A stretch of DNA of 64,000 nucleotides from an uncultured Chlamydiae bacterium (GTDB taxonomy: Bacteria; Chlamydiota; Chlamydiia; Chlamydiales; Parachlamydiaceae). Below the pieces are notes generated by a model, which was not told where the DNA came from, searched no databases, and saw nothing but the letters and a program-made list of their open reading frames with translations. A program made the position numbers and the translations under genes. The stretch lies in contig CAVWGN010000001.1 of the NCBI GenBank assembly GCA_963754655.1, positions 928,001 through 992,000 of the forward strand. Direction: 5' to 3'. Below are positions 1 to 64,000 of the stretch, piece by piece (the stretch's first letter is position 1; every line of letters begins with the position of its first letter).

Positions 1-1
1 G

Positions 2-2644
2 GTTTTTAAGCAGCTTTATCAGGATAAAGGCTTGGTTTATGAAGGGCTAAAAGTTATGCCTTTTTCAGCTAAATTGGGTACGCCTTTATCCAATTTCGAA
101 GCTTCTGAAAACTATAAAGAAGTTGATGATCCCTCTTTGACCGTTGCTTTTCAGTCCGGCGATGATCCTAATACCTACTTTCTGGCTTGGACAACGACTC
201 CTTGGACACTTGTCTCTAATTTGGCGCTCATGGTAGGGCCTTTAATTGAATATGTAGAGATTATTGATCATGATTCTAAGCGTCATTTTATTATGGCTTC
301 TGCGCGTCTTCCCACTTATTATAAAGATACAGATGATTATACGGTTGTGGCTACTTTTCCTGGCTCACAGTTAGAAGGACAGCGTTATATTCCTCTTTTC
401 GATTATTTTATTGATCATGCTCAGCAAGGAGCTTTCCGCATTCTTTTGGAAAACTCTATTTCTCTTGAAGAGGGAACAGGAATTGTGCATTCAGCGCCAG
501 CTTTTGGCGAAGTCGATTTTTATGCGTGCCAACGGGCTGGGATTGATCCAGTCTGTCCTGTTGATAATAATGGACATTTTACAGACGAAATTTCGGAATA
601 TCGTGGACTCTTTGTTAAGGATGCTGACAAAGAAATTATGAGACGTCTTAAGCAAGATGGAAAAGTCATTCACCAGGCAACTTGTCATCACCGCTATCCT
701 TTTTGTCCCAGATCTGATACTCCTTTAATTTATAAAACGATTCGCACCTGGTTTGTGGCTGTTGAAAAGATTAAGGATCGGTTGCTTGCTGTCAATGATC
801 AAATTCATTGGACGCCTCCTCATGTTCAATATGGAAGATTTGGAAAATGGCTGGAAGGAGCACGCGATTGGGCGATTAGCCGTAACCGCTATTGGGGTAC
901 TCCTATTCCTTTATGGCGCGCTGATGATGGCGAACTGGTGGTAGTAGGCAGCATTCAAGAATTGGAAGAGCTGACAGGCACAAAAATTCAAGATTTACAT
1001 CGTCATTTCATTGATCAACTGACATTTGAAAAAGAAGGTAAAATTTTTCGACGTATTCCAGAGGTTTTCGATTGCTGGTTTGAATCGGGATCTATGCCTT
1101 ATGCTCAAAATCATTATCCTTTTGAAAATAGAGAAATATTTGAGCGCAATTTTCCAGCTGATTTTATTGCCGAAGGACTTGATCAAACACGCGGCTGGTT
1201 TTATACTCTTACGATCTTATCGACAGCTTTATTTGATCAGCCTGCTTTTAAGAATGTGATTGTCAATGGTTTAGTGCTAGCCGAGAATGGCACCAAAATG
1301 TCAAAGCGTCTTAAAAACTATCCCGATCCTCTTGAGGTCATTCATCAATATGGAGCAGATGCAATACGGCTTTATTTATTGCATAGTCCTGCTGTCAAAG
1401 CGGATGATTTATCGTTTTCCAAAGCAGGCGTTGAGCTCATTTTACGCCAAATTCTGCTTCCGCTTTGGAATGCCTATACATTTTTTGTGACCTACGCGAG
1501 AATTTATAATTGGAAACCTACGCCACTTCCCCAAGAATTGAATCAAGTCATTGATCAATGGGTTGTCTCCTTGCTTAATAAGCTCGTGCACGAAGTGGAA
1601 TTGGGCATGGATGATTATGATTTGGCATTGGCAGTTGAACCTTTTGTTGGATTTATTAATCAACTTACCAATTGGTATATTCGTCGCTCCCGTCGTCGTT
1701 TTTGGGAAGAAAAAGAGTCTGTAGATCGTGCTCAGGCTTTTGCTACGTTGTACTATGTACTAATGGAGCTTGTCAAAATTGCCGCTCCCTATGTCCCCTT
1801 CATCAGCGAATCCATTTATCAAAATCTACGCATGCTTGATAGGCCAGAATCTGTTCACTTATGTGATTTTCCCGCTTATCAAAAAGAGAGGAGGCGAGAA
1901 AGATTAGAAGCAGAAATGGAAGTTGTGCAAGTGACAGTTAGTCTTGGACATGGTTTGCGTAAGGAACACAAATTGAAAGTCCGCCAACCCTTGCTTGCTG
2001 CGCATTTGGTTTCATCAGATCCTTGCATTCTCTCTTTTTTAGAAGATCAGCAGCACTTAATTGCTGAGGAACTTAATGTCAAGAAAGTGACATTTAGCAA
2101 TGATGAAAAAGAATTTGTGAGTTTAAAGGCTAAGCCTAATTTCCGCATTCTAGGAAAGAAAGTGGGGAAATTGATGCGGTCAGCTCAAATGGCAATTGAA
2201 CAATTCAGCCAGCAGCAATTACAAGACATTCTTAATGGAGAAACAGTTGTCATTCATTTGGAAGGGCAATCAATTCCTTTAACCACAGAAGATGTGCAAG
2301 TAGAAAGGGTAGTCCATGAAGGACTCATTGCAGCCAACCAAGGACTTATCACTATTGCTCTCGATACGCATCTCAATGAAGCGCTTTTATCAGAAGGATT
2401 AGCGCGAGAAGTGGTCAACAAAGTCAATACGATGCGTCGTGAGGCTAATTTAAGCGTGACAGATCGCATTCAATTACGTATCCAGACAACAGAGCGCGTC
2501 ATATCAAGTTTTGAACAATTTAAAAATTATATTTGTCAAGAAATTCTTGCCGTTAAGGTCGAATTTGGACCTACTATTGGAACGGAATGGGACTTAAATG
2601 GAGAGCCCACAAGGATAGCAATTGAAAACATTATCAAATCTTAA
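2..2644 (+). CDS. ileS: Isoleucine--tRNA ligase (5' end outside window)
   Basis: Frame open from base 2; WTTTPWTL, GTGIVH, DW.ISRNRYWGTPIP, EGLDQTRGWFY and KMSKR motifs. Confidence 0.97.
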   Translation, partial: VFKQLYQDKGLVYEGLKVMPFSAKLGTPLSNFEASENYKEVDDPSLTVAFQSGDDPNTYFLAWTTTPWTLVSNLALMVGPLIEYVEIIDHDSKRHFIMASARLPTYYKDTDDYTVVATFPGSQLEGQRYIPLFDYFIDHAQQGAFRILLENSISLEEGTGIVHSAPAFGEVDFYACQRAGIDPVCPVDNNGHFTDEISEYRGLFVKDADKEIMRRLKQDGKVIHQATCHHRYPFCPRSDTPLIYKTIRTWFVAVEKIKDRLLAVNDQIHWTPPHVQYGRFGKWLEGARDWAISRNRYWGTPIPLWRADDGELVVVGSIQELEELTGTKIQDLHRHFIDQLTFEKEGKIFRRIPEVFDCWFESGSMPYAQNHYPFENREIFERNFPADFIAEGLDQTRGWFYTLTILSTALFDQPAFKNVIVNGLVLAENGTKMSKRLKNYPDPLEVIHQYGADAIRLYLLHSPAVKADDLSFSKAGVELILRQILLPLWNAYTFFVTYARIYNWKPTPLPQELNQVIDQWVVSLLNKLVHEVELGMDDYDLALAVEPFVGFINQLTNWYIRRSRRRFWEEKESVDRAQAFATLYYVLMELVKIAAPYVPFISESIYQNLRMLDRPESVHLCDFPAYQKERRRERLEAEMEVVQVTVSLGHGLRKEHKLKVRQPLLAAHLVSSDPCILSFLEDQQHLIAEELNVKKVTFSNDEKEFVSLKAKPNFRILGKKVGKLMRSAQMAIEQFSQQQLQDILNGETVVIHLEGQSIPLTTEDVQVERVVHEGLIAANQGLITIALDTHLNEALLSEGLAREVVNKVNTMRREANLSVTDRIQLRIQTTERVISSFEQFKNYICQEILAVKVEFGPTIGTEWDLNGEPTRIAIENIIKS

Positions 2645-2725
2645 AGGTCATCAATAGACACAAAAGATTTAATGACATTTTGATTAAGATTTAGTTTTGC
2701 ATTTAAGCGACATACAAGAGGAATT

Positions 2726-2950
2726 ATGGAAACATTGACAGCTGAAGAGGCCGCACAGAATTTGCTCAAACTCATGGCCCTCGTTCACGAGAACGGCCAC
2801 CAATTTCGAATTACTGCAGAAGAAGGAACAGTCGTTTTGCTTTCAGAAGAAAGCTATCAGAACTTAATGGTTACCCTTGAATTATTGACAACACCTGGCT
2901 TGATGAAAGGACTAAGGCTATTAGATACAAATTCTTCATCTTTTTCTTGA
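2726..2950 (+). CDS. Phd/YefM-family antitoxin-like protein (no adjacent toxin)
   Basis: 74 aa; 'T A.EA..NL..L...V......ITxxxG.VVLLSEE.Y..L..TL.LL..PG' pattern; GAGG upstream. Confidence 0.75.
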   Translation: METLTAEEAAQNLLKLMALVHENGHQFRITAEEGTVVLLSEESYQNLMVTLELLTTPGLMKGLRLLDTNSSSFS

Positions 2951-2979
2951 TTAGGTATTAGAAGAGAGGTGGCTTCAAA

Positions 2980-3483
2980 TTAGCGTTGAGCAAAAAGTTG
3001 GGTGATATAAAATTTTCCTTCCTTGGTAATGGCTACCCCAATTCCTGTTTCTTCAAAATCTCCTAAGATATTTTTTCGATGTCCATCGCTCTTCATCCAA
3101 CTCTCAACAGCAATTTTTACTGGATCTTCATAGTTATAGCTATAAGCGACATTCTCTCCAAAAGAAGAGATCTTTGCAACTTTTTGCATTTGATTAGCTC
3201 TATTTTTGAATCCATGATGGCCGAAAGGGCATTTGCCATATGCCATGTTTTGGCTATGTTCCCTTGCACAATCCGAAAGTTGTGGCCACCAAGTTAAAGG
3301 GCGCAAGCAATGTTCCTCTCGGACCTTGTTGATTTCGTTATGGCAATAGGCTTCGAAAGAGGCAATGTTTCCTGAAGGAGTCACCCTATTAGAACATTGA
3401 ATGCACTTTCTTTTCGCTGCAAAACAAGGTTCTGCTAAAAAGATACCAAGAATGAAAAGGCATATAATGAAGGTATTTTTCAT
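2980..3483 (-). CDS. CAP/SCP-domain secreted protein
   Basis: Signal peptide; IN..R, A..HS..M, GENVA, W..S.GH..NILG motifs. Confidence 0.9.
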   Translation of the reverse strand: MKNTFIICLFILGIFLAEPCFAAKRKCIQCSNRVTPSGNIASFEAYCHNEINKVREEHCLRPLTWWPQLSDCAREHSQNMAYGKCPFGHHGFKNRANQMQKVAKISSFGENVAYSYNYEDPVKIAVESWMKSDGHRKNILGDFEETGIGVAITKEGKFYITQLFAQR

Positions 3484-3574
3484 GATTTTTGTTCGTTATA
3501 TCGTTTTGAGGATAAGGAGGAAAAATCATCCCCATCTGAATGAATGTGTAGCATGAAATTTGTTATAAACTATT

Positions 3575-3609
3575 CCTAATAGGCAAAAACTCAGGTAATG
3601 GAGGACTAG
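3575..3609. repeat. Degenerate right arm of the CTAGTACTC-shell MITE family
   Basis: cctaataggcaaaaactcaggtaatggaggactag resembles cccaataggcaaaaactaatgtggttgagtaactag (to 54831) and aaaactaatgtaatggagtactag (to 62379). Confidence 0.65.
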
Positions 3610-3626
3610 TGTTTTGCAAATACGCT

Positions 3627-5534
3627 CTAAGGCAGCCTCTTAAAAATGGACCTCTTCATATTACGGCGATGAATCAAATACCAGACAAGTGCAATCAGAG
3701 ACGCTATGCCCCAAACCATTAATCTTGGCAACGTAATCAAAGGATAAGGCTTTTGATTAGGAATTCCCCAACGTTCTCCAGGAGGCCAGATAATTAAGGA
3801 TGGGGCTCCTTGTAAATTAGATTGGGGAACTGGACCAAAGTAACGACTGTCTTGGCTCATAGCATGATTGTCGCCAAGCATTAGGTAATGGTTCTCGGGA
3901 ATTTTATAACCAAAAGTCTCAATAAATGTTTTATCTAATTGATTGTCGGCAGTCAGTGGGGCTCCATAGTCTTTAAAGGCAACATAGGGGGTTTTCTTAG
4001 TAGAAACCTGCTCTTTTTTCTTTTCACGTTTATTAAAGCTTGTGAGAATAGGATCATCCTTTTCTATCAAAATGCCTCCCATAGCATAGAGAGCGCCATC
4101 GCGGAAATAAATATAACGACTAGGAAAAAAAGGTTGATTACGGTTAAGCGGCTCCACTTGAGTGTTCATATCAATGCCGACATTGAAAAGCTTTTGAACA
4201 TTTTTTGGATCAGAATTGTATAAGGGATGATCAATTGGTAGGGCAGAGGTGATTCCTCCCCAACCTACTTTGGCTGCCTTACCATAGTAAAATTCATATG
4301 TTCCATCCGGCACTTTAGGAAATGATGGGCTTGTAGCATAGATTTTTTCACCCCCTAAACGATAAGAACTCGCTCGTCCATTGTTGACTACAAATCGACA
4401 AGTATACATGTTATTCATTAATGCTTTGAGATGCCTTTCCTGTAAAGGAATAATGGTTGAATAGCCTTTGATGGCTACTCCAAAGCGATCAGAAAGCAAA
4501 GGAGAGGGATAATTTAGACTTGGTGTATGACGAAGTTCCAAATAAAGTAATGCGTCCTCCATATCTTTTGCACGATATGAAGTGAAAGCTTCCAGTTGAT
4601 CTTTATTTAAAACACGTGCAATAGCAAAATTGCGAATGCCCCAAAAGTCGCTATACGTTTGAATCGTGTTGTGTGATTCACGCTGAGCTTCTGGGCGATC
4701 TTCCACCCAAGTTTGTCCATTGAATACTTCTCCCTTAATCTCGTGGTGATTGAAACGAAGCCTTCCAATAGCTTGATTAAAAAAATGAAAAACGGCTTCT
4801 GGAATGAGGTTAAGACGTCGGTCCTCTATATAAGTTCGTCTGCCTTCAAAATTCGTAAAGGGAATATGTTCAAGATGAGCCATCCAGGAGTTGTCGCGCA
4901 GTTCAACCAAATCGTGGCCCTCGCGATCAAATGCATAGATTTGTCCTCCGTAAAAATAGACAGTATCACCAGGCTTTCCTAGACAGCGCTTAATATAACG
5001 CTTTGTATAGGGAAAAATTTCCATAAAGGTAGAATCAGAATCTAAGTGAGGAATGCCATCGCCAGACCAAATGACTACGCTTGTGCGTTGTACAAGATTG
5101 GGATCAAAATAAAAATGCTTGGTTGCTAGGGGAACGTTAATGCCAAAGACTGTTTTGCTGACTGTTAAATGATCTTGCTCTTCAAATGTTGGACGCATCG
5201 ATCCTGTTGGAATTTCATACAATTCAAACCAAGTTTGTCGGACGACAGTGGCAACAACAAGGGCAATGACAATAGCAACCAGCATTTCAATGAAATACAT
5301 TCCTATGCTCTTTTTAAAATGAGCATCACTGAATTCTTCAACTTGATGAGCTAAGCGATTAGATTCTTCTCTATCGCCTTTTAAAATAGCCTCGTCTAGT
5401 CTTTGTAGTTGAGACTCAAATTGACCCAGCTCTTCTGAAGAAAGCTTCTCTCTTTTCTTCTGATACCATTTATATCCTGCTTTCAGAATGAGGCGAGACT
5501 TTCTCAAAGAATAGAGGCGTGTTGTTTTAGTCAT
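3627..5534 (-). CDS. lepB: Signal peptidase I
   Basis: IPTGSMRPT (catalytic Ser), YIKRC.G.PGD (catalytic Lys), MLGDN...S.DSRYFG. Confidence 0.95.
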   Translation of the reverse strand: MTKTTRLYSLRKSRLILKAGYKWYQKKREKLSSEELGQFESQLQRLDEAILKGDREESNRLAHQVEEFSDAHFKKSIGMYFIEMLVAIVIALVVATVVRQTWFELYEIPTGSMRPTFEEQDHLTVSKTVFGINVPLATKHFYFDPNLVQRTSVVIWSGDGIPHLDSDSTFMEIFPYTKRYIKRCLGKPGDTVYFYGGQIYAFDREGHDLVELRDNSWMAHLEHIPFTNFEGRRTYIEDRRLNLIPEAVFHFFNQAIGRLRFNHHEIKGEVFNGQTWVEDRPEAQRESHNTIQTYSDFWGIRNFAIARVLNKDQLEAFTSYRAKDMEDALLYLELRHTPSLNYPSPLLSDRFGVAIKGYSTIIPLQERHLKALMNNMYTCRFVVNNGRASSYRLGGEKIYATSPSFPKVPDGTYEFYYGKAAKVGWGGITSALPIDHPLYNSDPKNVQKLFNVGIDMNTQVEPLNRNQPFFPSRYIYFRDGALYAMGGILIEKDDPILTSFNKREKKKEQVSTKKTPYVAFKDYGAPLTADNQLDKTFIETFGYKIPENHYLMLGDNHAMSQDSRYFGPVPQSNLQGAPSLIIWPPGERWGIPNQKPYPLITLPRLMVWGIASLIALVWYLIHRRNMKRSIFKRLP

Positions 5535-5628
5535 AAATCAAAAAAGTAATTTAATTTGGAAGTAAGCATATCCTATCAAAGCTCAAATGACAACTCTTAA
5601 TTACATATTGACGAATTCTTTGGCATTG

Positions 5629-5723
5629 CTAGCACGCTAGTTTTTGCCTATTAGGATTAGGATGGGTTCAAACTCCAATGCGTTAAGTTAAGAGAAGTCA
5701 AAACTAATGTAATGGAGTGCTAG
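5629..5723. repeat. Degenerate, internally deleted CTAG-shell MITE
   Basis: Ends CTAGCAC...GTGCTAG; contains tagtttttgcctattagg and aaaactaatgtaatggagt, matching the shell arms. Confidence 0.65.
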
Positions 5724-5750
5724 AATCCATAAGCTTTCTTGCATCATTTG

Positions 5751-6368
5751 TTAGAATTGAAGATAAGAGTAAACAAGAGAACGAAAGTCAGAATAAGTGA
5801 TAGATTCTTTCAGTGAACGAATTTTATTATAGGCAAATTGTGAAATAAGGGTAGTTGACCCAGCTAATGTCATTTCTTTTGCAATTTGCGTCACTTGAGA
5901 AAAGCGATCGCATGCTTGTATAGAGTACCTTGTTGCACCCGCTAATTTCACACAATAACCTGTCATACGTAAACTTTCTCCAGAACCAGGAATGATAAAA
6001 TTACAAGGAGTAGACAGTTTAAGAATGACTTGTCCTGTTTCTTCGATTTGAAGATAATGCAATAAAATTTGCAGCTTGGTGATACGCTCACCCACATTCT
6101 TTAATTGATTGCGTACAATAAGGCTGTCTTGCTTTTTTAATCGAGAACTCATTTGACTTTTGATTTTCTTTAAGATAGTCAGACGCTTTGTCAAAGCCTT
6201 TGACTGTTTTTTATAGCCTGAAGAAGATTGTAGGGGATTACGCTCTTGTAATTTTTCTAAAATAAAGAAAGTAGTGCCTTTTTCCTGAAAAGTTGCTAAT
6301 TGAGAATGAATAGAAAAATGAATTTTATCTTTAATATAATCCGTTGCGGTATTAACGAGATTGAACAT
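5751..6368 (-). CDS. Hypothetical protein
   Basis: 205-aa ORF, no recognised motif. Confidence 0.6.
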   Translation of the reverse strand: MFNLVNTATDYIKDKIHFSIHSQLATFQEKGTTFFILEKLQERNPLQSSSGYKKQSKALTKRLTILKKIKSQMSSRLKKQDSLIVRNQLKNVGERITKLQILLHYLQIEETGQVILKLSTPCNFIIPGSGESLRMTGYCVKLAGATRYSIQACDRFSQVTQIAKEMTLAGSTTLISQFAYNKIRSLKESITYSDFRSLVYSYLQF

Positions 6369-6893
6369 TTTGTTGACCTTTTTGTTTTTGATGCTAATTA
6401 ATTATTTATTAACCATGTGAGTTTATATAAATTAATATACATTTTTTAAAATTAAAATATATGAAATTTAATTCATTTTAATAGTTTTCTAATATTGAGA
6501 TCAATGTTTTATTTATTTAGGAGAGCTTTCGTTAAAAGAGTCAGGTACGTATTTGCCTCGGATATAACTATTTAATTTTTAAATAATTATATTTAAATTA
6601 GCCTTTGTGGGATAAAATTTTACGCCTTTTGTACGCCATATTTAATAAAAGCCTTGCAATGAACTCTTTTTTTTGTGGAAAAATTGTTCGAGATTTGTTA
6701 ATAAAGTCTCTTCTTGACGAAAAGGAAAAGGGCTTCAAATGGCAAAAAAAAGGGGATGACAAAATTGGGTATTTTATAAAGCTTTAATATTAAGATGGAT
6801 CACAACGGTTTTATCGCAGTTAAAATAGACTTCAAAAAAAAACTTGATCTTAAAAATTCTGCGAAAGAAATGTTGATAAGTCTTTCAGCAACT

Positions 6894-7631
6894 CTAAAAA
6901 GAGGAAAGGGACGGTTTAGGAGATTGAAGTTGACTGCCTGAATCAATCATCCGAATTTTTGCCTTTCCAATTACTCCATTAATTTGTAGCCAATAGGGAA
7001 AATAGGCGGGATAACGTTGGTTATCGCGAGGCAAATACACTTCGATGGTTTTACCTGATAAATCGCCTCCGTCGCGAGGCCATATGGTGCGCCAGGCATC
7101 AAATGTGACTCCTTTAATTGTTTTTCCTTCTACAATCATACGAGGCTGCCAAAGAGGGCGTAATTCAGGTCCTGAACGGGGCTTGGGACCAACTCGCTTG
7201 CGTGCTTTGTCTGAAATCTTAGTAAATTTAAGATTAAGGAGCTTAGATAAAAAATTATCATTGTCTGGAATTTCAAACCAATTTTTTTTAGTGAATGAAT
7301 AATAGCGAACCATATGTCCATTGCGTAAATCGATATCATACATGACCCAGGAGGTGTTTCCTGGCGCTCCTTGTCGAACCCATTCTTTCCAGGTGACATT
7401 AGAATTCCGCTTGCTTTCAGGCACAGCAATTTCTTCTATTGTCAAAACTTGATGTTGTTTGTCATAAATATGCATCAGCGTTTGAGTTTTATTAGCAGAA
7501 ATTACGAGATAATCTCCTGGTTGAGCACGTTGTAAATTATTTCGTAAAAAAAGCTCTTCCGCTTGCAAAGGAGAGAAGAATCCCAAAATCCCCAACATCA
7601 AAATTAATAAAAAATGGGTCGGCCGTTTCAT
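6894..7631 (-). CDS. Hypothetical exported protein
   Basis: 245 aa; N-terminal signal peptide; GAGGAG RBS upstream. Confidence 0.75.
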   Translation of the reverse strand: MKRPTHFLLILMLGILGFFSPLQAEELFLRNNLQRAQPGDYLVISANKTQTLMHIYDKQHQVLTIEEIAVPESKRNSNVTWKEWVRQGAPGNTSWVMYDIDLRNGHMVRYYSFTKKNWFEIPDNDNFLSKLLNLKFTKISDKARKRVGPKPRSGPELRPLWQPRMIVEGKTIKGVTFDAWRTIWPRDGGDLSGKTIEVYLPRDNQRYPAYFPYWLQINGVIGKAKIRMIDSGSQLQSPKPSLSSF

Positions 7632-7703
7632 TATTCTTACTCCTCTAAAGATGATTAATTCACTAATTATAAAATCTGCTGGTTTTTAAATAAAGCTCAT
7701 ATT

Positions 7704-7735
7704 TTGACATCCTCCGCATTTATGCGGAGGATTCC
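7704..7735 (+). repeat. Isolated hairpin resembling an IS200/IS605 end
   Basis: TTGACATCCTCCGCA-TTTA-TGCGGAGGATTCC; perfect stem preceded by TTGAC. Confidence 0.45.
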
Positions 7736-7975
7736 TTAAGCTAACTCAAGGATTTTTGTTAAATTCTAATAAATGTTAAAATTTTTTTCTAAAATTTAAA
7801 AAAAACAAAGAATTATCAACTAAAAATTATTGATTTGTTTGGGTAATAAAAAATAGCCACTATAGTTGTTAAAATGTTTTAAACTAGAACTCATGCGTTG
7901 TCAAGAAAACAAATTGAAATTCACCTAAGTGATGCAAATGAATATCTTCTAACTTTATAAATTCTTAATCATCAA

Positions 7976-8536
7976 TTGTTAGTATCTCATGATGCATTTT
8001 TATCTGATTTTATTTTTAAAGGTGTCATCATGAATATAATTAGAAATATAGTCTCGGAGCTAGGATATGTAAGGGATGATGCCTGGCAGCAATCAGCGCT
8101 AAAAGTAACTGGAGGTGTGTTACTTAGTGCTGTATGTGCTTATGGAGGAACTCACTTTTTCACAACCCATCATCCTTTACTTGGGGCAGCTTATTTTGCT
8201 TCTGTTGCTTTGATCAGTCAAGTGGCTTACCGAGCTTTGGAAAAATTAAAAGACACTGTAGATAAACCCCTTGCTCGGCATGTGATCACAGTCATTCAAT
8301 TGCTTCAAATTCCCTATTTTTTCTATGCATTGCATGCAGGAATGGCTCAACGTTTATCAGCTTCAGCTAAGTTGGAAATTATCATAGCCACAGCCCATTT
8401 CGCCGCCATTCCTGTTTTCTGCCATCTTGCAATTGTTGCTTGGAATGATCCAACAGTAGAGCACATCACTGCAGCTATTGGAGTTATGCTTCCACTAGCC
8501 GGTGGGTTGAGGTCATATGTCGGACTGTTCTCATAA
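7976..8536 (+). CDS. Hypothetical multi-pass membrane protein
   Basis: Several hydrophobic segments; likely start ATG 8030. Confidence 0.65.
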   Translation: MLVSHDAFLSDFIFKGVIMNIIRNIVSELGYVRDDAWQQSALKVTGGVLLSAVCAYGGTHFFTTHHPLLGAAYFASVALISQVAYRALEKLKDTVDKPLARHVITVIQLLQIPYFFYALHAGMAQRLSASAKLEIIIATAHFAAIPVFCHLAIVAWNDPTVEHITAAIGVMLPLAGGLRSYVGLFS

Positions 8537-8706
8537 TTTGATATTCTTATCACTTTTAGAGAGCGGCCAGGTAATGGGTGAGCTCAAACTTGAAATCTTG
8601 ACCCAAATTCCAATTTTGAATTCACTTCGGTATAAGACTTCACTTCGAATTCAGAATGCGGTATGCTTTGCTTTTAGACAAGGATGTTTGGCTAAAGGAG
8701 AAATGA

Positions 8707-9021
8707 TTGATGAATAAGTGGATTCTTTGCATATTTAGTCTTCTACCTTTTAATGGTCAAGCCACATCGACTCAGAGCGAGCTAAAAATGGTAGAAGAGG
8801 AAATGCACGTGCTTAAAAAGCATTTGCATCAAAATCAATTGAAAGAAATGAACGAGGAAGTGGAAGGACAAGGATTGATGATTGCCGATTGGGACGCCTA
8901 TGCTAGACAATTAGAATTCATTCGCAAACAAGAGGAAGAGGATCGCAAGATTCAAATGCAAATTCAATATCTTGAGCAGCGCAAAGCTGAGCTTCTTAAA
9001 CAGCAAACGCAATCCCAATAA
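8707..9021 (+). CDS. Hypothetical secreted coiled-coil protein
   Basis: Signal-like N-terminus, E/Q/K-rich heptads, AAGGAG upstream. Confidence 0.6.
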   Translation: MMNKWILCIFSLLPFNGQATSTQSELKMVEEEMHVLKKHLHQNQLKEMNEEVEGQGLMIADWDAYARQLEFIRKQEEEDRKIQMQIQYLEQRKAELLKQQTQSQ

Positions 9022-9034
9022 GTTAAGGTTGCGT

Positions 9035-10534
9035 ATGTCACAACAAGCTTCTATTGCTTCTATTTACGACCAATCACTCATGCTTTTAACCGATTTCTAT
9101 CAAATGACTATGGCTTATGGCTATTGGAAGGCGGGCTTAGATCGCAAGGAAGCAGTTTTCCATTTATTTTTTCGCAAGACACCCTTTAAGGGAGGATTTA
9201 CTATTGCAGCGGGACTTGAAAGCGTCATCCATTTTATTGAAAAATTTCATTTTGATTCTTCAGACCTTCATTATTTGGCTGAACTCAAAGGTCCAGATGA
9301 ACATCCTTATTTTAGTGAAGAATTTATCAATCATCTGGCAAAATTGAAATTTACTGGTCATATAGATGCTGTTCCAGAAGGGACAGTAGTCTTTCCTTAT
9401 GAACCTCTTGTCCGTGTTCAGGGGCCATTGATTGAATGTCAGCTTTTGGAAAGCCCCTTGTTAAATCTCATGAATTTTCCAACATTAGTGGCGACAAAAG
9501 CGGCGCGTATCTGTTTGGCTGCTAAGGGTGATTCTGTGATTGAATTTGGCGTCAGAAGAGCTCAGGGTATCGATGGCGCTTTAACCGCTAGTCGTGCTGC
9601 TTATATTGGAGGATGTGATTCAACATCTAATTTGCTAGCAGGCAAGTTATTTGGCATTCCAGTTAAGGGAACACATGCCCATAGTTGGGTCATGGTATTC
9701 GATGATGAATTAGAATCTTTTCAAGCCTATGCCAAACATTTACCTAATCATTGCGTCTTTTTAGTTGATACTTACGATACGATTGAGGGAGTGAAAAAAG
9801 CAATTCAAGTGGGACAATGGCTGAAACAGCAAGGTAAGAAATTACTAGGCATTCGCTTAGATTCAGGTGATTTAGCCGATTTAAGCATTAAGAGTCGTAC
9901 GTTACTAGATCAAGCGGGTTTTCAAGATGCTGTCATTGTCGCTAGCAATGAACTTGATGAAACAATTATTAGCGAACTTAAGCGACAGGGTGCTCAAATT
10001 AATGTGTGGGGAGTGGGAACGAGTCTTGTGACTGCTAAAGATCAACCAGCCTTAGATGGAGTATATAAGCTCTCTGCGATTCGTGATCCCGAAGAAGACT
10101 GGAAATACAAGCTCAAGCTCTCTGAACAGATGGTGAAGGTTTCAAATCCAGGTATCTTGCAGGTTAAACGTTTCTATAATAGCCGAGAAAATGTAGCAGA
10201 TGCCATCTATGACATCCATATGCCATGTGAAGGTGACTGTCAGATTATTGATCCTCTTGATCCAACGCATGTACGCGTGATTAAGAAGGAATTGCCTAGT
10301 CGGGATCTCTTAAAGCCTATCTTTCGACAAGGAAAATGCATTTATCAGCATCCTTCTTTGCATGCAATTCGTCAGTATACGCAGCAAGAATTAGGACAAT
10401 TTCCTGTGGGGATTAAGCGTTTTCTCAATCCTCATATGTATGTGGTAGGAATGGAGAAAAAATTATACGATCTTAAAATCGATCTTATCAAGCAGATACG
10501 TCAATTATTACCTATAGCACCTCATCCAATTTAG
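9035..10534 (+). CDS. pncB: Nicotinate phosphoribosyltransferase
   Basis: LLTDFYQMTM, EFG.RRAQG, GTHAHSW, LVDTYD, GIRLDSGD motifs. Confidence 0.95.
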   Translation: MSQQASIASIYDQSLMLLTDFYQMTMAYGYWKAGLDRKEAVFHLFFRKTPFKGGFTIAAGLESVIHFIEKFHFDSSDLHYLAELKGPDEHPYFSEEFINHLAKLKFTGHIDAVPEGTVVFPYEPLVRVQGPLIECQLLESPLLNLMNFPTLVATKAARICLAAKGDSVIEFGVRRAQGIDGALTASRAAYIGGCDSTSNLLAGKLFGIPVKGTHAHSWVMVFDDELESFQAYAKHLPNHCVFLVDTYDTIEGVKKAIQVGQWLKQQGKKLLGIRLDSGDLADLSIKSRTLLDQAGFQDAVIVASNELDETIISELKRQGAQINVWGVGTSLVTAKDQPALDGVYKLSAIRDPEEDWKYKLKLSEQMVKVSNPGILQVKRFYNSRENVADAIYDIHMPCEGDCQIIDPLDPTHVRVIKKELPSRDLLKPIFRQGKCIYQHPSLHAIRQYTQQELGQFPVGIKRFLNPHMYVVGMEKKLYDLKIDLIKQIRQLLPIAPHPI

Positions 10535-10543
10535 CAAAGGTTA

Positions 10544-11206
10544 TTGATTGTGAGAGCATTACTTATCGTCGATCTTCAAAATGATTTTTTGCCAGGAGGA
10601 GCCCTGGCTGTCAAGGAAAGCAACGACATTCTTCCTATTGTCAATGAAATCATTCGTTATCCATTTGATCTTATTGTGGCAACAAAAGATTGGCATCCTC
10701 CTGATCATGGCAGCTTTGCCAGCAATCATAAGGGTAAGGAGCCGGGAGATCACATTAATTTAGGCGGATTGGATCAAATCCTTTGGCCTTCTCATTGTAT
10801 TCAGGGAACTTGGGGAGCTGAGTTTGCTTCTGGTTGGGAGAGTTCTTTAGTTGATAAAATCATCTATAAGGGAACAGATCCTCTTATTGATAGCTATAGC
10901 ACTTTTTATGACAATGGCCATCGCAAGTTAACGGGATTAGAAGACTACCTAAGGGAAAAAGGAATCAAAGACATCTTTATTGCAGGACTGACCACTGATT
11001 ATTGCATCAAATATTCTACACTTGATGCACTGCAATTGGGCTTTCATCCTCATGTCATTGTTGACGCTTGCCGGGGTGTTAATCTCGCTCGCAATGATTC
11101 AGAAAAAGCGCTTACTATTATGCGTGCAGGAGGCGCTGTTTTGCTTTCTTTTACAGATTTGAAAGATTTGTTGGAGGCGGAGGATAAAGGCCGGCGAGTG
11201 CTCTAA
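10544..11206 (+). CDS. pncA: Nicotinamidase/pyrazinamidase
   Basis: VDLQNDF..GG.L, DWHP..H.SF, WP.HC.QGT.GA, TDYC; directly follows pncB. Confidence 0.95.
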   Translation: MIVRALLIVDLQNDFLPGGALAVKESNDILPIVNEIIRYPFDLIVATKDWHPPDHGSFASNHKGKEPGDHINLGGLDQILWPSHCIQGTWGAEFASGWESSLVDKIIYKGTDPLIDSYSTFYDNGHRKLTGLEDYLREKGIKDIFIAGLTTDYCIKYSTLDALQLGFHPHVIVDACRGVNLARNDSEKALTIMRAGGAVLLSFTDLKDLLEAEDKGRRVL

Positions 11207-11492
11207 ATGACCAAGCAGATAAAAGGCCTAGCGCTAGAAAGAACAAGGCGCCTGTCCAACCAGGAAGGATCAATGAACCAATGCTTACCGGAATATTCCA
11301 AAATAAGCGGACTAAATTAGCAATGGCTGTAAATGTGACCCATAATGTTGTCACCATAAGGGTTGTTTTATCTGACATGATAGGCTTGTGTTGATCATTT
11401 CTAACTTTGTTCATAGCGTATTCAGCAAAATGTTTCAACAAATAAATCAAGGGATTTGCTTTAAAATCAAAGTCATTCCCAAAGCTTTTCAA
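11151..11492 (-). CDS. Small hypothetical membrane protein
   Basis: Two hydrophobic helices; true start probably downstream of the called one. Confidence 0.5.
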   Translation of the reverse strand: MKSFGNDFDFKANPLIYLLKHFAEYAMNKVRNDQHKPIMSDKTTLMVTTLWVTFTAIANLVRLFWNIPVSIGSLILPGWTGALFFLALGLLSAWSFRALAGLYPPPPTNLSNL

Positions 11493-11639
11493 AGTGAGTG
11501 GATGGGGAGAATAATGAATTAAATAGTCGCTTCGCTGCTGTTCCAGAAAAAGGAAACGGTAGAAATGATTTTAGAGACCAGGCGGTCAATCAGAGAGCAA
11601 AACAAATAAACACGTTTTAACACTTTTTTAGGAATAGAT

Positions 11640-13196
11640 ATGCAATTGCTAAAACATATTTTTTATTGGGGAATCGCTTTCACCTTGATTCTATCTTTCA
11701 GCTGGTCGGCTGAAGAAGCAAAAAAAGAAAAAGAGGCTGAAAAAGCGGAATGCAATGACAAAGAAGAATTGTCTGAAACAAAGCAGCAATTGATGATAAA
11801 TGGCCAGGCTCTGGATTACCGTGCAGTTGCTGGGACATTGATATTAAAAGATGAGAATGGGAAGCCCAAAGCGAGCATTTTTTATATCAGCTATACTAAA
11901 GAGGGGACTCATAATCTTAGAGAGCGACCTATTACCTTCTGTTTCAACGGCGGTCCTGGCTCTTCATCTGTCTGGCTCCATTTAGGAGTCTTGGGACCTA
12001 AGCGAGTTTTCTTAAATGAAAATGGAGAGCCCCTGCCACCTTACCATCTTGTCGACAATGAATTTTCTATTCTTGATGAAACAGATCTTGTTTTTATTGA
12101 TCCTGTTTCGACAGGTTTTAGTCGTGCAATTCCTCCTGAGGATGCCAAAAATTTTCATGGCGTAGAAGAGGATATCAAGTCAGTTGCTGAATTTATTCGC
12201 CTTTATCTTACGCGCAATCAACGCTGGAACTCTCCCAAATTTATTGTGGGAGAAAGCTATGGAACGACGCGTGCGGCAGGCCTTGCCGGCTATTTGCATG
12301 ATGAATACTTTATCTATACCAATGGACTTGTCTTGATTTCAACAGTGTTAAACTTTCAATCACTTGATTTTAATGCAGGCAACGACTTGTCTTATCTCTT
12401 ATTCTTGCCCACTTATACTGCAACAGCTTGGTATCACAAGAAGCTCAGTCCTGATTTACAAACTAATTTTTTTGACACTCTTCGTGCTGCACGGGAATTT
12501 GTTATTAATGATTATTCGTTAGCGTTATTTAAAGGCGATTTATTGACACTTCCTGAGAGGCAGCGCATAGTAAGGCAGCTAGCCCATTTCACAGGGCTTA
12601 ATCCTGAATACATTGATCGTAGCAACTTGCGAATCGATATGATGCGCTTTGCTAAAGAGTTATTAAGGGATCAAAGGCGCACAGTGGGCCGCTTTGATAG
12701 CCGTTTTAAAGGAATCGATGCTGATTCAGTAGGCGAACGCTTTGAATATGATCCTAGTGCAGATGCCATTTTTGGGGCTTTTACCTCGACCCTGAATCAA
12801 TATATAGAAGTTGATCTTAAGTGGACAAAGGATGCGCATTATAAGATTTTAACAAATGTGCAGCCTTGGGATTATGGAAAAGCCAATCAATATTTAAATG
12901 TCGCCGAAGCGCTGCGCGGTGTGATGACCAAAAATCCTTATTTACGAGTTTTTGTGGGCAATGGATATTATGATTTAGCTACTCCTTTCTTTGCGACGGA
13001 ATATACATTTAATCATTTAGGTTTAGATGCAACATTAATGAATCACGTGACAATGAAGCATTATGAAGCTGGGCACATGATGTATATTTATCGACCCGCG
13101 TTAATCAAGCTCAAACAAGATTTAGCAAATTTCTATGAACAAACGCTTAGAAATCAATTAAAAGAAGAACAGGAAGGAGAGTCTATTAAGCGCTAA
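11640..13196 (+). CDS. S10-family serine carboxypeptidase
   Basis: Signal peptide; FNGGPGSSS, GESYG, GYYDLATP, AGHMMY. Confidence 0.92.
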   Translation: MQLLKHIFYWGIAFTLILSFSWSAEEAKKEKEAEKAECNDKEELSETKQQLMINGQALDYRAVAGTLILKDENGKPKASIFYISYTKEGTHNLRERPITFCFNGGPGSSSVWLHLGVLGPKRVFLNENGEPLPPYHLVDNEFSILDETDLVFIDPVSTGFSRAIPPEDAKNFHGVEEDIKSVAEFIRLYLTRNQRWNSPKFIVGESYGTTRAAGLAGYLHDEYFIYTNGLVLISTVLNFQSLDFNAGNDLSYLLFLPTYTATAWYHKKLSPDLQTNFFDTLRAAREFVINDYSLALFKGDLLTLPERQRIVRQLAHFTGLNPEYIDRSNLRIDMMRFAKELLRDQRRTVGRFDSRFKGIDADSVGERFEYDPSADAIFGAFTSTLNQYIEVDLKWTKDAHYKILTNVQPWDYGKANQYLNVAEALRGVMTKNPYLRVFVGNGYYDLATPFFATEYTFNHLGLDATLMNHVTMKHYEAGHMMYIYRPALIKLKQDLANFYEQTLRNQLKEEQEGESIKR

Positions 13197-13202
13197 AAAG
13201 TC

Positions 13203-13231
13203 TTGATTGTTCTTAATTTTTTTGATAAACT
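13203..13231 (+). promoter_or_regulatory. Putative sigma70-type promoter of the tRNA gene
   Basis: TTGATT-17 bp-TAAACT with TG extended -10. Confidence 0.55.
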
Positions 13232-13307
13232 CTTCACTTCACCTATTGGGTTTTTAGAGTCCTCCTGGTAAAAACTAATGTAAACGAATAATAGGTAGAC
13301 TTTTTTA

Positions 13308-13380
13308 GGGGCAATAGCTCAGTGGTTAGAGCAGCGGACTCATAACCCGCTGGTCGTAGGTTCAAATCCTACTTGCCCCA
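13308..13380 (+). tRNA. tRNA with CAT anticodon (probably tRNA-Ile2/lysidine; elongator Met not excluded)
   Basis: GGGGCAA/TTGCCCC acceptor stem, D arm GCTC..GAGC, anticodon loop CTCATAA, GTAGG-TTCAAAT-CCTAC T arm; paired 1:72 argues against initiator. Confidence 0.93.
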
Positions 13381-13556
13381 CTTTTTATCCATCATCCATA
13401 AGCATCTGTAAGTACGATTCAGCTTGAAATAAAATCTTGTATCAAGCTAATTTTATCACTTGCGGTGCAAATTCGGTATGGAATACTTAGCATAAAATAT
13501 TTGAGTTCTCTAGCTTAATCCATCTCAATTCAGTTCTCTCAGAAAAAAAGTTTTCC

Positions 13557-13585
13557 TTGTATGTTAACTTCAAGTGTGATAAAAT
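13557..13585 (+). promoter_or_regulatory. Putative sigma70-type promoter of the leader-brnQ unit
   Basis: TTGTAT-17 bp-TAAAAT with TG extended -10, 31 bp upstream of the leader 1 ATG. Confidence 0.6.
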
Positions 13586-13616
13586 TAAGGATCTAACAAA
13601 AGGTTTGACTTTAGCT

Positions 13617-13691
13617 ATGTTCAATAAAGCGCACATCAATATCAGTATTCAGATTATTATTAACCCCATTTTGAGGTGCGGACTTATGTGA
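13617..13691 (+). CDS. Attenuator leader peptide 1, MFNKAHINISIQIIINPILRCGLM (7 Ile in 24 aa)
   Basis: Hand translation; Ile cluster; 3' end carries GAGGTGCGG, complementary to the terminator 5' arm. Confidence 0.85.
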   Translation: MFNKAHINISIQIIINPILRCGLM

Positions 13692-13721
13692 TTGGCCTTA
13701 GCTAAACATAGGTTAAAAAAA

Positions 13722-13756
13722 GACCGCACTCTCGAAAGAGGTGTGGTCTTTTTTTT
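13722..13756 (+). terminator. Attenuator terminator 1
   Basis: GACCGCAC(T)CTC-GAAA-GAGGTGTGGTC followed by T8. Confidence 0.9.
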
Positions 13757-13820
13757 GTAGGTGAATAAGAAAATTAAAATGAAGCCTTAACTTAAAATGT
13801 AACGTAAAGAGAAAAATTAA

Positions 13821-13904
13821 ATGATCAACATGTGCATAGAGTCCATTAGTATTCGAATTATTGTGGTTATCCACGTTAAATCGAGGTGCGGACCTATGCT
13901 TTAG
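13821..13904 (+). CDS. Attenuator leader peptide 2, MINMCIESISIRIIVVIHVKSRCGPML (7 Ile + 3 Val in 27 aa)
   Basis: Hand translation; paralogous to leader 1, same GAGGTGCGGAC antiterminator strand. Confidence 0.85.
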   Translation: MINMCIESISIRIIVVIHVKSRCGPML

Positions 13905-13934
13905 GCTTTTTGCCCATAGTTTGGTTAGAGAAAA

Positions 13935-13967
13935 ACCGCACGCTCAAAAGAGGTGCGGTTTTTTTTT
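13935..13967 (+). terminator. Attenuator terminator 2
   Basis: ACCGCAC(G)CTC-AAAA-GAGGTGCGGT followed by a T run; 61 bp before the brnQ ATG. Confidence 0.9.
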
Positions 13968-14028
13968 GCTATCAAGCTGCTGTAGAAAATCTATAACAGC
14001 ACAATTAAAGGTTACAAAAAGGGATTAT

Positions 14029-15171
14029 ATGAAAAATAAATGGCTTGTTGTTAGTACTGGATTTGCTTTGTTTTCAATGTTTTTCGGATCAGGGAATTTA
14101 GTTTTTCCAATTACAGTTGGTCAAGAAAGCGAAGGACATTATCTTCTTGCTGCTTTAGGAATTTTATTTACGGGAGTAGTAGTTCCTTTTCTTGGAGTAT
14201 TGGGAATGATGCTCTACAAAGGAGATATTTATAGTTTTTTTAGTTGCTTTGGCAAAAGAGGGACTTTCTTGTTCTCGTTTTTGGCGCTAGCATTAATGGG
14301 TCCTTTCGGAGTTCTTGCTCGTTGCTTAACCGTGGCACATGGTGCTTTATTGCTTTTATTACCAAATGCTTCGCTACCTCTTACTAGCATTTTAATGTGT
14401 GTTGTTATTTATTTTTTGGCTGTAAATAAGAATAAGATTGTTACAACATTAGGAACAGTATTAACTCCATTTTTACTTTTAGCGATAGCTATGATTGCAT
14501 TTTTTGGTTTAAACTAGGGGAATTTACCTGAAGCAACAACCACTAGCAGCTGGAATGCTTTAAAAAATGGCTTTTTCCAAGGTTACCAAACAATGGATCT
14601 TTTAGCTGCATTTTTCTTCTCTCAATTTGTGATTAAGCATCTTCACAGCAAGCTATCACCTAATGATGGGGAGACTTCATTGCTTAAATATTTTACCAAA
14701 TCTGCTTTGATTGGTGCAGGCATTTTGTCTTCAGTGTATTTCGCTTTGGTATTACTCGGCTGGATTTACTCACCTCTTTTGACTAATACACCCCCACAGG
14801 AAATGTTGGGAATGATTGCTATTGAATCTCTCGGAACAATAGCAGCTCCATGCGTATGCTTAGCGGTCTTATTTGCCTGTTTGACGACAGCGATTGTTCT
14901 AGCTTCGTTATTTGCAGACTTTATCCGTAAGGAGGTTTCAAAGGATAAAATTGGTAATAAGCAAGCCTTATTTATCACTTTAGGGATAGGTTTTGTAGTA
15001 TCAACTTTCGATTTTGTTGGAATTGCCAAATTTTTAGGTCCAGTACTTGAAGCTGTTTATCCCGCTTTAATTGCTTTGACGTTAGTCAATATCACAAATA
15101 AATTTTTTGGTGTAAAGTCTTCACATTGGCCGTTTACATTAACATTGGCAGCCAAGCTATGCTGGCTATAA
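14029..15171 (+). pseudogene. brnQ: Branched-chain amino acid transporter BrnQ with one in-frame TAG (14515-14517)
   Basis: GFALFSMFFGSGNLVFP, GYQTMDLLAA and LFACLTTAI motifs; same frame on both sides of the stop. Confidence 0.88.
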
Positions 15172-15210
15172 ACAACTTAAGATTAAAATATGTAAACATA
15201 TAGGTAAAAA

Positions 15211-16032
15211 ATGTCGATAAAGAAAACTGTTTTATTAACGGACTTTTCATACCAAGCGAAAGGTCGAGAATATTTTCGCGAAGATGTTGAGCTAAGTTGC
15301 TATCTAAGAAAATGTTTTAAAGTTTGCATAAGCCATATCAATGACATCGAAAAAGTCGTAGATCGGGCCGATGCAATTCTTATCAGGAATACTGGACCTC
15401 AGATGTTTCATCACGAACAATTAACAGCATTGAGAAATAGAGCTGATCTGACCATATTTAATGACCTTTCAGGCAAAGGAGATATTAATGGCAAATATCA
15501 TCTTCTCGAATTATTCCAATCGGGCTATCCGGTCATTCCAACTTTTAACTCAAAAAAAGAGCTTCAAAAATTTGGGGCCTATGAACGTTACCTGTTAAAG
15601 CCTTTAGATGGCGCTGATTCTTGTGGCGTTAAAATCCTTAATAACGAAGAGCTTAAAAGTGAAGTATGTCAAAATGTTCTCATACAACCATTAGTGGAAT
15701 TCCAGTACGAGGTCTCTTTTTATTTTATAGGGAAACAGTTCCACTATTCGCTATACGCTCCAAATCCTCAAAAGCGGTGGGAGTTGGAACCTTACAAAGC
15801 TTCACAGGAAGATTTAGAATTTGCATTAAAATTCATCAATTGGAACACGTGTAAATTTGGGATTCAAAGAGTCGATGCATGCAGGTTGAAGAATGGAACA
15901 CTTCTACTCATGGAATTAGAAGATTATAATCCATTTCTTTCGTTGGACTTATTACAAAAAAATGTAAAAGAAAATTTTTTGGAAGCCCTATGTTTTTCTT
16001 TATCTGAGATCATTAATAGAAAGACAACTTAA
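15211..16032 (+). CDS. ATP-grasp (RimK/glutathione synthase-like) protein
   Basis: P.IPT, LKP.DG.DS.GV, LIQP, RVDA, LLMELE...P.L motifs. Confidence 0.75.
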   Translation: MSIKKTVLLTDFSYQAKGREYFREDVELSCYLRKCFKVCISHINDIEKVVDRADAILIRNTGPQMFHHEQLTALRNRADLTIFNDLSGKGDINGKYHLLELFQSGYPVIPTFNSKKELQKFGAYERYLLKPLDGADSCGVKILNNEELKSEVCQNVLIQPLVEFQYEVSFYFIGKQFHYSLYAPNPQKRWELEPYKASQEDLEFALKFINWNTCKFGIQRVDACRLKNGTLLLMELEDYNPFLSLDLLQKNVKENFLEALCFSLSEIINRKTT

Positions 16033-16051
16033 AATTAAAATAAATTATTTG

Positions 16052-16104
16052 TTTTCTGGAATATGTTCAGTCTTAAAAATTAAGATTGAACACATCCCAG
16101 AAAA
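16052..16104. terminator. Long imperfect hairpin after the ATP-grasp gene
   Basis: ttttctgg..tgttcagtctta / taagattgaaca..ccagaaaa. Confidence 0.5.
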
Positions 16105-16388
16105 GATTTCATTTTTTTCTTAACACCTCTTGAAGAGGTCTTTTATTCAGGGTGCACTGGCGGTGCAACGAATAACATATCATGCCAGCAAAATTGAATA
16201 AATTTCAGTAGCTTTTTGATCAAAAATCCTTTATCCTCTTACTCTCATTGACCTCGACCCTCTTACCAAAATGGCGGTAATTCATCATCAATTTGAGAGC
16301 ATCCACCCTTTTTATGATGGTAATGGAAGGACTGGGCGTATCATTAATATACTCTATCTTGTGAAGCATGGCCTATTAGATAACCGTT

Positions 16389-17597
16389 CTATAACTTATG
16401 GACAAATATACCATTCATTACTTCTTGCTTCATCGATACATTGCTAATAGACTTTTGGCCTATCCCACAAGAGGAATCTCCACAAGCGTAAATTCCCGTG
16501 GAACTCACGGTACTCAATTTTAATAAATTTTTGGCTGCATTAATGTCTCTATCGTGTTGTGTACTGCAACGTTGACAGACCCATTCCCTGATGTTCAGCG
16601 GCATTTGGATGGCTTTATGCTGACAATGAGAACAGATTTTTGAAGAAGAATAATACCTCGGCGCTCTTATTAGCTTCGAGCCATACCATTCTGTCTTATA
16701 GGCAAGCATGCGTATAAATCCGCTCCATCCTGCATCGGCGATCCCTCTACTCAACCTATTCTTTTGCTGCAAAGTTTGTACATCCAAATCTTCAACAACA
16801 ATAATTGACTTGGTTTTCGCCAATCTTGTTGATAATTTATGATGGAAATCAGTGCGTTGATTGCCGATTTTTCGATGCTGTCTGGCTAACAAAAGAGATG
16901 ATTTCTTATAATTACTAGAACCCTTTTGTTTGCGACTTTGTTTTTTATTTAACACTCTTATCTTTTTAAGCGATTTATTTAAAGGCTTTGGTGAAATAGT
17001 TTTTTCACCTTCTGAAGTTGTAACAAAAGAGGTTAGCCCGACATCAATGCCAATCGCTGGTCCTTCAACTGGCTGAGAATTTTCTATTTCACACTCTACC
17101 GTTACACTAACATACCACCGATCTGCTTGACGAGAAACTGTAGCTGAAAGAATTCTTCCTCGTACTTCTGCACACTCTTTAAGTCGAATGATACCCAAAC
17201 GAGGTAATTGAATAAATTGCTTATTAACTTTAATGGTTCCCGTTAATCGGAAATGATCGTTGATCCCCTTTCTCTTAAATTTTGGGAATCCTCCTTTCTT
17301 ACCACTCTTCTGGCGGTGGAAAAAATTCTGAAAAGCTCGATCAAGATCTCTCAAAGCCTCTTGGGGCGCACATTTTGACACCTCATACATCCAAGAAAAT
17401 TGTGACCCCTTCAAACTATTGAGTAATCGGTGCTGTTCAATAGCGTTAGTAGATATTCCATCTTTTTCATATTTTTCAATTCTTGCAGCAAGCCCCCAGT
17501 TATAAGCAAACCGAGCAGATCCTGCATGCTTGGCTAAGAGGATGCGCTGAGCGATATTCGGCTTTAATTCATATCGGTAAGCTCTTTTAATTAGCAT
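16389..17597 (-). CDS. tnpB: RNA-guided endonuclease TnpB
   Basis: AYRYELKP N-terminus; RuvC motifs [18 protein letters not shown]; CxxC..CxxC zinc finger. Confidence 0.92.
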
Positions 17598-18152
17598 TTT
17601 GCATGGTTTCCAATGCTTTTTTAGCTTTGTTCTTTGCCGATCTTCGTCCGTATAGTCTAGCACAAAAAGAAGTTAACACTTCTATCATATCTTGAACTAA
17701 ATCATCCTTTAACTCAGAACCATCTGCAACTATTAATTTTCTTCCTTGTGCAGCTAATGCTGACTCCACATATTCAGCACCAAATCTCATCAATTGATCT
17801 CGATGTTCGACTAAAATAATCCAGATCTTTGGATTGTTCAATAATTTTATTAATTTAGGACGATGGCCATTGAGGCCAGAGCCTATTTCTGTTACTGTGT
17901 GAGCCACAAGATAGCCTTTTTGATTGGCAAAAGTGACTAGCCGGCTTACTTGCCCGTTAAGATCATTTTTTGATCGGCTGAGGACACACGTGCATAGATA
18001 GCAACAGCATTTGGCTCAAGCATTTCCTCTTTGATTAGAATTGTTCCTGTTTTTGTTTGCTCGGCAGGAACAGGGAGTTGTCCTGCTTTGAACCAGCGCC
18101 AAGCAGTCCTATAGCTTATGCCTTGTTTTTTTGCCCATTTACTTAGTTTCAT
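17587..18152 (-). pseudogene. tnpA: IS607 serine-recombinase transposase, frameshifted
   Basis: MKLSKWAK..G.SY.TAWRW, YARVSS.DQK in one frame; EIGSGLN, F.ARLYG.RS in another. Confidence 0.88.
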
Positions 18153-18733
18153 GCTAATGAAATATCAAATTCGAACATATATGTCTATAAATTTGTCAAC
18201 AGTTCGCAGCCCCTGTGCTCTATCTTTCTCGTTATATCAATCGGAATAAGAGTGAATATTACCAATTGCTTCAAGCAGTTCGTGACCACCAAGATTGGGA
18301 AAAATGGGTGCTTTATATGCTGGAAGGAATAGAGCAAACCTCGCGTCAGACTACATCCTTGATACAGGGAATGAGAAACTTAATGCAGCATCATAAGCAT
18401 AAGTTACGTAACGAGTTGCCGAAAATATATAGCCAAGATCTATTAAATAATCTCTTTCGACACCCATACACTAAAATTGATTTCGTCATGCAAGAATTGC
18501 AAGTCACGCGCAAGACGGCAGCAAAATATCTAGGTGAGCTCGTAAGAATTGGCTTGCTTTCCAAGTATAAAAGAGGGAAAGAAAATTACTATATGAATGA
18601 TATCTTAATGGATCTTTTGCTTAATGCAGATTCAAAACAGAGATCTCCTCATGAGTAAAAATATGCAAAATAAGGATATGAGAGATTCATTAAGGGTACA
18701 AAATATTGATTTTCTACCCATGACAATTTCATC

Positions 18734-20347
18734 ATGTATACAATTGTGTCTTTTAGGGTAAAAATAATGCATTTATTCTCATATTTAACTGAAATAGATT
18801 TGAATAATCTAGCTGATGTTGCCAATTGTTTTGATCTGTTGGAGAAATTATTTGTAGAGAATTCAAGTATTGCCCAGACTGCTAATGAGTTATCTCAAAT
18901 GGACGCCGAAGATCTTGATATAGCTCAGAAAAATTTTAGAATAATTCTTAAGATTAGTAGGAATTTTAAATATGGTAAGTATATCCCAGCCAACCATTGG
19001 TTTCATTTAACGCCTCAAAATCTAGGTGATGATTGGATTATTTGGGCATTGGCTAGTTTCCATGAAAATGGATATATACGAGAACGGGCACTTAAAAACT
19101 TAATAGGTTTTCAAGAAAATATAGTTCTTCCCTTTCTTTTTTTGCGATTGATCGACTGGGTAGAACCAATTAGAGAATTGGCTTCATCAGAATTGATCAA
19201 AAGATTAGATATTCACAATTCTATCGTTATTTCTCGTCAAGTACCGTTTTGGGCTAAAATCAAACACTCAATCAAAATATCTAAAAAAATATTTGATATA
19301 TTGGAAAACTATCTTAAAAAAGATCCAATTGTTCAAGAATTCTTACTAAAAAAATTCGAAAATTCAACAAAAAAAATAAAAAGGGCTTTTTTCCCTTATC
19401 TTGTTGAAGGAGTAACAGTTGAACATTCTGATTTTATCCTTAGATGTTTTAATGATAACGATGTGAAAATTAAGATTCTTGCACTTCAGCTATATAGAAA
19501 GTACATTCTTACACAAAGTTTAGCTGCTAGATTTTATGAAGCGATGATATTAAATCCTTTTATGCCAATACGTAGAGAGTCCTTGTTTCTTGAAATAGAC
19601 TGGAAACTTCAAAAATCTGAATTGGTATGGAAAAAGGCATTAATGGACCCACATTCTTCTATTCGAGAATTGGCCCAATTTCATTTGCGAGAAATGGGAA
19701 TGAGCCAGGAGGCTCCTGCTATTTACCGTTTTAAAATTTGTGAAGGTAATAGTAGTATCAAATGTCTTCAAACAGCTATCCTTGGTCTAGGTGAAACGGG
19801 AACGAGCGAAGACATATCAATTATAGTGTCATTCTTAAATAATCCATCCACAGGCATTGTGCATGCCTCTATGCGTAGCTTGTATAGATTAGGTGCAGAA
19901 GTCGAATTGCAATTATGTATTTACGATTTATTGGAAAGTTCTTCACGGAAAATATCCAGGGAGGCTTCAAAAATATTGTCAAAGAAATCTTCTTGGCAGG
20001 AGCTAGATAAGCTGATTGAAATATTTCGAAAAAAATCAGAAGTACACATCAAAAGGCATATTATTTATATTTCTGACTATTTTAAAAAGTGGGAAAAAAT
20101 CTATTTCTTATTAATATCTCTCGAGTCATATAACGAGAATCTTATTGAACTAACAATCAACAAAATAAGAAAGTGGGTAAATGAATACAATCGGGTCATG
20201 ACCCTGCCAAACATTATTCAGTCTTCTGCATTAATGGATTTATTACTAAAGTATAAAGATGTTTTGATCTCTAAAAAAATTGAGCTGGGAATAGGACAGA
20301 ATAATCTTTTCGAAGTTCTACAGAACTTCTTAAATTTTACTCCCTAG
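18734..20347 (+). CDS. HEAT-repeat-like hypothetical protein
   Basis: 537 aa, H.NGY.RE.AL and repeated D....IR..A helical units; AT-rich. Confidence 0.65.
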   Translation: MYTIVSFRVKIMHLFSYLTEIDLNNLADVANCFDLLEKLFVENSSIAQTANELSQMDAEDLDIAQKNFRIILKISRNFKYGKYIPANHWFHLTPQNLGDDWIIWALASFHENGYIRERALKNLIGFQENIVLPFLFLRLIDWVEPIRELASSELIKRLDIHNSIVISRQVPFWAKIKHSIKISKKIFDILENYLKKDPIVQEFLLKKFENSTKKIKRAFFPYLVEGVTVEHSDFILRCFNDNDVKIKILALQLYRKYILTQSLAARFYEAMILNPFMPIRRESLFLEIDWKLQKSELVWKKALMDPHSSIRELAQFHLREMGMSQEAPAIYRFKICEGNSSIKCLQTAILGLGETGTSEDISIIVSFLNNPSTGIVHASMRSLYRLGAEVELQLCIYDLLESSSRKISREASKILSKKSSWQELDKLIEIFRKKSEVHIKRHIIYISDYFKKWEKIYFLLISLESYNENLIELTINKIRKWVNEYNRVMTLPNIIQSSALMDLLLKYKDVLISKKIELGIGQNNLFEVLQNFLNFTP

Positions 20348-20419
20348 AGCAGGCAATCAACTTACCATGGGGAGTTATTTGCTGAAAGGCTCGCTTAAAG
20401 TGATTAAAGATATCTGTTA

Positions 20420-20644
20420 GATAATCCGACAATTGATACCCTGATATGTAAAAAAAAAGATAATCTTATTGTCGAATATACTCTACGAGATATCCATAAA
20501 ATCTGCGGGCGTCGACGAATATGAAACAAAATTGTTTCAAGTCTACCTAAGAAGCTAAAGGGACACCTACCAACAATTGATGAGATCGAAGCTGAGCTAA
20601 GTGCAATCCCAAGTCCGAAGGCAAAAAGAGTCAAAAAGAAGTAG
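20420..20644 (+). pseudogene. YhcG/DUF1016 (PDDEXK) C-terminal remnant
   Basis: Reads DNPTI..LICKKKDNLIVEYTLRD...LPTIDEIEAELS, paralogous to the 28743-28973 segment. Confidence 0.7.
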
Positions 20645-20655
20645 GAAATTTAAGT

Positions 20656-21467
20656 ATGGCACATAGATTAGCCGGTAAAATCGCTCTCATCACTGGAGCT
20701 GCTCAAGGAATAGGAAAGGCGTGTGCTGAACTATTTGCTAAAGAAGGGGCTTTTGTTTTTGTCTCAGATATTAACGATGATTTAGGAATAAAAACAGCGC
20801 ATGGAATTGGCTCTCAAGCTCAATATCTCCATTTAGATGTTCAAAATGAAAATGACTGGCATACAGCAATCCAACAGATTATTAAAGAAAAAAAACATTT
20901 AGACATTCTAGTCAATAATGCCGGTATTACGGGGTTTCAAGAAGGATTTGGGTTGCAAGACCCAGAGAATGCCTCTTTGGATAGCTGGAGAAAAGTCCAC
21001 GCAGTCAATTCTGATGGTGTCTTTCTTGGTTGTCAGAAAGCTATTCAAAAAATGAAACATGCTAAAGGCTCAATTGTCAATATCTCTTCTAATCTGGTGT
21101 TGTTGGGATTCCTGGTGGTGCAGCTGCCTACGCTGCTAGTAAAGCAGCTGTTCGCAATCACACAAAGAGTGTCGCTCTTTACTGCTGTGAGCAAGGATAT
21201 GATATTCGCTGTAATTCCATTCATCCAGCAGTCATCTTAACGCCCATGTGGGAGCCTATGCTAGGTACTGGATCTGAAAGAGAAGAAAGATTAATTCAAT
21301 TCTCTAAAGATATTCCCATGCGTAAGCTTGGTTCTCCTGAAGATGTAGCGTATGCTGCATTGTTTTTGGCTTCCGATGAGGCAAAATACATTACCGGTAT
21401 TGAGCTCACTGTTGACGGCGGAATTCTCGCAGGAAGTAGCGCTTCTCCTAAGCGAGAAAAAGAGTAA
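20656..21467 (+). pseudogene. SDR oxidoreductase, frameshifted near 21090
   Basis: TGAAQGIG, NNAG; YAASK and the C-terminal ITG.EL.VDGG lie in the shifted frame. Confidence 0.85.
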
Positions 21468-21493
21468 GAGTATGTTTATGGAGAAGAAATTTA

Positions 21494-21920
21494 ATGGCTA
21501 AAATGCATGTAGATGAATTTGAGATCGATGCATTGCTTGTCCAGCGATTACTATTAAAACAATTTCCATTATGGGCAAATTTGCCCATCAAATCAGTACC
21601 TTCTGCTGGGACAGATAATGCTCTCTATAAACTGGGCAATGAAATGGTTGTCCGCTTACCACGTATTGGGTGGGCCGTTAATGCTATAGAAAAGGAATGT
21701 CAATGGTTACCAAAACTCGCTCCATTCTTGCCGTTTTCTATTCCTGATCCGATTGGTAAAGGTGTTCCTACCGAAGAATACCCTTGGCCTTGATCAATAT
21801 ACCGATGGCTAGAAGGAAGTAATCCAATTGTAGGTCAGATTCATGATCCCGATCTATTGACTAGCGATTTAGTGAAGTTTATTCAAGCATTGCAAAAGGT
21901 CAGTTTGCCAGATGGTCCAA
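21494..21920 (+). pseudogene. Aminoglycoside phosphotransferase-family N-terminal fragment
   Basis: GTDNALY.LG..MVVRLPR; in-frame TGA at 21791 where W is expected; truncated. Confidence 0.75.
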
Positions 21921-22441
21921 ACAGATCTGAAAGACCTACAGCTGTTGCATACTGATTTTGAGCAATTAAGTAGTCTGAATAGAGATCGAGCATCTTGTCC
22001 ATTTGTTACCATTATCTAAAGGTTGAACAAGAGTTGTACTTCTAACAGGCGAGTTTTATCAAGCGATTTTTACACGCTTTGCGTAACGTGAGTTCTTCAG
22101 GAGGAAATAGAGAAGCTTATCTTGCCTTTTTGCCATTTGATGCATTCCCTGAAGGCTTCTATGGCTATATCAAAAAAAACGATCTCGTTCAAGCTATTGC
22201 AAATCAGCCCAAGGCTCCCTGGACAAACTAGTGGGACTCCAGTAGATGGAACAAGCACCCTAGAAAAACAGAGGGGGTGTGCTCCTTAAATAGAAGCGTT
22301 ACCTATCCATATTTATGAAAATCGTCCTAAAGAGAGTTGTAAAAAAAATTTCCAAAAATTTATGACATGACTGGACCTCAGATTTTCTCGATCATCCCTT
22401 TTTCATTCTTGAGATTAAACTTTTCTGCTATGATTTCTTAC

Positions 22442-23005
22442 ATGAAAAAAGAAACTCAAATCTTTTTAGTTACACCTCGACTTATTCTTCGTCTTCCCAA
22501 TGAAGCTGATAGTATTAAACTTCAGAATTTCGATGAACGAAATATGAGTCATCCGTCTCCTTGGAGATCGACAACCAAAGAGCCAAAGAAAGACTCCAAA
22601 ACTCAACTGATAAAATGGGAACAAGAGTTTAAGGAAGGTAGCTCTATTCGATTTTTATTATTCCTGCAAGACGATCCTGAAGGTGAAATAATTGGTTTTT
22701 GTAATTTTTCTCAGATTTTTCGAGGGCCATTTCAAGCTTGTTATTTGGGGTATCACATTGATTAACGCTTTGAAGGAAAAGGGTTTATGTCAGAAGCTGT
22801 GGCAAAAGCTATTGAATATATGTTTGAAAAGCAACAACTTCATCGAATTATGGCTAATTATATGCCATCAAATGAAAGGAGTGCTCGATTACTTCATAAG
22901 CTTGGTTTCGTGGTAGAAGGGTGTGCCAAAAAATATCTGCTTATTAACGGGCAATGGGAGGATCATATCCTAACTTCTTTGACAAAAGAAAATTGGCTTC
23001 CCTAG
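22442..23005 (+). pseudogene. RimJ-like GNAT acetyltransferase with in-frame TAA (22763)
   Basis: T.RL.LR, RGPFQACYLGY, HRIMANYMP.N.RS..LL..LGF..EG, INGQWEDH. Confidence 0.85.
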
Positions 23006-23006
23006 T

Positions 23007-24131
23007 ATGAAAAAAGAATCAGTACAGATCATCTACTTAAATGGGCCATCCAGCAGTGGTAAAACAACTCTTGCAAAGGCATTGCAACATGCATTTGAAG
23101 AGCCCTTTTTACATGTTGGTATTGATAAAATCATTGGATGGATGCCTGAGAAAATCAATGATTGGACAGGAGGAGAAGCTCCTCTTGGATATAGCTGGAA
23201 GAAGAGCGTCGATGCATCTGGTAATCCCATTCAGGAGATACAAGCCGGCCCTTACGCTCAAAAGATAGGCAAAACCTTCCAAGAAGTCATCCTTGCACTT
23301 GCCAAAATGGGTCATCGTATTGTTATTGATGATGTCTCTTTTGGCAAACAGCAGCTTGATGAATGGAAGAAAACACTAGAAGGCTTTCGAGTTTTATGGG
23401 TTGGAGTAAATGCTCCTCTTCCCGTTTTGGAACAGAGAGAAAAAGATCGAGGCAATCGTATTTTAGGATCAGCAAGAGGACAGTTTGATAAAGTACATGT
23501 TGATGCTTCTTATGACTTGGAGATAGATACACATCAAGCAAGCATTAACGAAAATATCGAAAAGATTAAGACCCTTGCTTTATGCTCTTCCTATCCCATA
23601 GAAGCTGTGAAAAAAATTCTGATAAGGGCTATGAATATACATGATATTGAAAAGATAGTAAGTCGATATTCTTTCCCTTGGTCTATGCCAGAAAAAACCC
23701 TAACTCTCTGGGATACATATTATCGTGAGCAGCAAGAGGGAATCCGCACTGTTGCTGTATTAGAGGAAAATCATGAAATTCTAGGCTATGGAAGTTTGCT
23801 ACGAAAACCTGAATGTCCCTTCTTTGCAAAAAAAAATATTCCCGAAATTAATGCTATCTGGATCGATGAAAATCATCGTAGACAAGGCTTTGGGAAAGCC
23901 CTAATTAAATGGCTTGAAGAGCTTGCAAGACATGAAGGTTATGATCAAATAGGAATTGGAGTTGGGTTATATCAAGACTATGGGCCCGCACAAAAGCTTT
24001 ACTTCCAATTGGGATATGTTCCTGAGGGTAATGGCATTACTTATAAAGGTCAACTTACTGTTCCTGGACAAACTTATCCACTCGATGATGATCTTATCTT
24101 CTGGCTTGAAAAATCTTTAAGGAAAGGCTAA
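23007..24131 (+). CDS. Chloramphenicol phosphotransferase-like kinase fused to GNAT
   Basis: LNGPSSSGKT, RE..RG.R..G.A, YDLEIDT; C-terminal RRQGFG..L and LY..LGY. Confidence 0.8.
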   Translation: MKKESVQIIYLNGPSSSGKTTLAKALQHAFEEPFLHVGIDKIIGWMPEKINDWTGGEAPLGYSWKKSVDASGNPIQEIQAGPYAQKIGKTFQEVILALAKMGHRIVIDDVSFGKQQLDEWKKTLEGFRVLWVGVNAPLPVLEQREKDRGNRILGSARGQFDKVHVDASYDLEIDTHQASINENIEKIKTLALCSSYPIEAVKKILIRAMNIHDIEKIVSRYSFPWSMPEKTLTLWDTYYREQQEGIRTVAVLEENHEILGYGSLLRKPECPFFAKKNIPEINAIWIDENHRRQGFGKALIKWLEELARHEGYDQIGIGVGLYQDYGPAQKLYFQLGYVPEGNGITYKGQLTVPGQTYPLDDDLIFWLEKSLRKG

Positions 24132-24712
24132 TGATGTCTATTCGACATGAGATTCACTCCACGATAAATTCTCTTTCTTATTTTGACGAGATAGAACAAG
24201 AACACATTTCATTCACAAAACACTGGATTGAGTCGGGTGTAGAAATTTTTCGGACTGCAAAACCTGCAACACCAGATCCTCATCTTGTTGCTTACTTCCT
24301 CCTCATTGATTCCTCAACGAATCAAGTCTTATTAGTTGATCATAAAAAAGCAGGGCTTTGGCTTCCAGCCGGTGGGCATGTTGAACCAAATGAGCATCCC
24401 AGGGAAACAGTAAAGCGAGAGATAGTGGAAGAACTTGGGATTAAAGCTGATTTTATGATGACAGATCCCGTGTTTCTAACTGTAACTAAAACTGTCGGCC
24501 AGTCAGGTGGGCATACAGATATTTCTCTTTGGTATGTTCTCAAGGGATGTTCTTCTGTTTCTTATGCATTTGATCTAGAAGAGTTTGTTCAAATTTGTTG
24601 GTTCTCTTCAGGCAAAATCCCTTATAATAAATGCGATCCTCATATGAAAAGATGCATAGAAAAGCTAAATTCTCTAGGAGTTTTAGGAAATGCTAGAGAT
24701 GAAGACAAATAA
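24131..24712 (+). CDS. NUDIX hydrolase
   Basis: GGHVEPNE...ETVKREIVEELG Nudix box. Confidence 0.9.
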   Translation: MMSIRHEIHSTINSLSYFDEIEQEHISFTKHWIESGVEIFRTAKPATPDPHLVAYFLLIDSSTNQVLLVDHKKAGLWLPAGGHVEPNEHPRETVKREIVEELGIKADFMMTDPVFLTVTKTVGQSGGHTDISLWYVLKGCSSVSYAFDLEEFVQICWFSSGKIPYNKCDPHMKRCIEKLNSLGVLGNARDEDK

Positions 24713-25448
24713 CACAGCTTTAGTTACAGGAGCTTCTTCAGGGATTGGAGAAGCCATTTCAAGAGAACTTGTAAAACGAGGTTGGGTAGTCATTGGAATA
24801 GCTCGATCTTCTGATAAACTCAGACAAATTCAAAGTGAATTATCCGATTCTTTCATTCCTATGGTATGCGATGTTTCTAAAAAAGAAGATATAGAAGAAA
24901 TATCAAGCCAGATTCTCGAAAAAAAACTTTGTCCATCTCTGTTTTTTCTAAATGCAGGCATTGCTGGAGAAGCGGTTATAGAAAATTCTAAAAAATTTAA
25001 CGTCAAAATTCATGAAGAAATTATGCGAGTGAATTACTTTGGCGTTTTAAACTGGGTGGAGTTTTGGGAACGGCCGTGCCAGGAAAACGGCGGAGCTAAC
25101 TTTGTTGTCACAAGTTCAATAAATGCTATCTTTGCACCACCTACAGGTAGTGCTTATAGTGCATCAAAAGCAGCTATTGCGAAAGCATTTGAAAGTCTTT
25201 CTTTAACTTACTATGGGACTAATTTGCGGTTTTCTATCATGTATCCAGGCCCTGTAGATACTGCTGGATTAAAAGCTCCAAGAAAGCTTCCGTTTACATG
25301 GAAACCAGAAAAAATGGGGAAATGTATGGTGGATTTCGCTTTAAGCTCTAAATCAAGCTGCGAACCATTTTTCTTTTACAAGATCGTAACTCGTCTTCTA
25401 AGAGCCTTACCTGCAAGATATACGATGAAATTACTAGGAAAGTTATGA
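24690..25448 (+). CDS. SDR oxidoreductase
   Basis: TGASSGIG, NAG, YSASK. Confidence 0.9.
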   Translation: MLEMKTNNTALVTGASSGIGEAISRELVKRGWVVIGIARSSDKLRQIQSELSDSFIPMVCDVSKKEDIEEISSQILEKKLCPSLFFLNAGIAGEAVIENSKKFNVKIHEEIMRVNYFGVLNWVEFWERPCQENGGANFVVTSSINAIFAPPTGSAYSASKAAIAKAFESLSLTYYGTNLRFSIMYPGPVDTAGLKAPRKLPFTWKPEKMGKCMVDFALSSKSSCEPFFFYKIVTRLLRALPARYTMKLLGKL

Positions 25449-26880
25449 TGTCGTATCAATTTCGGTTCACATTTAAACCCGTGGAAGCAAAAGATAGGTC
25501 TCTTGTTCACGAGTGGATTGTACAATCCCATGTTGCTGAGTGGATACACGGAGCGGGATTGCAGAATACTTTAAATGGCTTGGAAAAATTCTTTCAAGGA
25601 GAGTCTGAGACTACCTATTGGATTGGTTATGATAAAGACATTCCTTTTGCATTTTTGATTACTTCTCCTGAAGGAAATGATGCGACCACTTTAGATTTGT
25701 TCATTTGTAACCTGAATTATTTGGGCAAAGGAATTGCTGTGCCAATGATTCAGGAGTTTTTAATCAGTCAATTTCCAAACGTGAAAAGAGTTTTGATAGA
25801 TCCTGAAGCAACTAATAAACGAGCCATTCACGTTTACAAAAAAGTGGGCTTTAAGATCATTGGAGAGTTTATAGCAAGCTGGCATCCAGTTCCTCACTAT
25901 CAAATGGAAATTGATATGAAGGATTTGCTTAATTTGAAAACTAAGAAGATTGTAGTGACAGCTTATAATCCTGATTGGCCTGAGGCTTTCGACAATAGAA
26001 GCTTCAAAAATTAAAGAAGCTCTTGGATCAAACTGCATAGCTATTCATCACATTGGTTCCACTTCGGTGCCAGGTCTTTCGGCGAAACCAGTAATTGATA
26101 TGATAGGAGTTATAAAAGATCCAGAAAAGGCTATTAAATCTCTTGAAGACTTGGGCTTCAAGTATAAGGGCGAGTACAATATTCCCATGCGGTTTTATTT
26201 TAATAAATCTGAAGGGATCGAAGTGAACCTTCATGTGTATGAAGAGGGCATCCAGAAATAGAGCTGAATGTTACTTTTAGAGATTACTTGCGTATTCATC
26301 CCGATGCTCGAGACGAATATGCCAAGCTTAAAGAAGATCTTCTCAAGGAGAAGTCTTCCTATGAAAAGAACAACTCTCTTTTCACAGGATATAACCTGGG
26401 TAAAGACGCTTTCATCAGAAAAATTCTTCAGAAATCAAATTTCAATCGCACTCGCATGATGAAATGCACTCACTATGCTGAATGGGAAGTAGCTAAGCGA
26501 CTAAGAAATAAGTACTTTTTTGATCCTTTGTCGATTTCTGATCCCTACACATGGACATTTGACCATCCAGAGCATGTTCATTTGGTTCTCTATCAAGGTG
26601 TCGAAATCATTGGTACGCTCATATTCAATTTTGGCCAAATCATAGAGCCGCATTAAGAATTATTGTTATTGATCCTTATCGACTTGATGGTTTAGGTAGT
26701 CATTTTTTAAAGCTTTGCGAACAGTGGTTGAAAAAACAGGGTATTAAGTCCCTGCACGATGAGGCTAGGCCAGATGTTGTGAATTTTTATCGAAAAAATG
26801 GTTTTGTAGAAATGCCATTTAACGACCCTAGTGGAGAACCACCAAGCATTTATGATTTAGCAATGGGAAAACTATTATGA
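25445..26880 (+). pseudogene. GNAT-GrpB-GNAT multidomain gene broken by several frameshifts
   Basis: AAC(6')-like GNAT (IDP...N.RA..VY.K.GF), then YNPDWP/HIGSTSVPGL.AKP.ID GrpB, then a GNAT paralogous to 30730-31660. Confidence 0.8.
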
Positions 26881-26916
26881 AAAAAGTTTTTTGGGTTGAT
26901 CCATATTTGACAAAGC

Positions 26917-28052
26917 TAGTACTTTATTTATTTTTTAAATAACTTGTTTTATGTTTTTGCTGAAAAACCTGCAAAATTCCATTTAAATGGATGAGCTTGT
27001 TCATTCCAATTTCTGACAAAAAGCATCATTTTTGAACATAAATCGAAGACACTTTTAAAACTCATGCTCTTAATTGTTTTTCTATGCAATATGCTAAACC
27101 AAATTTCTGCTTGATTCACCCAAGAAGCGTGCTTTGGCGTATATGCAAATTCAATTTGATTGCCAAACTTTTTAAAGTGATGTGGCATATGGGTATTTAA
27201 ATTATCCCAAATAATATAGCATTTCTTTCCGTTCTGCTTACTCATAAATTCTTCTATAAATTGATTGACAGCCTCTTGTGTGCGCCTTAAAGTTGCTTTT
27301 GCAATAACTTCTCCGGTATGTACATTAAAAGCAGCGAACAGGTTAGCTGTGCCATGTCTTTCATAATCGGTTTCTAGTCTCATTCGCATTTTCTTATGCC
27401 ATTTTCTTCTCTCAATAGCTTGTACACCACATTTTTCATCTATACACCACACATTGGTATGTTTGTTAAAATACAGGCTCACAATTTTTTTAATTTTTTT
27501 TTTAAACTCCGGATCAGGACTATGCTGCCACATTTTCACCTTATGAGGCTTAATATCAGCCTTATTAAGAATACTCCAAATTTCCGATCGGCTGATTACA
27601 ATACCTGATTCTTTTTTTATTTCTTCGACAATTAAATCTAAAGTCCAACGCCATTCTCCTCGCGCTTTATACTCTTCTCGTATAGGTGCGCAAGCAATTT
27701 TAATGACTTCGTATTTCAAAGTAATCGGAATGGTTTCTTTTCTTCCTCTTCCTTTTTCATCTTTTAAAGCATCGAGACTTGGATTTTTTGAAAAACGCAT
27801 ACGCCATTTTGATACACTATTTTCACTGATGCCAAGATCACTTGCAATTTCCATATTCATTAAACCCTCATTCGCCTTCAAAATGATTTTTGCTCTTTGT
27901 GAAAGCCTTACTTCCGCTGTAAAAGAATGAGCAATTTGATTTAAATCTTTTTTCATTTTATGCGATAATATAATAGAAGTTGCAGGTTTTATATAAACCT
28001 CCTTGTTCTCTATCTATATTATAAACCAAGTTATTAAAAAAATAAAGTACTA
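26917..28052 (-). mobile_element. IS630-family insertion sequence
   Basis: TIRs TAGTACTTTATTT...AAATAAAGTACTA, CTAG at both junctions, encloses a DDE transposase. Confidence 0.92.
26949..27956 (-). CDS. IS630-family transposase
   Basis: N-terminal HTH; CIDEK, YERHGT, IWDN, TP.HASW.NQAEIWF. Confidence 0.92.
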   Translation of the reverse strand: MKKDLNQIAHSFTAEVRLSQRAKIILKANEGLMNMEIASDLGISENSVSKWRMRFSKNPSLDALKDEKGRGRKETIPITLKYEVIKIACAPIREEYKARGEWRWTLDLIVEEIKKESGIVISRSEIWSILNKADIKPHKVKMWQHSPDPEFKKKIKKIVSLYFNKHTNVWCIDEKCGVQAIERRKWHKKMRMRLETDYERHGTANLFAAFNVHTGEVIAKATLRRTQEAVNQFIEEFMSKQNGKKCYIIWDNLNTHMPHHFKKFGNQIEFAYTPKHASWVNQAEIWFSILHRKTIKSMSFKSVFDLCSKMMLFVRNWNEQAHPFKWNFAGFSAKT

Positions 28053-28742
28053 GAAACGAAAATTATTAATGTTCAGGGTAATGAGATTGTTTTTGAAGAA
28101 ACTATCGGCTATTCAGAATCAGGTGGACAAGAAAGCGATAAGGTGACCATCAATGGCATCCCAGTCTTGTCATCTAGAATGGATAAAAGCATGCCATTTT
28201 TGATTTATTATACATTACCTGATGGCATGGCTTTTCAGTTGGTGAAAGAATTCTCATGGAAGTTGACTGGCTTCGCAGAAATAGATTAATGCGGCTTCAT
28301 TTCACCTGCGAGCTTGTTCTAATTCTTATGAATCGTTTGTTTAATGGAACTCAGGAAGGCATTGAACTTAAACCTGAAGAAATCGACACTGTCATTAGAA
28401 AAAGAGGTGCTCATATGGCTGAAACAGGCGCAAGAGTTGATTTTGAATGTTCCAAAAATATTTCTGAGTATTTTCCTGTCATTTTAAGCGAGTATAACAA
28501 AATTATTGCTGCTAACTTGATCATTGAAAAAGGATTTCTTAATGAAGCTGAAGAGATTCGTTATTGGAGGCTGCCAAATATAGCGATGGTTCCTTGTGGT
28601 GGCACTCATGTTCGTTCAACTGCAGAAATAGGAGCAATAGATTTAAAACGAGATCGGGCCAACAAAGGGGTTGAGAGGATTGGAATCACTCTTCAAAACA
28701 CCCAACCCACTAGCAACACAACAGTTTGATTATCAAGTTGTT

Positions 28743-29780
28743 TTAGTTATTTTCAGAAAGTTCAGCTTCAATCTCCTCAGTCGTTGGCAAACTAGACTTA
28801 AGGTCTTTTGGAAGGCTTTTAACCAGCTTGGTTTCATAACTAGCTACGCTAATAGGGCTAGAGCATCTTCTTAAAGCATACTCTACCTCAATGTGATTTT
28901 TCTTCTTGCAGATCAAAATGCCAATCGTTGGATTGTCGTTTGGGTGGCGCAGCAAATCGTCCACGGCTGACAAGTAAAAATTTATCTGGCCAGAGTATCT
29001 CTTGGATTAAATTCAGTGGCTTTAAGCTCGATTACAAAATAACACCGAAGCTTAAGGTGATAAAATAGCAGGTCGATTATGTATTCTTTTCCAGCTACTT
29101 CAATCTCATATTGCCTTCCCACAAAGGCAAACCCGTCGCCTAATTCTAATAGAAATTTTTGGATATGATCCATTAGTCCTTGCTCGAGCTCTGCTTCTCG
29201 ATGTTTCTTATCCAGAGCGAGGAATGAAAAATTATAAGGATCTTTGATCGCTTGCTCAGCTAAATCAGATTGAAGTTCTGGAAGTGTTTCTTTAAAATTC
29301 GTAATCGCCTTTCCTTGTCGTTTATATAGGTCAGATTCTACCCATGTTTCAAGTGTACTTCTACTCCATCCATTCTCGACTATTTGATTGATATAACAAA
29401 GATGTTGTTTTTCTCCCTCTAACCTATCTAAAAGTAACATATTGTGACCTCATGGAATTTGTGCAGCAGCTGCTGCATAATTTGAGTCGGGGAATCTTTC
29501 TGCAAACTTACGCATATAATGTAGGTTGCGAATGGAAAAACCTGAGACGTTTGGAAATGCCTGCTTCAAATCAACTTCAAGGCGTTTCATCGTCTTAGAT
29601 CCCCAGCCTTCCTGAGCAATTTTCTCTGATAAGAGTCTTCCTATACGCTAATACAACATAACCAATTCTTTTGTAATCGAAAGAGCGGCTCTTAACTGAG
29701 ATTGTTGTATGTCTTTTTTGATCTGTTCGAGTGTTTTGGGATAGCTCTTCAAATCATCAATTTCTTTTCTTTTAGCATTC
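28743..29780 (-). pseudogene. YhcG/DUF1016 PDDEXK nuclease-domain gene, frameshifted
   Basis: KDPY.F.FL, FLLELG.GF.FVGRQ, IDLLFYHLKLRCY.VIELK, DNPTIGI.IC across several frames. Confidence 0.88.
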
Positions 29781-29992
29781 ATTTATGGCTCGTATGGGGA
29801 AAATTATTACTGAAGATTTTAGCTGAGCAGAAGATATCAAGAAAGGATTGTCTTATTTTACGCAAATTTTACGCACTAGACTGGAAAAAACTGGCATAAA
29901 ATGGCGCAAAGCAACACAATTAGTGACTTCATAAACCATTGATTTATCTATGCCTATGTGTTCTGATTTATGCTGGTTTGTGGAAGGAGAAG

Positions 29993-30043
29993 GGACTCAT
30001 AACCCGCTGATCGTAGGTTCAAATCCTACTTGCCCCACTTTTT
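29993..30043 (+). repeat. attR-like copy of the tRNA 3' end
   Basis: GGACTCATAACCCGCTGATCGTAGGTTCAAATCCTACTTGCCCCACTTTTT, 50/51 identical to 13336-13386. Confidence 0.92.
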
Positions 30044-30106
30044 CTATCTGTTCGAAATCAATATTTTTCGTTCTGACATACTCACCATACACACATAACC
30101 CATGGC

Positions 30107-30563
30107 TAGGGTGTTAATTTTGTACAAAAAATAGCAATTTTAATCACATAAATATATTATCCGTATGTTATTAATATTTAAATACATAACAGCGTTTGAG
30201 ACTGTGATTATTGGCATAGTTGAATTGAAGGTCGCATGTTTATGCCGTCCTTTCAGGACTCGATGTCTTTTTGATAGAACCCAGGCCTCCGCTTCGCTGC
30301 GACCTGGGCTGTAACATGACGGCCCTTCAGGCCTTAACAAAAAGATGATTTAGGGGCTATAAAAGAGGGACTTAAACATCTCTTGTTAAGGCCTGAAGGG
30401 CCGTCATGTTACAGCCCAGGTCGCAGCGAAGCAGAGGCCTGGGTTCTATCAAAAAGACATCGAGTCCTGAAAGGACGGCATAAACATGCGACCTTCAATT
30501 CAACTATGCCAATTATTGTGAAAAATAAAGCTCATTTTTTGCACAAAATGAACACCCTAACCC
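30107..30563. mobile_element. Layered palindromic element (TAGGGTGTT layer > GTTGAATTG layer > inverted pair of three-hairpin cores)
   Basis: Near-perfect ~130-bp inverted arms; nearly identical to the interior of 61631-62379; flanked by the 11-bp direct repeat TAACCCATGGC (30096, 30564). Confidence 0.85.
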
Positions 30564-30729
30564 TAACCCATGGCATTATGTCAGAACTTTTGTCAGGATT
30601 TCCTCCTTTCGCATGTTTCTCTTCTAATATCGCTTACTCTGGGTTAATCCCTGCTGAAACAGAGTGAATGAGGTTACAAGTTCTGCTATAATTTCCCTTT
30701 AACTTTTAGAGATAACAAGAGTCTATGAT

Positions 30730-32226
30730 ATGAAAAAAAACATCGAAGTCGTCCCTTATAACCCACAATGGCCAGAAATGTTTGCCTCAGAGGCGCAACT
30801 TATCAAACAAGCCTTAGAGAATAACTGCATAACTATTCATCATATCGGGTCAACCTCTGTACCTGGGCTAAGCGCGAAACCTATCATCGACATACTTCCT
30901 GTGGTGAGAGACATTCAAGAGGTCGATAAAGCTACAAAAGCTATGGAATCTCTCGGATATGAGGCTAAAGGTGAATACGGAATTGCCTTCAGACGATATT
31001 TTCAAAAAGGCAAGAATGCTAGAACTCACAATGTACACGTTTATCAAGAAGGCGATCCTGAAATCAGCAGATACTTAAAATTTCGGGATTGGATGCGTTC
31101 TCATCCTGATGATGTTGAAAATTACGCTAAGCTTAAGGAAGAATTAGCAGCAAAATTTCCCGAGGACATTCTACAGTATTGCAACGGAAAAGACGCTTTT
31201 GTTGCAAGTATCGATGCGAAAGATGGTTTTGATGGATGGCGTATTGTAAAAGCCCTTACTGATCGAGAATGGTCTGCAGTACGCAATCTTCGGCAACAAT
31301 ATTTTTTTAAATTGAAAGAAGACCCTTACAAGTGGATATTCGAACATAAAGATCACATTCATTTTGTTTTCTATAAAAACGCGGAAATAATTGGTTATGC
31401 TCATCTCCAGCTTTGGCAGGAACATAGAGCTGCATTGCGAATTATCGTAATTGATGAGCGTTATCGAAATCTTGGACTTGGAAGCCAATTTTTAAAGCTT
31501 TGCGAACGGTGGTTAGGCCATCAAGGCTTCAAAACGTTATTAGTTCAATCCTCACAGAAAGCATATAAATTCTATTGTAATCATGGATATGTGCAAATGC
31601 CGTTCAATGATCCTGATGGTTACGAAACGGATTCACAAGATATCGAGATAGGAAAATTCCTTATGACTAAAAAAGACCGTCCACAGATCTCCATCTATAT
31701 AGCAATGAGCATCGATGGATACATCGCCAGGAAAAACGGAGGTCTCGATTGGCTCGAGTATGGTCATACAGGTGATGAGGACTACGGATTTAAGAAATTT
31801 ATCGATAGCGTTGATGCGTTAGTTCTTGGTAGGAACACCTATGAAGTAGTTTCTGGCTTTGATAAATGGCCGTATGAGGGGAAGAGAGTCATTGTTCTTA
31901 GTAATACATTAAATGAGGTTAGGAAAGAAGCAGAGCTGTTTTGCGGGCAACTGACCGACCTGGCTTCCATGCTTCATTCCGAAGGTATCAAACGTGTATG
32001 GGTTGACGGAGGGGTTACTGTATCTAAATTCTTGGAGGCAGGATTAGTCGACGACATCACCATATCCGTAATTGCTGTAGTCCTAGGCTCTGGTATTCCT
32101 CTTTTTAGCACCATGAATCGAGAACATAAGTGCCGCTTAATCTCTACCCAATCTTACCCAAGTGGTTTAGTGCAGCTGAAGTATGAGGTTGCTCATGTCA
32201 AATCTAAAAACTCTTGTAACAAGTAG
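30730..32226 (+). CDS. GrpB-GNAT-RibD C-terminal (DHFR-like) fusion
   Basis: HIGSTSVPGLSAKPIID; YRNLGLGS; YIAMSIDGYIA...GRNTY...VLGSGIPLF. Confidence 0.85.
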   Translation: MKKNIEVVPYNPQWPEMFASEAQLIKQALENNCITIHHIGSTSVPGLSAKPIIDILPVVRDIQEVDKATKAMESLGYEAKGEYGIAFRRYFQKGKNARTHNVHVYQEGDPEISRYLKFRDWMRSHPDDVENYAKLKEELAAKFPEDILQYCNGKDAFVASIDAKDGFDGWRIVKALTDREWSAVRNLRQQYFFKLKEDPYKWIFEHKDHIHFVFYKNAEIIGYAHLQLWQEHRAALRIIVIDERYRNLGLGSQFLKLCERWLGHQGFKTLLVQSSQKAYKFYCNHGYVQMPFNDPDGYETDSQDIEIGKFLMTKKDRPQISIYIAMSIDGYIARKNGGLDWLEYGHTGDEDYGFKKFIDSVDALVLGRNTYEVVSGFDKWPYEGKRVIVLSNTLNEVRKEAELFCGQLTDLASMLHSEGIKRVWVDGGVTVSKFLEAGLVDDITISVIAVVLGSGIPLFSTMNREHKCRLISTQSYPSGLVQLKYEVAHVKSKNSCNK

Positions 32227-32404
32227 CGATGAACGTGAATTATGCTTTGAACATTCCCTGCTGAAGATGCTCCACCGCATAGAATAGCAATAGGATAGCT
32301 ATCTGATTTAGGTGCACTAAATTAGCTGATCACACCGGGCGCGGCCTTCTGAGTAACAATCACATGTGATTATTAAATGAATAAATAAAAATACTGTTTT
32401 CAAT

Positions 32405-32826
32405 CCCACATTCCTAGACCAGGAAGATAAGTTTTTTGAATTAGATAAGAGCTCTGTCGTTAGGCCTGAAGGGCCGTCATGTTACAGCCCAGGTCGAAGC
32501 GAAGCGGAGGCCTGGGTAAAATAAAAAAGAATCGAGTCCTGAAAGGACGGCATACTCAAAGGAGTGATTTCGCTTCGCAAGGGAATGGAGGATTTTCTAT
32601 CTCTACATTAGCTCTAGAAGGAGAAAAAAATATCTTGCTTCTCAAAAAGAACACCAAATATTTGTGGGATTAATTTATGCCGTCCTTTCAGGACTCGATT
32701 CTTTTTTTATTTTACCCAGGCCTTCGCTTCGCTTCGACCTGGGCTGTAACATGACGGCCCTTCAGGCCTAACGACAGAGCTCTTAACTAATTCAAAAAAC
32801 TTATTCTCCTGGTCTAGGAATGTGGG
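32405..32826. mobile_element. 422-bp palindromic MITE with CCCACATT ends, copy 1
   Basis: ~150-bp inverted arms containing the three-hairpin core; near-identical copy at 44914. Confidence 0.9.
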
Positions 32827-32869
32827 TAACTCCTTCTTAATCCGGATCAATAATAGATCATGTAAGATT

Positions 32870-33635
32870 TTAATTCTTTACGCATTCATACAAAATGACA
32901 TCATCATTGCTTGCCTCTATTCGAGAGTGAGGCTCTGCTTGCCATTTACCTATGATTTTTAAGTTGTGTTGTTCTAGTAATTTTTCGATCTCTACCGGCT
33001 CATAGTGTCTTACATGATAATCTTCTACTTCTGTCCGTAAGATTAGATTCTCTTCCCATAATTCATAGCGGAAAAGACCCGTTTCTACATGCGTCATGGG
33101 ATCGAAACGTGAAAGTATGTTGATAACAATTTTTGATCCGTCAGACCTAGTAACCCATCTGCCTCTCCCTACACCTTGAGGCTCACGAATTGCTTTCAAC
33201 GTTTCGATTTCAACAACGAATTTCCCACCATGCTTTAATCGATCTGCAATGAATGTAAGAGCTAAGTTAACCTGTTCTGACGTTATTAAATGGCCAAATG
33301 ATCCGCTTGGTATAAAGATTAAGTTATAAAGCTCTGTTAAGGAAAATGTTTCAAAAGTTGCTTCTCGTAGGTTAGTAATTAAACCTCGTTCCTCGCACTT
33401 CCTGCGGCACATATCAAGCATATAAGGCGAATAGTCAAAACCTGTAACAGTATATCCATGTTCAAGAAGCGGAATAAGAAAACGGCCTGTTCCGCACATA
33501 GGTTCAAGTATGGGGCCATCGGCCTCTTTTGCATAATGCAAATAGCAGTCAAGTGCATCTTTTGGGGCCGGTTGGCTTATCCAACTCATAGTATTCGGTA
33601 CACAGTGCTCTGTAGGGAACCGATTCTTTACTCAT
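32870..33635 (-). pseudogene. Class I SAM-dependent methyltransferase, frameshift near 5' end
   Basis: ILEPMCGTGR; N-terminus MSKESVPYRALCTEYYELDKP is in a different frame from the body. Confidence 0.75.
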
Positions 33636-33693
33636 AAACATCTTTTCTCACTAGAATTTATCTTTTTTACTCTAAGCTCGTGCAAAACGTCTT

Positions 33694-34329
33694 CTAAAAT
33701 GTTCCTAGCTTTTCGAGAATGAAATCAATTCTTTCTTTAACAGCTATTTTCGGGATAAGAACTGTCTCATAACCGAAATTCTTGTACTTGATAAGAAGTT
33801 CATCAAACTCTTTTTTTGCAGATTCAAAATCATGCTTCCGCTCTTTATCGCCTTTAAAAATCTCTTCCCAAGGAGGAACTAGGAATACTAGACGATTGTA
33901 TCTAAAGTTTTTAGCTGCCTGCTGAAAATATTCCGGCTGAGATGGATCTAATTGAACAGCATCAATAATGCCTCGATCAAAAAAAATAAACTTTTGTGAT
34001 TCTTTCTGAGAATTAAACTGAAATAAGTAGCGAGATAAAGCTAGTTCCAAAAACTTATTAAGATTTATCCAGGGTAAACCATTTCCGCCGATTGCAGTTT
34101 GTTCTTTTACGATTTGCCGTCCTGGCTCAAGAACGACAGGATAGCCTCGATTTACAAGCTCTGAAAGAAGGGTGGATTTCCCTCCACCAGAGCATCCAGA
34201 AATAACTACATAATTATTTTTGACAATTGGAAAACTAGTCTCGTTTAGATAATTATCCTCTAAATTTTCCGCAGAAATATATGGATTCATAATCAAGCAT
34301 CCTAATAAAATTAATATAACTATTTTCAT
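33694..34329 (-). CDS. AAA_28/NadR-like P-loop ATPase
   Basis: ISGCSGGGKSTL, FFDRG..D, PPW.EI...D.ER. Confidence 0.8.
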   Translation of the reverse strand: MKIVILILLGCLIMNPYISAENLEDNYLNETSFPIVKNNYVVISGCSGGGKSTLLSELVNRGYPVVLEPGRQIVKEQTAIGGNGLPWINLNKFLELALSRYLFQFNSQKESQKFIFFDRGIIDAVQLDPSQPEYFQQAAKNFRYNRLVFLVPPWEEIFKGDKERKHDFESAKKEFDELLIKYKNFGYETVLIPKIAVKERIDFILEKLGTF

Positions 34330-34402
34330 TTAAACCTCTTTAAGCTGCAAAACCCTTGTAAAAAACCTCCTTAAATCACTCACAACTGTTCCTAAAAACG
34401 TG

Positions 34403-35950
34403 TTAAAACGTGTTTATTTTGTTTCGCTCTCTGATTGACCGCCCGGTCCCCGAAATCATTTCTCCCGGCTGTGATAGTTTTTCTATCTCGAAAGACATTT
34501 GTGGACAAATGTCTTTTACGGTTTCTAGAGTCCTGCCCGGAACAGTCACAGGTTGCCCTGTTTCCAATCGGCGATGGAACCTATCAAGAAGAATGGTTTT
34601 CACTTGGCGGTATGGCACATGCAGCCCGATCTCTTGATCGCCAAATCTTCTTGCATAATTCATTGCGGCAACCCGATCACTTAAGTCCTCATGCCCACAA
34701 TTGAGACATTTAAACTTATCTTTATTGCGATTTTTAGAATCCACAAAATCGCAACAAACACAAGTTTGAGATCCATAAGCTGGGTTGACCTGCTCATGAC
34801 GGAAACCTTCCGCCAATGCCTTAAATGCAACTCTTTCTTGAAGCTTTCCCCGCAGCCATGAAGAAAGCCTTCTATTGACAATTTTTGGTTGATAATAAGA
34901 GAAGAGGTGAGATAAATCTTCAGTAATCAAAATGCAAGGTTTTTTATTTCTTAATAACTTATTAATCCCTGTATTGATTTCTCTCTCTAAAGAACTTCTT
35001 CCCTTTTTTTTCACCTTATTCAATTTTTTATTGCCAAGGTTATATTTTTTGATGTTTGTTTTTCTCAAACATTTCTGAAATTGTTTTTTCTCATAAGCAT
35101 GCAGTTTGTGTCTTTTCTGCATTTTTTGGTGCCGATGATTCAAGATCCGGCTCAAGATTTTCCCAAATTGAATTCCATAACGCTTGCCTTCCGTATCAGT
35201 CATGACTTCGCTATACCCAAAATCTACCGCTTCAATGGTCTCTTGAGAAGAAGCCTGTAAAGGTGCGATTTCTTCTGTCACATGGATGAAAAGATCTGTT
35301 TCATCTATCACTAAAGTGATATTGCCCTCTATGCGTCCCTTGCCTTTTACAGGAATGACAATGCGTTTGCCTTTCTCTAAAGACATGATTTTAATATATT
35401 GACATCCATTCTCTTCGAAAACGGTATAACAACTAGAATCGAATTTAATGCTACGAGCCTTTTTAACAACAACTTTTTTTGGTCTTTGCTTTTTCACTTG
35501 CCTTTGAATATAACTGGCTATCTTCTTGCAACTTTTTTCATCGATTTCAAAGCTTGGCTTCGGAACTTTTCCCTGCATCATTGCTGAAAATTGAGAATAA
35601 CCTTTAATCAGCCAATAAGCATAATGACGCTCTTGTTCTCTTTTAAAATGAGAGGCAATCTTTGAGCGAATAATGACAAACTGAGACTTCCAATTCTTGT
35701 CCCAAGTTTCCACCGCATCTTGCAAAGCAAGCTTCCAATGACGCGCTTGCAGGCAATAACTTGAATGATATTTTCGATTGATAAATTCATCTCGAATCTT
35801 ACGGGGCACTCCAAGAAGGGATTGGTATTTCCATGCCTTTAAAACATCTAGCCAGTGATTTTTTTCTTTTGCATAGGCTTTGCAAAGTAATTGAATTGCA
35901 ATCAATTTGTTTTTGTTTAACGGTAAAGCTTTGCGTTTAATTGTTCTCAC
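34403..35950 (-). CDS. tnpB: TnpB-like nuclease, 515 aa
   Basis: RuvC-like AVDFG, ITEDL, DRVAA.N; VNPAY.SQ.C..C and F.C..CG zinc ribbon. Confidence 0.8.
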   Translation of the reverse strand: MRTIKRKALPLNKNKLIAIQLLCKAYAKEKNHWLDVLKAWKYQSLLGVPRKIRDEFINRKYHSSYCLQARHWKLALQDAVETWDKNWKSQFVIIRSKIASHFKREQERHYAYWLIKGYSQFSAMMQGKVPKPSFEIDEKSCKKIASYIQRQVKKQRPKKVVVKKARSIKFDSSCYTVFEENGCQYIKIMSLEKGKRIVIPVKGKGRIEGNITLVIDETDLFIHVTEEIAPLQASSQETIEAVDFGYSEVMTDTEGKRYGIQFGKILSRILNHRHQKMQKRHKLHAYEKKQFQKCLRKTNIKKYNLGNKKLNKVKKKGRSSLEREINTGINKLLRNKKPCILITEDLSHLFSYYQPKIVNRRLSSWLRGKLQERVAFKALAEGFRHEQVNPAYGSQTCVCCDFVDSKNRNKDKFKCLNCGHEDLSDRVAAMNYARRFGDQEIGLHVPYRQVKTILLDRFHRRLETGQPVTVPGRTLETVKDICPQMSFEIEKLSQPGEMISGTGRSIRERNKINTF

Positions 35951-36549
35951 TCTTTTGCCATCTCAATAATTTTCTTCTTATACTTACGCAGTCCATACAA
36001 TCTGCTTGAAAAGCAATGAATAATAGACAGCAAATCTTTTGTCATTTCTTCTTCGGGAGACAATGAATCTGCATTCATGATAACAATTTTTACCCCATGA
36101 TCTTGGCAAAATTTCTCAAACCACTCAAAGCCAAAGCGAACAAGCCTATCTTTATGTGCAATCACAATTTCTGATATTTCACCTTGTTCTACCATTTCCA
36201 TGAGTTTGACAAAGTTTTTTCTCTTATAATTTAGCCCTGATCCAATATCTTCTAATTTCTCCTGGACTTCTTTGCCTGCGGCCAAGCAAAAGGCTTCTAT
36301 TGCTTTCCTCTGAGAAATTAAATCATTTCTTTGTCCGGCGCTTGATACACGACAGTAGGTAATCAACTTCTTAGAAACTGGTTTCTTCCGAGCGACTTGC
36401 AAATACTGGTCATGTGTATAATAACGTCGGTTGGTAATTGAACGATGAGCTTTCAAAATACCATCCCGATCCCACTTCTGCAAAGTTTTTGTTGTACGGC
36501 CAATCAAAGAACCAAAATGCTTAGGAGAATACGTGTTTTTCATAAGCAT
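35947..36549 (-). CDS. tnpA: IS607 serine-recombinase transposase
   Basis: TLQ.WDR.G, YCRVSS..Q..DL..Q, DIGSGLNY.RK, HKDRL.RFGF, FS.RLYG.R. Confidence 0.93.
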   Translation of the reverse strand: MLMKNTYSPKHFGSLIGRTTKTLQKWDRDGILKAHRSITNRRYYTHDQYLQVARKKPVSKKLITYCRVSSAGQRNDLISQRKAIEAFCLAAGKEVQEKLEDIGSGLNYKRKNFVKLMEMVEQGEISEIVIAHKDRLVRFGFEWFEKFCQDHGVKIVIMNADSLSPEEEMTKDLLSIIHCFSSRLYGLRKYKKKIIEMAKE

Positions 36550-36599
36550 ACTTTGGCTTATTCACGTATATTTTTCAATAACTATTATCTACTCTTTCC

Positions 36600-36800
36600 A
36601 AAGTGATAGGTTCATGTGAAATATCCCTTAAAAAAGCATTCCATTTATCTTTTTTGATTTGATTATCATAGAAAGATTCTAAAAAGGCAATGAGAGGAAC
36701 CTCAGCAGAAGTACCGCGATTTTTGAGAACTTGTTGAATAATTTCCTTTAGCTCTTGAAGGTCAAAATTAAATTGTTGAATTGAAACTCCCAAACAAGAT
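36600..36800 (-). pseudogene. Possible AbiEii-type nucleotidyltransferase C-terminal remnant
   Basis: 'F.FD...L...I......RGT...F..........W.AFL' pattern only. Confidence 0.4.
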
Positions 36801-36873
36801 ATGGAACTCATTTGTTCCATTAAATTAGCTGAAGAAATATATAAAGAGTGGAAACGTAAAGCAGGTAAAAATA

Positions 36874-37345
36874 ATGGCTAAGCAAAAAGAAAAATGCCCT
36901 GAATATGAAACCTCATCGGGTAATGTTTTTGCAGATCTTGGGTTAGAACAATCAGACGAGCTTCTCGCTAGTACTCAACCACAGTATTTAGATTGCTTGA
37001 AAGCTCCCGCGGTTGAATTGGCGTAAATGGGTCAATATTAGCACCAATTCAACCCGGGGCTTTGAAGCAATCTAAATAGTGTGGTTGAGTACTAGAGCAA
37101 AACTTCTGAATGATGTAAGCCCTTTAATCAAAAATAGTCGCCTTTCTCAGAAAGACGTTGCTGAAAGATTAGGAATAACGCAACCAAAGGTTTCTATGTT
37201 GGTTAGCGGTCAAGTGGCGGCGTTTAGCGCAGATACTTTGATTCATTATTTATCCATCCTTGGATGTGAAGCGCAAATCCGAGTTAAGAAACCAAGATTA
37301 AAAACAGGGATATTCCGTTATAGAGGCCATATTGCTGTTTGTTAA
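36874..37345 (+). pseudogene. XRE-family HTH (HigA-like) gene disrupted by a 124-bp MITE
   Basis: SSGNVFADLG...ELLA|RAKL...LSQKDVAERLGITQPKVS; removing the insert restores the frame. Confidence 0.88.
36968..37095. mobile_element. Minimal CTAGTACTC-shell MITE
   Basis: CTAGTACTCAACCAC...GTGGTTGAGTACTAG palindrome; CTAG at both ends versus one in the reconstructed empty site. Confidence 0.92.
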
Positions 37346-37402
37346 GACTAACGAAAATAGAGGTTTCTCAAATCCTTTACAAAGAATTTTTCATGGAGAT
37401 AT

Positions 37403-37654
37403 ATGAATTCTAAAGCTTTACCTCCGTTATCACTCTTGGCAAAAACCGTAATCATTAATGGCCTGTATGAGCACTATAAAGGCTTCCGTTATAAGGTTAT
37501 TGCTGTAGCTCGCCATAGCGAAACTTTGGAGGAACTTATCGTTTATCAAGCTTTATATGGAGAAAAAGGCATATGGGTACGCCCACTTGCCATGTTTTTA
37601 GAAAACATTGAAATTAATGGGCAATTTCGACCTAGATTCACAATTATCAAATAG
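37403..37654 (+). CDS. DUF1653-domain protein
   Basis: G.Y.HYKG..Y.V..VA.HSET.E..VYQALYG...WVRP..MF. Confidence 0.9.
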   Translation: MNSKALPPLSLLAKTVIINGLYEHYKGFRYKVIAVARHSETLEELIVYQALYGEKGIWVRPLAMFLENIEINGQFRPRFTIIK

Positions 37655-37785
37655 GAAAGTATTTTAAATTTTGGAAATTTTATCCAACACGATAGAGGAA
37701 CAATGTGGCTTTACCTTTTTCAAAACTCTCAATTGAGACCCATTCTACCCAATGAGAGCTTCCTCGGCCTTCATAGATCAGAATT

Positions 37786-38162
37786 TTGTATACGGGGATT
37801 TCCATGAGCGAGAGAATCACGGGATTATTAATGGTGATGACGTTGTCATTGCTAGTATACTCGATTGCTCAAAGACGCCTGCATAAAGTGCTTAAAGAGG
37901 TGCAAGAAACTTTCCCAAATCAAATACATAAAGAAACGGACAAGAGCCGACTCTTCGTTGGTTTTCCAACTTTTAGAAGGAATCGAGTTAGTAAAAATGA
38001 GCATTAAAAAAACCTTGCACGTAGTCATTTCACGACTAACTGCTCTTAGAAGGTGAATTCTTGACTATTTTGGAAACTCTGTAAGAAAAATCTATGGACT
38101 AGATCTTTAATCTGCTCCAACGAATTGACAATACTGTCTCTAAGGGAAGTGCTCAATGTGGA
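37786..38162 (+). pseudogene. IS1634-family transposase 3' remnant with right end
   Basis: ERI..LLMVMTL.LLVYS.AQRRL...L......PNQ; ends in ...CAATGTGG. Confidence 0.7.
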
Positions 38163-38241
38163 TTGGAATCTTGCAAACATGACCTCAATTACATTGCAAG
38201 CCTGAATCTAATCTTGATCCCAATCTATTAATATTGGAAAA

Positions 38242-38766
38242 GTGATGCATAATTATTCTATTGATGACCAAGTTAGAATTGAAAAAGCCATTATTCTAGT
38301 AAGTTCAAAATTTGCAATGCTTCATAATTTGATCAAACCTACTCTTTTGCACGCGATTAGAGTGGGGAGCTGGCTGTACTTTTATGATTATGAAACAAAT
38401 ATTGTAATAGCTGGATTTTTGCACGACATAATCGAAGACACTGATGTAACTGAACAGAATATTTGTGAAGATTTTGGTGTAGAGGTAGCAAATATGGTAA
38501 TAGCAAATACCAAAGATACCACGATTACAGAGAAGAAGATAAGAAACGATGAACTAATTAAAAGATGTCTCGAGACCAGTGAAAAAGCTTCGATAGTTAA
38601 AGCAGCTGATATACTTGATAATTACAAATACTATTCAAGCCTTAACGATCAAGTCGGAATTGAATATTGCAGAAATAATGCTCTTTCTTTTGGTAAATAT
38701 TTAAAAAAAGCCTATAAGGATAAAATTTTTACAAAGCTCTTTGAAGAGGTAGTTCAAAACAGCTAA
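38242..38766 (+). CDS. Stand-alone HD-domain protein (SpoT/Mesh1-like hydrolase)
   Basis: H..RV, AGFLHDIIEDT, FG.EVA..V, VK.AD.LDN. Confidence 0.8.
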   Translation: MMHNYSIDDQVRIEKAIILVSSKFAMLHNLIKPTLLHAIRVGSWLYFYDYETNIVIAGFLHDIIEDTDVTEQNICEDFGVEVANMVIANTKDTTITEKKIRNDELIKRCLETSEKASIVKAADILDNYKYYSSLNDQVGIEYCRNNALSFGKYLKKAYKDKIFTKLFEEVVQNS

Positions 38767-38782
38767 ATCAACCGATTTAAGG

Positions 38783-39720
38783 GTTTGAAACTGCTTGACT
38801 AAATCTGTACAAATCTCTTGTTATCTAATCAAATGACCAGATTTATTAAGATAGGCGAAGCCGCAAAAATTTTAGGAGTGATATTCAGACTCTGCGAAGT
38901 TGGGAGTCTATAGGATATCTTATTTCTTATCGAAACTCAAAGGGACAAACAAGATATTATGATCTTGATCAATTGCTTGGCAAGAAAATTCTTGAAGATC
39001 ACTTAACAGTTGCTTATGCTAGAGTGTCTAGTGATGATCAAAAAGAAGATCTTAAAAGACAAGCAGAAGTGTTAGCAGATTATTGTACAAGGCAGGGGTG
39101 GAATTTTCAAGTCATCCAAGATTTAGGCTCTGGGATGAATTATCAAAAAAAAGGACTCAGAACTCTTCTTAGCTTGATTTTAGAAAAGAAAATGTCTCGC
39201 TTAGTTTTGACGCATAAAGATCGCTTGCTTCGATTTGGTGCAGAACTTATTTTTGCTCTTTGTGAGGCAAAGCAAATTGAAGTTGTTATTATCAATAGAG
39301 AGGGCGAAATCTCATTTGAAGAAGAATTAGCTCAAGATATACTAGAAATCATTACTGTTTTTGCTGCCAGGCTGTATGGGAGTCGAAGTCGAAAGAATCA
39401 AAAACTTGTAGAAGCAGCGAAAGTGCTAATCAGCAAATGAATGATGCTATGACATTGACTTATCAAAGTGATTATCATTGTCTGAAAGACAGCAAGAGAT
39501 TTTCTCAAAGTGCGCATTCTTATTTAATCACACAGAATATTCTTTATATGCGGAAGTTGCAAAAGGCAAAACTGCTGCTTGCAAGAATGATTTCTAAAAA
39601 AAATATGGAATCACTGCCCGTCAGTTTAATGCATGCCGCAGCAGCCTGGAAGGAAAATCGCTGCCTGCCAAGCAAGCGCGAATCTTGCAGCTGAGACTTT
39701 AAGAGGGCAAATTGCACTTG
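38783..39720 (+). mobile_element. IS607-family element 3, degraded (frameshifted tnpA, tnpB remnant)
   Basis: IGEAAKILGV HTH from 38833 in a shifted frame; AYARVSSDDQK, DLGSG.NY, HKDRLLRFG, F.ARLYG.RS in 38973-39440. Confidence 0.82.
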
Positions 39721-40032
39721 GCGCAAATTTTGATTAGCAATCCAACTGTTGAATCGGTTGCTAAGCAGTCTGGTGTTTCCGCTAAACAAATATTTGATTG
39801 GCTTAATCAGCTTATTTCCCGGTAGGAATTAGAAAATAAGAAGAATGAGGGATACTTGTTCGTATGTCTGAAAATTGTTCTAAGGAGAAACTTCTAAAAA
39901 TTTTTTCCAAAATTTTCTGACGAGGTCTAGTTATCTTCTCCATAATTTCGTTGTTGAAATTGAATGAAAGTCATTGTGATTTCTGTTATAGTTTTCTTTT
40001 AATATGGAAGCAACCCATGTGAGCAGAAGTGG

Positions 40033-40641
40033 ATGATGAACAAATCAGTGATTTTTGATTGTGATGGTGTTTTAGTTGACAGCGACATCATTTCAAATAG
40101 GATTGACGCTGAGGCTTTAACTTCTTTTGGTTACCCAATAACAGTAGAAGAGAGCATCAGGAGGTTTACGGGGCTGAACACAAAAGCTGTTCGTCAAATT
40201 ATTTTGAACGAATCCACCATGGATATCCCTTTAGATGACTTAAACTCACAGCAGCCGACTGTCTTAAAGGCTTTTGAAACTGAGCGCATCTCTTTGATTA
40301 AACGTGTTTTAGAAATTCTTGATAAAAAGAAGATTAGCCGGCGCGTAGCCTCAAGCAGCCAAAGAAATCGTGTTGTTCGATGCCTTGAATTGACTGAACA
40401 GTTCATATATTTCAACGATCAATCGATTTTCACGTCTCAACAAGTATCCAACGGAAAGCCTGCTCCAGATTTATTCCTCTTTGCTGCAAATCAAATGGGA
40501 TTTCATCCAGAAGATTGCATTGTAATCGAAGATAGTTCAGCAGGTATTGAAGCAGCTATCTCAGCTGGTATGCGTGTCATTGGTTTCTTAGGGGGAGGCC
40601 ATGCCCACCACCATTGGTATCAAGAAAAAATTTATACTTAA
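40033..40641 (+). CDS. HAD-family phosphatase (C-terminus possibly truncated)
   Basis: IFDCDGVLVDS, GKPAPDLF, VIEDS..G..AA. Confidence 0.88.
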   Translation: MMNKSVIFDCDGVLVDSDIISNRIDAEALTSFGYPITVEESIRRFTGLNTKAVRQIILNESTMDIPLDDLNSQQPTVLKAFETERISLIKRVLEILDKKKISRRVASSSQRNRVVRCLELTEQFIYFNDQSIFTSQQVSNGKPAPDLFLFAANQMGFHPEDCIVIEDSSAGIEAAISAGMRVIGFLGGGHAHHHWYQEKIYT

Positions 40642-40687
40642 AATGTAGCAATTGCCAGAAATTGCAACGAACTCATAAAGGTATTAA

Positions 40688-41929
40688 ATGTTAGATGAAT
40701 CCACAGCTCATTTACATGAAATAATAGACGATGCTACCAGATTGATGACTGTATATTTTAAAACGACTGTCAGTTTTTCTAAAGTTATTCAACTTAGCGA
40801 GCCCGATAGACGCAATGTGATTTTGAGGCTGCTGATTGATAATCCCCAAAGAGGCATGCCCCAAACTATAATTTTGAAACAGACAGCTACTGAAACAAAC
40901 AAATTTGATACTGCTAAAAGTGAAACAGAAATAGAAAAGCTTAGCAGGTTTGCCCACGATTGGGCAGGGATTGAGTTTTTGACAGAAATAGGGACCGATC
41001 ATGCCCCACATTTTTATGCTGGCAGTTTGGAGCATAAATTCATACTCATTGAAGATTTAGGTCTCTCGCATCCAAGTCTTGTGGGACCACTGACTCGCTC
41101 GCCTTCCATTGTAAATGTTCAAGAGGCAGAGTCCGCTTTAATAACCTATATACGTCGCATCGGTAAAATGCAGGTAGACACCTTAGGGAAATCCGCTCAG
41201 TTCACTTCCATTTTAAATAGAGTTTACCCCCAAGCCCTACGCTTTAATTTTCTTTCAGAAGTTGACGCCTCGGATACGCTTAATCGATTTAAATTATTGA
41301 TAGGTCAGGAATCGAAGGAATTAAGTCAGGAAATCCACAGAGTTCTTGAGTTCTCTAAATCTGATGGTGATTTTCATGTTCTTCTACATGGCGATATTTG
41401 CCCTGATAACGTTTACTACCAAGGCGATGAAATTAAGCTGATCGACTTTGAATTTGGTGATTTTGGAAATGCGCTAATTGATGCTGTGTATTTGCGCATG
41501 AACATGCCGAGTTGCTGGTGTTCCAAAGCTGTGCCAGAAACGGTGCTTTATAAAGTGGAATCTGCTTATAGAGAAGAATTAAAGAAAGGAATTCCAGAAG
41601 CAAACGATAATGCTGCTTATGACAAATGTTTAACTTACGCTTGCGCCTATTGGTTAATTAGGACGATAAGCACAATGGATGTAGACCGTGAATGGATTTG
41701 TTCAAGTGGACCTGTAGATTCTGATTCTCAGTGGGATCCTAAGGAAAATGGATTTAGACCAAGAATATTATCGAGGCTCAAAGCTTTTATAGATTGTTCG
41801 AGAAATACAGGTCATCTCTCTAAATTTTGTGAAGCTTCAATCTTACTATTATCACATTTTAAAAAAGTCTGGCCAGAATCTCGATATATTGATGTTTTTC
41901 CAGTTTTTAAGGAGCAAAATAATGAATAG
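40688..41929 (+). CDS. APH/choline-kinase-like phosphotransferase
   Basis: LIEDLG, HGDICPDN, LIDFE. Confidence 0.8.
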   Translation: MLDESTAHLHEIIDDATRLMTVYFKTTVSFSKVIQLSEPDRRNVILRLLIDNPQRGMPQTIILKQTATETNKFDTAKSETEIEKLSRFAHDWAGIEFLTEIGTDHAPHFYAGSLEHKFILIEDLGLSHPSLVGPLTRSPSIVNVQEAESALITYIRRIGKMQVDTLGKSAQFTSILNRVYPQALRFNFLSEVDASDTLNRFKLLIGQESKELSQEIHRVLEFSKSDGDFHVLLHGDICPDNVYYQGDEIKLIDFEFGDFGNALIDAVYLRMNMPSCWCSKAVPETVLYKVESAYREELKKGIPEANDNAAYDKCLTYACAYWLIRTISTMDVDREWICSSGPVDSDSQWDPKENGFRPRILSRLKAFIDCSRNTGHLSKFCEASILLLSHFKKVWPESRYIDVFPVFKEQNNE

Positions 41930-42240
41930 CAAAAGACAGATCGCTTTAGTTACAGGCGCCTCATCAGGCATTGGGGAAGCGATTTCTAAGGAACTCAGTA
42001 AACGTGGCTGGTTGGTAATTGGTATTGCCCGATCACCTGATAAGCTTTCCCAGCTTAAAGAAGAATTAAAAGATGCTTTCATTCCTATAGTCTGTGATGT
42101 GTCTAAAAAGGAAAGCATCGAAGAGGCTTCTCAAAAAATCTTGGTACAGCAATTTTGTCCCTCTCTGTTTTTTTAATGCTGGCATAGCTGGAGAAGCTGT
42201 TATCGAGAATCCTAATTAGTTCGATCTCAAAATCCATGCA
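41922..42240 (+). pseudogene. Truncated SDR, paralogue of 24690-25448
   Basis: ALVTGASSGIGEAIS.EL.KRGW.VIGIARS.DKL nearly identical; frameshift, then truncation. Confidence 0.8.
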
Positions 42241-42800
42241 CTAATAGACTCCAAAGTTCCTACACCTCATCTGATTTATGCAGATGAAAACCATCGTCCC
42301 TTTGCTTATGCAATTTTTCAGTTGATAGAGGGCAAGCATATCTCTGAAGTCTCATCAGAACTAAAAAAACCCACTGTCATATGAGCTAGGTTCAGTACTT
42401 GCTTCAATTCATAGATTTAAATTTCAAAAGGCTGGGTTATTGGAGATGGAATCACAATAGCACAACCTTTTGAAGCTAGCTCACGTCCTTATTCTGAAGA
42501 GGCTTTCAGAGTATTATCGACTGGTCAATTTGTCCGAAGTCGGTTAGGCGATAAGCTCTCTAACGAAATGCTTGACTTCATGCTACAAAACAAAATTTTT
42601 TTTCCTCGGTGGATGAGAATATATGTCTCACTCATTCAGATTTCAAGCCCGTCAATTTACTTTACAAAACAGGTAACGTGCTCGTGTTAGATTGGGAGTT
42701 CGCTCATGCAGGTATTGGAATACTTGATTTTGCGATTTTACTACGTCATCGAGATCAATTCCCTTTTGACTCCAAATCTTTAGTTAAAGGGTATTCTGAA
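42240..42800 (+). pseudogene. Degraded APH-family phosphotransferase
   Basis: HSDFKPVN and LDWEFA motifs; upstream part broken. Confidence 0.65.
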
Positions 42801-43260
42801 ACTCGCGTAAATGCATGTCATCCCAACATGTAGTGTTTTCTAGTAGATGGACAACACGCACTGGATCGCTCACTTCCCACTTATTGTCAAACCACACCTC
42901 CGGTGCTAGTTTTTGCAAGGGATCTTCAAGTGAGAGCTTGCCTTCATTGGCTAGCAGGACTGCGAGGGAAACAAATCCCTTAGAAACCGACCCTATGCGG
43001 AATAGTGTTGCTGCGGTTACAATCCGATCATTGGCTAAATCAACCTTGCCTAGACCAGCTATCCACTCGGGATTATCTCGATTCACAATTGCAATGGACA
43101 TACCTGGTATGTGCATATCTTGAAGTACATGTTCAAGTTGCCTTTGCAATTCTTCGATAGACTGAGCCGGCTTTTTATTTTCAGTGATATTTTGAGAGGA
43201 GCATGAGATTCCAAGAAAAGCTAAAATAGCTATTAAAATCAGAGATTTTATGCATGGCAT
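42784..43260 (-). pseudogene. Serine hydrolase/beta-lactamase-family lipoprotein, N-terminal fragment
   Basis: Lipobox-like GISC; IPG.SIAIV, T.FRIGSVSK (SxxK), L.L.DP; ends at 158 aa. Confidence 0.75.
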
Positions 43261-43311
43261 ATTAAATACTTCTTATTTACTTACGTCTTTCATATTTTTT
43301 AAACCAATTTT

Positions 43312-44277
43312 TTATTCACGATATAGTTTGTAATATTTCTCATAGCCTATGCCTGGAGGTGGTTGTTGCTTTGCTCTCTTTGACAAAAAGAAATCAGCGA
43401 GCACTTTATTTTCTTGCATGACCGCAATTTGAAAAGGCGTCAAACCGCTTTTATCTTTGGTGTCAACATCTGCCCCAAAATTTACTAAAAGTTTAACGAT
43501 CTCTTCTAAACCAGCTTTAACAGATAGTTGTAGAGCTCTATGCCCATTTGAAGTTTGATCATTCGGGCTACATCCACTTCTTAATAAAGCTTTCACTATA
43601 GCGAGTCCTTTTTCTCCACTTATGTGTGTTCGGTAGAAGCTATTTCTAATCAGCTCACTAAGATTCGGATTGCTCGCTCCTAGCTTTTTCATAAAATCAA
43701 CCAAAGGCACATAATCACCTCTGTCAGCACTGTTAAGCGTTTTAATATAGTCTTTGCGTACAATACCTTCTTGATTCAAATGACTCGGCCATACGGGATG
43801 TTGACATCTGAAAGCCAAAAGAAAACGGTCGGCGATTAAGCGCGAAAAGCGACCATTACCATTCTCAAAAGGATGAATAAAAACTAAGCGGTGATGTATT
43901 CTTGCAGCCATTTCTACAAAAGTAAGCTCAACAGGGTATTCCGACCAAGAGGAAACTTCTAGGCAAAGCTCTGCAAGCTGTATAGGTATTAAGCTGGCAT
44001 TGATACCTATAGATGTTATAGATTTTCTGTATACTCCTGCCCATTCCCACACATCTCCAAACATAGCTTGATGGATAGCTTTAAGTTCTTTCACTTGAAA
44101 CCAGGTTTGGGGATCGCCAATTCTTCCTTGGAGGTATTTTCTTTGTGCATTGAGTATATTTTCTGCTTCCACGCGATTGAGATCATGTAGATGATGAACC
44201 CAAACAGGGATGAGCCCGCTGCAATCACCTATGGGAGTAGCGCCTTCTGGAAATTCAAAACGCTCAGGCATTTTCAT
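43312..44277 (-). CDS. Mobile mystery protein B (Fic domain) with C-terminal ankyrin repeats
   Basis: PEGATP, H..MFG.VW.WAG.YR, HPFENGNGRFSR; then NG..AL..SV..G..EIV.LL...GADV...D..G.TP...A. Confidence 0.85.
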   Translation of the reverse strand: MKMPERFEFPEGATPIGDCSGLIPVWVHHLHDLNRVEAENILNAQRKYLQGRIGDPQTWFQVKELKAIHQAMFGDVWEWAGVYRKSITSIGINASLIPIQLAELCLEVSSWSEYPVELTFVEMAARIHHRLVFIHPFENGNGRFSRLIADRFLLAFRCQHPVWPSHLNQEGIVRKDYIKTLNSADRGDYVPLVDFMKKLGASNPNLSELIRNSFYRTHISGEKGLAIVKALLRSGCSPNDQTSNGHRALQLSVKAGLEEIVKLLVNFGADVDTKDKSGLTPFQIAVMQENKVLADFFLSKRAKQQPPPGIGYEKYYKLYRE

Positions 44278-44731
44278 CCCATAATTTAGAATTTGGTCCT
44301 TGCAGGAGTCGTTCTTCTTCTTGCTTTATTAATTCTGAAATAAATCTAGGATCAGGCTGTTGGTCTTCTAAGTTCATCGTTCCTTCGAGATAACGAACTT
44401 GTTTTTCAGCCATTATTCTGGCTTGCTTACGCCGAATAGCATCTATTGAATCTTGTAGAAGTGGAACAATGACAAGGTCGCATGAAATTGCGCTTAAAAT
44501 TTTATTCAAGGTTGAAAGATTAGCATCTCTTTCTTCTTGCTCAATACGTGAGATTGTAGATTGGGGAACTCCGGCTCGTTTTGCCAAGGCTTTTTGCGAC
44601 ATCCCTAATTGTACACGAATAGATTTAATGAGAGCTCCAATCGTAAGACCTCTAACTGCTACTCTTGTTTTTTGAGCGGCTTGCATGATCTCTTCAATAA
44701 GAAGCTTTTCCGAGGGCGAAAATGATTTCAT
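44264..44731 (-). CDS. Mobile mystery protein A (XRE HTH)
   Basis: I.SIR..LGMSQ..LA.R.GV.Q..IS.IE, TM.LEDQ, LWD end; overlaps protein B. Confidence 0.85.
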   Translation of the reverse strand: MKSFSPSEKLLIEEIMQAAQKTRVAVRGLTIGALIKSIRVQLGMSQKALAKRAGVPQSTISRIEQEERDANLSTLNKILSAISCDLVIVPLLQDSIDAIRRKQARIMAEKQVRYLEGTMNLEDQQPDPRFISELIKQEEERLLQGPNSKLWDENA

Positions 44732-44913
44732 AAGTTTACCTCACAACTTAATGATAGCATATACGACATAATTTCCAATAGAAAATATGCCAATTTAACA
44801 TAGAAAAACATGTAGAATATATCATAAAAGCTGTATATTACGAGATAGAGAGCTGATTTTGGAAGGAATTCATTTCAGGCTGATAGAATTTTTCTTAATG
44901 CAAGTAATAAAAT

Positions 44914-45335
44914 CCCACATTCCTAGACCAGGAAGATAAGTTTTTTGAATTAGATAAGAGCTCTGTCGTTAGGCCTGAAGGGCCGTCATGTTACAGCCCA
45001 GGTCGCAGCGAAGCGGAGGCCTGGGTAAAATAAAAAAGAATCGAGTCCTGAAAGGACGGCATACTCAAAGGAGTGATTTCGCTTCGCAAGAGAATGGAGG
45101 ATTTTCTATCTCTACATTAGCTCTAGAAGGAGAAAAAAATATCTTGCTTCTCAAAAAGAACACCAAATATTTGTGGGATTAATTTATGCCGTCCTTTCAG
45201 GACTCGATTCTTTTTTTATTTTACCCAGGCCTTCGCTTCGCTTCGACCTGGGCTGTAACATGACGGCCCTTCAGGCCTAACGACAGAGCTCGTAACTAAT
45301 TCAAAAAACTTATTCTCCTGGTCTAGGAATGTGGG
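44914..45335. mobile_element. 422-bp palindromic MITE with CCCACATT ends, copy 2
   Basis: Differs from copy 1 at only a few bases; flanked by the 6-bp direct repeat TAAAAT. Confidence 0.92.
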
Positions 45336-45460
45336 TAAAATGTAAGGAAATTTCATGAAAAATGGAGTAACACTAACTAGACGGCAGTTGCACGTTTTAC
45401 CGCATGAAGCTTATGTAATTGGCAAAATTTCCATCAAACAATACAGCTTGGGATTTTTTT

Positions 45461-46537
45461 CTACAAAATTTGAGATGATTTTTCTACAGTTGACTCCCAA
45501 AAAAGGTCAGGGCGTGATAGAGTCTTTGCAGCTTCATTATGAATAGTTTTAATTCTTTCGTATTGATCTGGCGCAATTATTTGTAGAGTCCCTAAAGTTT
45601 CTTGATTTTTTTCATTTCTCAACCACTTAGCAGCAATTATTGCATCTTGTTTAACACCATCACGATAGTAAAACTCAATTTCATCTGCATGTTTAAGAAA
45701 AGTATCGTTTATGCGTTGTGGAAGTAATAAACCTTTTTCTATTACGTCCTGTTCTGTGGTTTGAACAAAGGTTTTATCCCTTTCTTGAATAGAACCCCAT
45801 CTAACGTCATCGGGAGCTGAAACGTATATAAGTCTAATGAGGTATCCTTGCGCTTTTAAGAACTCGAAAAAATTACCAGTAGCTGGACCTGAAGATGTTG
45901 TTCCAAAATAAAAGGCACATTTTTCTCGAATAAGGTTTCCTAGAATTAAATGAGTTGCAGCGTTTGAACCTGGTCTCCATTTATTATAAGCATTCTGACG
46001 GACAAGTTTTGAGCTATCACTGCTCTCTATCTCAGCTTTATATGTCCTGGTCTGGTTTTTTAAACAAACATCATCTGGGCAAATGTAAGCGTAATGCTTT
46101 CCTTGAAGGGCATTAATTTCAAGATCTTGTCTTAATTTAGTAGTTTTCCCTGCACCAGGCGCTCCAGCTGTCATAATAGCTATATTTTCTTTAGCAGGGT
46201 TTGCTGAAATGATCTGTTGATATAATTCATTAATATCTTCACGCAGTTTTTCCGACTCTTCAAATGTATAGTTCTCAGAATTGTCAAAGGCTTTTCCTGA
46301 AAGGAAACCTTCCAGCACATTTTGAGGCAAAGAGTACTGATAGTGTGAATTGTATATGAGATCTAAATTACATACGTTATGTGTGACAAGGCTTGACATG
46401 GCCACCTCCTGCAATTGCTCTTTGGCCTTTAAAGTGCTATCAAGCATAAAGAAAGAGGCTATAGAAGCAATGATAAAATTTGATAAGTTTTGCTTGTTCA
46501 TAATAAGGACTATAAAGCAAAAAAAATGTACGCTCAA
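45461..46537 (-). CDS. Zeta-toxin-family P-loop kinase
   Basis: TAGAPGAGKTT, I.PDD, GY.I.L.YV...R; start uncertain. Confidence 0.7.
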   Translation of the reverse strand: MSVHFFCFIVLIMNKQNLSNFIIASIASFFMLDSTLKAKEQLQEVAMSSLVTHNVCNLDLIYNSHYQYSLPQNVLEGFLSGKAFDNSENYTFEESEKLREDINELYQQIISANPAKENIAIMTAGAPGAGKTTKLRQDLEINALQGKHYAYICPDDVCLKNQTRTYKAEIESSDSSKLVRQNAYNKWRPGSNAATHLILGNLIREKCAFYFGTTSSGPATGNFFEFLKAQGYLIRLIYVSAPDDVRWGSIQERDKTFVQTTEQDVIEKGLLLPQRINDTFLKHADEIEFYYRDGVKQDAIIAAKWLRNEKNQETLGTLQIIAPDQYERIKTIHNEAAKTLSRPDLFWESTVEKSSQIL

Positions 46538-46609
46538 GGGAAAAAGCAGTGCGGTGCACTAACGGTGCAATAACTCCACTTAAGACGACCGGCATCTTTT
46601 TTGAGAGGT

Positions 46610-47452
46610 TTAGCAGCGGCTCAAAGGAGAAATCATAAAAGGGTTAGAGGTTTGCCATTCTCCATGAATTAGAAGATGACTTTTGTCGTAAAGATAAGCT
46701 TGAGGAGTAGCTTCATCGGTAAAGTGATCTGGAGAGAAGTAAAAATAAATATCTTTGATCTCTGCTGGTAAATGCTCAAGAATGGTGTTGAGAGAAGGAA
46801 TCTTGCTAGCAACGACATCCAAAAGATGCAGCGTTTTGTCTTCAAGTAAATAAGAAATCAATCCATCTATTGTTGGGCTGTAATGGACTGACCAATACGA
46901 TGGGTAAGTAGCAAATAAAGTATTAAATGAGGCGATTAAACCATAATCCTTTATCCACAGACGATTGGAGACAGGTTCTCGCTCATAAAAACAGCGTAAA
47001 AAAAGATTATTATCTTGAGGGGCTATAAGAGGTCTCAATAGTTTTGTTCCTTTCGGATGCGGATAAGAAAGATGAAAGCGGTATTCCTGGATTCGCTGAA
47101 AGGAAAGCTTTTCATAGAAAGCAGATATTTCGGTGAATAGAAATACTGTTTCACACCGTCCTTTTGCCCATTGAAGCGCTTCTTGAATCAATGCCGTTGC
47201 AAGACCCTGTCCTTGATAAGTGGATTTTGTGCAGATGCCATGCAAAGCACCCATGTTATGCCACTGACCCTCTACTAGCATAGGACATTCTAGTAGAGCA
47301 ACGTGAGATAGAACTTCTCCTTTTTCTTCCTTGTTAAAAAGCTTGCTTGCTTCCCAGGTAAACCCAAGCGCTTCGCAACGCACAATATTTTCCTTAATGC
47401 CAGGAAATGATTCTTCGAGTAAATTGACGTAAGATTTCTGGTTTTTTTTCAT
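46610..47452 (-). CDS. GNAT acetyltransferase
   Basis: YQGQGLA..L, FYEK..F. Confidence 0.82.
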   Translation of the reverse strand: MKKNQKSYVNLLEESFPGIKENIVRCEALGFTWEASKLFNKEEKGEVLSHVALLECPMLVEGQWHNMGALHGICTKSTYQGQGLATALIQEALQWAKGRCETVFLFTEISAFYEKLSFQRIQEYRFHLSYPHPKGTKLLRPLIAPQDNNLFLRCFYEREPVSNRLWIKDYGLIASFNTLFATYPSYWSVHYSPTIDGLISYLLEDKTLHLLDVVASKIPSLNTILEHLPAEIKDIYFYFSPDHFTDEATPQAYLYDKSHLLIHGEWQTSNPFMISPLSRC

Positions 47453-47567
47453 GCGCTATCTTAAAGTTGGTTTTTCAGTCATTCAAATGATTGATTAATG
47501 ATATCGGGTCTTTTGCGTACATAAGGATCCATGTCCTCAACTCGTAGATATGTCACATTTACACCGC

Positions 47568-47717
47568 CATGGGTGCTGGTCCAGTCAGCCTTTTCATAAC
47601 TTCGCCAGTCATGGAGCTGATGCTTTTAGAATTCTCGCTGTAGGCATAGGAAGGCTCGAAAGTAAAGGTGTATCTGCCTAAGAGTGCGGCGGTTAAGAGC
47701 AAAATATGTTATCTAAT
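47568..47717 (+). pseudogene. Phage terminase large-subunit C-terminal remnant 1
   Basis: Hand translation HGCWSSQPFHNFASHGADAFRILAVG. Confidence 0.65.
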
Positions 47718-48123
47718 ATGCTAATAAAAACGCAACTGTTAGAATTAGTTTAGCATATAGAGAAATGCACTCATTTTATAAGAAATCGGCTAACTATTCC
47801 TGGAAACAGTTTCTTCTATCCTTTGCAAGCATTTAGCAAGAATTTCGCTTACATCTTTCATACTTCTTTTGCTACCAAGACCTTGTTTTTCTAGTTTTTC
47901 TTATGTACACTGTTCTTATGTTAAAAAATAGCAAACATAATATTTAAAAAAGGAAAAGGGGAGTCGCTAATTAAATGCTAATTTTAACGGGCCACACAGC
48001 AGCAGGCAAAAATACGATTGGGCATTTGCTTGCTAAGCAAGGGAAATGAAAATTCATTCGACAGTGGTTTTTCAGCGGCCTTTGATCAGATATGTATAGG
48101 TTTTTGCGAACTGTTTCTAACCC

Positions 48124-48219
48124 CATCCAACTCATAACTTTGCTAGTCATGGAGCTGATGCTTTTAGGATGTTGGCCGTAGGAATCGGCAAGTTCGGAAA
48201 AAAATCTTGCATTAAGTAA
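48124..48219 (+). pseudogene. Phage terminase large-subunit C-terminal remnant 2
   Basis: Hand translation HPTHNFASHGADAFRMLAVG. Confidence 0.65.
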
Positions 48220-48276
48220 GATAATCAAATATTTTCTTCTTTCAATGGTTAATGTTACACAACTTAGGAGGATATT

Positions 48277-48687
48277 ATGATTTCTGTTAGCGGTACGACA
48301 GGGGTAACTTGTCAAGATAATCTATGGCCACCCAGGCAATGTCTCAAACCTGAAATAATTACAGAAAAAAAATGGACAACAGAATATGAAGGATACAGCT
48401 CAGGTAAGCAATTGACTTGGAATAGTTCGATTCTGTCAATACCTTTGCAATATGGCGGAGGATGTCAACATCCATTTAAAATATATATTTTAGATAATTC
48501 AAATGACCAAAAGTCTTTTGTACTTCTTCTGGAAGACCAAATAAAAGACGATGACCGAGAAGCACTTATTCACAGCATTATTAATGTTGATTTAAAAGAC
48601 TATGCCAAACCAGGCACAATATTTAAAGTAATGATGTTAGGTTGGGGTAATTCAGCAAATAAAGTGGGTGAATCAATTTTTAGTTAG
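48277..48687 (+). CDS. Hypothetical protein
   Basis: AGGAGG RBS; QYGGGC..H motif; function unknown. Confidence 0.6.
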   Translation: MISVSGTTGVTCQDNLWPPRQCLKPEIITEKKWTTEYEGYSSGKQLTWNSSILSIPLQYGGGCQHPFKIYILDNSNDQKSFVLLLEDQIKDDDREALIHSIINVDLKDYAKPGTIFKVMMLGWGNSANKVGESIFS

Positions 48688-48877
48688 TGGACTCATTTAA
48701 TTTATATTCATCGTAAAACATAGCCTTTATAATGGAATATAAATTATTCTTCTTTTTGTGGTGCACTGATGGTGCAACGACGAACCTATTGCACCATCAA
48801 GATCCAATAAAATTCAGTTGCTTGAAATAAGGCTTTTAAAGGTAGAACGTTCAACTAATGACCGTCGCTATTTGATA

Positions 48878-48934
48878 AACTTGTGACAAACCCATGTCGC
48901 AACTTATGACAAACTTGCGACACAACTTATGACA
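48878..48934 (+). repeat. Four copies of AACTT(A/G)(T/C)GACA
   Basis: Copies at 48878, 48901, 48912, 48924. Confidence 0.75.
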
Positions 48935-49039
48935 GTTAAATCGTATTAAGTTTGTTTATTAATACCGAACGAAACAAAATGGCTTCTCTTTTTTCAAACT
49001 GTTCAATTGGAGTCCATTCCACCCAGTGAGTACTCCCTC

Positions 49040-49210
49040 TTTTGACATCCTTACACAAAAATCGATTTCGTCATGCAAGAGCTTTAAATTCATCGTAATA
49101 CAGCCATAAAATATCTTGAAGAATTAGTGCGAATTGGGCTACTAACCAAGCATAAAATAGGTAAGAAAATTTTTACCTTAATACAGCTCTATATGATCTT
49201 TTAGGAAATT
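49040..49210 (+). pseudogene. Fic-family C-terminal remnant
   Basis: HPYTKIDFVMQEL*..R.TA.KYL.ELVRIGLL, paralogous to 18460-18590. Confidence 0.75.
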
Positions 49211-49306
49211 CTAGTTCGATCCTCTGAAAAAAATTTGGTAGACAAATTATGTACGTATACGTACAATCGCATCAAACAATGTTATTTCAACTTAAAGGAG
49301 ATATTT

Positions 49307-49678
49307 ATGTTAGCCGCCAATTTAGGCTTTGTTTTACTCTTTGTAACTAATCCCCAAAAAAGCAGCCTTTTCTACCAACAAATTTTTGAAATTCAACCAA
49401 TCGAAGAGTCTTCTACATTTGTCATGTTTGCATTGAAAAATGGTGTAATGTTAGGTCTTTGGTCTAAATATACAGCAGAACCTCGTGTAGAAGCTTCACC
49501 TGGCGCACTGGAGATATGTTTTCCCGCTAGTGATGTTGATACTCTTTATAAAAATTGGGGTAAAAAACATGTCACAATTGCTCAAAAACCTACCGATATG
49601 GATTTTGGACGCACTTTTGTTGCATTAGATCCTGATGGACATAGAATTAGAATTTATCATTTAAACGAGGTAAGCTAA
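49307..49678 (+). CDS. VOC/glyoxalase-family protein
   Basis: S..FY..IF, Q.PT.MDFG.TF...DPDGHRIR; AAGGAG RBS. Confidence 0.88.
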   Translation: MLAANLGFVLLFVTNPQKSSLFYQQIFEIQPIEESSTFVMFALKNGVMLGLWSKYTAEPRVEASPGALEICFPASDVDTLYKNWGKKHVTIAQKPTDMDFGRTFVALDPDGHRIRIYHLNEVS

Positions 49679-50096
49679 TGCATTGGCTAGCTGTTGCAAG
49701 TCGAGAACATGTGAAGAGAGGAATTGCTGGCGGATTTGCTCAAGTTTGTCATGGAAAACCAGGGCCATTAAAGCAGATGTCCCAGGCGATTGGCCTGTTT
49801 ACTATTCTCCAACTGAACTTTTTGGTGAAAAAATACCTTGTTGCAAGTTTACTGCAATCGGTTTTGTTAAGCCAAGAGAACCGTATCAATTTCAAATAAG
49901 TTCTGATTTTATACCATGGCGAAGAGATATTGAATTTATGGAATCCAACGAAACTTCAAGTTTGCCTTTAATCGATAGTCTTTCGTTTATTCAAAATAAA
50001 CAAAGATGGGGATTTACTTTTCGACATGGTTGTTTCAGTATTTCTTCAAATGATTTTCAAATAATTGCCTCTAGTATGGAGATTATGGTACAATGA
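49678..50096 (+). pseudogene. EVE-domain protein, frameshifted
   Basis: W..VAS.EHV.RG..GGFAQVCHGK..PL, then GD...YYSP...FTAIG in another frame. Confidence 0.8.
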
Positions 50097-50569
50097 CACC
50101 GTCTATTAATTTTAATGAAATGAGTATTCATTCTTCAGCTGAGGAAAGTCCAGGATTTTTACTATGGCGAGTGAGCACGCTATGGCGTAAATCAATTGAA
50201 GCAGTTTTGAAGCCAATTGGACTTACACATCCGCAATTTGTTGTTCTTGCAACTACAGCTTGGCTGACAAGAAATGGTGATAAAGTAAGTCAAATTGCCA
50301 TTGGAAAACAAGCAGCTTTAGATCCTAATACTCTTTCACAAATACTGAGGGGATTACAGACTAAAGGGCTTATAGAACGATCTCATGTTAGCGAAAGATC
50401 TAAATACCCTATACTTACATCTATAGGTGTTGAAAGTTTGACAAAAGCGATGAGAGCTGTAGAGAGTGCAGATGCAGCTTTTTTTGCATCTGTTGATATA
50501 GGAGAATCAAAAATTCTTAAAACCTTACAGATTCTTGCTCATACTGAATCTTTAAAAAATAAAAAATAA
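50093..50569 (+). CDS. MarR-family regulator
   Basis: SPGFLLW, GLTHPQF..L, L..KGLI.R, LT..G. Confidence 0.88.
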   Translation: MTPSINFNEMSIHSSAEESPGFLLWRVSTLWRKSIEAVLKPIGLTHPQFVVLATTAWLTRNGDKVSQIAIGKQAALDPNTLSQILRGLQTKGLIERSHVSERSKYPILTSIGVESLTKAMRAVESADAAFFASVDIGESKILKTLQILAHTESLKNKK

Positions 50570-51464
50570 TGATCATGAAAAAATTAGTTTCAAAACTAGA
50601 AGTTCACCAAACTTTACCTGAAGGCTTTGTTCCTCAAGTTCAGGTTGCTGCTTGTTATATCGAAATAAACAACCAGCTTCTTTTTTTGCAAAGATCCCAA
50701 GAAAAATTAGAAGGTGGCAAGTGGGGTGTGCCAGCAGGTAAGCTCGAAGATAGTGAATCTCCAGAAAATGCTGCAAAAAGAGAGTTATTTGAGGAAACTG
50801 GTATTTCTTTAGAAGATGCGCAAATCCAACGTTTGAATGCATTGTACATACGCAAGCCTGAAGTTGATTATATTTACCATCCCTTTAAAATTCACTTAGA
50901 CCAGATACCTGAGATTTGTTTGTCTGATGAACATCAAAGTTATATATGGGCTAACTCAAGGAATATTGAAAACATAGCTTTAATGGATGGCGCAAAAGAA
51001 GCTTTACAGCATTATCGGGCTATGGTCATAAAAAAAGAATGGGAACCAGTGTGAATGTTTATCTTATTTTAAAACAGGGGGATAAGATCCTCCTGCATTT
51101 AAGAAAAAATACAGGCTATTGTGATGGAATGTGGAGCTTAGTAGCTGGACATGTTGAAAATGGTGAACCTACTACGGCTGCATTAATACGAGAAACTGAT
51201 GAAGAAATCGGTATCAAATTATCTTCCGATCAAATCAAAGTTGTTCATGTCATGCACCGTCAGACAAACCGATTGAATGTCGATATCTTCTTTGACTGTT
51301 CCTCATGGGAAGAAATGATTAAAAATTGTGAGCCCGAAAAATGTGACAAGCTGGAGTTTTTTCCAATAGAAAATTTACCAAGGAATATTGTTAATTATAA
51401 CGTACTGGCTCTTCAAGCTATTCGAGAGGGTAAACTTTACTCGGAAGAAGGATGGCGTTTATGA
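50569..51464 (+). CDS. Two NUDIX domains (50569-51054, 51039-51464), possibly one frameshifted gene
   Basis: Nudix boxes GKLE..E....AAKRELFEETG and GHVE.GE......RE..EEIG. Confidence 0.75.
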
Positions 51465-51600
51465 TCTTGCAAAAAGAATTTTATTTTGTTCGGCACGGAC
51501 AAACCAACCATAATATTTTGGATGGTGCAGATAAGGGCGATCATCCTGATGACATCTCATTAAATGAACTAGGTAAAAATCAGGCAAAACTCATCTTTTT
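51461..51600 (+). pseudogene. Histidine-phosphatase N-terminal remnant
   Basis: MILQKEFYFVRHGQT..N....LN.LG..QA. Confidence 0.6.
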
Positions 51601-51815
51601 ATTTCTCTTCTGATCGATTAACAAATGAAGCTCTTAAGTCGCTGCTGAAAATAACAAATAAAAGTGAATCCATCGATTTAGCACACTACAGCGCTATTCC
51701 TAAAGAGGTGTTACTTAAAGCCGCATCATTCATTTTATCTAGTTTAAAAAGGATTTTAAGAGCTTGTTTTATTTTGCTGCGAATTAAAAAAATTCTCTTT
51801 TACTTCATCTTGAAA

Positions 51816-52667
51816 TTATGTGGTATAGTATTTTATAACTTCCAAAACAAATGGGGATGCTTTTGCTTCTTGAATCTCACTCATTTTTTTCCATTCATAT
51901 TTTAATAGATCCTTTGATACTTCACTTGAGAGATATAAGCCAGAAATTGAATAGATAAGTCCAATTCGATGAAATGAATAAGAATCATTGTCATTTGGAA
52001 CATCTACTCTTTCTGTTAAGTTGCAAAGAAACTTCATCGATTTAAAGTGCATAGAGACTTCCTCATGAAATTCTCGTCGTAGTGTCTCTTCAATTGTTTC
52101 CCCAAACTCGATGCGCCCGCCAGGTAAGTCAAATTTTCCTTGATGACAGCCTGATTGCTGAGTAATGAGTAAAATCTTTCCGTTTTGAATTACAACGCCA
52201 TAGGCACCGGTTCGCATAATTTGTTTGGAAGGAGGAGTTAGACTATTTATTAAACCTTTTGTGAGATAATGAAAAGTGGTATTTTTGGCATATCCTTCTC
52301 TAGAAAAATCTATGAAAAAGCCATTTTTTTGATAGAATTCAAGTGCTTGAAAGCTCATTGTCTCGACAAATGCAAATTGACAGCCTCTTTTTTTGCCAAA
52401 CTCTAATGCATATTCCATTAGCTGAGTTGCGATTCTTTGGCCTCTGTATTTCTTTTCTACAAAGAGATATTTGATATGAAGCTGCTCCCAAAATATTTGA
52501 ACAACGATAGCGCCTACAAATTTGTTCTGATCGAAAATTTCAAATGAAATAGGATCTTCACTCAAGCCATTGATGCCCGTGGCCTCAATTGCTTGCTCAC
52601 TAAAGCCTTGAAAAATTTTCTTTTTGATCTCATCGCTAAGTGGATTTTGTTTAATTTGAAAGCTCAT
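51816..52667 (-). CDS. GNAT-NUDIX fusion
   Basis: YRGQ.IA..L, T.SFQA..FY.K.GF; PGGRIEFGE.....L.REF.EE. Confidence 0.85.
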   Translation of the reverse strand: MSFQIKQNPLSDEIKKKIFQGFSEQAIEATGINGLSEDPISFEIFDQNKFVGAIVVQIFWEQLHIKYLFVEKKYRGQRIATQLMEYALEFGKKRGCQFAFVETMSFQALEFYQKNGFFIDFSREGYAKNTTFHYLTKGLINSLTPPSKQIMRTGAYGVVIQNGKILLITQQSGCHQGKFDLPGGRIEFGETIEETLRREFHEEVSMHFKSMKFLCNLTERVDVPNDNDSYSFHRIGLIYSISGLYLSSEVSKDLLKYEWKKMSEIQEAKASPFVLEVIKYYTT

Positions 52668-53068
52668 AAATTTCTTTCCTACCGCAATATCATGAGGCCT
52701 TGATGGCTTTCCAAAGAGCTTGATTGTACAAATTTAAAGTATCAAGTGTTTTGCCGTCTTCTCTCAAAATATCTGCTTGTTCACGAAGCATTTTAGGAGA
52801 ATCTGCCATGTATACAACATTCAAGATTGTCAAAGTCATAGCAATTCCTATAATGCAATTTTTGATCATACTGTTAAGATTTACCTAAGGTTAGTGTTGC
52901 GATGCACAAGCGGTGCGCCGGATAGTTTGTCTTACCATTAAAATAAAATCCAATCATATTTTAGCCATAAAGGCTTGAGCAGATGTTCAAAGCGGCTAGA
53001 AAATATTAATTATATCAATTTCTTTATTTGAGCAAAAATAGCTGCTTATTTATGAGTTTCATCGCATT

Positions 53069-53647
53069 CTACACAATAGTTATACCGAATCCCTTAAGCA
53101 ATCCAACAGCTTCAGGAAGCGAAAATTTTGCTTTTTTAATTTTATTCGTTTGAGGATCAATATCATATCGCATAGCAGAGGTAAAATCTGCCATTGAAAG
53201 GTCACAATTATGAAACACAGTCCCAGATAAATCTACCTCGCCAAAATCCGCGTTATTGAGGTTGGTGTTTGTAAAGTGACATTCCTTCAGCTTACTTCCA
53301 CTAAATGAAACTTTTTTCATGTTTAGATCAGAAAAATTGCAATAATGTAATAAGCACTTTTCAAATTTTGGAGAGAAAAAAGTTTTTTCACATTTGAAAA
53401 ATTCAGCTCCTACTATTTTGCAAGCTATAAAACGCACGTCCTGAAAACGGCAACCATCAAGTTTTGGAAGACTCAAATTACAGTTAGTGAAGATACAAGC
53501 GCAAAACTGTACGTTGCGAAGAAGTGATTCAGAAAAATCACAATTATTAAAAGAACAAGAAATAAAAATCTGATTTTCCAACGATTTTTTTGAAAAATTT
53601 TGTGATTGAATTACTTGGTTTTCTAAACTTGTTGGTTGCTTTATCAT
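53069..53647 (-). CDS. Pentapeptide-repeat protein
   Basis: Repeats of F..C.F/L..A.F throughout. Confidence 0.9.
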   Translation of the reverse strand: MIKQPTSLENQVIQSQNFSKKSLENQIFISCSFNNCDFSESLLRNVQFCACIFTNCNLSLPKLDGCRFQDVRFIACKIVGAEFFKCEKTFFSPKFEKCLLHYCNFSDLNMKKVSFSGSKLKECHFTNTNLNNADFGEVDLSGTVFHNCDLSMADFTSAMRYDIDPQTNKIKKAKFSLPEAVGLLKGFGITIV

Positions 53648-53751
53648 TGACTAATCCTACTTGTGAATGATGATGTTAATTGATGCAGTAGGGAAAATCA
53701 ATAAGGATAAAGACGGGATTGAATATCAGTCAACTTGACCGCGGTTATGTA

Positions 53752-54831
53752 TAGTCTTCAATCATATGAGTTTTTGCCTATTGGGTTTGCTTGAAAGTTG
53801 GGATGAGATGATTCTCATGTAGTCCTTCAGACTACATGACGAGGGCTAATCTAACCCAGGGTGATGCCCTGGGCTATTTTTATTTGAAGCCTTTCATGCT
53901 CTGAACATTGGACATCTTTTTGTTAACCGTCTCTAATATGTAACATTTAATAGGCATGGCCCTACAATTGTTATAGAAGGATGTCTTCCAAAAATATCCG
54001 ATGTTCAGAGCCTGAAAGGCTTCAAATAAAAATAGCCCAGGGCATCGCCCTGGGTTAGATTAGCCCTCGTCATGTAGTCTGAAGGACTACAAGAGAATCA
54101 TCTCATCCCAACCCAGGGCCGGGACTTAACAAAGAACTGTTTTGGGCTTGATATTCGTCCCGTCAATTTAACAACACCGCGCCTGTAATAGGCTTTAGGG
54201 GCATATTTCTCGAAAATGACGCGAAAAACATCAAGCCCAAAACAGTTCTTTGTTAAGTCCCGGCCATAGGCTAGGAACGAAATGCTTCCGGCAAACTCCA
54301 GAAGCTAAATTTGTCGCTCAAGCGGCGTTAGCCGCGCATGGATAGTAGCCGTGGGTGTAGGCGAAGCCGGAACCCACGGTGTATGGTAAAAAAAATGAAG
54401 CCACGTTAGTGGCGTAGGAAATGTGATTGTGGAGCAATGTTTATTTAAACGAATGCTACGCCACTAACGTGGCTCAAATTTGTTTTGAGGGTAACCGTGG
54501 GTTTCGGCTTCGCCTACACCCACGGCTACTATTCATGCGCGGCTAACGCCGCTTGTCGCTGAGGGAAAGGATATGGATCAAGCAACATTTCAAAAACAAA
54601 GATAAAAATTCCGATTACCTAGCCATATGCCGGGACTTAACAAAGAACTGTTTTGGGCTTGATGTTTTTCGCGTCATTTTCTGGAAATATGCCTCTAAAG
54701 TCTATTATAGGCGTGGTGTTGTTAAATTGATGCGACGAATATCAAGTCCAAAAATAGCTCTTTGTTAAGTCCCGACCCAGGGCCTGTGAAGCAGTCCCAA
54801 TAGGCAAAAACTAATGTGGTTGAGTAACTAG
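53752..54831. mobile_element. Composite nested palindromic element (CTAG shell enclosing four internal palindromes)
   Basis: Outer arms agtttttgcctattggg / cccaataggcaaaaact; inner palindromes 53797-54112, 54117-54265, 54319-54555, 54629-54776. Confidence 0.85.
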
Positions 54832-55026
54832 CCTATTCGTCCGAATAATTGGCGGGTAATCGTTATTTTTTATAAAGATTTTCAATTGAAAAAATTTTAG
54901 CAATCATAGCATTTGATTTAAAGGAATTTCCAGAGGAAAAGATTAACAGATACTCTATGTTTTTGGTATACTTATCTCCTCAAATAAGTTTTTTTTAACC
55001 AGCAAAGTCCGGATGAAGCTTGTTCT

Positions 55027-55608
55027 ATGAAGAAGATCCAACCGAAAAAATTTGCTCTAATCGGTCTTCCCGGAAGCGGAAAATCTACATTTGCTTCCAA
55101 ACTTGGAAAGATTTTAGGCATTCCAGTCCACCATCTAGACAGGCATATGTTCGAGTCGGATGGAAAAAAGAAAGACAAACAGGAATTCATAGAAATTCAA
55201 CAAGCCATGCTCAATGAAGAAGCTTGGGTAGTTGAAGGGTGTTCTTTTTCGAGTTTCGAAATGAGGTTTGCTAAGGCAGATGTTTTGATCTATTTCCACT
55301 TTTCTCGTCTTGTCTGTTTTTTGAGACTTTTCAAAAGATTATTCAATTACAAAAAAGAATTTGGTAGCTTGAGAGCTGTTACTTGGGAGATTTTGAAATA
55401 CACCTGGAACTTCGATAAGGAAAAAAGGGCCCGTATCGAAGAGCTTAGTCAAAAATATTCTCAGACCGAGTTTCTTATTTTCAGAAATCAAAAAGACGCC
55501 GATTCTTATCTAAAATCCTTGAGGGGAAGCTTGCTCATTGGCAATGCGCTGAATGTTACCACTTTATTCAGAGATAATCCTAAACATCTAAAAAGAATAG
55601 TAATATGA
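55027..55608 (+). CDS. FlaR/topology-modulation-like P-loop protein
   Basis: IGLPGSGKSTFA..L...L.IP..HLD, W..EG, R...AD. Confidence 0.78.
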   Translation: MKKIQPKKFALIGLPGSGKSTFASKLGKILGIPVHHLDRHMFESDGKKKDKQEFIEIQQAMLNEEAWVVEGCSFSSFEMRFAKADVLIYFHFSRLVCFLRLFKRLFNYKKEFGSLRAVTWEILKYTWNFDKEKRARIEELSQKYSQTEFLIFRNQKDADSYLKSLRGSLLIGNALNVTTLFRDNPKHLKRIVI

Positions 55609-56519
55609 CTCATCAATGGGAACCACAGCAAATCATTGAACCTCCGCTTGCTTTACAATTAATTAGAGAGCAATTTCCAGAACTTTCCTCTAAAAATATT
55701 CGCCTCTTAGGAGCTGGTTGGGATAATACAGCTTTTATTATCGATGAAGAATTGATCTTTCGATTTCCTAGAAGAGAGATCGCTCTTCCTCTTTTAGAGG
55801 CTGAATGGTGTGCGTTACCTAAATTGGCATCAAACCTTCCTGTGCCTATTCCGATTCCGAAATGGAAAGGTTCACCAACTTCCAATTTCCCTTGGCCTTT
55901 TATTGGCTATCCCTTAATTCCTGGCTTCACTGCCTGTTATGCCAATCTTCTTGAAGACGAAAGAGCTGCTCTTGCAGAACCTATTGCTAGATTCCTTGCA
56001 TTGCTTCATGCGACGCCTAAATCAGAATTTTCAGATTGCCATATTCCAGAAAATAACCAGAGCCGAATCGATGGTTCTTTATTGAAAACCAAAATAGAAA
56101 AAAACTTTGAAGAACTTTCTTTACTTGGATTGCTAGAAAATAGAAAGGAACTTGAGCTTATTGTGCAGAATTTACAACATTTTAAAGCACCTGTTAGTTC
56201 ATTCCTTGTACATGGAGATTTTTACGTAAGACATTTGCTTATTGATCAAAAACACGATCTAGTGGGAGTTATCGATTGGGGAGATATTCATTGGGGAGAT
56301 CCTGCAATCGATCTCGCTATTGCCCATAGTTTTTTACCAGTTCAAGCACATCAATCTTTCATAAAAACTTACGGAGATATATCGGAAGAAACATGGACAT
56401 TAGCTAAATTAAGAGCAATTTATAGCAATACATTACTGACGTTATTTGGTTATCATTCTAATGATCCTAGTATTATGCGTGAGGGACTTCGTTCTCTTAA
56501 AGTGATGGCTGCTGAATGA
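55605..56519 (+). CDS. Aminoglycoside phosphotransferase-family protein
   Basis: G.GWDN, FRFPR, HGDF, GVIDWGD...GDPA.DL. Confidence 0.85.
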   Translation: MTHQWEPQQIIEPPLALQLIREQFPELSSKNIRLLGAGWDNTAFIIDEELIFRFPRREIALPLLEAEWCALPKLASNLPVPIPIPKWKGSPTSNFPWPFIGYPLIPGFTACYANLLEDERAALAEPIARFLALLHATPKSEFSDCHIPENNQSRIDGSLLKTKIEKNFEELSLLGLLENRKELELIVQNLQHFKAPVSSFLVHGDFYVRHLLIDQKHDLVGVIDWGDIHWGDPAIDLAIAHSFLPVQAHQSFIKTYGDISEETWTLAKLRAIYSNTLLTLFGYHSNDPSIMREGLRSLKVMAAE

Positions 56520-56555
56520 ACTCAAATAGTTTACCTTTAAGTCGATAAATCAAAA

Positions 56556-57461
56556 ATGATCAGTCTAACTGATCTATTGTTTATCAAATCAATTTGGGAA
56601 ACGATTGATGAGGGATATATGACATATATTTATAGCTCTGAAATGCTGCAACAACTTAAAGATAGCCTAGAATTATTAAAAATGATTTTAAAATCGGATC
56701 TTTTAGGTGTTTATCTTTACGGTTCATCTCTTGTAGGTGGGTTGCAAAAATACAGCGACATGGACTTATTGGTTGTGACTAATCGTGCGATAACTTCGGA
56801 GGAGAAAAATAGATTAATTGTTCATCTCCTTCAAATTTCTGGCATTTATATGAAAAGTTCAAAATTACCTATTGAAATGACTTTTGTTGAGAAGAAAATG
56901 ATTAATCCTTGGCAATATCCTCCGCGCTTTGGTTTTCAATATGGTGAGTGGCTGCGCGAGTCTTTTGAAAACGGCATTGTTGAACCATGGCTAAATGATG
57001 AAATGCCCGATCTTGCGTTAATAGTGACTCAAGTTTTATTAAAAAGCCAAACTTTGTGGGGATTAGAACCGGAGCAGCTATTGGCACCTGTACCCTACCA
57101 GGATTTTATGAAAGCGATGCTTCATGATTTAAATAGACTTGCCACAGCTCTTGAGCATGATACTAGAAATGTTTTACTTACCTACGCGCGCATTTGGAGC
57201 ACATTGGAAACAGATGCAATAAGATCTAAGCCTGCGGCAGCGGATTGGGTAATGAAGCGTTTACCAGAAATCTATCAACCTGTGATGAAGCGCGCTAAAT
57301 CGATTTGCATGGGTGTAGAAAAAGAGCATTGGGATGATATCGAATCACTCATAAAGCCTTGTACACATTTTATGGTGAATAAAATCAATTCACAGATTTC
57401 ATTGGTAAATTTCGATAATCCAAACAAGCTAATAAAACTAGCTGAGGCAACAAATGAATAA
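56556..57461 (+). CDS. Aminoglycoside adenylyltransferase, AadA/ANT(9)-like
   Basis: GVYLYGS...GGL..YSD.DLLVV, PW.YPP...FQYGEWLR, D.RNV.LT.ARIW, SK..AA.W. Confidence 0.88.
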   Translation: MISLTDLLFIKSIWETIDEGYMTYIYSSEMLQQLKDSLELLKMILKSDLLGVYLYGSSLVGGLQKYSDMDLLVVTNRAITSEEKNRLIVHLLQISGIYMKSSKLPIEMTFVEKKMINPWQYPPRFGFQYGEWLRESFENGIVEPWLNDEMPDLALIVTQVLLKSQTLWGLEPEQLLAPVPYQDFMKAMLHDLNRLATALEHDTRNVLLTYARIWSTLETDAIRSKPAAADWVMKRLPEIYQPVMKRAKSICMGVEKEHWDDIESLIKPCTHFMVNKINSQISLVNFDNPNKLIKLAEATNE

Positions 57462-57592
57462 GGCAGTCTGAAAAGGAGAAAATTTCGAAAAGAATGGCCT
57501 TATTTTTTTGTGATTTATTAAATTGTTCTCTATAATCAATCTTCCTTTAGGAGATAAATTCCATCATGTAAATTAATGGTTAAAATAATAAT

Positions 57593-58402
57593 ATGGATAG
57601 ACAAGCTAAACCAAAATTAGATACAGCAATAGAACAATATTATTCTAAAGGAAAAGAACAAGAACGATTGAATGAACACCCTCTCGAAAGGGACCGTACC
57701 CTAATGATTTTAAAAAAAATGATGCCGAGAGCACCAGCTGTTGTGTTGGATATTGGGGGAGCGGCAGGAGCCTATGCTTTTCCTTTAACAAGTCAAGGAT
57801 ATGAAGTTCATTTGATAGACCCAGTTCCGCTCCATATTGAACAAGCATTAAACTTTGAATGCATTTCTTCAATTAAATTAGCGAGTTGTTCGATTGGAGA
57901 TGCAAGGCATATCGAAAGAGAAGATCAGTGTGCAGATGTTATTCTGCTCTTTGGGCCCTTATATCATCTCACTTCTCAAAGTGATCGTTTGAAAGTTTTA
58001 AAAGAATCTCACCGTCTTTTAAAACCAGGAGGAATCCTTTTCGCTGTTGGAATTTCCCGTTTTGCGACTTTTATGGATAGTGTTTATAAAGAAGTGTTCG
58101 GCTCTAAAAAAGAAATCATAGAGCGAGAATTAGTCACTGGTATTCATCATAAAATAGCGGAGGAATTTGATTTTGGATATTTACACACCTCTTCTGAATT
58201 AAAAAACGAAATTGAACAAAGTGGTTTTCAGGCTATCTCTATTCTCGCGATTGAAGGCCCTGTATGGCATAAAGAGTTAATGGCTAATCTTTGGGAAAAT
58301 CAAAATCAATGGAAATCCTTGCTTTCTACGATTGAAAAAATAGAAACGGAAGAATCCATCATAGGCGCTAGTGCTCATATCATGGCTGTAGCTCAAGTAT
58401 GA
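57593..58402 (+). CDS. Class I SAM-dependent methyltransferase
   Basis: VLDIGG..G.Y, GDAR, GPLYHL, R.LKPGG. Confidence 0.88.
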   Translation: MDRQAKPKLDTAIEQYYSKGKEQERLNEHPLERDRTLMILKKMMPRAPAVVLDIGGAAGAYAFPLTSQGYEVHLIDPVPLHIEQALNFECISSIKLASCSIGDARHIEREDQCADVILLFGPLYHLTSQSDRLKVLKESHRLLKPGGILFAVGISRFATFMDSVYKEVFGSKKEIIERELVTGIHHKIAEEFDFGYLHTSSELKNEIEQSGFQAISILAIEGPVWHKELMANLWENQNQWKSLLSTIEKIETEESIIGASAHIMAVAQV

Positions 58403-58548
58403 GTTAGTAAAAAATAAATAAGCATATTATTAAATTTTTATAGAAAAAATTTCGAGCTTTTTCAAACTACATCCTTTTTTTGAAAAAGGATGCGGCACAA
58501 AATTGTTAGATGCAGCAGAACGAGAAGCCATTAAAAAAAGAAAAGTCT

Positions 58549-59128
58549 ATGACTGAAATCAAACCTGTAATAGAAACAGAACGCCTGGTTTTACGTCATT
58601 GGCAGCAAGAAGACTTAGAACAGTTTGCAGTAATGAATGCTGATCTCCATGTTATGGAGCATTTCCCTGCTATAAAGAGTTTCGAGGAAAGTCTAAAAGA
58701 ATATCACGCTATTGTAGATCATTTTAAGAAACATGGTTATGGCTGGTGGGCTGTATCTGAGAAAAAATAAAACCAAGTTTATTGGATTTATAGGCTTAAG
58801 ATATATCGATTTTCCTGCTGCATTCACTCCTACTGTGGAAGTCGCTTGGAGACTTGTGTATGAGTATTGGGGAAAAGGATATGCAACTGAAGGAGCCAAA
58901 GCCTCTTTAAAATATGGATTTGAGAGACTGAAATTACCGGAAATCATTTCTTTTACTTCTATATAGAATTTACGATCAAGAGCCGTGATGGAAAGAATTG
59001 GCATGCACCGCAGTCCAAAAGACGATTTCGATCATCCAAAATTGCAAGAAGGTCATCCATTGAGAAGGCATGTTTTTTACCGCCTTTATCGCGATGAATG
59101 GGAAAAATCTCAGGAGGTCTATGAATAA
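58549..59128 (+). pseudogene. RimJ/RimL-type GNAT, frameshift plus stop
   Basis: IETERL.LR.W, VE..WRL...WGKGYATE.A, N.RS..VME.IGM across breaks. Confidence 0.82.
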
Positions 59129-59633
59129 AATCTTTTTTGTTATAGGTGCTTCTGGTTCGGGAAAAACAACTGTCATTAACGCTTTAGATAAAGCGGGTCT
59201 TTCTGAATTTAAAACAGTTTATTTTGATAGTATTGGAATACCTACTTTAGAGGAAATGAGTGCGAGATACAATGGCCCTGAAGAATGGCAAAGAATAAAA
59301 ACAGTCGAATGGGTCAAAATAATAAAAGAAACGCTCATATCCCATACACATGTGATTTTAGATTGTCAGACAAGACCCCTATTCATTGAGGAAGCGTGCA
59401 TTGAAAATAAGATGATTTATGAGGCGATAGTATTTGATTGCTCTGATGAAGAAAGAACTAAACGTCTTGTTACTCGCGGACATCCAGAGCTTGCGAATGA
59501 ACAGATGATGAATTGGGCTAGATATTTAAGACAAGAGGGTCAAAAACGGGCGTATCAAATAATTGATAATACCGCTCTAACATTTGAAGAAACGCTTAGT
59601 CAATTTCTAGACTGGTTAAAGAAAAAGAAATGA
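59121..59633 (+). CDS. Small P-loop kinase
   Basis: IGASGSGKTT, R..RL..R, IDNT. Confidence 0.72.
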   Translation: MNKIFFVIGASGSGKTTVINALDKAGLSEFKTVYFDSIGIPTLEEMSARYNGPEEWQRIKTVEWVKIIKETLISHTHVILDCQTRPLFIEEACIENKMIYEAIVFDCSDEERTKRLVTRGHPELANEQMMNWARYLRQEGQKRAYQIIDNTALTFEETLSQFLDWLKKKK

Positions 59634-59746
59634 ATGTAAATAAACAGGTTGCATGAGTTACAGGAATGATTTCAATACAAAAAGCCTTGTCTCATGGCCT
59701 AAACTCGCACTCATCTTAAGACCGAATATGAAAAAGTTGAAGGAAT

Positions 59747-60592
59747 ATGACTGTTTTTGAAAAAAATATCATCGGCATCTATGGACAAAAAGGGAAATCG
59801 TGGCTTGCCAAACTCCCAGATCTCATTTGTCAATTAGAAGTCTTATGGAATTTAACCGAACTTAAACCTGTAGCCAACCTTACTTATAATTATGTGTTGG
59901 TCGGTTTTCAAAATGAAATACCAGTTGTTTTAAAACTTAGTCTAGATTCTCAAGGTTTAGAAAGAGAGGCAAATGCTTTAGAAGCCTTTAAGGGATATGG
60001 CACTGTATTAGTTTTAAAGAAACAAAAAAACGCCCTTCTACTGCAACGAGCTTTTCCTGGATATTCCTTAAAAAATTCCAAACACAACAAAGGCAAAAAG
60101 AATATTGAGATCGCTTGTACTATTGCAGAAAGACTACATAAGGCTCCATTTCCCCAAGCAAACTTTCCTCATATAGCGGATTGGCTGACTGCATTAAACA
60201 AAGATTGGAAAATTCCAATGGAGCATTTGTTAAGAGCTAGAGAGCTAAAACGTCAGCTTTTAGAAAATCTTGTTGGTTCACCCATCTTGCTTCATGGTGA
60301 CCTTCACCAAGATAACATCTTATCCCATGCTGATGACTGGTTAGTCATCGATCCAAAAGGTGTTATTGGGTTCCCAATAAATGAGTTATGGGCATGTATT
60401 GAAGAACCAAACCATGATCTTAAATACATTTCTGAATATTTTGGGTATTCATTTGACAAGGTCGTCAAATGGTACTACGTCCATCTTGTGCTAGCCGCCT
60501 GCTGGCAAACTGAAGATAATCTTGATTCTTCACTATTTTTAAAACTAGCGAATTGCGTTTTGCCTCTTATTCAAAGTGATTTTGAAAAATAG
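59747..60592 (+). CDS. APH(6)/streptomycin-kinase-like phosphotransferase
   Basis: G..WL..LP.......W.L, VVLK, E..AL, LLHGDLH..NIL, W..IDPKG..G. Confidence 0.85.
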   Translation: MTVFEKNIIGIYGQKGKSWLAKLPDLICQLEVLWNLTELKPVANLTYNYVLVGFQNEIPVVLKLSLDSQGLEREANALEAFKGYGTVLVLKKQKNALLLQRAFPGYSLKNSKHNKGKKNIEIACTIAERLHKAPFPQANFPHIADWLTALNKDWKIPMEHLLRARELKRQLLENLVGSPILLHGDLHQDNILSHADDWLVIDPKGVIGFPINELWACIEEPNHDLKYISEYFGYSFDKVVKWYYVHLVLAACWQTEDNLDSSLFLKLANCVLPLIQSDFEK

Positions 60593-60789
60593 GAAATTTA
60601 CAGGGAATTAGAAAGAAGCATTTAAGAGCTTTTCCCCAATAGCATGAGCCAATTGACTGCTCGCATTGATACTAGTGGATCGCTTTTCACGCTTCGGCGC
60701 ATCCTGAAAGACTAAAAAAATCTCTAAACTGATCCTTAAAGCCATTTATATAGAGTCTTATTTCGTTATGCCTACGCCAGATGACCCAC

Positions 60790-61633
60790 TAGGGAGCGTA
60801 CCTAAAAGATTAACCATTGTATAATACAAGCGATCGTCAACATTCCTGCATAATTTTGAGCTTTCATTTCGTATCTTATTCCAATACGCCTAAATCGTTT
60901 TATAAACTGAAAAAAATTTTCTACCAAGCAACGCTCTCTGTAGATATGTTTATCATGTTCAATTAGTTCAGCTCTTGATACTTTGCTGGGTATGACTGCT
61001 TGACTTCCCATCTTTTCTATAAAATTTCTGATTTCATTTGAGTCGTAAGCTTTATCAGCTATAACATTTTTTGGATTTTTTCCACTGAGTAAAAGCTTCA
61101 TTTGAGTGCTCTCGTGTACTTGACCTTCTGTCAAGATAAAATCAATACAACGACCTAATCCATCTGTTACTGCATGAATTTTTGTGGTTGTTCCGGCCCT
61201 TGATTTTCCCATGGCTTCTTCGGCTTTTTTTTTATCCTACAAGCATCTTGATGCGCTTCAACAATTGAGCTGTCTACAGAGTAATTTTCTTCGTCAATTT
61301 CATCTTTTAAAGCTTGCCAAATCGTTTGCCAGATTCCAGCCTTTGTCCATCGATTAAAGCGATTATAACATGTGCTCCAAGGACCATACTTGGGTGGTAG
61401 ATCCCTCCAAGCGGCTCCTGTTCTTAAAATCCAAATAATGCCTTCTAAAATCTTACGATGAGGCCGACTTGGTCTGCCCCAATATCCTCGTTCTTTTGGC
61501 AATAAAGGTTTTATTTTTATCCATCTTTCATTAGTTAATACTATCCTACTCATTCAAATTTCCCCCTTGTTTTATCAGAGAAAATTATAAATCATAAGAG
61601 TTATTATTTTAAATCTTTTAGGTACGTTCCCTA
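60790..61633 (-). mobile_element. IS5-family (IS427-like) element; two-ORF transposase (61167-61553, 60802-61212) joined by a probable programmed frameshift at A9
   Basis: 21-bp TIRs AGGG(A/G)... with one mismatch; CTAG junctions; LRTG..WRDLP..YGPW.T.Y.RF.RW, GKSR.G.TTKIH, ADKAYDS, Y.ER..VE.FF; T9 at 61225-61233. Confidence 0.92.
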
Positions 61634-62379
61634 GTACTCCATTACATTAGTTTTGCGTATTTGGACTGCTTCAAAGCCCGGGGTTAGGGTGTTCATTTGT
61701 GCAAAAATGAGCTTTATTTTTCACAATAATTGGCATAGTTGAATTGAAGGTCGCATGTTTATGCCGTCCTTTCAGGACTCGATGTCTTTTTGATAGAACC
61801 CAGGCCTCCGCTTCGCTGCGACCTGGGCTGTAACATGACGGCCCTTCAGGCCTTAACAAAATTTGAATTGAAGGTCGCATGTTTATGCCGTCCTTTCAGG
61901 ACTCGATGTCTTTTTGATAGAACCCAGGCCTCCGCTTCGCTGCGACCTGGGCTGTAACATGACGGCCCTTCAGGCCTTAACAAAATTTGAATTGAAGGTC
62001 GCATGTTTATGCCGTCCTTTCAGGACTCGATGTCTTTTTGATAGAACCCAGGCCTCCGCTTCGCTGCGACCTGGGCTGTAACATGACGGCCCTTCAGGCC
62101 TTAACAAAAAGATGATTTAGGGACTATAGAAGAGGGACTTAAACATCTCTTGTTAAGGCCTGAAGGGCCGTCATGTTACAGCCCAGGTCGCAGCGAAGCG
62201 GAGGCCTGGGTTCTATCAAAAAGACATCGAGTCCTGAAAGGACGGCATAAACATGCGACCTTCAATTCAACTATGCCAATTATTGTGAAAAATAAAGCTC
62301 ATTTTTGCACAAAATGAACACCCTAACCCCGGGCTTTGAAGCAGTCCAAATACGTAAAACTAATGTAATGGAGTACTAG
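61631..62379. mobile_element. Four-layer palindromic MITE with a triplicated 124-bp left arm
   Basis: CTAGTACTCCATTACATTAG...CTAATGTAATGGAGTACTAG ends; inner layers as at 30107-30563; repeat units start at 61741, 61865, 61989. Confidence 0.9.
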
Positions 62380-62483
62380 AAGAAGGAACGCACAACTTTG
62401 GATGTTTCTTGCTGCGCTTTGACTGAACTTTGGATTTCAGATAGTATCACTCGGAATTAAATTAATGAATAAGAAGAGTCATC

Positions 62484-63434
62484 TTAGGATTTGGGAATCA
62501 ATATTACAAATTTTTTTGTTGCAAGAAAATCTATTGTTTGTCCAATAGCTTTATTAGAAGGTCCAAAGTCAAGTTCTTTAATTCCTTCCCCTTCTTCAAC
62601 AAAATCAAAGTGTTTATTGCCAGCTATAATAAACACTTTTTTATGTGTCTCTAATACATGTTGTATGGTTTCACACATTTTTTGATTTCTAATTGGAACT
62701 TCATTTATTATTTCTTGTAAACCTTGATATGCTTTATTTTTATAATATTTTTTTATACAGGGTGTACAAGATTTTATAAAAATAGCGGTACAACACCATG
62801 TACAAAAAAATGAAAATATTTTTGTTATCTGACAACAATTAGATAATTCATTATTTTCTAGGTCCTTATCCACTTTAGTTATTTTAGATAGAGTCAAAAA
62901 GTCACTTACTTTTGGTTTCTTATAAATCGTACTTGCTTTGACAAATTCATGGAGTTCTTTTCTGCGATTCTCATCAAATTCAATATCCCAGCCTTGAATT
63001 TTAATAGCCTTTTTTACATATTTTGCTTGTTCAGGTAGGATTTCGTTTTCATACAGAATCTTTGACTGTTCATTGTTTTCTTGGCTTGTTTCCTCAACTA
63101 AAAGAATGCTTTCATCTTCATAAAGCGTATCAACAATTTGTGCATTGATTTCTTTGTGTATTTCATTGTTATGACTTTCACCAAGGCAGATAATTTGCGC
63201 CTCGTCCAACTGATCCACGTTTGAAATCACAACTCTGTAGTTTTCCTTGACCAGTTGATTGATTTTTTCTCTTTGTATTTGCAAGCTGTTGCTTTCAATT
63301 GAAGTAGTGGGCTCTAGTTTCGAAAACTTTAAATTTATTGAGTGTAAACTTAATCTGGAAACTTGATTCATTATACTCCTATTTTGTAAATGGATATTAT
63401 TCTGATTTGTAATTGACACGATAATTCTTATCAA
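62484..63434 (-). CDS. Hypothetical protein
   Basis: 316-aa ORF; ICLGE.H and IIAG..HF motifs reminiscent of TraB/ChaN-like folds; unassigned. Confidence 0.55.
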   Translation of the reverse strand: MIRIIVSITNQNNIHLQNRSIMNQVSRLSLHSINLKFSKLEPTTSIESNSLQIQREKINQLVKENYRVVISNVDQLDEAQIICLGESHNNEIHKEINAQIVDTLYEDESILLVEETSQENNEQSKILYENEILPEQAKYVKKAIKIQGWDIEFDENRRKELHEFVKASTIYKKPKVSDFLTLSKITKVDKDLENNELSNCCQITKIFSFFCTWCCTAIFIKSCTPCIKKYYKNKAYQGLQEIINEVPIRNQKMCETIQHVLETHKKVFIIAGNKHFDFVEEGEGIKELDFGPSNKAIGQTIDFLATKKFVILIPKS

Positions 63435-63509
63435 CTACATTTTTCCCTTCACTTATTCTATTTTGCACAAAAAAAGTAGAATGACATTCCCAAGATTTTA
63501 AGGATAAAT

Positions 63510-64000
63510 ATGAAACTTCTATATACAACATTGCTTTGTTTTTTAGTTATCGGTTGCTTTGGCGATATATTTGCTTCGGAAGCCAAAATGGATTACTGGA
63601 ATATTCAGCGTAAGGGGGCTAATTTTTTTAACCAAAATCCCTCTCTTGCCTGGTTTGAAGCTGCTAAGCAGGTTGGAATAGAATTTGCTCGGTTAGCTCC
63701 AGACAAATGGAAATGCGAGCAACGGGATTTTTTAATAGGGAACGCTGATGAATTCGCAGAAATTTCCTTTAAAGACTACCAAATTTTAAAAGAGACATTG
63801 GATAATGCATACAATCACAACATTAAAATTGTGCTTACCCTGCTGTCATTACCAGGTTCTCGATGGAGACAAAATAACTATGGAAAAGATGATCTGCGCA
63901 TATGGCAACATGAAAAATATCAAAAGCAAGCAATCAAGTTTTGGAAAAATTTAGCCGAGCTATTAAAGGAACATCCCGCAATAGTGGGTTATAACATTTT
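63510..64000 (+). CDS. Glycoside hydrolase family 5-like protein (runs off window end)
   Basis: Hand translation: signal peptide, RKGANFFN, LD.A....IKIVL, FWK.LA..LK.HPAIVGYNI(LNEP expected next). Confidence 0.78.
   Translation, partial: MKLLYTTLLCFLVIGCFGDIFASEAKMDYWNIQRKGANFFNQNPSLAWFEAAKQVGIEFARLAPDKWKCEQRDFLIGNADEFAEISFKDYQILKETLDNAYNHNIKIVLTLLSLPGSRWRQNNYGKDDLRIWQHEKYQKQAIKFWKNLAELLKEHPAIVGYNI

Follow-up and report, generated by a model that had tools for sequence, protein, structure and literature searches.

Putative tandem leader-peptide attenuators for isoleucine and valine upstream of brnQ in a chlamydial genome

The branched-chain leader attenuators of enterobacteria comprise ilvL (before ilvGMEDA), ivbL (before ilvBN) and leuL (before leuABCD). 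Tandem T-boxes are also known. To our knowledge, leader-peptide attenuation has been described almost entirely as single units placed before biosynthetic operons in free-living bacteria. The general model of such attenuation is summarised in section 11 of Lee & Groisman (2012, PMC3641672), a section that also covers the SAM and B12 riboswitches standing in tandem at Bacillus clausii metE. The same article presents the Salmonella mgtCBR leader, with its tandem attenuators, as a singular example. Outside the enterobacteria, a leucine-rich attenuator peptide is described for the ilv-leu operon of Staphylococcus aureus (PMC5794164), and within the chlamydial phylum attenuation has been proposed for trpRBA of Chlamydia trachomatis (PMC7755916); each is a single unit, unrelated in sequence to the element reported here, with a biosynthetic target.

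Here we describe a locus in an uncultured member of the Chlamydiae, located in a 64,000-nt stretch of genomic DNA (the window, meaning the whole stretch that was analysed), in which two complete ribosome-mediated attenuators, one for Ile and one for Ile and Val, probably act in series on one leader transcript into brnQ. From comparative sequence analysis, we give this reading a probability of roughly 0.78. Like ilvL, ivbL and leuL, each unit has a short leader ORF in which codons for the controlling amino acid form a run, an antiterminator and an intrinsic terminator that compete for one strand, and a stop codon at which a ribosome that terminates would block the antiterminator; moreover, the chlamydial scaffold heads ilvB and leuC in relatives, which recalls the targets of the enterobacterial leaders. 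Unlike them, it shows no detectable sequence or profile similarity to a described leader (no Rfam leader family reaches threshold), its target in the window is a transporter, and an ordered pair of two unit types occupies 9 of 11 tandem loci. With mgtCBR, as described in PMC3641672, the locus shares two short ORFs per leader, each affecting how the RNA folds and whether transcription enters the coding region. One of the mgtCBR pair (mgtP) senses charged tRNA through a codon run. However, the mgtCBR ORFs sense different signals, ATP and proline, in an additive and independent manner, and their stem-loops are unlike intrinsic terminators (PMC3641672), whereas the chlamydial units are homologous and complete, carry intrinsic terminators of their own and would respond to related amino acids. 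As in tandem riboswitches and T-boxes, two sensor-plus-terminator modules stand in series and both must be passed, but in those systems the RNA senses a ligand or tRNA directly, whereas the chlamydial sensor would be the translating ribosome. Our literature searches returned mgtCBR, with its different design, as the only tandem attenuators, and no description of the chlamydial element.

Two units before an interrupted brnQ

On the + strand of the window, a promoter-like site, leader 1, terminator 1, leader 2, terminator 2 and brnQ follow one another (Table 1). A first-pass annotation of this DNA had listed the parts of both units, and its anatomy was borne out base for base, including the 204-bp period (204 nt separate the two leader ATGs) and the ability of GAGGTGCGG, just before the leader stop, to pair with the terminator 5' arm CCGCAC.CTC in both units. 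The units can be aligned with each other, their identity being concentrated in GAGGTGCGGAC.TATG and in the terminator. The CAT tRNA gene, 236 nt upstream and in the same orientation, belongs to the context, outside the switch; an antisense Plastid-ycf2 match, obtained with Rfam at a permissive E-value, was discarded as this tRNA read backwards. A search of sequencing runs for the region returned no RNA run, and two soil-metagenome runs from a single study matched 5-6% of the sampled words.

Table 1. Features of the brnQ leader region, in window coordinates.
Feature	Position	Strand	Basis or detail
tRNA gene, anticodon CAT	13308..13381	+	ARAGORN; Rfam tRNA 74.9 bits
Promoter-like site	13557..13585	+	TTGTAT 13557-13562, 17-nt spacer, TAAAAT 13580-13585
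Leader ORF 1, 24 codons + TGA (13689-13691), MFNKAHINISIQIIINPILRCGLM	13617..13691	+	predicted ORF
Antiterminator 5' strand (region 2) of unit 1, GAGGTGCGG	13673..13681	+	complementary to 13724-13733
Inner hairpin of unit 1 (ACTTATGT...ACATAGGT, enclosing TTGGC/GCTAA)	13682..13713	+	MFE fold
Intrinsic terminator 1, 11-bp stem, one bulged U, GAAA loop, T8 (13749-13756)	13722..13756	+	
Inter-unit spacer, 64 nt, AT-rich, purine-rich AAAGAGAAAAA end before ATG 2	13757..13820	+	
Leader ORF 2, 27 codons + TAG (13902-13904), MINMCIESISIRIIVVIHVKSRCGPML	13821..13904	+	predicted ORF
Antiterminator 5' strand of unit 2, GAGGTGCGG	13883..13891	+	leader stop begins 10 nt past its end
Inner hairpin of unit 2 (CTATG...CATAG, enclosing GGC/GCC)	13894..13919	+	read from sequence
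Intrinsic terminator 2, AACCGCAC[G]CTC AAAA GAGGTGCGGTT	13934..13967	+	stem 13934-13960, T9 13959-13967
brnQ (LIVCS / Branch_AA_trans family), 381 codons	14029..15174	+	translation, Pfam PF05525

Both leaders are exceptionally rich in isoleucine, ranking first and third in Ile density among the 402 short ATG ORFs (17-40 aa) of the window; Ile makes up 7 of 24 residues in the first and 7 of 27 in the second, where the background frequency is 7.7% (binomial P = 0.002 and 0.004, respectively). The seven Ile codons of leader 1 are I7, I9, I11 and I13-15, at 13635-13661, and I18 at 13668, while leader 2 has 7 Ile and 3 Val, with a core run IRIIVVIHV at 13851-13877. An AAGG lies 14-17 nt upstream of the ATG of leader 1, and Shine-Dalgarno signals before the leaders are weak. 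In unit 1 the leader stop begins 7 nt after the end of GAGGTGCGG.

The stem of terminator 1 (13722-13748) reads GACCGCAC[T]CTC GAAA GAGGTGTGGTC and can be extended by an upstream A-tract. ViennaRNA gave -24.3 kcal/mol with the A/U extension and -20.2 for the core, and -26.0 and -18.6 for terminator 2. A simple terminator scan flagged neither, because each stem has a one-base bulge. Similarly, a stricter promoter scan passed over TTGTAT-17-TAAAAT because its -35 hexamer matches at only 3 of 6 positions; this site was nevertheless the best of the hexamer scan (score 9), and its -10 hexamer ends 31 nt before the ATG of leader 1.

Folding, a check that the first-pass annotation had proposed, gave terminators in the full-length units and antiterminators once the terminator 3' arm is left out or a ribosome is masked in. 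Specifically, the antiterminator was the MFE of unit 1 (ViennaRNA) without the 3' arm, the untranslated leader folding into it with no 1:2 structure. In unit 2, the untranslated leader had 0 of 9 antiterminator pairs in its MFE because codons 4-8 pair with GGACCTATGC, and all 9 formed with the ribosome masked at the last "hungry" codon. The same masked fold gave 9 of 9 pairs in both window units; across the aligned set described below, with the 3' arm unmade, the antiterminator was the MFE (at least 80% of its pairs) in 31 of 46 units. A difference in 1:2 pairing between the two unit types was dropped, as untranslated folds were mixed within both. The inner hairpin of unit 1 sits between region 2 and the terminator, and that of unit 2 aligns with the same element of other type-2 units.

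The first-pass annotation had overlooked an in-frame TAG at 14515-14517 (codon 163), and the reading frame of brnQ is thus not uninterrupted. The position of the TAG is occupied by Gln or His in 8 aligned uninterrupted orthologues. PF05525 scores 85.0 bits on residues 1-162 and 101.2 bits after the stop, with a cut-off of 22.3, and three orthologues from other families score 180-194 bits against NCBIfam TIGR00796, below its equivalog cut-off of 243.4. With the TAG, the product may be a truncated, split or read-through protein. Independent interruptions of the orthologue occur in G016 (TGA at codon 164) and G062 (TGA at about codon 47), and in G049 it is distributed over several frames. In the three other genomes of the genus, no orthologue reaches 47% identity (best 39-40%) and the RNA element has no copy (0 of 3). 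In this genome, then, the switch may control a dying gene.

A rival reading is that the attenuators are genuine in origin but brnQ has recently become a pseudogene, the pair being inherited without current output and destined to disappear, as it has from the sister species. The stop, the parallel interruptions, the losses within the genus and the two other brnQ paralogues of the window's own genome (G000) speak for it. Yet every functional part is intact in both units, and no relaxed selection is visible: dN/dS after the stop is 0.09 between G000 and G016, at dS of about 1.1, within the 0.055-0.10 of intact pairs. Moreover, G000 and G016 have their stops in neighbouring codons within a variable loop, about 25 codons before a conserved ATG (TTG in G016), a layout that could equally mean a tolerated split. 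We therefore regard a relic as unlikely; it would in any case concern the present use of the element and not its identity as a pair of attenuators. No biosynthetic acetolactate synthase above the family cut-off was found in G000 (best 177 bits, against 538), which fits a presumed reliance on import.

A conserved family and its ordered tandem pairs

To define the distribution of the unit, we used a covariance model, R1, built from 18 units. In the 3.16-Mb genome that contains the window, R1 matched only the two window units. It matched in 22 of 73 genomes of the same family and in 15 of 151 drawn from the order as a whole, 13 of these from at least 10 other families. The aligned set holds 46 units at 35 loci of the chlamydial order, and the element occurs in environmental chlamydiae of at least 11 families (f1 and at least 10 others). 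One match (G134, 30.5 bits) is doubtful, having neither an Ile-rich ORF nor a near downstream ORF, and was kept outside the 46. Genes upstream of the element differ between genomes. In G012, a second match 2.5 kb upstream is followed by another ORF and resembles a local duplicate.

Searches of Rfam 15 (Thr_leader RF00506, Leu_leader RF00512 and the other 4225 families) gave no leader, riboswitch or T-box at the gathering threshold. The two named families scored best on both units, with alignments that cover mainly the terminator and A/U tracts; Thr_leader reached 25.9 and 21.2 bits (gathering score 55) and Leu_leader 16.1 bits (gathering score 50), and the units are members of neither. As judged by profile comparison, the chlamydial units are a conserved, uncatalogued RNA family of their own.

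The first-pass annotation had proposed looking for the same pair, and for covariation, in other chlamydiae; both were found, with 11 of the 35 loci in tandem and compensatory changes in each helix. In the terminator, bases pair in 95.0% of 622 cells, and compensatory change is seen at 8 pairs, a number that 0 of 500 shuffles reach (46 units). The antiterminator pairing, which was outside the covariance model, holds in 94.8% of 401 cells, against 35-48% when the partner strand is slid (46 units). Four of its pairs show compensatory change, again reached by 0 of 500 shuffles; this covariation rests on only 6 cells in those 4 pairs because the strand is so conserved. The inner hairpin, scored in 18 units, pairs in 85% of cells, with 7 compensated pairs (0 of 500 shuffles). 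Unit 1 of G030 C186 changes regions 2, 3 and 4 together (GTGTGG / CCACAC / GTGTGG).

The units fall into two types. The type-1 clade comprises 9 first units of tandems and 21 singles, whereas every one of the 11 second units falls in the type-2 clade, together with 3 singles and 2 first units; the split between the clades has support of 87/90, not starred. Type 1 precedes type 2 in 9 of the 11 tandems, which indicates that the pair is old and did not arise by local duplication. Within-genome pairs are never sisters in the unit tree, except inside G030. The first window unit lies in the type-1 clade and the second in the type-2 clade, nearest to the second units of G063, G057 and G205a, and recent duplication of the window units was rejected, each being closer to units of other genomes than to its partner. 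The earlier description of the units as diverged paralogues was thus right, and understated.

A TTGnnn-17/18-TAnnnT-like site with a score of at least 9 stands at the same distance before 27 of 35 first or single units, among which kin are not independent observations; in the same hexamer scan, 0 of 11 second units have a site with that score. In the window, two complete sensor/terminator modules follow each other with no promoter-like site between them, although AT-rich spacers always contain -10-like hexamers. No convincing promoter was found in 13757-13820, where the hexamer scan gave a best score of 7.5 (TTTTTT-18-TAAAAT). Over the 11 tandem loci, the distance from the U tract to ATG 2 is 8-70 nt, and at most 46 nt in 7 of them. 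Together, the absence of a promoter-like site before second units supports action in series, as far as hexamer scans can indicate it.

If a promoter in the spacer instead drove unit 2 and brnQ, the two units would be independent, and unit 1 would be a small RNA, a stand-alone leader or a terminator of tRNA read-through. Promoter prediction is unreliable in AT-rich DNA, the spacer contains TAAAAT at 13793-13798, and the tRNA gene lies upstream on the same strand. However, the spacer has no TTG-type -35 at the right distance, second units elsewhere lack the site found before most first and single ones, and other tandem loci have spacers of 8, 26, 37, 40 and 41 nt, too short to contain both a promoter and a 5' UTR. 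The upstream genes also vary between genomes, and the type-1-then-type-2 order is kept in 9 of 11 tandems, before different genes. We consider independent units very improbable, and two attenuators acting in series remains our preferred reading.

Leader codons, their position and their targets

A predicted ATG ORF of 17-34 codons is present in 46 of 46 units, with its stop 1-16 nt (mostly 7 or 10) past the antiterminator strand. The Ile and Val codons noted in the window proved to be part of a positional pattern: across the 46 units, I/V/L/M account for 65, 80, 94 and 80% of the codons that start 14, 17, 20 and 23 nt before the antiterminator strand, and for only 15-22% of those at 5-11 nt. 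The hungry codons end 14 (or 17) nt upstream of that strand; counted from the first base of GAGGTGCGG, the stop codon starts 16-19 nt downstream. A ribosome covers 12-15 nt from its P site, according to section 11 of PMC3641672. Given this footprint and the codon spacing, stalling would leave the strand free, and a ribosome at the stop codon would occlude the GC-rich 3' part of it.

The codons also vary with the gene downstream. Before the acetolactate synthase gene ilvB (TIGR00118), leaders are Ile/Leu/Val-rich in G030 (715.7 bits) and Ile/Val-rich in G168 (partial, 534 bits), and before leuC (625 bits) they are Leu-rich. Those before brnQ are mostly Ile-rich, with or without Val and Met, and Val-dominant in G062 and G205. 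These results support a match between leader codon content and the gene that is predicted to be controlled. The earlier split into an Ile leader followed by an Ile/Val leader held in the tandems of G000, G063 and G205a and failed in those of G020, G057 and G205b. Unit 1 of G063 has a degraded Ile run. More distant brnQ orthologues are preceded by other, unrelated leaders that share only the Ile run.

Within the leaders, GAGGTGCGGACCTATG is far more conserved than the remainder. In 3 of 46 units the motif GAGGGTGCG falls in a different reading frame; where the RCG frame is used, Arg is always AGG. As read from frame and codon choice, the conserved motif reflects a constraint on the RNA and not on the peptide, and an RCGPM arrest peptide was rejected on the same two observations. 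It is accordingly most implausible that the element works without ribosome stalling, as an RNA bound by a protein or tRNA or through a C-terminal RCGPM arrest peptide, with the Ile codons a by-product of AT-richness: such a reading can draw on the conservation of GAGGTGCGGACCTATG and on RCGP, which we take to recall known arrest motifs loosely, but it is opposed by the enrichment of hungry codons at set positions ending 14 nt before the antiterminator strand, by leader codons that change with the target gene, by the bare Ile run common to the unrelated leaders of distant orthologues, by the alternative frames of the motif, by the invariant AGG that an RNA constraint predicts, and by the lack of any Rfam riboswitch or T-box match. 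The core of the first-pass annotation, two ribosome-mediated leader-peptide attenuators before brnQ, is thus supported by conservation, codon position, covariation and target match.

Proposed mechanism and significance

On the reading of two attenuators in series, the leader transcript would probably start at the promoter-like site and run into brnQ, and each short leader ORF would be translated as RNA polymerase moves along the leader. With charged tRNA-Ile (in unit 2, also tRNA-Val) in good supply, the ribosome would reach the stop 7-10 nt past GAGGTGCGG and cover that strand; the terminator hairpin would then form, and the transcript would end at the U tract near 13756 or 13967. When charged tRNA is scarce, the ribosome would stall in the Ile/Val run, the last codon of which has its first base 14 nt upstream of GAGGTGCGG, and the freed strand would pair with CCGCAC.CTC, block the terminator and let the polymerase read through. 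Since the units stand in series, polymerase would reach brnQ only if both are read through, an arrangement expected to reduce basal expression and to make the response to a shortage of Ile (and of Ile/Val) steeper. Leader translation, the 3' ends, the starvation response and the multiplicative, AND-like or response-sharpening behaviour are what we infer from the layout of the sequence.

More tentatively, and at somewhat less than even odds in our estimation, the pair of type 1 and type 2 may be no redundant duplication but an old, selectively maintained heterotypic two-stage sensor, tightly shut when off and responding steeply, in an AND-like way, to Ile and Val charging, whose module has moved between uptake and biosynthesis genes with its codons retuned. 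On that reading, the module would have moved as a whole among brnQ, a mitochondrial-carrier-like gene (uptake) and ilvB (biosynthesis), and its codons would have been retuned from Ile to Val, Leu or Met to suit each target.

Placed before an importer gene, the switch would allow an amino-acid-dependent intracellular bacterium to import more as the charging of its own tRNA declines. At about a third of the loci (11 of 35), two old unit types follow each other as an ordered pair, and single and paired versions, tuned to Ile, Val, Leu or Met, share one scaffold and amount to a natural experiment on what doubling does to gain and threshold. If the two-stage sensor is real, ribosome-mediated attenuators would be modular and composable in the manner of tandem riboswitches, and obligate intracellular bacteria with few transcription factors would have in them a general reader of the amino-acid supply of the host.

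Architecture and surroundings of the brnQ leader region

We found that two units follow one another upstream of brnQ, each consisting of a leader ORF, an antiterminator strand (region 2), an inner hairpin, an intrinsic terminator and a U tract. Every part named in the first-pass annotation (leaders, nonamers, hairpins, terminators and brnQ) is present in the sequence, including the 204-nt period, which separates the ATG codons of the two leaders. In both units the leader ORF stops 7 or 10 nt past the nonamer, and a small hairpin lies between the nonamer and the strong terminator. The leaders rank first and third in Ile density among the 402 short ATG ORFs of the window, where the Ile background in long ORFs is 7.7%; Shine-Dalgarno signals upstream of them are weak. 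The alternative folds proposed for the units were computed with ViennaRNA. Both terminators form in the full-length folds and, once the terminator 3' arm is omitted, GAGGTGCGG pairs with the 5' arm CCGCAC.CTC. No Rfam family was found for the units; Thr_leader came closest, scoring 25.9 and 21.2 bits where its threshold is 55.

Features of the brnQ region (window coordinates)
Feature	Position	Strand	Remarks
tRNA gene, anticodon CAT	13308-13381	as leader 1	236 nt upstream of leader 1
Promoter-like TTGTAT-17-TAAAAT	13557-13585	+	sequence reading, hexamer scan
Leader ORF 1	ATG 13617 to TGA 13689-13691	+	peptide MFNKAHINISIQIIINPILRCGLM
Nonamer GAGGTGCGG, unit 1	13673-13681	+	antiterminator 5' strand
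Terminator 1	stem 13722-13748, T8 13749-13756	+	one bulged base, four-base loop
Leader ORF 2	13821 to TAG 13902-13904	+	peptide MINMCIESISIRIIVVIHVKSRCGPML
Nonamer GAGGTGCGG, unit 2	13883-13891	+	antiterminator 5' strand
Terminator 2	stem 13934-13960, T9 13959-13967	+	one bulged base, four-base loop
brnQ start	14029	+	
TAG, brnQ codon 163	14515-14517		replaces Gln of intact orthologues
424-aa ORF	16389-17663	-	

The upstream neighbours of the switches are an isochorismatase-family gene, a serine carboxypeptidase S10 gene and the CAT-anticodon tRNA gene, which encodes either an elongator tRNA-Met or a lysidine-modified tRNA-Ile reading AUA. An Rfam match to Plastid-ycf2 on the opposite strand is this same tRNA read backwards. 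The ORF 3' of brnQ has an ATP-grasp match below threshold, and the 424-aa ORF may encode an IS200/IS605-type TnpB/OrfB transposase-associated nuclease.

The gene after the switches belongs to the Branch_AA_trans (BrnQ) family and is interrupted by a TAG codon, with both parts matching the Pfam family. Breaks are also found in other orthologues: G016 has a TGA one codon after this TAG position (L015), G062 has a TGA at a different site, about codon 47 (L027), and the G049 gene is frameshifted and spread over several frames (L047). About 25 codons downstream of the break there is an ATG common to the other ten aligned orthologues, which is a TTG in G016. Past the stop, dN/dS between the window's genome (G000) and G016 is 0.09 (dS about 1.1), so that no relaxation is visible and the break is either recent or tolerated. 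Possible explanations are that the gene recently became a pseudogene, that the split is tolerated, or that the stop is read through.

G000 encodes two more brnQ paralogues (36-44% identity). None of its genes reaches the family cut-off for biosynthetic acetolactate synthase. Each of the two paralogues is preceded by a short Ile/Val-rich ORF (L010, G000:C1 ~2,000,100-2,000,250; L011, G000:C1 ~682,100-682,220), ending in ...IRIVR* and ...VIVSVVACL*, whose stop codon sits in a hairpin loop; each hairpin is GC-rich and runs into T-rich sequence. The same-genus genome G002 has conserved the two hairpins as well as the two ORF ends (L068, L069). These elements are a switch design different from that of the units described here.

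Related units in other genomes

A DNA search revealed related leaders, among them a second tandem, 5' of brnQ orthologues that belong to other genera of the family. A protein search was then made with an intact orthologue as query, and nhmmer, run next over 30 loci, detected four tandem arrangements and a large number of single units. A covariance model, R1, was built from 18 units, with the terminator and inner hairpin as its structure. Within G000 it matched the window's two units only, two further matches being their palindromic terminators in antisense. R1 matches were present in 22 of 73 genomes of the family and in 15 of 151 genomes in each of two samples, one order-wide and the other class-level; in the latter, none of the 27 genomes of family f35 had a match (the seven of these genomes that are listed measure 1.0-1.2 Mb). 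Both the RNA element and this brnQ orthologue are missing from the three remaining genomes of the window's genus. The final alignment comprised 46 units at 35 loci, 11 of them tandem; the pair, for which the first-pass annotation had proposed a search, does extend beyond the window.

G012 (L048) carries two weak R1 matches 2.5 kb apart (C2 1,413,824-1,413,960 and 1,416,303-1,416,439). Their leader-like ORFs and their terminators are nearly identical, and the sequence preceding one resembles that preceding the other. Only the second match precedes brnQ, which suggests that the stretch was duplicated locally. In more distant orthologues of brnQ the leaders are unrelated and have an Ile run alone in common (L034, L035, L040 and L041 in G015, G007, G077 and G076; L036, L037 and L039 in G080, G081 and G082). 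One kind ends in ...IIIGS, sometimes with a few more residues, and its stop lies in or beside a perfect palindrome of the TGGCAGCTAGCTGCCA type; the other ends in ...SIIISIII* or ...SIIIIII*. No obvious R1-type terminator was seen after either kind.

Evidence for ribosome-mediated attenuation

All 46 units contain an ATG ORF of 17-34 codons with its stop 1-16 nt, mostly 7 or 10 nt, past the antiterminator strand, where a ribosome at the stop codon would be expected to cover that strand. The first-pass annotation had looked to conservation of the Ile/Val codons in homologues. With all leaders anchored on the antiterminator strand the codon profile is sharp: Ile, Val, Leu or Met accounts for 65, 80, 94 and 80% of the codons whose first base lies 14, 17, 20 and 23 nt upstream of the strand, compared with 33-67% farther upstream, out to 38 nt, and 15-22% at 5-11 nt. 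These hungry codons therefore end where a stalled ribosome would still leave the strand free. The peptide tail RCGPM, also conserved, is a by-product of the underlying RNA motif, which three units read in a different frame.

The competing structures are conserved as well. For the terminator, 95.0% of cells pair, with 8 covarying pairs, and the inner hairpin has 7. The antiterminator, whose pairing was outside model R1, pairs in 94.8% of cells versus 35-48% in slid controls; 4 of its pairs changed on both sides, a covariation based on few cells. In one unit all three interacting strands are altered together. With a ribosome placed as a mask over the last hungry codon and the terminator 3' arm still to be transcribed, 31/46 units had the antiterminator as their minimum-energy fold at 80% or more of its pairs (9/9 pairs in both window units); when the complete untranslated unit was folded, 36/46 gave the terminator. 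Judged from these comparisons of sequence, the window holds a genuine and conserved pair of units that are probably classical attenuators acting in series.

Tandem order, downstream genes and proposed mechanism

Seven of the 11 tandems precede brnQ, two precede ilvB, one leuC and one a mitochondrial-carrier-like ORF. In this last locus (L046, G060:C378) the pair stands before a 247-aa ORF (L046:1960-2703, minus strand) in place of brnQ; its match to Mitochondrial carrier PF00153 is below threshold (18.6 versus 22.3 bits), and this ORF may encode a eukaryote-like carrier that amino acids control. The unit tree has two clades (support 87/90, not starred). Nine first units and 21 singles fall in type 1. 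Type 2 contains every one of the 11 second units, together with 3 singles and both first units of G030. This division indicates that the pair is old and its order kept. Unit 1 of the window and unit 1 of G063 form a group (97/80), and the nearest relatives of the window's unit 2 are the second units of G063, G057 and G205a. Single-unit loci have mostly retained type 1. Both layouts occur inside one genus, with one unit in G009 and G061 and two in G060. The proposed order of an Ile leader followed by an Ile/Val leader is seen in G000, G063 and G205a, though not every tandem shows it.

When the 72 nt preceding each leader were scanned for hexamers, a promoter-like score of at least 9 was reached by 27/35 first or single units versus 0/11 second units, a contrast whose test statistic overstates the case because the genomes are related. 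The spacers between the first U tract and the second ATG measure 8-70 nt, and at most 46 nt in 7/11 tandems, so that a promoter would hardly fit there, if at all. Such an arrangement supports a single transcript that would pass two checkpoints.

At the sequence level, leader codon content tracks the controlled gene. Leaders of acetolactate synthase are Ile/Leu/Val-rich in G030 (both units) and Ile/Val-rich in G168 (L054), the genes after these tandems matching TIGR00118 at 715.7 bits and, partially, at 534 bits, respectively. Those of leuC (TIGR00170, 625 bits; G030) are Leu-rich; the two G030 loci, ilvB and leuC, are L057 and L058. brnQ leaders are mostly Ile, with Val dominant in G062 and G205 and Met mixed in for several genomes; the Met codons fit the competition among Leu, Ile, Met, Phe and Val at chlamydial BrnQ reported in PMC11140210.

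In the proposed mechanism, transcription would start downstream of 13585. With Ile-tRNA well charged, the leader-1 ribosome would reach the stop and cover GAGGTGCGG, and terminator 1 would end the transcript near 13756. A stall on I7-I15 would instead let the antiterminator form and the polymerase proceed to unit 2, where the decision would be repeated on the Ile/Val run, such that only doubly read-through transcripts would reach brnQ. By analogy with tandem riboswitches (PMC3641672 section 11), basal expression would be expected to be lower and the response steeper, and read-through would require a shortage of Ile at unit 1 together with one of Ile or Val at unit 2.

The proposed mechanism matches a textbook case of attenuation, the ilv and leu leaders of enterobacteria. 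Searches of open-access full text yielded no leader-peptide attenuator before brnQ and none in environmental chlamydiae. Nor did it yield tandem amino-acid attenuators, except for the mgtCBR leader, which its authors term a singular example and which differs in design from the chlamydial tandem (PMC3641672). What appears to be new here is an undescribed family of attenuators and, within it, an ordered two-type tandem that would control an importer.
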